Below, one piece after another: positions 1 to 20,000 of a stretch of DNA of 20,000 nucleotides. The number at the start of each line of letters is the position of its first letter. Within the stretch, counting starts at the first letter, position 1. The translations under genes and the position numbers were made by a program. The notes under the pieces are model-generated. The model ran no database searches and was not told where the DNA came from. It worked only from the letters and a program-made list of their open reading frames with translations. The stretch lies in the IMG/VR virus record IMGVR_UViG_3300025821_000010; one strand, 5' to 3'. The stretch comes from an uncultured virus (IMG/VR IMGVR_UViG_3300025821_000010). Taxonomy: Duplodnaviria > Heunggongvirae > Uroviricota > Caudoviricetes.

Positions 1-329
1 CTTCTAATGGCTCCTTTTATTCTTTTAGACAGGAAAGACTTTAATGTTTTTTCCTCGTCTTCTGAGTTTTCTATTGTTTCCCATATTATTTTGTCAACAG
101 CTTTGATCAGTCCCAAACTACCGTCCTGTATTAAATCTGTAATATCCATAACACCGGAAGCTTGTTGAGCTGTTGAAAACTTCCTTGCTATGTTTTCTAC
201 TAAAGGTAAAAACTTAATTATAAGCTCGTCTCTAGTGTACTCGTTAAATGGTTTTTCGCCGACACGTTCAATTGAAGACTTTACATCTTCTTTATATCGT
301 ACGTAGTTCTGAATGTTGTACTTTTTCAT
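1..329 (-). CDS. Phage-encoded sigma70-family RNA polymerase sigma factor (N-terminal part; runs off the left edge)
   Basis: Manual translation from ATG at 329: MKKYNIQNYVRYKEDVKSSIERVGEKPFNEYTRDELIIKFLPLVENIARKFSTAQQASGVMDITDLIQDGSLGLIKAVDKIIWE...LKSFLSKRIKGAIR. ELIIKFLPLVENIARKF, DLIQDGSLGLIKAVDK and SFLSKRIKGAIR match the sigma70 region 2 pattern. Not in the ORF track because it is truncated. Confidence 0.85.
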   Translation of the reverse strand, partial: MKKYNIQNYVRYKEDVKSSIERVGEKPFNEYTRDELIIKFLPLVENIARKFSTAQQASGVMDITDLIQDGSLGLIKAVDKIIWETIENSEDEEKTLKSFLSKRIKGAIR

Positions 330-945
330 ATCCGTTGTTTAATAGTTCCTTCTCTTTTTTGAGTTCATTGGTCATATTACGGTATATGGTTCTTGGTGTA
401 CAATTTAATTGTTCAGCTAAATTAGCTACTGTTATTTTATTCCCGCAGTCGTTTATGTATAGCATAACATCGTAGATGTCAGACTCGGTAATTCTTTTGC
501 TTCTACCTACGAGTTGTCCTACGATACTTAGTTTGTCTGACAATTCTAGTTTACAATTATAATTAAATATAACTTTACGGGTCTTATTAGATGGATCTTG
601 TTCTAGGTCACACATACTTATTTCGTATATGATTTTATTTAACAAGTCATCATTTATTGTAAATGTAACAAATCCATTTTTAATATTGCATATAAATTTA
701 GATAAATTTAAAAAATTATCAGGATCAAGTTTTGGGTTAAGATACCATAGAACTAATAAATGCCACTTTAAAGATTTGTAGGTGTTGATCTTAGCTTTAC
801 TTCTAAAAAGATCATAACACTCTCTGGTACCGTCTTCATAAAACCAACCCCAATCATATGTTGAAGTTGGCTTGTCTTTAACTGGCAACCTTCTGTAAAG
901 TATTCTGTTTCGATGTAAATAATCGAGACGACGTTCGTATGACAT
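292..945 (-). CDS. Putative DNA-binding protein with C-terminal helix-turn-helix (217 aa)
   Basis: ORF track. C-terminal KITVANLAEQLNCTPRTIYRNM is a typical HTH. Overlaps the sigma-factor start. Confidence 0.7.
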   Translation of the reverse strand: MSYERRLDYLHRNRILYRRLPVKDKPTSTYDWGWFYEDGTRECYDLFRSKAKINTYKSLKWHLLVLWYLNPKLDPDNFLNLSKFICNIKNGFVTFTINDDLLNKIIYEISMCDLEQDPSNKTRKVIFNYNCKLELSDKLSIVGQLVGRSKRITESDIYDVMLYINDCGNKITVANLAEQLNCTPRTIYRNMTNELKKEKELLNNGYEKVQHSELRTI

Positions 946-988
946 TAGCCTATTACCCCTTTATATTAACTACCTATTGTCACACTGT
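938..988. repeat. Inverted-arm element copy 1 (TATGACATTAG-25 nt core-CTATTGTCACACTGT); core reversed relative to copies 2 and 3
   Basis: Read directly from sequence. Arms are identical to those at 9878-9927. Overlaps the start codon of the HTH gene (945). Confidence 0.85.
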
Positions 989-1331
989 GACTGTTTATTA
1001 ATCTAATGGAAACATTATTCCATTTTCCATATTTTACTTTTTTGTTAACCAAAAAATCAATTTTTTTAGTCCAACGTTTATTCATGCGATCACGAATATA
1101 CCAAATGCCATTCATACGTCCAGCATTCTCTACGCAAATTGTTTTACCCATAGTAAAACCTATTTTTTCAAGATCTCTTGATACAGCTACTATTCTATGC
1201 TTTTTAGGGTTATCTAAATCAATAACAAAACCCGTTGCTGTTATGTTTGGTGTATCATCTGTTTGACCTGGCACCGCATTGTAAACAGTTGCTGTTACGC
1301 ATGCTACTATACTTACTATTAATGTTTTCAT
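966..1331 (-). CDS. 3D-domain (MltA/RlpA-like double-psi beta-barrel) cell-wall-associated protein
   Basis: TATVYNAVPGQTDDTPNITATG, IVAVSRDL and IRDRMNKRWTKKIDF follow the 3D-domain pattern. Hydrophobic N-terminus. Confidence 0.75.
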   Translation of the reverse strand: MKTLIVSIVACVTATVYNAVPGQTDDTPNITATGFVIDLDNPKKHRIVAVSRDLEKIGFTMGKTICVENAGRMNGIWYIRDRMNKRWTKKIDFLVNKKVKYGKWNNVSIRLINSHSVTIGS

Positions 1332-1609
1332 GATTTATTCTTTTCAATTAAACTAATAAGTTTTTCAATGTCTTCTTTACTGGTAAATTCAATATTATCG
1401 TAATCAAACATTTCTACACCCCAGCCATTTTTTTTAGCTTCTCCGTTATCACTAGATATTAAACATAATTCATTTGTAATATTATATGTGTAATAGTAAT
1501 AAGGTTTTAGATCTGAGTCTTTATGTTCTGGGTATAAATCAGTTACATATGATTTTTTAAACCCTAAATCTATTAAATCTTGTTCTTTCATATTGTTTTT
1601 TTTACTCAT
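1328..1609 (-). CDS. Hypothetical phage protein
   Basis: ORF track gives 1328..1612. First ATG is at 1609; 1591 is an alternative. Stop overlaps the next start (ATGA). Confidence 0.7.
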   Translation of the reverse strand: MSKKNNMKEQDLIDLGFKKSYVTDLYPEHKDSDLKPYYYYTYNITNELCLISSDNGEAKKNGWGVEMFDYDNIEFTSKEDIEKLISLIEKNKS

Positions 1610-1769
1610 CAAAAAATTCCTTTACTTGTTTTGTATTCCAAGATGCTGCTAAAGATATTTGCCTTAACAGGTCTACATACTCTGTAAAGTCTATATCTGA
1701 ATGGTCTACTTCTACTGAATACTTATATTCGTACTGTTCTATTGTTATTCTGTAAGGTTGTTTTTTCAT
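1602..1769 (-). CDS. Hypothetical protein, 55 aa (MKKQPYRITIEQYEYKYSVEVDHSDIDFTEYVDLLRQISLAASWNTKQVKEFFDE)
   Basis: Manual translation. Fills the gap and is ATGA-coupled to 1766..2032. Confidence 0.7.
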   Translation of the reverse strand: MKKQPYRITIEQYEYKYSVEVDHSDIDFTEYVDLLRQISLAASWNTKQVKEFFDE

Positions 1770-2032
1770 ATCTCTTTGGTGTTAAAGGTTTGGTCAAAAC
1801 ACTGTTCGTTATCGTAATAGTTTACCCAAAAATCTCTGTTTTGACCTATTGATTGAAACTCACACATAACTTCTTTTTCTTTCTCAAGCATTGATTCTGC
1901 TATTTCTAAATAAAATTGAGACATTCTAATAGCTATCAAGCCACCGTTAGAAGGGTGTGTATTATAGTGCAAAGTATCTTCTTTGAGTTTTTCTTTCATA
2001 AACTCAATCATTTCTTGCATTGGTGTTTTCAT
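1766..2032 (-). CDS. Hypothetical phage protein (88 aa)
   Basis: ORF track; translationally coupled on both sides. Confidence 0.7.
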   Translation of the reverse strand: MKTPMQEMIEFMKEKLKEDTLHYNTHPSNGGLIAIRMSQFYLEIAESMLEKEKEVMCEFQSIGQNRDFWVNYYDNEQCFDQTFNTKEI

Positions 2033-2172
2033 AAAAATTCTATTATAACATTTTTGTTATAGTCTTTTAATATTCTTTCAACTGCCGCATCTTGCACGTG
2101 ATCAGCAACAACACCATTAATTAAGTAATCGTGGGTATCGCTGCCGTCAATTATACGCATTGTGTATAGCAT
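2029..2172 (-). CDS. Hypothetical protein, 47 aa (MLYTMRIIDGSDTHDYLINGVVADHVQDAAVERILKDYNKNVIIEFL)
   Basis: Manual translation. Starts just after the upstream stop and overlaps the downstream start (ATGA). Confidence 0.6.
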   Translation of the reverse strand: MLYTMRIIDGSDTHDYLINGVVADHVQDAAVERILKDYNKNVIIEFL

Positions 2173-2174
2173 AA

Positions 2175-2465
2175 TTACTTTTTAAGATCATTAAGCTTTT
2201 TAACAACTTTGTTTATCTTGTTGTTTAATATAGCTGCTTTACTATAGTCTTCGTTTTGCTCATAGCGTAACAATAGCTCGTTAAGTCTTTTAAGTTCTAT
2301 TTCTAACAACTCTTGTTCAGATATAATATATTGACCACTAACTTCCGCGTCATCACCTAACGTTTCTTGCATGTTGTCAATAAACTGTTTATCAAACTCT
2401 TCTTGACGAGCATATATTTTGTCTACTATAATGTCAGCTAATTGGTTCATTTCTTGTTCAGTCAT
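2175..2465 (-). CDS. Hypothetical protein with C-terminal UVR-like coiled-coil motif
   Basis: ORF track. LNELLLRYEQNEDYSKAAILNNKI resembles the UvrB/C (UVR) motif. Confidence 0.65.
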   Translation of the reverse strand: MTEQEMNQLADIIVDKIYARQEEFDKQFIDNMQETLGDDAEVSGQYIISEQELLEIELKRLNELLLRYEQNEDYSKAAILNNKINKVVKKLNDLKK

Positions 2466-2688
2466 TTTGTTTAAGATCTTTTTTAATTAATGCGTATATA
2501 TATTTCCAAACTTTTGCGTCGTGTTCCTGATGTTGTAATACCATTTGTAACTGTTCTTTAGTTACACCAGCCCAACGCTTTTGTTTTATGTCATCAACAG
2601 TATTATTAATATCTATATCGGACATAATAACTTTAGCATTAGCTTTATCTAACGCGCGTTGTTTGGTATCAAAATCAGTTTCTATCAT
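2458..2688 (-). CDS. Hypothetical phage protein (76 aa)
   Basis: ORF track; overlaps both neighbours. Confidence 0.7.
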   Translation of the reverse strand: MIETDFDTKQRALDKANAKVIMSDIDINNTVDDIKQKRWAGVTKEQLQMVLQHQEHDAKVWKYIYALIKKDLKQND

Positions 2689-2915
2689 TATTTAATTTTT
2701 TTGTAGGAAAATAATCTAATTACATTCCTATTTAAGTATGCACCTTTTGATACTGCTGATCTTAAACCTTCAAACGTTCCTGAATCAACATCTGAATATA
2801 CATATTTAGATCCTGAGTTGAATTTAACTAATAATGTTTTTTTCATTGGTGTGTATGTAACTGAGTCTACCATACTTGAATACACATCGATCTTTTCTTT
2901 TAAAATTCTTTCCAT
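2688..2915 (-). CDS. KTSC domain protein
   Basis: SSMVDSVTY...LLVKFNSGSKYVYSDV...LRSAVSKGAYLNRNV is the KTSC signature. First gene after promoter motif P1. Confidence 0.85.
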   Translation of the reverse strand: MERILKEKIDVYSSMVDSVTYTPMKKTLLVKFNSGSKYVYSDVDSGTFEGLRSAVSKGAYLNRNVIRLFSYKKIK

Positions 2916-2937
2916 TGTTAATTGTTTTAATTGTTAT

Positions 2938-2975
2938 ATAATTATTATCTAGCTTGCCGCGTATTGTTTTTGTAA
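2938..2975 (-). promoter_or_regulatory. Conserved promoter-like motif P1
   Basis: Minus strand TTACAAAAAC AATACG CGGCAAGCTA GATAATAATTAT, about 20 nt upstream of the KTSC ATG. Confidence 0.75.
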
Positions 2976-3422
2976 TTCATATCTTTTATTTTCTTCAGTG
3001 TTTTTAGATATGTGTTTTTCACTTATGTCTGCTTTCTTTTGCTCGAGTACAGCTATAGTGTTTTTTAATTCTAATATCCTATCGTTTATCTCGTTAATAG
3101 TTTTAACCTCTTGAACCTCAGATATATATATATTCTCTACTTTCCTGTACAACTCTTCTATATCTCTTTCGTATGGCAATTCATTTTCAAAGTTTTTAAT
3201 ACTATGTAAAACAGTTGCATGATCTTGACCCATACTTTTAGCTATTGCAGAACAACCAGCTGTAGAGTAATCCATTGATAGTTTATAGTAAACCCAACGC
3301 AACATTTTGTATTCACGTTTGCGTGTATTTACTTTGTATGAATACTCACCAGCTTCGTCTAATATTTTATAGTAAAAGTAGTTTAGTATTTTTTTATTTG
3401 ATGGTGTAATTCTTGGTGTCAT
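2949..3422 (-). CDS. DnaA domain IV-like (Bac_DnaA_C-type HTH) DNA-binding protein with C-terminal coiled coil
   Basis: TRKREYKMLRWVYYKL...SAIAKSMGQDHATVLHSIK matches the DnaA C-terminal signature (R.R...R...YL...IG..FG.RDHTTV.HA). No AAA+ domain, so it is not a true DnaA. Confidence 0.75.
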   Translation of the reverse strand: MTPRITPSNKKILNYFYYKILDEAGEYSYKVNTRKREYKMLRWVYYKLSMDYSTAGCSAIAKSMGQDHATVLHSIKNFENELPYERDIEELYRKVENIYISEVQEVKTINEINDRILELKNTIAVLEQKKADISEKHISKNTEENKRYELQKQYAAS

Positions 3423-3432
3423 ATGTTTATAT

Positions 3433-3693
3433 TTAATCTAGTAATACCATGTAAGCTTCTGCGTTTGAATGCCTAAACCAATCAAGGCCTTTTCTAAACT
3501 CTGAGTCTATCATTCTATTGGATTGACCTCGTTCTATTAACCATTGAGCACCCATTATAAAATCATACATAGATAACTCATTGTTATTTAACTCTGCTTC
3601 TGCTCCTGTAAAAGGATTTTTAACCGTATCGCCGCTAGCGTATACTTTACCTTCGAACCATTTTGGTAAACCCATTTTTTCTTTTGTTTTCAT
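3433..3693 (-). CDS. Hypothetical phage protein (86 aa)
   Basis: ORF track; within the tightly packed operon. Confidence 0.75.
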   Translation of the reverse strand: MKTKEKMGLPKWFEGKVYASGDTVKNPFTGAEAELNNNELSMYDFIMGAQWLIERGQSNRMIDSEFRKGLDWFRHSNAEAYMVLLD

Positions 3694-3884
3694 AATTTCT
3701 TTTCATTTAATAGTTTAAAATGTTTATATACTTCAGGTATATGCTTTTTGTAGTAAGGTTGTGAACTTTTAATCTCGTCTTTTAATTTTTCAGGATCATC
3801 AATGCGTGGCCAGTTTTGAAAATCTACCTCTACTTCATTAATAAAATCTTGTACTGTCCAGCCTTCCCATACGTGTCTATTCAT
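3690..3884 (-). CDS. Hypothetical phage protein (64 aa)
   Basis: ORF track; ATGA coupling. Confidence 0.7.
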   Translation of the reverse strand: MNRHVWEGWTVQDFINEVEVDFQNWPRIDDPEKLKDEIKSSQPYYKKHIPEVYKHFKLLNEKKL

Positions 3885-3886
3885 AA

Positions 3887-4234
3887 TTAAAATTTGTGTG
3901 ACATTTTATTATTTACATACCATTCATTCCATAAGTATTCCCAACGATCGCTATCCTCTCCAAGATCACATTCGTCTAATATATATTCATCAACATAGAT
4001 GAAAGACCCTAAGTTTATAGCAGATTCAATTTCTGGCTGCAAGTAATGAGCTTGAGTGTATATATCTCTATCAGGTATAACACTTTTCCAGTCAGCTTGG
4101 TCTAAAGCAACATATATATCATGACCATCTGCTGTCATTATTGATTCAAAAGATACATCATATCCAACACCACCGTGTTCAGTGTCAAGTGTTGATCCTG
4201 ACTTTTCAAGTACTAAGTTTTTGTAATGTGACAT
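3887..4234 (-). CDS. Acidic hypothetical protein (115 aa)
   Basis: ORF track; D/E-rich. Confidence 0.7.
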   Translation of the reverse strand: MSHYKNLVLEKSGSTLDTEHGGVGYDVSFESIMTADGHDIYVALDQADWKSVIPDRDIYTQAHYLQPEIESAINLGSFIYVDEYILDECDLGEDSDRWEYLWNEWYVNNKMSHKF

Positions 4235-4237
4235 AAT

Positions 4238-4336
4238 TTAAAATATTAAGTTAAAAATTGATTTAAATACTACAAGCACAAGCAATATTACATTGAATAT
4301 TATCCATGCCATTATTATTTTTTCTATAGGCCTCAT
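4238..4336 (-). CDS. Small predicted membrane protein, 32 aa (MRPIEKIIMAWIIFNVILLVLVVFKSIFNLIF)
   Basis: Manual translation. Fits exactly between neighbours and has one hydrophobic helix. Confidence 0.55.
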   Translation of the reverse strand: MRPIEKIIMAWIIFNVILLVLVVFKSIFNLIF

Positions 4337-4337
4337 A

Positions 4338-4943
4338 TTAATGATATATTAGTCCGACTTTGTTAGTTTTGTTAAACCATCTGGTTGCATATAGATCATT
4401 CTCTGACGCATTAGCATAACCAGCAGCAACTAATTCATCTGCAGTTTTAAATATCTCTGTATGACGATCTATTGACTTGTCTATAAGATCTACTTGTTTG
4501 CCTGAGTTACTGAATATAAAGTCATAATTGCTAGGTACATCAGCTTTTTTAACCATATCGATCATGTTGGTATAACTATAGAAATTTACATGTGGATTTT
4601 GCTTTGCAATTTGAAACCACTTAGCTAAATACTCACGTGAATAATAGTCGCCGCTATCGTGTACTCGCACAAACTTAGGCTTTTTGCTCTGTATCTCGGC
4701 GTGTATAGCACTTACAAAGCTATCTGTCTTGCTAAGCTCGTAACGTTTTTCGAACGCTGGCTTTACATTACCCCATATATACGCGCCTTTACGTGCATAA
4801 CAGAACTTAATACAACCATCTGCCATAGGGCAAATGACTCTACCTGTTATACTTTTGTAAGCTGGTAAGCCAAAGTTGACAACTTTAAAGCCCATTAGCT
4901 TACTAGTCTTTTTTAATTTACCGTTTTGTGTTAACAACTGCAT
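4338..4943 (-). CDS. Phage gp88-like protein (Cys-cluster, radical-SAM-like)
   Basis: FGLPA...CPMADGCIKFCYARKG and VRVHDSGDYYS...YSYT are characteristic of the GP88 family. Confidence 0.75.
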   Translation of the reverse strand: MQLLTQNGKLKKTSKLMGFKVVNFGLPAYKSITGRVICPMADGCIKFCYARKGAYIWGNVKPAFEKRYELSKTDSFVSAIHAEIQSKKPKFVRVHDSGDYYSREYLAKWFQIAKQNPHVNFYSYTNMIDMVKKADVPSNYDFIFSNSGKQVDLIDKSIDRHTEIFKTADELVAAGYANASENDLYATRWFNKTNKVGLIYH

Positions 4944-5263
4944 AATACTTCTTGTAATTTATCTGTTATAGCAAATATAAATTCCGCTGGCTCTGTTTTA
5001 CCGCCAATACTCCACGTCGTTAGATCGTTTTTAGTATAGTTTTCGCTGTATGTTTTCCAATCATATAATGTATATATGTTGTCTTTAAATTTAAACACCC
5101 ATTCGAATTGAACTTTGCCATCGCCTGAATCATCTGGTGAATAAGTTGGGCTACCAAACGCAAGTATTAAATCATTGTAGTAATAGCCGTGTAATGAACC
5201 TATTTTATGAGTGCCATGTGTTGCTGATTTCCAGTCAGCTTCGTGTTTAGTTAGTTTTTTCAT
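4931..5263 (-). CDS. Conserved hypothetical phage protein (110 aa)
   Basis: ORF track; FGSP...DGKVQFEW...YTLYDWK...WSIGG pattern. Confidence 0.75.
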   Translation of the reverse strand: MKKLTKHEADWKSATHGTHKIGSLHGYYYNDLILAFGSPTYSPDDSGDGKVQFEWVFKFKDNIYTLYDWKTYSENYTKNDLTTWSIGGKTEPAEFIFAITDKLQEVLCSC

Positions 5264-5264
5264 G

Positions 5265-5453
5265 TTACCAAGTTTTAGTTAAATATGTGTTATAGTATTG
5301 CTTTAATGTTTTATTAAATAAATCCATAGCTGCATTATCTGTTTCTTTGATTAAATCTTTATCGTAAAGCATTTCTAATAATTGCTCGCTGACAAAGTCG
5401 CATGTTAGCTCATAAAGATCGCTAGATAATTCTTGATACATTTGCTTGTTCAT
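5265..5453 (-). CDS. Hypothetical protein (62 aa)
   Basis: ORF track; first gene after P2. Confidence 0.7.
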   Translation of the reverse strand: MNKQMYQELSSDLYELTCDFVSEQLLEMLYDKDLIKETDNAAMDLFNKTLKQYYNTYLTKTW

Positions 5454-5477
5454 GGTTATAATTTTTATTTGTTATAC

Positions 5478-5515
5478 ATATATATTATCGTAAGTGCTAC
5501 GTATTATTTTTGCAA
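5478..5515 (-). promoter_or_regulatory. Conserved promoter-like motif P2
   Basis: TTGCAAAAAT AATACG TAGCACTTAC GATAATATATAT on the minus strand. Confidence 0.8.
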
Positions 5516-5727
5516 TACTTTTCTTCGTAAGCTAATAAGTATTCAATTTGTTCTTTAATATCTTTGAACTTTCTTTTTACCTGATAGATCAATGGACCTT
5601 GGTGGTATGGGTTATCTTGATTGGTTTTAAAGCGTACGTACTTGGTTTTAGGGTAGATACCTGCCCATTTACCGTTTGATAGTGTTACGTATATATTACC
5701 TTTTTTAGTTACTTTAGTGATTTCCAT
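5497..5727 (-). CDS. Basic hypothetical protein (76 aa)
   Basis: ORF track. Confidence 0.7.
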   Translation of the reverse strand: MEITKVTKKGNIYVTLSNGKWAGIYPKTKYVRFKTNQDNPYHQGPLIYQVKRKFKDIKEQIEYLLAYEEKYCKNNT

Positions 5728-5729
5728 AA

Positions 5730-5885
5730 TTATTTTATCTTGTTTTTGCGTGTGTATAGCACTTGTAATAGATCTGAAGCTTTATACATATCTAACTTTT
5801 CGTTAGTATCTCGCTTATGATCTACTAATAAATGCAAGCCATCTATTAATGAGTCTAGTTGTTCTGAGTTAAAAAATAAGTTCAT
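5730..5885 (-). CDS. Hypothetical protein, 51 aa (MNLFFNSEQLDSLIDGLHLLVDHK...)
   Basis: C-terminal part of ORF-track 5730..5963. ATG 5885 is preferred because the upstream part is occupied by the Cys-rich ORF. Confidence 0.6.
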   Translation of the reverse strand: MNLFFNSEQLDSLIDGLHLLVDHKRDTNEKLDMYKASDLLQVLYTRKNKIK

Positions 5886-5979
5886 CTTCGTTTTCGTTAT
5901 AAAATTCAGCGTGTTCTTTGCAGTCGGAGCAAATATCCGTTTCAAACCATGGCGATGCGCCACAACAGTTACTTTCCAT
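5869..5979 (-). CDS. Small Cys-rich zinc-ribbon-like protein, 36 aa (MESNCCGASPWFETDICSDCKEHAEFYNENEDELIF)
   Basis: Manual translation. CCG...CxxCxxH; starts 2 nt after the upstream stop. Confidence 0.7.
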   Translation of the reverse strand: MESNCCGASPWFETDICSDCKEHAEFYNENEDELIF

Positions 5980-5981
5980 AA

Positions 5982-6287
5982 TTAATCTTTTAAATATCCA
6001 CGTAATTCTTTATCTTCTATTTGTAATAAGAAATCCCATAATAGATTGTGGAAATCTTCCATGTCATCCCACTCGCAATTATCGTGGACAAAATTCCATT
6101 TATCAGCTAATGGTACGCCTACGTGATCTTTAACAGTGTCTGGATCAAAGTAAAACCTATATTTTAGTTTTGCTATTATATCTTTAATAACAGGATTAGT
6201 ATCATTTGGAAACATAGTAACATGTTTTATTAGATACTTGGTTAATACTGTGTGCTCTTCGTTGTTTAAATAAATTTCTTTAGACAT
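5982..6287 (-). CDS. Hypothetical protein (101 aa)
   Basis: ORF track; first gene after P3; leader AAATAATATAACT-ATG. Confidence 0.75.
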   Translation of the reverse strand: MSKEIYLNNEEHTVLTKYLIKHVTMFPNDTNPVIKDIIAKLKYRFYFDPDTVKDHVGVPLADKWNFVHDNCEWDDMEDFHNLLWDFLLQIEDKELRGYLKD

Positions 6288-6310
6288 AGTTATATTATTT
6301 TAATTATTAT

Positions 6311-6348
6311 ATATATATTATCTGAGGTGCTACGTATTATTATTGTAA
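6311..6348 (-). promoter_or_regulatory. Conserved promoter-like motif P3
   Basis: TTACAATAAT AATACG TAGCACCTCA GATAATATATAT. Confidence 0.8.
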
Positions 6349-6465
6349 ATTTGCTAATATAAACTCTGTTAGTAAATATGCGCAGCCAAGTATTCCGCTG
6401 AGCGCAGCTGTATATAGTACGCATAGCCACGTGTATAGCATAGCGTTAGTTATTTTATTCTTCAT
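6340..6465 (-). CDS. Small predicted membrane protein, 41 aa (MKNKITNAMLYTWLCVLYTAALSGILGCAYLLTEFILANLQ)
   Basis: Manual translation; hydrophobic core. Confidence 0.5.
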   Translation of the reverse strand: MKNKITNAMLYTWLCVLYTAALSGILGCAYLLTEFILANLQ

Positions 6466-6619
6466 CTTGTATTTCTTTTATTATTTCTGTTAATTCTTCT
6501 AAGTTATTTAAATGGTAGTGTGAGTGGTATTCATCACCTACTTTTATAGTAGTATCTATTAAATCATTATACTCTGATCCAGTGAACCAGATTTCTATGT
6601 TTATTTTTTTAGCTAACAT
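6455..6619 (-). CDS. Acidic hypothetical protein, 54 aa (MLAKKINIEIWFTGSEYNDLIDTTIKVGDEYHSHYHLNNLEELTEIIKEIQDEE)
   Basis: Manual translation; overlaps both neighbours. Confidence 0.6.
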   Translation of the reverse strand: MLAKKINIEIWFTGSEYNDLIDTTIKVGDEYHSHYHLNNLEELTEIIKEIQDEE

Positions 6620-6882
6620 GACGCCCAACCTATAAAGTGATATTTATCTTGTGTTTCAAAGTATACACACTCTCGTTTACGTAGTTCGTCTAACGCTGCA
6701 TCATAGTGGTCGTCGCTTTCGGGCTCTTTTATTTCGCCTAATAAACTGCATGTAGCTATAGTGCCTGAGTAAGGATCGTGGCCATGCTCATATAGTGCAT
6801 CTTCTACTAGTTCTCTAAACGCTTGCTTTGCGCTTTCGTAATTCTTTTTTGGTACTGATTGGTGAAAGGATGTTGCTCCCAT
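6613..6882 (-). CDS. Conserved hypothetical phage protein (89 aa)
   Basis: ORF track; MGA.SF...A.YEHGHDPYSGTIAT...FIGWASC pattern. Confidence 0.75.
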   Translation of the reverse strand: MGATSFHQSVPKKNYESAKQAFRELVEDALYEHGHDPYSGTIATCSLLGEIKEPESDDHYDAALDELRKRECVYFETQDKYHFIGWASC

Positions 6883-6884
6883 AG

Positions 6885-7082
6885 TTAAGATATATTAAAT
6901 GTTAGTGGAAATTTACTAGCTATTAACTTTGCTAATGGCAAGTCTTTATTAGCACCATCGCATATTAGCTTACATAAGTTTTCTTGTTTCTCGAATAATT
7001 CTTCTTGCCATATCATATCGCTTAAGAAAAAATCTTCTCCTAAAATCTCGCAGAATTTAGTTACAAATTGAGCGTGTGTCAT
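6885..7082 (-). CDS. Hypothetical protein (65 aa)
   Basis: ORF track; leader AAATAATATAACT-ATG. Confidence 0.7.
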   Translation of the reverse strand: MTHAQFVTKFCEILGEDFFLSDMIWQEELFEKQENLCKLICDGANKDLPLAKLIASKFPLTFNIS

Positions 7083-7101
7083 AGTTATATTATTTTAAGT
7101 G

Positions 7102-7263
7102 TTAGAAGTAATCTTGTCTAATAAAGTTATTAATTATATCGTGTACTTTAATTTGATTAGTTAAAGGTAGTGAGTTAAACTCTTCGTCGTGTTTCCAATT
7201 CTTTAAGTCGCTTTTGTCTTGCCACCTATTATAGATCTTGTGTGCGATTTCTTGATTAGTCAT
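7102..7263 (-). CDS. Hypothetical protein, 53 aa (MTNQEIAHKIYNRWQDKSDLKNWKHDEEFNSLPLTNQIKVHDIINNFIRQDYF)
   Basis: Manual translation; same AAATAATATAACT-ATG leader. Confidence 0.7.
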   Translation of the reverse strand: MTNQEIAHKIYNRWQDKSDLKNWKHDEEFNSLPLTNQIKVHDIINNFIRQDYF

Positions 7264-7270
7264 AGTTATA

Positions 7271-7447
7271 TTATTTATAGTTATTATTTAGTGATCCGTT
7301 ATAAAATTCTTCTTCAAGTATATTAACTATTGCTTCCATAGCTAATGATGCTTCGTATGGCGTAGCATATGGTGTATTCTCATACGCTATAGCTACTTTA
7401 CCTATAGATTCTATTATTTGCTCGTTACTCATAGGATATTGCCTCAT
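7271..7447 (-). CDS. Hypothetical protein, 58 aa (MRQYPMSNEQIIESIGKVAIAYENTPY...)
   Basis: Manual translation; ATGA coupling to the upstream ORF. Confidence 0.6.
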   Translation of the reverse strand: MRQYPMSNEQIIESIGKVAIAYENTPYATPYEASLAMEAIVNILEEEFYNGSLNNNYK

Positions 7448-7605
7448 AGCTTTTTTATTTTATTAGATAAAGTGTATGCGTTTAGTGTTTGCTCTATAGT
7501 ATTTATAGTTTCTAACATGCTTGCATTATTATCTTCTGCTTTATATAATATATAGCGTATATCACTGATTAATTGCTCAGTTTCGGTGAGATTTTTAGTG
7601 GACAT
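7444..7605 (-). CDS. Hypothetical protein, 53 aa (MSTKNLTETEQLISDIRYILYKAEDNNASML...)
   Basis: Manual translation; TAACT-ATG leader. Confidence 0.6.
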   Translation of the reverse strand: MSTKNLTETEQLISDIRYILYKAEDNNASMLETINTIEQTLNAYTLSNKIKKL

Positions 7606-7607
7606 AG

Positions 7608-7811
7608 TTATTTAATATATGTTAGTGATAATAAACTAGCGGATATAAAGGTTAAGCCATTGTAGTTAAACCACTCGCGCACTGCAGAATCTTTTGCTAC
7701 TTCGGCGAAATTTTTAGGCAAACTAGATACGGTGAAGCCTATATAACGCTTACGATTTGAGCGTATTAGAGGTAATTTAGAAATTTTGGTAGTTTTAATA
7801 GTTAAAGACAT
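7608..7811 (-). CDS. Basic hypothetical protein (67 aa)
   Basis: ORF track; first gene after P4. Confidence 0.7.
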   Translation of the reverse strand: MSLTIKTTKISKLPLIRSNRKRYIGFTVSSLPKNFAEVAKDSAVREWFNYNGLTFISASLLSLTYIK

Positions 7812-7843
7812 AGTTATATATTTTAAGTTATTAATTAATGTAT

Positions 7844-7881
7844 ATTTATATTATCAACACTACAACGTATTATTATTGTAA
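7844..7881 (-). promoter_or_regulatory. Conserved promoter-like motif P4
   Basis: TTACAATAAT AATACG TTGTAGTGTT GATAATATAAAT. Confidence 0.8.
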
Positions 7882-7972
7882 CGAAGGTGGTTTATTATTT
7901 ATTAGTTGAAAAGAGTAGAGGGATATTATACTCTGTCTCTCCATACAAGAATATAATTCTCCCCGCAGAAAA

Positions 7973-8018
7973 GTGTGACATTAGCTAGTTAAATAGTAGG
8001 GTAACAGGCTATTGTCAC
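7973..8018. repeat. Inverted-arm element copy 2 (GTGTGACATTAG-CTAGTTAAATAGTAGGGTAACAGG-CTATTGTCAC)
   Basis: Read directly; intergenic. Bracketed by direct repeats AGAAAAGTGT at 7967-7976 and 8024-8033. Confidence 0.85.
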
Positions 8019-8039
8019 CCCCTAGAAAAGTGTATAGCA

Positions 8040-8216
8040 CTACAGATCACTGTATTTTATTAGTGCGAATATATCTTCTTCGTTTACTTCTATTTCACTA
8101 TCTTCTGCGTGCATAGTCATAGTGAAGTTTAGTATAAATTCAGCGAGATCATTCTTATCCCACTCTAATAATTGCTCGTAAGAGAATAGTTTGCTTGATA
8201 GTACTAGTTTTTCCAT
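8040..8216 (-). CDS. Acidic hypothetical protein, 58 aa (MEKLVLSSKLFSYEQLLEWDKNDLAEFILNFTMTMHAEDSEIEVNEEDIFALIKYSDL)
   Basis: Manual translation. Directly downstream of P5; stop followed immediately by TGCTATACAC. Confidence 0.7.
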   Translation of the reverse strand: MEKLVLSSKLFSYEQLLEWDKNDLAEFILNFTMTMHAEDSEIEVNEEDIFALIKYSDL

Positions 8217-8231
8217 GTTTAATTATTTTAT

Positions 8232-8269
8232 AAATATATTATCTTATAGTGTACGTATTATTTTTGTTG
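8232..8269 (-). promoter_or_regulatory. Conserved promoter-like motif P5
   Basis: CAACAAAAAT AATACG TACACTATAA GATAATATATTT. Confidence 0.8.
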
Positions 8270-8286
8270 AGCGCAAGTGTATAGCA

Positions 8287-8517
8287 TTAAGAGATAAGTT
8301 CTCTTAACACTACTGGAACACTTGTTGAAGAAGTATAGCTTTTATATTTAATAAAGCAAGGCATTACTTCGAGTTTCGCTTGCATAATTTTATACGCTTC
8401 GTCGTGATTGTAAGTTACTTCTTTTCCACTTTTGAATTTGACTTTTATTATAGTGTTAGAGCCAATAAGTGATTTTCTGATTAAAAAGCGTTTTGAGTTT
8501 AAAGTTTGAGTTTGCAT
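8287..8517 (-). CDS. Small basic protein, paralog A (76 aa)
   Basis: ORF track. 52/65 aa identical to 9185..9427 by manual alignment; preceded by P6. Confidence 0.85.
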   Translation of the reverse strand: MQTQTLNSKRFLIRKSLIGSNTIIKVKFKSGKEVTYNHDEAYKIMQAKLEVMPCFIKYKSYTSSTSVPVVLRELIS

Positions 8518-8558
8518 AGTGATTTAATTTAAGTTATTAATTATTATTTTTTAGTTAC

Positions 8559-8596
8559 ATATATATTATCTAGTAGCGAACGTATTATTTTTGTTG
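8559..8596 (-). promoter_or_regulatory. Conserved promoter-like motif P6
   Basis: CAACAAAAAT AATACG TTCGCTACTA GATAATATATAT. Confidence 0.8.
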
Positions 8597-8684
8597 AGCG
8601 CAGCGAAGTGCTATACACGCCTGGCGGCGTTAACTATAGTGTGTGACGGAGTCTACTCTTCCGACGCTATTTCAAAGTCAGGCC
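8597..8684 (-). ncRNA. Candidate small structured RNA downstream of P7
   Basis: GC-rich, ORF-less interval between P7 and P6. Hairpins ACGCC-TGGC-GGCGT (outer CTATA/TATAG) and CGGA...TCCG. Inference only. Confidence 0.3.
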
Positions 8685-8722
8685 TTATATATTATCTTAA
8701 CAGCAGCGTAAAACTTTTGTAA
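8685..8722 (-). promoter_or_regulatory. Conserved promoter-like motif P7
   Basis: TTACAAAAGT TTTACG CTGCTGTTAA GATAATATATAA. Confidence 0.7.
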
Positions 8723-8750
8723 TCAAACGCTCCTGTTCGCGCTGTGAGGT
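8723..8750. repeat. GTGAGGT boundary element 1 (type A)
   Basis: TCAAACGCTCCTGTTCGCGCTGTGAGGT; 23/28 identical to 9510-9537 and at the same distance from its promoter motif. Confidence 0.8.
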
Positions 8751-8751
8751 C

Positions 8752-8931
8752 CTATTTAAAAGACCTCAACCATTCGATTACTCCATCATAATGCTCTTTC
8801 ATTGCAGGAGATTCTTCACATGTATAATAAGGTTTAGAGAACATTGCTTTGGTTTCTCTACCTAAAGCATTACTATAGGTTATAGAGTAATAGTTTGATT
8901 TTGGGTTGTTGGTGATCTTAAATGGTATCAT
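8752..8931 (-). CDS. Hypothetical protein, 59 aa (MIPFKITNNPKSNYYSITYSNALGRETKAMFSKPYYTCEESPAMKEHYDGVIEWLRSFK)
   Basis: Manual translation; TAG stop lies 1 nt from boundary element 1. Confidence 0.65.
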   Translation of the reverse strand: MIPFKITNNPKSNYYSITYSNALGRETKAMFSKPYYTCEESPAMKEHYDGVIEWLRSFK

Positions 8932-8935
8932 ATGA

Positions 8936-9085
8936 TTAAGGTATTAGGTTTATATTAGAGTTCATTTCATCCCACATTTCTTGTAACCATGGTAATTCAT
9001 CATAGTCATCTAGTGTGTATTCTTTGTTGTTGATAGTGATAATGTCAATGTCATGATCTTCACTAATTAGTAATTTGATTTCCAT
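8936..9085 (-). CDS. Highly acidic protein, 49 aa (MEIKLLISEDHDIDIITINNKEYTLDDYDELPWLQEMWDEMNSNINLIP)
   Basis: Manual translation; directly downstream of P8; 13 D/E versus 2 K and no R. Confidence 0.65.
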   Translation of the reverse strand: MEIKLLISEDHDIDIITINNKEYTLDDYDELPWLQEMWDEMNSNINLIP

Positions 9086-9104
9086 AAGAGTTATTATTTA
9101 ATTT

Positions 9105-9142
9105 ATATATATTATCTGAAGAGTTCAGTATTTTTTTTGTAA
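9105..9142 (-). promoter_or_regulatory. Conserved promoter-like motif P8 (AATACT variant, lacks the CG)
   Basis: TTACAAAAAA AATACT GAACTCTTCA GATAATATATAT. Confidence 0.75.
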
Positions 9143-9155
9143 TTGCACTTCATTT

Positions 9156-9178
9156 GCTCAATAATAGTCGTGAGGTGT
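9156..9178. repeat. GTGAGGT boundary element 2 (type B)
   Basis: GCTCAATAATAGTCGTGAGGTGT; 21/23 identical to 9620-9642. Confidence 0.8.
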
Positions 9179-9184
9179 TAAGTA

Positions 9185-9427
9185 CTAAGAGACTGATTTG
9201 TCCCTTAGCACTGTTGGTATTGAAGTACTTGATGTGTATGATTTGTACTTGATAAAGCATGGCATTGTATCAAGCTTGTCCTTCATTATTTCATATGCTG
9301 CATCATGATTGTATTCATATTGCTTACCTGATTTGAATGTGACTTTAATGATTGTGTTTGTACCAATTAGAGATTTTCTGATTAAGAATCTTTTGCTTTC
9401 CATTGTTTTTTGATTTGAATTTGACAT
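9185..9427 (-). CDS. Small basic protein, paralog B (80 aa)
   Basis: ORF track; paralog of 8287..8517; preceded by P9; contains no CG dinucleotide. Confidence 0.85.
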   Translation of the reverse strand: MSNSNQKTMESKRFLIRKSLIGTNTIIKVTFKSGKQYEYNHDAAYEIMKDKLDTMPCFIKYKSYTSSTSIPTVLRDKSVS

Positions 9428-9471
9428 AATTGTTTGATTTAAATTTATATTAATTATTAATTATTTATTAT

Positions 9472-9509
9472 ATATATATTATCTATATACAAGCGTATTT
9501 TTTTTGTAA
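9472..9509 (-). promoter_or_regulatory. Conserved promoter-like motif P9
   Basis: TTACAAAAAA AATACG CTTGTATATA GATAATATATAT. Confidence 0.8.
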
Positions 9510-9537
9510 GCAAATGCTTCGGCTCGCGCTGTGAGGT
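9510..9537. repeat. GTGAGGT boundary element 3 (type A)
   Basis: GCAAATGCTTCGGCTCGCGCTGTGAGGT; last 14 nt identical to 8737-8750. Confidence 0.8.
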
Positions 9538-9560
9538 GGGCTATATTGCTCGCTGCTTAC

Positions 9561-9598
9561 ATATATATTATCTACTCGCAAGCGTATTTATTTTGTAA
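9561..9598 (-). promoter_or_regulatory. Conserved promoter-like motif P10
   Basis: TTACAAAATA AATACG CTTGCGAGTA GATAATATATAT; no ORF between it and P9. Confidence 0.8.
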
Positions 9599-9610
9599 CG
9601 CACATACTGG

Positions 9611-9642
9611 AATCAAAACGCTCAGTAATAGACGTGAGGTGT
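9611..9642. repeat. GTGAGGT boundary element 4 (type B right part, type A-like left part)
   Basis: AATCAAAACGCTCAGTAATAGACGTGAGGTGT. Left part matches AATCAAACGCTC at 8721-8732; right part matches 9156-9178. Confidence 0.8.
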
Positions 9643-9877
9643 CTTGTCAATTAGTATATCTCCAGGAAAAAAGCTAAAAGCTGGGGGTATTTCAACGTAA
9701 AAGGCAAAACATAAAACGCAAATCTTATAAAACACGGGGACCCCGGTCATTTTGAAACGCAAAAGGTTTTTAGTTGTTGTTGTAGAAAAGAAGGGGTAAC
9801 ACCCTACTCCTAAATTTCTAACATAATTTTTACCATACCCCTATATTTGTTACAATTTTTTTTATAAAATAAAAAAC

Positions 9878-9927
9878 TATGACATTAGGCTGTTATATTA
9901 AGGGGTAATAGGCTATTGTCACACTGT
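9878..9927. repeat. Inverted-arm element copy 3 (TATGACATTAG-GCTGTTATATTAAGGGGTAATAGG-CTATTGTCACACTGT)
   Basis: Read directly; abuts the plus-strand promoter-like motif P11. Confidence 0.85.
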
Positions 9928-9957
9928 AAAATACGATGCTTTCGTGTGAATATATAA
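9920..9957 (+). promoter_or_regulatory. Divergent plus-strand copy of the promoter motif (P11) in front of the structural operon
   Basis: AATACG (9930-9935) ATGCTTTCGT GTGAATATATAA. Same N10 spacing but GTGAAT replaces GATAAT; about 25 nt before ATG 9982. Confidence 0.6.
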
Positions 9958-9981
9958 AGTATACAAAAAAGACACAAAAAA

Positions 9982-10077
9982 ATGGCAGCAAACTTAGGAA
10001 ACGAGGCAGTTACAGTGATGTATCTAGGAAGCGAGACAGTTACAGCTGTGTATTTAGGTACAGAGCAGGTAATATAA
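9982..10077 (+). CDS. 31-aa repeat micro-protein (MAANLGNEAVTVMYLGSETVTAVYLGTEQVI)
   Basis: Manual translation. A-rich leader; three 10-aa/30-nt repeats that keep the amino-acid pattern despite codon changes. Confidence 0.7.
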   Translation: MAANLGNEAVTVMYLGSETVTAVYLGTEQVI

Positions 10078-10093
10078 TTTAAAATTTATTCTC

Positions 10094-10447
10094 ATGAACA
10101 TAGTAGGTAACGAAAACGACGACATACAAATACAATTAGATGAAAATGGGCAATGGACTCACCATGCTAGTGAAAAAACGGTGGGTAAACAGGTGCATTG
10201 TCATTATACTATTGTGTCTACTGATCATCCAGAGGAGGATGCTGGTTTAACATGGGATTTTGAATTGGATTGTAGCCATAATAACCAGACAAAGAAAGGT
10301 AATCAGATCCCTACAGGTGTAAAGTGGTCATGTGAGGTAAATACTAATTCCTCAAGTGACACGCAATTTGATTTTACGGTTACATCAAATAAAGGGCAAG
10401 ACCTTGCTGGTTATATTGTAAGATTACTAGCAGTAGAAAACTCATAA
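10094..10447 (+). CDS. Hypothetical beta-rich protein (117 aa)
   Basis: ORF track. Confidence 0.7.
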   Translation: MNIVGNENDDIQIQLDENGQWTHHASEKTVGKQVHCHYTIVSTDHPEEDAGLTWDFELDCSHNNQTKKGNQIPTGVKWSCEVNTNSSSDTQFDFTVTSNKGQDLAGYIVRLLAVENS

Positions 10448-10452
10448 TAAGT

Positions 10453-10713
10453 ATGGCGAAGCAAAAATTATCACCAGAAGCGCTAAAAGCAAAAAGAAGA
10501 CGCGATTTAGCAGCGGCAAATTCACCGTTTAGGCGAGAATTACGTGCAGATAGCCAAAGAAAGAGAAGAGCAGCGGAAAATGCTGGTAGAAACCTTGATG
10601 GATTAGATTATGATCATAATACAGGAAAATTTGTACCGCTTGGTTACAACAGAGGAGGTACTCAACAAGGTGGTACTGATGGTACAAAAGCAGAAAATTC
10701 AAGAAACGCGTAA
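10453..10713 (+). CDS. Small basic protein with degenerate HNH-like motif
   Basis: Arg-rich N-terminus followed by GLDYDH...YNRG, reminiscent of short phage HNH proteins. Confidence 0.5.
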   Translation: MAKQKLSPEALKAKRRRDLAAANSPFRRELRADSQRKRRAAENAGRNLDGLDYDHNTGKFVPLGYNRGGTQQGGTDGTKAENSRNA

Positions 10714-10727
10714 AGAAATAATATAAA

Positions 10728-13700
10728 ATGGCAATAATATACAGCTACGAACAGGAAGCTAATCCACAGTTTTCAGATTTACTACTAGGTACAGATGTAA
10801 GTGCGCCTGGGAAGCCTACTAAATCATTCTCTATACAGAGCATCGTTGATTTGGTTGAAACAGGTGTGCCTGGTGGTGGTACTGTAACAAGTGTTGGTAC
10901 TAATAGTAGTACCTTTGTTACTTTATCAGGTGGACCAATCACTACTTCCGGTATCATATCAGCATCGTTATCTGCCACAGGCGTGCCTAGTGCCACTACA
11001 TATCTTCGTGGTGATAATACTTGGGCTACAATACCTTCTTCTTTAAATACAACATACACGATTACAAGTGCGCAAAACGGTACAGCTGCGAATATAAGGC
11101 TTACTGGTAGTGATACTACGCAGACGTTGGTTACACTAGCTGCTGGCGCAAACATTGCTTTAACAGACAATGGTTCTAATCGTATTACAATTGGGGTTAC
11201 AGGACTACCATCTGGATCAGTGACAAGTGTTACTGCAGACGGTGGGTTATATATAGTTAGTGGATCTGCAACAGTAAATCCAGTACTAGCAGTTGATTTA
11301 ACTGGTTTAAACAATTATATTAAAGTTAGTGAAAATCAAACTACAGCTATAAGTGATGACTTCATAGCTTTTAATCAAAATTCCTCTGAAAATGTAAAGA
11401 CTACAACTTTAGGGGCAATAACACCTAATTCTTTATCTCTTGTAAAAGATTATATTGATGCAGGTGATGTTGGTGACGTTAGAAACGACACTGATACATT
11501 TACTACAACAGCAGTTGTTGAAAACGTAGTAAGTTTGACATCAGCTGAATATTCTGCGCTAACACCAAATGCAAACACTTTATACCTTATAGTAGGTGCT
11601 GCGACATCATACACTAATACTTTAGCGTTTACAAACAACATTGTAGGTACTGAGTATACAATTGGTGGTGATCAAGCTGGTGCAACAAGATCGGGTATTG
11701 AGGGCGCATCTTATGCTTTTAATACTACGATAACACCAAATTCTGGTTATTACTTCTCATCAGGGCCTACAGTAACAAACGCTTCAGGGGTATTCGGTAC
11801 TGCTGATGAAACAGTATATACAATATTAGAAGGTACTGTTGAGCAAATAGTAGAGCCACCTATAACAGCTACACTTGCATTGACGCTATCACCTAGTTTA
11901 GGTACAAACGGCGTTGAATATACATTAGGTGGTGATTTAGCAGGTGCAACACAATCTGGTCCTTCTCCATTAACATACGCATTTAATACAACTATATCAG
12001 CTAATAGTGGTTATGAGTTTACATCAGGACCTACAATTACAAATGCTACTGGAACAATAAACGGTAGTCAATCAGTTGTTACTAATATAACTGGTACTAT
12101 AGAGGCGATTGCAATACCTCCAGTAACAGTAACGCCATCATTAATAAATAATTTCACAGGTGAATCTTCACAAGTTAGTTTATCAGTTACACCTGGTTCT
12201 TTCTCTGGAGACTCCCCTGTTACTTATACATTTAACCCGGTTGCTACAGCAAACTCTGGTTATGCAATAGAAAACTTAACTTACACTGGTGATATATCTG
12301 GAAGTGCTACAAGCAGTAAAACAGCTGTTATGTATGCTAATGGTAATGTAATACAAACAAGCACTAACGCTGTTGTTGAATTAGACCTGGTTGTTAATAT
12401 TACTGGTGGTGGATATGTTACTAGTGGTGATTTAGACGGTGCTCAACAAACAGGACCTATACCATTTACTTATGCATTCGATACAGATGTTTCGCCGTTG
12501 CCTGGATATGAATTTACTAGTTTGACTATAAACAACGCTTCTGGTACAACTAATCAATCAGGTTTACAAGTAGTAACAACTACAATAACAGGTACTATTC
12601 AAGAAGCACCTGAAACAGTAAGAGCTACACTGCAAGTTAACCCAAGTATAACAGGTGAGCAGGTTTATAGTATAACAGGTGACAACACTGGTGCTTTCCA
12701 AGAAGGTTTACCGCCGTTTGATTATTCTTTCTCAACAGGTGTTTCTATACCTAGTGGATATGAATGGACAACCGGCCCTAATGTATCGCCTAATCCTAAT
12801 TCTGGTACAATATCTGCAGATACAACGGTTACTACTAATATAACTGGAAATATAGCTGCTGTTGCAGATTCTTATTATACTTTATTTAAGTGTAGCACTC
12901 AATCTGGTGGATTTACATCAAGTCAAACTACAACTCAAATATCATTAAATACTAATGATCAAATATATAACTTAGCAAATGCGTCAGATACATATATTGT
13001 AACTGGAACTTCAACTTCGCAAGGCACTAGTATTAGTGTATCTTCTAGTCAAGGAACTGGATGTCCTCCAACATTATACTACTATATAATTGAAAACTGT
13101 GCTAATTCATCACAACTACAATATGGTTACAGTACTCAACCTAATTTAGGCGCTGGAGATACGTTTAACTACTTTAGTAACTGTTACAAATATTATGACG
13201 TTGATCCTACCGAGGTTGGAACAATTGATTTAGATGCTTTGTCAACATGTCAATGTGGCCCTGAACAAGGGTATGTTAATTTAACTTTTTCTAATAACGT
13301 AACTGGTGCAGCAAACACAACAACTGCTCTTGGCGGGTTTACAACGTTACAAGGTAATGTTGGTGACCCTTACACGTTTACAAACTCAATAGTTGCTAAT
13401 ACAGGTTATCAATTTACATCTGGACCAACATGGAACCCTTCTGCTGTAATAACAGGTACTTTCGTTTCTGGAACTACTAATATAACACAAACAGTAACTG
13501 GTAACGTAACAGCAATTCCAAATGAAGTAACTGTTACTTTAGCATTTAGCAATAATGTAACTAACAATCAATTTACAACAACTAGTTTAACACCCGGAGC
13601 TACAATAACAGGTAATCCTGGTGATTCATATCAGTTTGTTCACACTATAACTACAGATCCTGGTTATGAATTTACGTCAGGGCCAACTTGGGTGGATAAT

Positions 13701-14033
13701 GTAAGTAACAACGGAACTGGTACTATAAACGGAACAATACCTAACTCTAACACTACAATAACGCAATCTGTTTCAGGTGTTGTAGAATCTTCAGCAACTT
13801 GCACATCATTTGCTGCGGGTCCAAACAGTAATTTTGCAGGAGTATGTGAAGCAATTGGATTAAACACTTATTACCACAATGGAGCTGGAAGTTATCCAAT
13901 AGCTGGAGACACAGTGTACAGTGAAGCTGGATGTTCAACATTCTTAGCGGCAGGATATTACTTAATGTCAAGTAATAATTATATCAGAGTAGTTGGAGGA
14001 GGAGAAGTATTAGAAGTGGGGAATTGTGTATAA
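10728..14033 (+). CDS. Large virion/tail-associated repeat protein (1101 aa)
   Basis: T/S/G-rich, with about 7 repeats of roughly 85-90 aa (GD..GA..SG..P..Y.F.T.I...SGY.FTSGP) and Cys-containing segments. Confidence 0.8.
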   Translation: MAIIYSYEQEANPQFSDLLLGTDVSAPGKPTKSFSIQSIVDLVETGVPGGGTVTSVGTNSSTFVTLSGGPITTSGIISASLSATGVPSATTYLRGDNTWATIPSSLNTTYTITSAQNGTAANIRLTGSDTTQTLVTLAAGANIALTDNGSNRITIGVTGLPSGSVTSVTADGGLYIVSGSATVNPVLAVDLTGLNNYIKVSENQTTAISDDFIAFNQNSSENVKTTTLGAITPNSLSLVKDYIDAGDVGDVRNDTDTFTTTAVVENVVSLTSAEYSALTPNANTLYLIVGAATSYTNTLAFTNNIVGTEYTIGGDQAGATRSGIEGASYAFNTTITPNSGYYFSSGPTVTNASGVFGTADETVYTILEGTVEQIVEPPITATLALTLSPSLGTNGVEYTLGGDLAGATQSGPSPLTYAFNTTISANSGYEFTSGPTITNATGTINGSQSVVTNITGTIEAIAIPPVTVTPSLINNFTGESSQVSLSVTPGSFSGDSPVTYTFNPVATANSGYAIENLTYTGDISGSATSSKTAVMYANGNVIQTSTNAVVELDLVVNITGGGYVTSGDLDGAQQTGPIPFTYAFDTDVSPLPGYEFTSLTINNASGTTNQSGLQVVTTTITGTIQEAPETVRATLQVNPSITGEQVYSITGDNTGAFQEGLPPFDYSFSTGVSIPSGYEWTTGPNVSPNPNSGTISADTTVTTNITGNIAAVADSYYTLFKCSTQSGGFTSSQTTTQISLNTNDQIYNLANASDTYIVTGTSTSQGTSISVSSSQGTGCPPTLYYYIIENCANSSQLQYGYSTQPNLGAGDTFNYFSNCYKYYDVDPTEVGTIDLDALSTCQCGPEQGYVNLTFSNNVTGAANTTTALGGFTTLQGNVGDPYTFTNSIVANTGYQFTSGPTWNPSAVITGTFVSGTTNITQTVTGNVTAIPNEVTVTLAFSNNVTNNQFTTTSLTPGATITGNPGDSYQFVHTITTDPGYEFTSGPTWVDNVSNNGTGTINGTIPNSNTTITQSVSGVVESSATCTSFAAGPNSNFAGVCEAIGLNTYYHNGAGSYPIAGDTVYSEAGCSTFLAAGYYLMSSNNYIRVVGGGEVLEVGNCV

Positions 14034-14067
14034 TACAAAAATTAAAAAAACTAACTAAAAATAAAAA

Positions 14068-17000
14068 ATGGCAATAATATATAGTTATCCAACGGCTACG
14101 CCTAAGGCTTCAGACTTACTAATAGGTACTGTTACATATGACGGTGCCTCTGGTACGCCTGTAGATGGTAATCCAACAAGAACCTTTAATATAGGTGATA
14201 TAGCCAATTTATTAGGAGGCTATACTTTATCTAGTCAAGCAGCTGGGTTAAATGCAAATATTGTATTAACTAGTAATCTAGGAGCAATAAGCGCTGTAAA
14301 CCTTTTAAGAGGTGCTGGCATATCAATATCTGATAATGGCACAAATGGAATAACAATAGGTAACACTGGTGTATTATCAATTGTAGGTTCAAATTCAACT
14401 TTTGTTAGTTCAACGCCTGTTTTATCATCTACTGGTAATGTAACCATATCTTCTAGTTTATCTGCAATAGGTACACCTAGTAGTTCAAACTACTTAAGAG
14501 GTGACAATAGATGGTCTACCCCTGTAACTACAATTACAACTCAGGATAGTCAATTTATAAATTTAACACCTAATTCCTCTACGAATGGCGCTGTAACTAT
14601 AACGGCCCAATTATCTGCTGGAGGTTCTCCAACGTCATCAAACTTTTTAAGAGGTGATAATGTGTGGGCTGTGCCTGCTGGTGGTGGTACTGTTACTTCT
14701 GTAAATGCTGGTACTGGTATTGCTGTTGATAACAGTAACCCTGCGGATCCTATAGTTAGTAACACCGGAGTGTTATCTAATATTGCAGGTACTGGTATAT
14801 CTATAAGTAGTGCAACTGGAAATTCAACTATTACAAACACAGCACCTGATCAAACTGTTGTTATAACAGGAAGTGGTGATACAACTGTTACAGGTACATA
14901 TCCTACGTTTAATATATCTTCAGATTCTGGGGTAACACAAATAGTAGCTGGTAATGATATATCAATATCTCCAGTAGGTGGAACTGGTATTGTAACAATA
15001 AATTCTACGTCTCAAGGAGGCGTTACATCTTTAATAGCTGGTGATAACATAACATTAAGTCCAGTAACTGGCTTAGGTGATGTAACTGTTAATGCACCTG
15101 GCTTAATACCTTACACTGAAACTTCTACAGCGAATATACAGTTTGTTTCAGAGGATGTAGCTTTAGGTGGTGGTTCTTCTTCAGATACGGTCGTACCTTC
15201 TCAACTAGCTGTTAAAACATATGTAGACAATGCTGTTGTTGGCGGATTAATATACCAAGGAAGCTACGATGCTTCTACAAATACCCCAGTTCTTGATAGC
15301 AGAGGTACTCAAATAGCTGTTACTCAAGGTTGGACATATACGGTTACAGTGGACGGAACGTTTTATGGTGAAACGGTCAAAGTTGGTGATGTACTTATTG
15401 CCGAAACAGATTTAGCTGCTGGAACAGGGGCTTTAACTGATTGGACTACGGTTCAAAGTAATATTGATTTAGCTACGGCAGGTACTACAGCTACGGCTAT
15501 TAGAGGTTTAGCTGGTTTTGATACAGACAACTTTACTGTTGTTGATGGATTTGTTAACTTAAAAGTAGGTGATATTATACCTTCTAATATAGTTGAATCT
15601 GTAGTAGCTGGTGCAAATGTAACTGTAGATAATACAGATCCTAAAAATCCTATTGTAAGTGCTTCTGGAAATCCAATACCTGTATCTGAAGAAGGGGTAC
15701 AAGTTACACCAAGTGTTGCTTCATTTAATTTCACAGGTGCTGGTGTTACAGCTACAGCGGTTGGTAATGATGTTACAGTTAATGTTGCTCAAGCACAATC
15801 GGTTAGTAATTTAGTTTATGATGTAAGGAATCAAACTGGTAGTGAAATACCAGCTGGTTCAGCAGTATATATAGTTGGCGGTTCTGGCGCTAGTGACCAC
15901 GTTAATGTTGTGTTAGCTTTAGCTGATAATGATGAACATTCATCTAAAACATTTGGTATAACATCATTAGCTATACCAAATAACTCAATTGGCCCAGTTA
16001 CTTTAGAAGGTTTAATTGAGGGTATTGATACAAGTCTTTGGGATAACGGCGATACATTGTGGCTTTCTCCAACAGTACCTGGTGGTATTCAAAATACAAT
16101 ACCGGCTACACCTGCTCACGCGGTGTTTTTAGGATATGCTGTTAGGATACAACAAAACAATGGATCTATATTTGTTAAAATACAAAATGGCCCTGAACTA
16201 AGTGAATTGCATGATGTACTTATAACTAATGTACAAAACAATCAATCTATAACTTGGGATTCAACTAATAGTTATTGGAAAAATACAAATATAGCTAATT
16301 CAGTTACCGGTGGTAGTAGTACTTTTATATCTACAACCGCAGACACAACTACTGGAGATATTACTATAACATCGTCTTTAAGTGCTACGGGCACACCTGA
16401 TGCAACCACGTTCCTTCGTGGTGATAACCAATGGGTGACAGTTGCTGGAACAACCTATGACTATTCTAGTGCACAATCTGGAGACGATGTCAATTTAAAC
16501 TTAATACCTTCAACTGGTACAACTGACACAGTTAAGCTTGTTGCTGGTTCAGGTATTAGTTTAACAGATGACGGAAGTAACAATGTAACTATTGCAGCAT
16601 CTTCTTCAAGCTCAATTGCTAAAGATGATTTTGTAGGTGATGGTACTACAGTTGCTTTTACTTTATCTGTTCAGCCTTTCTCTACATTATTCACAAGTGT
16701 TTATATCGCTGGTGTTTACCAAGAAAAAGAAACGTACTCAATAACTGGTACTACACTTACTTTTACTACAGCACCGCCAAATAATGGATCTGTTGAGGTT
16801 ATGTCAGTGGTTGTTTCAAATGTAACACCTGGCGCTAATACAATTACAAGGAATGATTTTACTGGAACTGGTAGTCAAACTGATTATACGTTAACAGTTG
16901 CACCTTCCAGCATTAACTTTGTGGATGTATATGTAAGTGGTACATACCAAAACAAAGATACATTTACAATTGTTGGTACAACCTTATCTTTTTCTGAAGC

Positions 17001-17346
17001 TCCGGCTAATAGTGATGAAATAGAGGTGATTATAATATCTAACGTATCACTGGTTCAAAACGAACAAGTAAATTATGGCGTTAATACAATATCGGCTAGT
17101 ACTACAGCAAGCAAGAACAACTTATACGTATTAACTGCTGATTTAACATTAACATTACCAGCCTCGCCTGCAAATGGTGATTCAATTAAAATAAGTAACT
17201 TATCTGAGGTTGCTACTTGTATATTAGGTAGAAATGGTAGTTTAATAATGGGTGCGGCGTCTGATTTAACTTTAGATACACCTTCAGCTTCATTTGAGTT
17301 AATATATTCAGGAGCAACAAAAGGTTGGGTAATAGTAGGATTATAA
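14068..17346 (+). CDS. Large mosaic tail fibre/baseplate-like structural protein (1092 aa)
   Basis: GVTS..AG.NI.IS repeats, three LRGDNxW motifs and two F.G.G....F/YTL...VY..G.YQ repeats. C-terminal TLTLPASPANGD...GWVI resembles T4 gp9/gp10-type domains. Confidence 0.8.
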   Translation: MAIIYSYPTATPKASDLLIGTVTYDGASGTPVDGNPTRTFNIGDIANLLGGYTLSSQAAGLNANIVLTSNLGAISAVNLLRGAGISISDNGTNGITIGNTGVLSIVGSNSTFVSSTPVLSSTGNVTISSSLSAIGTPSSSNYLRGDNRWSTPVTTITTQDSQFINLTPNSSTNGAVTITAQLSAGGSPTSSNFLRGDNVWAVPAGGGTVTSVNAGTGIAVDNSNPADPIVSNTGVLSNIAGTGISISSATGNSTITNTAPDQTVVITGSGDTTVTGTYPTFNISSDSGVTQIVAGNDISISPVGGTGIVTINSTSQGGVTSLIAGDNITLSPVTGLGDVTVNAPGLIPYTETSTANIQFVSEDVALGGGSSSDTVVPSQLAVKTYVDNAVVGGLIYQGSYDASTNTPVLDSRGTQIAVTQGWTYTVTVDGTFYGETVKVGDVLIAETDLAAGTGALTDWTTVQSNIDLATAGTTATAIRGLAGFDTDNFTVVDGFVNLKVGDIIPSNIVESVVAGANVTVDNTDPKNPIVSASGNPIPVSEEGVQVTPSVASFNFTGAGVTATAVGNDVTVNVAQAQSVSNLVYDVRNQTGSEIPAGSAVYIVGGSGASDHVNVVLALADNDEHSSKTFGITSLAIPNNSIGPVTLEGLIEGIDTSLWDNGDTLWLSPTVPGGIQNTIPATPAHAVFLGYAVRIQQNNGSIFVKIQNGPELSELHDVLITNVQNNQSITWDSTNSYWKNTNIANSVTGGSSTFISTTADTTTGDITITSSLSATGTPDATTFLRGDNQWVTVAGTTYDYSSAQSGDDVNLNLIPSTGTTDTVKLVAGSGISLTDDGSNNVTIAASSSSSIAKDDFVGDGTTVAFTLSVQPFSTLFTSVYIAGVYQEKETYSITGTTLTFTTAPPNNGSVEVMSVVVSNVTPGANTITRNDFTGTGSQTDYTLTVAPSSINFVDVYVSGTYQNKDTFTIVGTTLSFSEAPANSDEIEVIIISNVSLVQNEQVNYGVNTISASTTASKNNLYVLTADLTLTLPASPANGDSIKISNLSEVATCILGRNGSLIMGAASDLTLDTPSASFELIYSGATKGWVIVGL

Positions 17347-17360
17347 AATAATAAAAAGAT

Positions 17361-17930
17361 ATGAGTAATTTAACAGATTTTTTTCCATCTGGTGGTGGAG
17401 GTTTAACCCCTAAGTTTGAAGAGTTTAATTCTTCAGGAACTTTTACGCCATCTCAAGCATTAATAGATGCAGGAGGTTATATAGAGGTGTTTTTAGTTGC
17501 TGGAGGTGGACGTTCGTCAAGTAATAATTACGGAGGTAGTGGGGGAGAAGTTATTATACAGAATATGTACTTAACATCTACATCTGATTGTATTGTAACG
17601 ATTGGTGCAGCAGCTGCAAGTGGTGGAACAGGAGGTAGTAGTGTATTTACTGGTTCATCAGCAGGGGGAACAGATATAACGTCACTTGGAGGAAAAGGAA
17701 GTTCTGGCAGCTCACAAGTAGATAGAATGGGTGCTGGTTTTGCTGCTCAATACGTCAGCGGGGGTTATGGTGCTGGATCAGGTGGAAGTGGAGTTTTTGG
17801 TTATGGAGCAGGAGGTTCAGCAAGTGTAGGTTTTGGAGGTGTAACAAGAGGAAAAGCTAATTCAGGACAAGGTTCACAAAATGGAAATGCTGCTGGTTCA
17901 GGATATTGTTTAATTAAATGGTACGAATAA
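17361..17930 (+). CDS. Glycine-rich tail-associated protein
   Basis: FNSSGTFTP...IEVFLVAGGG...GSGYCLIKW is a typical phage Gly-rich domain. Confidence 0.75.
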   Translation: MSNLTDFFPSGGGGLTPKFEEFNSSGTFTPSQALIDAGGYIEVFLVAGGGRSSSNNYGGSGGEVIIQNMYLTSTSDCIVTIGAAAASGGTGGSSVFTGSSAGGTDITSLGGKGSSGSSQVDRMGAGFAAQYVSGGYGAGSGGSGVFGYGAGGSASVGFGGVTRGKANSGQGSQNGNAAGSGYCLIKWYE

Positions 17931-17932
17931 AA

Positions 17933-18280
17933 ATGGAAAACTTAATAGCTATAATAAAAGAAGGTAAAGTAGATAATGTAATAGTAGCCTCTGATGAGTT
18001 TGCTGCAACTTTGCAAGAAGAAACGGTTAATGTAACAGGCCAAGAAGTTAGCATAGGATTTAGCTACTCTAACGGTGTATTTGCTGCTACAGTAAAAACT
18101 TTAGAAGAAAAAACTGCTGAAGAAAAGTTTTGGAGAGATTCGGAATTACAATCAAGTGATTTCATTGTTCCATTAACTGACCATCCGCAGCATGCTGCTT
18201 ATATGACATACAGACAAGAGCTAAGGGATTACCCAGCTCAATCAGATTTTCCAAACGGTACTAGACCAGTAAAACCTTAA
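17933..18280 (+). CDS. Tail fibre assembly/chaperone-like protein
   Basis: WRDSELQSSDF...YRQELRDYPAQSDFP...RPVKP matches the phage tail assembly chaperone pattern. ATG 17933 is preferred over 17918. Confidence 0.75.
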   Translation: MENLIAIIKEGKVDNVIVASDEFAATLQEETVNVTGQEVSIGFSYSNGVFAATVKTLEEKTAEEKFWRDSELQSSDFIVPLTDHPQHAAYMTYRQELRDYPAQSDFPNGTRPVKP

Positions 18281-18283
18281 TAA

Positions 18284-18592
18284 ATGGCACTGACAAAGAT
18301 AATATACGGAATAATGGGTGATGAGTTTACAACTAGCTCAGTTGTAGCCGCTGAAACTTTAGACTTTTCTGCTTCACAGGTATTTACAAAAACTATGACT
18401 GCGGATACCACGTTTATATTTAGTAACACTGGTATTGGTATGGTTAAAGACTTAATTGTAACAGGTGCATTTGTACCAACATTCCCAGCTGGTACTACTT
18501 TAGTTGCTGGAACATATGACGGTAGTGTATCTAACTTAATACAAATAGTGGTTACTGGTGCTTCTGAATACTGGATCTCAATCTCACAATAA
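18284..18592 (+). CDS. Hypothetical structural protein (102 aa)
   Basis: ORF track; beta-rich; tightly packed in the tail operon. Confidence 0.7.
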   Translation: MALTKIIYGIMGDEFTTSSVVAAETLDFSASQVFTKTMTADTTFIFSNTGIGMVKDLIVTGAFVPTFPAGTTLVAGTYDGSVSNLIQIVVTGASEYWISISQ

Positions 18593-20000
18593 ATGATAAG
18601 TAGTAGACTAATTAAATCAAATAATACCGCCGCGGGATGTGTAGACATAGTAGATGCTTATGATCCATTTGCAGGCAATGGTGTAGCTTTGTATCAATTA
18701 AACGGTAACGCTAACGATGTTAGTGGGAACTATAATGGTACTGCTACAAATGTTACTTATGGCACAGGTGTATTTGGTCAAGCAGGTGTTTTTAATGGGA
18801 GTACGTCTGTAATTAATTTAGGTAATGTTTTAAATACTACTTTATCAAATAATTTTACTATTTCTGCTTGGATTAATACTAATTCAATGGGCGGACAAAT
18901 ATTTGGAAAAGGTTTTTGGGTAGCTAATGGAGAATATGTAAGACTTTACACAAGAACATCTACACCAAGAATACAATTTGGTTTTGAAGATGGCAGCGGC
19001 AATAATGTTTCTATGAGTTCAAATAGCGAAAACTTAGAAGGAACAGGATGGAGGCATATAGTAGCGGTAGGAGATTATTCAGGCAGTTTCAGCTTATATT
19101 TAGATGGTCAGCACATAGAAAGCCAAACAGTAAGCGGCTCTATGAATATGACAAATTCAAGTTCAGCATATATAGGAAATAGAGAGTCTAACAATTCTCC
19201 TTTAAATGGCTCATTAGACCAAGTTCGTATATTCAACACCGCATTAACCCCTTTAGAAGTAGAGGCTTTATATACAGAAGAACTATGTATTTGTGGAGGT
19301 ACAGTAGATACCTTAGATATATTAGGAGACAGCTCTTGTATTGCTACATACCAATTAGATGGTAATGCTAATGATTTAAGCGGTAATTATAGTGGAACAC
19401 CTACTGATGTTTCTTATGGAGTAGGAGAGTTTGATTTAGCAGGGGTGTTTAATGGTAGTAGTAGTAGGATTAAATTGCAAGACAATTCTTTAAATTTTTT
19501 AACTTCTTATACAGCAAGTGCTTGGATAAATTCTGTAAGCGACCAAAATAGTCAAACCATTGTAGGTAATTGGGGTTATGTTAATGGAAATGCAGAATTA
19601 GGTTGGTTTATAAGAAAAATGACTGGAAATATAATTAGAGTAAGTAATTATAATGGCGGTGCATCACAACATTATAATTCAACAGGGTCAGTATCTTTAA
19701 ATACTTGGACTAATGTTGTTGTTACTAATACTCAATCTGAAGCAAAAATATATATTAATGGTCAGTTAGATTCTACTCATACTACTTCTGGTTTTATTAC
19801 AAACGCTTCTTACCCTATGAGACCGCATATAGGGGCTTATCAATATTCAGCCGGAACTTTTGGCTTCTTTGACGGCTCAATAGACCAAGTTCGTATATTC
19901 AACAAAGCCTTAAATTCTACAGAGGTTACTACATTATACAATGAAACTGCTTGTGCTAATACAACAAGAGAAGCAGGTGTTACTCAAATTTTAGGAGATA
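18593..20000 (+). CDS. Tandem LamG/concanavalin A-like domain protein (putative receptor-binding; runs off the right edge)
   Basis: Manual translation: MISSRLIKSNN...ALYQLNGNANDVSGNYNG...FTISAWIN...WRHIVAV...FNGSLDQVRIFNTAL, then a second unit ATYQLDGNANDLSGNY...FDGSIDQVRIFNKAL. Repeat period 666 nt. Confidence 0.85.
   Translation, partial: MISSRLIKSNNTAAGCVDIVDAYDPFAGNGVALYQLNGNANDVSGNYNGTATNVTYGTGVFGQAGVFNGSTSVINLGNVLNTTLSNNFTISAWINTNSMGGQIFGKGFWVANGEYVRLYTRTSTPRIQFGFEDGSGNNVSMSSNSENLEGTGWRHIVAVGDYSGSFSLYLDGQHIESQTVSGSMNMTNSSSAYIGNRESNNSPLNGSLDQVRIFNTALTPLEVEALYTEELCICGGTVDTLDILGDSSCIATYQLDGNANDLSGNYSGTPTDVSYGVGEFDLAGVFNGSSSRIKLQDNSLNFLTSYTASAWINSVSDQNSQTIVGNWGYVNGNAELGWFIRKMTGNIIRVSNYNGGASQHYNSTGSVSLNTWTNVVVTNTQSEAKIYINGQLDSTHTTSGFITNASYPMRPHIGAYQYSAGTFGFFDGSIDQVRIFNKALNSTEVTTLYNETACANTTREAGVTQILGD

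What the first reader, a model, noticed from the sequence alone, without database searches (positions are those of the whole stretch)
8685..9642. Cassette-like array of promoter-plus-cargo units separated by GCTY-N10/11-GTGAGGT boundary elements
Seen in sequence: four elements (8723-8750, 9156-9178, 9510-9537, 9611-9642) alternate A-B-A-B. Each lies just upstream of a promoter motif (P7-P10). Elements 1 and 2 also sit within a few nt of the stop codon of the preceding minus-strand gene (TAG at 8752 and 9185). On the minus strand each unit reads ACCTCAC element, promoter, cargo. Cargo varies: none (P10), paralog B (P9), two small ORFs (P8), a structured ORF-less stretch (P7). Element 4 looks like a hybrid of an A-type left part and a B-type right part. 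Inference: an exchangeable early-gene cassette system in which conserved boundary and promoter sequences serve as recombination points. This is conceptually like T4-type promoter-early-stem-loop shuffling or an integron array, but with a site I do not recognise. The elements could instead be operators or protein-dependent terminators. No recombinase is visible in this window.
Basis: partly seen in the sequence, partly recalled or inferred. Interest (0 to 1): 0.8.

Follow-up and report, generated by a model that had tools for sequence, protein, structure and literature searches.

The report
Repeated sites beside phage early promoters
A marine virus of Flavobacteria-type bacteria carries four copies of a short DNA site just upstream of its first-used promoters; the copies look like docking sites for an unidentified regulator rather than cut-and-paste cassette borders, and their middle ten bases are swapped between strains unusually often.

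Summary
The four GCTY-N10/11-GTGAGGT elements are real and not chance. The window is the early/late junction of an uncultured Flavobacteriia-type phage. In 11 strains, GTGAGGT is kept in 41 of 41 covered slots, cargo order never changes, and the A-B-A-B alternation is strain-specific (C-A-B-B, B-D-B-B, B-B-B-B, A-D-A-B elsewhere). Of 10 gene gain/loss events, 7 have a junction at a start-codon repeat, 2 touch an element on one side, and none runs element-to-element. A complete relative has no integrase or resolvase but has Erf, an exonuclease and a sigma28-like sigma factor. The elements have no shared RNA fold, and some lie upstream of the outermost promoter or as cargo-free tandem pairs. Best reading (0.5): oriented DNA sites for an unidentified regulator of the first early promoters, reshuffled by short-tract gene conversion inside a PeSL-like modular early region. 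Main rival (0.22): backward promoters for the phage sigma; a sister clade's copies fit its late-promoter boxes, but the window's fit poorly. Unexplained: the 10-nt middle diverges 0.39-0.45 at three sites against 0.10-0.17 at third codon positions. One contig differs only there (7 of 7 changes in 322 nt).

The parts
8725..8750 (+). Element 1: AAAC-GCTC-N11 (A type)-GTGAGGT; its TGAGGTC also pairs with GACCTCA at 8762-8768 in the end of the neighbouring ORF
   Evidence: kept in 10 of 10 covering strains with 4 different middles
9156..9176 (+). Element 2: GCTC-N10 (B type)-GTGAGGT; the most variable slot
   Evidence: 7 different middles in 11 loci and an eighth in run X7
9512..9537 (+). Element 3: AAAT-GCTT-N11 (A type)-GTGAGGT
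   Evidence: B type in 7 of 10 loci
9616..9640 (+). Element 4: AAAC-GCTC-N10 (B type)-GTGAGGT, upstream of the outermost early promoter
   Evidence: middle divergence 0.04
8689..8722 (-). Early promoter-like motif P7 (GATAAT box, TTACAA box 19-20 nt upstream); promoter function inferred
   Evidence: the motif is family-wide
9109..9142 (-). Early promoter-like motif P8
9476..9509 (-). Early promoter-like motif P9
9565..9598 (-). Early promoter-like motif P10, the outermost
9185..9427 (-). Paralog B, 80 aa; family-wide first early gene, often in 2-4 tandem copies; no known family or fold found
8287..8517 (-). Paralog A, 76 aa, 70% identical to B
8936..9085 (-). Optional 49-aa ORF; absent in 6 relatives and replaced in 1, with junctions at the next start codon and at the P8 -10 region, not at the elements
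8752..8931 (-). 59-aa ORF, kept in all 10 covering strains
8645..8684 (-). Conserved non-coding motif (P7 cargo): hairpin with loop UGAAAUA followed by GGAAGAGUAGACUCC
   Evidence: 23 distinct copies in fetched loci; one stem pair C-G in 10 and U-A in 9 of 19 aligned; no Rfam family at E<=5 other than a chance snoRNA hit
8609..8618 (+). TGCTATACAC box: a second motif that fills the same slot upstream of early promoters (P5, P6 here; all terminal promoters in L007 and L039)
9926..9953 (+). Late promoter-like motif GTAAA-N15-GTGAATAT upstream of the late arm; used as the yardstick for the backward-promoter rival

Best explanation
The elements are oriented DNA binding sites (fixed GTGAGGT core, looser AAA-N-GC-N-C left arm, free 10-11-nt middle) for a regulator of the phage's first early promoters. 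Shown: fixed core, fixed orientation, clustering within about 1 kb at the start of the early arm, occurrence in several lineages, and sharing of the slot with a second box (TGCTATACAC). Inferred: a protein binds them 45-70 bp upstream of the transcription start and boosts or damps these promoters. The binder is a core phage protein or a host factor, because no accessory early gene tracks with the site. Also inferred: the middles and left arms are copied between slots and strains by short-tract gene conversion, probably using the phage's Erf annealing protein and exonuclease, with the promoter core and GTGAGGT as homology. Cargo ORFs are gained and lost separately, mostly at repeated start-codon/AT-rich leader sequences.
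For: Core kept in 41 of 41 covered slots of 11 strains while neighbours diverge 0.2-0.45; 8 of these slots are in L002 and L004, found by a protein search and so free of motif selection. Copies upstream of the outermost promoter (E4; also L118, L093, L132/L153), where no leftward transcript is expected, point to DNA rather than RNA. Tandem copies with 25-nt or 30-nt period and no cargo. Gain of a copy at P5 in L105 and L156. No shared RNA fold in 25 variants; 0 terminator-like sites in 7600-10100. In another lineage (L040) the same heptamer is the upstream box of the early promoter itself in 2 of 5 promoters; 45 distinct promoters in 14 loci have a related YCGTG box there. This ties the word to promoter recognition. 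Erf (E 2.8e-33) and DUF3799 exonuclease are in the complete relative.
Against: No binder was identified: no early gene co-occurs with the site across 8 early regions, the paralog has no fold match, and the core HTH protein seems to have another site. Distance to the TTGT box varies (22, 23, 27, 29, 35, 41 nt), so there is no fixed helical phase. The left arm shifts by 1 nt between types, which is unusual for a rigid operator (own knowledge). Two extra copies (L142, L162) sit after an inserted ORF about 90-105 nt from the next promoter. The middle diverges faster than third codon positions, which an unconstrained spacer alone does not explain.
Confidence: 0.5

Rival explanations
1. The elements are backward-facing promoters (or non-productive parking sites) for the phage's own sigma28-like sigma factor. 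Once the sigma is made they fire rightwards into the 3' ends of the first early genes and into P10, damping early expression; element 4 fires toward the late arm.
For: The family late promoter is [GT]TAAA-N15-GTRA (22 of 27 dereplicated upstream regions). The phage sigma's best PDB hit is sigma28 FliA (E 1.9e-8), whose consensus has the same octamer-n11-octamer layout (PMC2859248, one table passage). Sister-clade elements place GTAAA at exactly that distance; 8 of them score 11.8-14.1 on the two boxes, against 11.0-17.3 for training promoters. T at -19 and T right after the heptamer are kept in 16 of 16 sister-clade sequences. Copies in L142 and L162 follow a stop codon without a nearby promoter.
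Against: Window elements score 4.7, -2.8, 6.1 and 2.1, below the window's own late promoter (10.8) and all training promoters. With all informative columns even sister-clade copies reach at most 4.7 against 9.9-27.6, because they lack the AT-rich tail. Clade I never has T at -19 (0 of 24); in E. coli the TAAA-to-CAAA change cuts sigma28 activity from 223 to 23 units. The conserved GC-N-C arm and invariant GGT are not part of the late consensus. The 16 sister-clade sequences are related, not independent, and I chose the box columns myself.
Confidence: 0.22
2. One reading: the elements are recombination points bounding exchangeable promoter-plus-cargo cassettes.
For: L103 lost the P7 unit with its right junction in the left arm of element 1 (about 3-4 nt microhomology). 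L142, L162 and L128 carry an extra ORF followed by its own element, with two different ORFs in that slot. Middles are clearly exchanged between slots.
Against: 0 of 10 events have both junctions at elements; 7 of 10 sit at start codons, many far from any element; no reordering. No recombinase in complete G002 (controls rang in 14, 12, 9 and 4 of 14 genomes). No clean element-to-element joint among the 8 joints listed from 4 runs of assembled contigs (contigs drop rare variants).
Confidence: 0.1
3. RNA-level signal at the 3' end of each unit (factor-dependent terminator or processing site, read ACCUCAC on the early transcript).
For: Elements 1 and 2, the P5 gain and the two inserted copies all follow a stop codon closely. 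Element 1 can form a 7-bp hairpin with the gene end.
Against: No conserved fold: early-strand z-scores run from -2.8 to +1.4 with different stems, and no U tract follows; 0 terminator-like sites. Element 4 and several sister-clade copies lie upstream of the outermost early promoter.
Confidence: 0.08
4. Relics: leftover upstream halves of YCGTG-type promoters from another lineage, without function.
For: The heptamer equals the upstream promoter box in L040; in 12 of 19 YCGTG promoters with a following GT, the GT begins an adjacent TGCTATAC-type box.
Against: 41 of 41 invariance amid 0.2-0.45 divergence implies selection; no matching -10 box lies 29 nt away (read).
Confidence: 0.05

Closest known systems
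PeSL (promoter-early stem-loop) cassettes of T4-type phages (Arbiol et al. 2010, PMC2839356; Comeau et al. 2014, PMC4122927)
   Same: Dense repeated early promoters in a variable region of small orphan genes; single ORFs gained and lost next to repeated regulatory sequence; no dedicated recombinase needed.
   Different: No stable terminator stem-loop; the extra piece is a fixed heptamer with a free middle. Most junctions are at start-codon repeats. The host phage is a sigma-encoding podovirus-like Flavobacteriia phage, not T4-type. Mini-circles were not tested.
sigma28 (FliA)-type bipartite promoters and phage-sigma late promoters (phiEco32 and 7-11, PMC8948821)
   Same: The phage's late promoter has a TAAA-N15-octamer layout, and sister-clade elements share that geometry on the antisense strand.
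   Different: Window elements lack the conserved T of the upstream box and the AT-rich tail. The passages read from PMC8948821 contain no antisense promoter ('antisense' 0 occurrences).
Integron attC cassette arrays (features recalled)
   Same: Units of cargo separated by a short site with a fixed 7-nt core and a variable inside.
   Different: No integrase, no bottom-strand hairpin, each unit has its own promoter, no reordering.
TIGR arrays (Faure et al. 2025, PMC12045711)
   Same: Short fixed motifs flanking a 9-11-nt variable segment; phage location.
   Different: No 36-nt dual-spacer units repeated 5-15 times; copies are split by promoters and genes; no Nop or IS110 Pfam hit.

Membership tests
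PeSL cassette | Repeated early promoter in a hypervariable region, upstream of orphan ORFs | tested here: met
   9 copies from 5482 to 9565 upstream of small ORFs without PHROG hits; promoter activity itself is inferred
PeSL cassette | Stable stem-loop acting as terminator within the unit | tested here: not met
   no shared fold in 25 variants; 0 terminator-like sites in 7600-10100
PeSL cassette | Gene gain/loss by recombination between flanking units | tested here: inconclusive
   10 events: 7 at start-codon repeats, 4 with a junction in or next to a promoter core, none removing one whole unit element-to-element
PeSL cassette | Excised mini-circles | not testable with these tools
   only assembled contigs could be laid
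Integron / site-specific cassette array | Cognate tyrosine or serine recombinase in the genome | tested here: not met
   PF00589, PF00239 and PF07508 gave 0 matches in complete G002 in six frames
Integron / site-specific cassette array | Cassette excision or reordering exactly at the site | tested here: not met
   0 of 10 events; order colinear in 12 relatives
TIGR array | Dual-spacer units of about 36 nt repeated 5-15 times | tested here: not met
   copies 103-426 nt apart in the window; at most pairs elsewhere; definition from PMC12045711 passages
TIGR array | Adjacent Nop-domain (Tas) gene | tested here: inconclusive
   PF01798 and PF02371 gave 0 of 4 records, but Tas proteins were mined with custom profiles that I did not have
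Phage-sigma (sigma28-like) promoter | [GT]TAAA box 20 nt before GTRA | tested here: not met
   window and clade I: T at -19 in 0 of 24, box scores -2.8 to 6.1; met in the sister clade, T in 16 of 16
Phage-sigma (sigma28-like) promoter | AT-rich second half of the -10 box and tail | tested here: not met
   all elements at most 4.7 against 9.9-27.6 on informative columns
Phage-sigma (sigma28-like) promoter | Transcription start just downstream | not testable with these tools
   the RNA run X15 is unstranded contigs
Intrinsic terminator | GC-rich hairpin followed by U tract | tested here: not met
Operator / activator site | Sequence-specific protein binding that changes promoter output | not testable with these tools
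   only conservation and position support it; no candidate gene co-occurs

The most novel reading that the evidence does not exclude
The 10-11-nt middles are micro-cassettes swapped between fixed arms by a dedicated, site-directed process (for example a cut or nick set by GTGAGGT and repaired from another copy), so that a phage population keeps a pool of regulatory or guide-like variants at its first promoters. Evidence not excluding it: one 322-nt contig differs from the window at 7 positions, all inside the 10-nt middle of element 2; the middles of elements 1-3 diverge 0.39-0.45 against 0.10-0.17 at third codon positions; the same middle alleles appear at different slots.
Probability: 0.08. 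Interest if true: 0.75.

Novelty: new variant of a known kind. Interest (0 to 1): 0.34.

Why it matters
These phages are widespread (112 viral stretches encode the paralog) and have no close cultured match (no blastn hit in 50,697 phage records), so their transcription programme is unknown. The work defines their early promoter, late promoter and two upstream boxes, and gives testable sites. If the backward-promoter rival holds, a phage sigma would shut its own early genes by antisense firing. If the middles are swapped by a dedicated process, that would be a new small-scale diversifier. As a cassette-recombination system, the finding does not hold.

Tried and rejected
Own genome: none held; the nearest record G001 ends at window 7713, so the complete 67-kb relative G002 (about 90% identical here) stood in for gene content. 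Rfam on 7400-10100: one chance snoRNA hit, E 1.1. tRNA scan: 0. The first pattern scan was too strict and found only 2 same-genome loci. The clade-II scan gave 8 loci, of which 2 were real and 6 had no promoter context. Paralog function: no Pfam family over cut-off (best weak rows such as Enterotoxin_b in 8 of 69 members look like chance), no PDB sequence hit, Atlas hits below 0.9 and unnamed, and a confident model (pLDDT 89.5) without a fold match (best Z 2.9). The 217-aa core protein has a TetR-like HTH (Z about 5, middling) but no link to this site. The 2084-aa virion protein has no PDB hit suggesting an RNA polymerase. Co-occurrence of any early gene with the element: none (8 early regions, 2 of them from one chimeric record). 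Genome-wide avoidance: GTGAGGT occurs 2 times outside the cluster in G002 against 5 for the reversed control, which is uninformative. One search printed 17 rows; I dropped 2 (L128 at 6316, L162 at 7616) as single spurious anchors at contig starts and merged the other 15 into 10 events. For the 8936-9085 slot the exact-word anchors resume only near element 2, but the alignments show P8 and element 2 are retained. Laid contigs (4 of 24 listed runs) cannot show rare circles or RNA ends. Literature: searches returned 0 papers; some searches returned listings whose titles do not describe this element. No supplements were read.

Full report
Context. The window has short leftward ORFs from 1 to 9427 and long rightward tail-type genes from about 10,000. 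No own genome is held. A complete 67,201-nt relative, G002, is about 90% identical over the early region. It encodes a portal, a crAss-like muzzle domain, GroEL/GroES, ribonucleotide reductase, primase-helicase, Erf, a DUF3799 exonuclease and a sigma factor. Its putative major capsid protein matches Flavobacterium, Cellulophaga and Maribacter phages at under 60% identity (85 records). I infer a lytic podovirus-like phage of marine Flavobacteriia; the 14 runs holding half or more of the sampled words are labelled marine or estuary. The finding lies at the start of the early arm, next to the point where early and late arms diverge.

Observation. One of 2000 shuffles reached four copies of any GC-containing 7-mer. 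The promoter motif is family-wide.

Relatives. A protein search gave 80 loci, 5 of them close. A promoter-plus-GTGAGGT pattern gave 12 viral and 62 metagenome loci, 17 of which belong to the window's clade. Three of those are the window's genome again and three are one strain, leaving 12 for comparison, some closely related to each other. GTGAGGT is present in 41 of 41 covered slots of 11 strains (3 slots not covered). The type order is strain-specific: A-B-A-B (window), C-A-B-B, B-D-B-B, B-B-B-B, A-D-A-B, and five-element versions in L142 and L162. Middles diverge 0.45, 0.45, 0.39 and 0.04 at elements 1-4. The stretch between the TTGT box and the GC arm diverges 0.39, 0.45, 0.22 and 0.02, and the promoter spacers 0.32, 0.18, 0.06 and 0.05. 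Third codon positions of the two flanking genes diverge 0.10 and 0.17. So the whole intergenic module turns over fast, with the heptamer fixed. The sharpest case is a 322-nt contig in run X7 whose 7 differences from the window all fall in the 10-nt middle of element 2.

Cassette test. After dropping 2 artefact rows, 15 rows reduce to 10 gene gain, loss or replacement events across 2500-10000. Seven have a junction within 6 nt of a start codon (repeats of the CATAGTTA type). Two touch an element on one side: loss of the P7 unit in L103, and an extra ORF with its own trailing element in L142, L162 and L128. None has both junctions at elements and order never changes. Six-frame searches of G002 found no PF00589, PF00239, PF07508, PF02371 or PF01798 match, with working controls. 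Eight joints were listed from four runs of contigs; none is a clean element-to-element skip, though contigs drop rare variants. The region is modular in the PeSL sense (PMC2839356, parts 2 and 3 of 6 read; PMC4122927, part 1 of 3 read), but GTGAGGT is not the exchange point.

DNA or RNA. Twenty-five element variants share no fold on either strand, and the terminator scan found nothing. Element 4, and copies in L118, L093 and L132/L153, lie upstream of the outermost early promoter. A sister clade has AAAAGCYCC-N9-GTGAGGTTG, often as a tandem pair with 25-nt period, and a third lineage has 30-nt tandem copies. Because those loci were found by demanding GTGAGGT, their invariance is by construction. 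Among the 78 protein-found loci examined, the heptamer occurs in the terminal non-coding region of 7. Other lineages fill the same slot with TGCTATACAC (36 of 78) or their own repeated words. This pattern fits oriented DNA sites for a protein.

Which protein. No early gene tracks with the element across 8 early regions, so the binder would be a core phage protein or a host factor. The paralog family (141 distinct sequences) has no known fold. The core 217-aa HTH gene has a different inverted repeat over its start codon in 5 of 8 regions. Two clues point toward RNA polymerase. First, in L040 the heptamer is the upstream box of the early promoter itself, and 45 promoters in 14 loci have a related YCGTG box. 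Second, the late promoter on the + strand is [GT]TAAA-N15-GTRA, the phage sigma is closest to sigma28 (consensus layout from one table passage of PMC2859248), and sister-clade elements match those two boxes at the right distance. Against this, the window's own elements score 4.7, -2.8, 6.1 and 2.1 against 10.8 for its late promoter, lack the conserved T, and all elements fail once the AT-rich tail is counted. I therefore rank operators first (0.5) and backward promoters second (0.22).

Mechanism, shown versus inferred. Shown: fixed core, free middle, shuffling among slots, gene turnover elsewhere, absence of a site-specific recombinase, presence of Erf (a single-strand annealing family; PMC2896510, passages). 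Inferred: protein binding, its effect on P7-P10, and gene conversion as the cause of shuffling. Unexplained: why the middle turns over faster than third codon positions.

Known systems. It works like a PeSL-type modular early region with an added upstream site, but it fails the PeSL stem-loop test. It is not an integron array and not a TIGR array (PMC12045711, 12 passages). PMC8948821 (12 passages) is a precedent for phage-sigma late promoters, not for antisense ones. Seven literature searches turned up no description of this element in the held library; no supplements were read and most subscription papers are outside it. Earlier notes of this scan describe similar upstream operator pairs and counter-promoters in other phages; I did not check them.

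Verdict. Real and non-random, a new variant of a known kind; the cassette-recombination reading is not supported. Interest 0.34.

Noticed in passing
window 8645-8684 (-): Conserved non-coding motif with a covarying hairpin (C-G in 10, U-A in 9 of 19) and an invariant GGAAGAGUAGACUCC; 23 distinct copies in fetched loci, in 11 of loci L001-L080; no Rfam family. Likely a phage small RNA.
   Followed up: partly
window 940-982, 7976-8017, 9880-9921: TGACA-N32/33-TGTCA inverted repeat, present in 66 of 80 family loci. One copy overlaps the start codon of the core 217-aa HTH gene (292-945) in 5 of 8 early regions, suggesting autoregulation; another sits just before the late promoter.
   Followed up: partly
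window 457-8618: TGCTATAC-type box, 9 matches in the early arm in both orientations; also upstream of early promoters in 36 of 78 family loci, including phages lacking the DnaA-domain-like gene at 2949-3422.
   Followed up: partly
window 8287-8517 and 9185-9427: First early gene family: 141 distinct sequences, up to 4 tandem copies (L068), 14 invariant residues, confident model with no fold match.
   Followed up: yes
L040, L045, L068-L073: The upstream box of the early promoter switches from TTGT to YCGTG in these lineages while the TATTATC box stays; this may reflect a host or sigma change.
   Followed up: partly
window about 9982-10077 (+): Short 31-codon ORF with an internal 30-nt tandem repeat directly after the late promoter, kept in L002 and L004; the following 117-aa ORF (10094-10447) is absent from those relatives.
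   Followed up: no
window 5000-7500: Cumulative GC skew turns from falling to rising about 2.5 kb before the gene-orientation switch at about 9900; possibly near a replication origin.
   Followed up: no
window 9690-9830: GC-rich short inverted repeats between the arms, conserved in relatives; many contigs of this family end within about 2 kb of here.
   Followed up: no

Follow-up and report, generated by a model that had tools for sequence, protein, structure and literature searches.

Why does a stretch of 717 nt near the early/late divergence point of a phage genome contain a single CG? The DNA concerned, hereafter the window, is 20,000 nt of an uncultured virus (IMGVR_UViG_3300025821_000010) and has its small early genes on the minus strand, as far as 9427, with the structural genes on the opposite, plus strand; the CG-poor stretch lies at 8777–9493 and its only CG is at 9169. 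An earlier note on this sequence offered two explanations: units imported from a CG-depleted donor phage, or DNA that must be expressed before protection against a CG-directed defence. We conclude that the stretch is real, that it is neither due to chance nor the signature of a donor, and that CG is kept out of the transcription unit of one small acidic gene by purifying selection.

The CG-poor stretch in the window

CG occurs at 8775, 9169 and 9494 and nowhere between, that is once in the stretch against 13.75 expected from base composition. The earlier note had described it so and had roughly estimated that ten or more CGs would be expected, and it was also right about the CG-rich flanks (14 vs 8.6 and 10 vs 6.1 expected). 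The dinucleotide GC is at its normal level (14 vs 13.8), and both CA (38 vs 23.7) and TG (65 vs 51.1) are in excess. Palindromes in general are not avoided, as had been remarked: GATC is found 2 times in the stretch, CATG 5, AGCT 1 and GTAC 4.

All the genes of the stretch lie on the minus strand. The first early gene, paralog B (9185–9427), encodes a basic protein of 80 aa (pI 9.7) and has no CG; the promoter-like repeat before it (9476–9509) carries, in its TACG box, the bounding CG at 9494. A hypervariable spacer starting with ACCTCAC (9143–9178) holds the single CG at 9169. Then come a second promoter-like repeat (9109–9142), whose role as promoter is suggested by its position and repetition, and the 49-aa acidic accessory ORF (8936–9085; pI 4.05, net charge -11), which has no CG, belongs to a large unnamed family and is the focus of the avoidance. 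Directly downstream, a 59-aa ORF (8752–8931) has one CG, at 8775, and does not occur outside this phage and its close relatives. The repeat before the acidic ORF reads TACT for TACG and is, as claimed, the sole such copy; the motif gives ten copies in all, nine of them with TACG, and not the eleven counted earlier. Paralog A (8287–8517, minus strand), sister of paralog B and so an internal control, contains 6 CG, which agrees with the contrast first drawn between the two. The paralog family overall is not CG-poor (CG O/E 1.07). The longest GC-free gap of the window, 278 nt (8867–9145), overlaps the acidic ORF and its promoter-like repeat.

The depletion holds under codon resampling, the three ORFs having one CG against 10.7 expected, and none of 3000 block shuffles of window 1–9700 reached the 719-nt span (maximum 577). 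In the two records 99.9% identical to the window this span is the longest with one CG, the next longest being 634. Under a homogeneous Poisson model of a 65-kb genome, however, P is 0.034 for a span whose boundaries were picked post hoc. The objection that similar CG-poor windows might be common elsewhere applies in part to the single genome: an 89%-identical relative has an 828-nt one-CG span at another place, and 717-nt windows with 0–3 CG are found in late or replication regions of most relatives. One genome is thus only suggestive, and the case rests on the family data.

The phage and its relatives

IMG/VR holds two records 99.9% identical to the window, from which the genome-scale figures for this phage are taken, and three that are about 90% identical. 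The genome of 60–68 kb encodes a P22-like portal, GroEL/GroES (Cpn60/Cpn10), ribonucleotide reductase, a sigma-like protein and a capsid-like protein with 42–52% identity to proteins of Elemovirus, Cellulophaga and Maribacter phages. The core of the Pervagoviridae comprises portal, chaperonin cpn10 and structural proteins, as given in the accessible text of PMC8776804; portal, Cpn10, Cpn60 and a capsid-like match are all present here. By gene content we class the phage as a Pervagoviridae-like marine flavobacterial phage, and since it is Pervagoviridae-like its host is probably a flavobacterium, by analogy with the phages treated in that text.

The named flavobacterial podophages of this kind (Elemovirus, Callevirus, Maribacter phage Panino) share with it the capsid-like protein, the P22-like portal, GroEL/GroES and the size of 60–68 kb. 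They differ in that the acidic gene and the paralog were absent both from the named phage collection and from two records of such phages that were scanned; neither the region nor the paralog nor the acidic protein had a blastn or tblastn match among named phages. A 2,085-aa protein of the phage showed no virion RNA polymerase motif and no relative of solved structure. The records of the relatives are linear fragments or assembly-circular contigs, and the read-run data are contigs only.

CG avoidance in the acidic gene family

When the early ORFs of 80 related loci were clustered, one family stood out with 1 CG against 17 expected, and the 49-aa ORF of the window is a divergent member of it (HMM E 8.7e-20; bridged by intermediate proteins). 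The family amounts to 1,016 clusters at 90% identity. No CG was found in the gene at 97 of 102 homologue loci, near-copies included (10 + 8 viral loci, the best 80 of 351 metagenome matches and 4 further); only 11% of 141-nt windows further downstream are CG-free. After dereplication, 40 genes contain 4 CG against 77±6 in within-gene synonymous shuffles, and 39 of them, one partial gene being left out, 4 against 151 expected from background codon use. These 39 genes have 0 CG vs 4.0 in arginine codons, 1 vs 10.7 in NCG codons and 3 vs 136.5 at codon junctions. As all three codon frames are low, the constraint bears on nucleotides and not on a tRNA.

Could the lack of CG be simply inherited? 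Two-fold codons of the family end in C in 1 of 331 cases before G and in 97 of 254 before A, against 0.29–0.40 before G in other early and late genes; in single alignment columns C is used before A, and only T before G. Synonymous divergence at identical residues reaches 34% of codons. Parsimony on 81 unique genes places 58 C/T changes before A (7 columns) and 1 before G (10 columns). Because of this divergence, of the context-bound use of C and of the 58 changes against 1, the lack of CG is not due to shared ancestry. The avoidance is linked to the gene, ongoing, and exerted at the level of nucleotides.

The family is an extreme CG outlier among 78 early families (O/E 0.06), among 141 genome-wide families (0.05) and among 1162 family–dinucleotide pairs. 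TG is enriched in it (563 vs 400 expected), GA is normal (551 vs 561) and GC is half-depleted (19 vs 42). Avoidance of one particular CG-containing palindrome was rejected: genomes with and without the gene were alike, and all CG trinucleotides are low. For the window's own subfamily, two scans for further DNA brought up nothing beyond known loci and two spurious matches. Three fused forms of the family were met on single short contigs and are probably chimeras; one of them, P0121, joins an N-terminal fragment of RNA polymerase alpha to the acidic protein on one 852-nt contig, probably also a chimera.

Extent of the purge

The purge covers the acidic gene and the DNA transcribed ahead of it. 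In leaders where paralog and acidic gene form one unit we counted 5 CG against 36.4 expected (11 independent clusters; a further cluster, L279, with 8 CG, has its own promoter and was left out). Almost all of these CGs fall in the T-loop of a tRNA-like element, the loop reading TTCAA, without CG, in 7 of the 16 copies that precede the acidic gene vs 3 of 84 in loci without it. This T-arm-like element lies between paralog and acidic gene in L015, L202, L225 and others, and is absent from the window. Of nine paralog copies 440–540 nt upstream of the stop of the acidic gene, seven have no CG, as against 3 of 43 copies where the acidic gene is missing; a paralog just upstream is also the arrangement of the window. 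Inside the gene the CG O/E does not exceed 0.07; it is 0.3–0.4 over the first 50 nt past the stop, and above 1 by 100–150 nt. The promoter-like box keeps its CG in 16 of 50 copies before the acidic gene vs 61–72% elsewhere (P=0.0003), or in about 11 of 27 after clustering, one cluster making up 20 of the 50 copies. Further up, 40–120 nt before the promoter, the DNA is rich in CG. CG-free runs of up to 1.4 kb occur in some phages.

Several observations count against the explanation that we favour. The downstream control for the leaders is also low (15 vs 26.1, n=5), upstream ORFs of the same unit, called automatically, have a CG O/E of only 0.59, and the two flanking ORFs contain just 3 CG even in relatives without the acidic gene. 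Moreover, long CG-free runs exist without detectable homologue, of 1,085 nt in G006 and 598 nt in G024. The leading regions of G006 and G024, like L043, L060 and L062, where long CG-free runs also come without such a homologue, contain another small acidic family with a CG O/E of 0.19, a candidate for a second CG-linked gene.

Avoidance of GC in a second family

GC is the word avoided in a second early family, of 29 dereplicated members, which is not in the leading region of this phage: 4 are found vs 38.5 expected, and none at all in 25 of the 29. Its use of G before C is 0/48 vs 657/2580, its CG is normal (1.21), and even alanine is lost, with 2 of 1467 residues vs 3.6%; this loss points to selection. 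Long GC-free runs occur at 83–100% of loci with this family vs 16% of loci with neither family, the maximum being 1,941 nt; runs of 1.3–1.9 kb are found in phages whose genome-wide GC O/E is 1.0–1.2 (leading regions of L037, L048, L192, L202, L237, G044 and G049). Partial depletion of GC is also seen in two other families (12 vs 43.9 and 7 vs 21.5). In a set of 103 loci, taken without dereplication and over-representing the acidic gene, runs with at least 10 expected occurrences were found for CG at 16 and for GC at 35, and for the other 14 dinucleotides at 0–3; late-region controls gave CG runs at 6 of 94 and GC runs at none of 94.

Alternative explanations

That the units came from a CG-depleted donor was the first option of the earlier note, and the middle unit is indeed an indel: 8933–9092 is absent from three relatives of about 90% identity, and contigs from two of four runs join 8932 to 9179, skipping it. 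Cassette exchange is thus real for this polymorphic insertion; the CG-depleted donor finds no support, and we hold it very unlikely. The check proposed at the time, of CG in the genomes of the homologues, shows no depletion and no gap, the whole-genome CG O/E being 0.61–0.96 in 10 records with the gene vs 0.61–0.82 in 23 without, so that none of the 33 is CG-poor and no CG-depleted donor lineage appears. Paralog B groups with the CG-containing paralog A and not with outside sequences (sisters with support 100/92, on 64 columns only), the CG-free paralog copies are scattered on the tree (17 changes, at least 12 of them forced, 78 of 82 copies being placed), and the avoidance is context-specific and ongoing in all homologues. 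Relatives without the acidic gene have TACG in the matching promoter-like copy (seen in two of them) and 2 CG in paralog B; this low CG could reflect a relaxed selection after loss of the gene, or a partial purge. A chance gap in a genome of CG O/E about 0.65 has a negligible probability in our view: it could invoke the post hoc boundaries, the genome-wide P and the similar spans of a relative, but not the contrast between the gene, CG-free nearly everywhere among the loci sampled (best 80 of 351 metagenome matches among them), and the downstream windows. Chance is refuted for the gene, and part of the length of the stretch may nevertheless be due to it. A local mutational process, i.e. a context-specific cytosine deaminase, or methylation followed by deamination, eroding CG to TG and CA in early-exposed DNA without any selection on the gene, would account for the excess of TG and CA. 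It appears quite improbable: a C5 methyltransferase was encoded in 0 of 48 phage records, CG stays near zero at 34% synonymous divergence while C and T exchange freely before A, the boundary tracks the gene and not the position, and the GC-avoiding family has lost even alanine.

Position might matter instead of the gene, if the DNA injected first is purged of host-nuclease sites, as in the first-step-transfer region of T5 or the left end of T7, the acidic gene being merely resident there. Sites in the first-transferred region decide the restriction of T5-like phages, according to the portion of PMC10644984 at hand, and in some relatives the CG-free 1.4-kb or GC-free 1.3–1.9-kb runs do start a short way ahead of the first promoter and extend over several units; some CG-free runs also occur without the acidic gene. 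Yet many loci have CG-rich hairpins or CG-rich paralog copies at no more than 50–200 nt from the CG-free gene, leading genes of loci without it are at a CG O/E of about 1 or more, and the paralog family, usually first, is not depleted, which makes this alternative rather unlikely. The resemblance with T5 and BF23 is that motif avoidance is confined to the early leading region (PMC10644984, same portion); here, by contrast, a dinucleotide is avoided in every context, in many loci only inside a single transcription unit, bordered at either end by CG-rich DNA. Such DNA directly flanks the unit in the window and in many relatives, and a whole leading segment free of the word is seen in a minority. 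Alternatively, CG could be removed for tuning expression, if a gene that has to be made very fast must be free of RNA structure or of pausing by RNA polymerase. The consensus pause includes a pyrimidine followed by G, and the mRNA of the acidic gene folds weakly (z +1.15). The RNA polymerase of Bacteroides follows the E. coli-type consensus pause, as stated in the text available of PMC11213015. TG, likewise a pyrimidine then G, is however enriched in the family, other leading genes are unpurged, and tuning gives no account of a sister family avoiding GC but not CG; we regard it as improbable.

A possible inhibitor of a CG-recognising defence

The other option of the earlier note, that this DNA has to be expressed before it is protected from a CG-directed defence, agrees best with the data, and in what follows we infer how it could work. 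A host defence would recognise CG in the incoming nucleic acid of the phage and block its expression, and the acidic protein would most likely inhibit that defence. Since that defence would still be active when the inhibitor has to be made, neither the sequence encoding the inhibitor nor the DNA transcribed before it could carry CG, hence a unit free of the target word; the remaining genome would keep its CG, being used after the defence is blocked. We lean, by a little, towards this reading, in which the acidic protein inhibits a CG-recognising host defence and its own unit must be expressed while unprotected. The parallel family avoiding GC counts in its favour.

The role of inhibitor is suggested by a small, acidic, patchy and early profile, like that of inhibitors of the DNA-mimic type, Ocr among them; the ORF of Ocr is transcribed before any other as the phage enters (PMC12707154, from the part accessible). 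The mean net charge of the family is about -9.3, the gene is present in 9 of 31 phages, and in 10 of 10 records it is no further than about 1 kb from where the early cluster starts, being early by position. Ocr of T7, ArdA of Tn916 and Arn of T4 are likewise small, strongly acidic and among the first genes; no sequence or fold match to them was found, and the acidic gene differs in that it avoids a two-base word. Its product (48–49 aa) is modelled as three strands and one helix (pLDDT 94.0). Among 48,161 chains the best fold match was at Z 3.3 (rmsd 2.7, 46 aligned), and nothing exceeded this value for either the acidic protein or the basic paralog (pLDDT 89.8), which is not evidence of a new fold. 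The acidic protein has no family in PHROGs, Pfam, NCBIfam, PDB sequences or Atlas, and nothing at E≤0.001 in the viral library; the same searches gave no known fold or family for the paralog. The lack of a function, fold or family match in these databases counts against an inhibitor, as does the fact that neither the host nor a CG-specific defence was identified.

What would read the CG? An enzyme directed at cytosine in double-stranded DNA seems to us modestly more likely than one directed at mRNA, since GC, the other C/G palindrome, is the word missing from the second family and since some of the promoter boxes have been purged. The CG retained in promoters and the CG-rich DNA upstream of them are nevertheless awkward for an enzyme that cuts DNA. 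CG is tolerated past the stop, in many promoter boxes and in a loop with structure, as would suit an mRNA-directed effector like CmdT: CmdT of CmdTAC, an mRNA ADP-ribosyltransferase, is dinucleotide-specific, blocks expression and spares structured RNA, and the tolerated CGs here are mostly in the T-loop. It differs by its target, GA, which is normal in the acidic gene (CmdT after PMC11618068, as far as its accessible text goes), and no CG-specific version was found in the literature searched. DarT1 is reported without sequence specificity in the part seen of PMC12945103, and the parts searched of a 2026 review contain no CG-specific system (PMC13434031). A reader of DNA has other models, since the two words avoided, CG and GC, are also those of dinucleotide methyltransferases. 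M.SssI and M.CviPI are cytosine methyltransferases of this type, and Mrr reportedly restricts CG-modified DNA. M.MpeI is a CG cytosine methyltransferase (PMC11282364, in the portion available). Unlike the local depletion seen here, in phages devoid of a C5 methyltransferase, their effects are genome-wide. None of the 141 families offered a co-occurring phage gene as candidate for a CG-directed enzyme.

Restriction-site avoidance is known for sites of 4–8 bases and for whole leading regions. That a dinucleotide has been purged in every frame from one phage gene family, and another from a second family, points to host systems with a two-base specificity, of which no description was found in the literature searched; nor did that literature (few subscription papers, main texts only) yield a report of gene-specific CG or GC avoidance in phages. 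There is a fair chance that motif avoidance in the early region, tied to specific unnamed genes, marks an undescribed host defence. Families lacking a word that their neighbours use would then offer a cheap and general screen for anti-defence genes. As a more tentative proposal, on which we would not wager, marine Flavobacteriia may hold undescribed anti-phage enzymes reading two-base cytosine contexts, of the CG and GC types, and their phages matching tiny inhibitors whose genes are purged of the word of the target. If this were true, a missing dinucleotide would predict both an inhibitor gene and the specificity of the defence from sequence alone.

Other elements around the locus

The basic paralog family opens the early region of nearly all relatives, in 1–4 copies. 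Each promoter-like repeat is preceded by ACCTCAC and a hypervariable spacer of 20–30 nt (8744–8750, 9170–9176, 9531–9537 and 9634–9640), and these spacers look shuffled among the relatives of about 90% identity. Directly after a promoter-like repeat, a conserved element of about 40 nt without ORF (8646–8690; also in L002, L004, L277 and L279) might be a small RNA; no Rfam match was obtained in window 7000–11000. The GTGTATAGCA-type motif occurs at 8271–8290, at 8606–8620 and in many relatives, often in tandem with GAAA-loop hairpins; its clusters, rich in CG and GC, lie ahead of early promoters even within purged regions and could be binding sites or decoys. A repeated element of about 60 nt with inverted-repeat ends (937–966, 7969–8027 and 9873–9931) is conserved near the early/late boundary in many relatives. 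Finally, other gene units, at 6906–7079, 8022–8210 and 10078–10452, are present or absent among close relatives and in populations.
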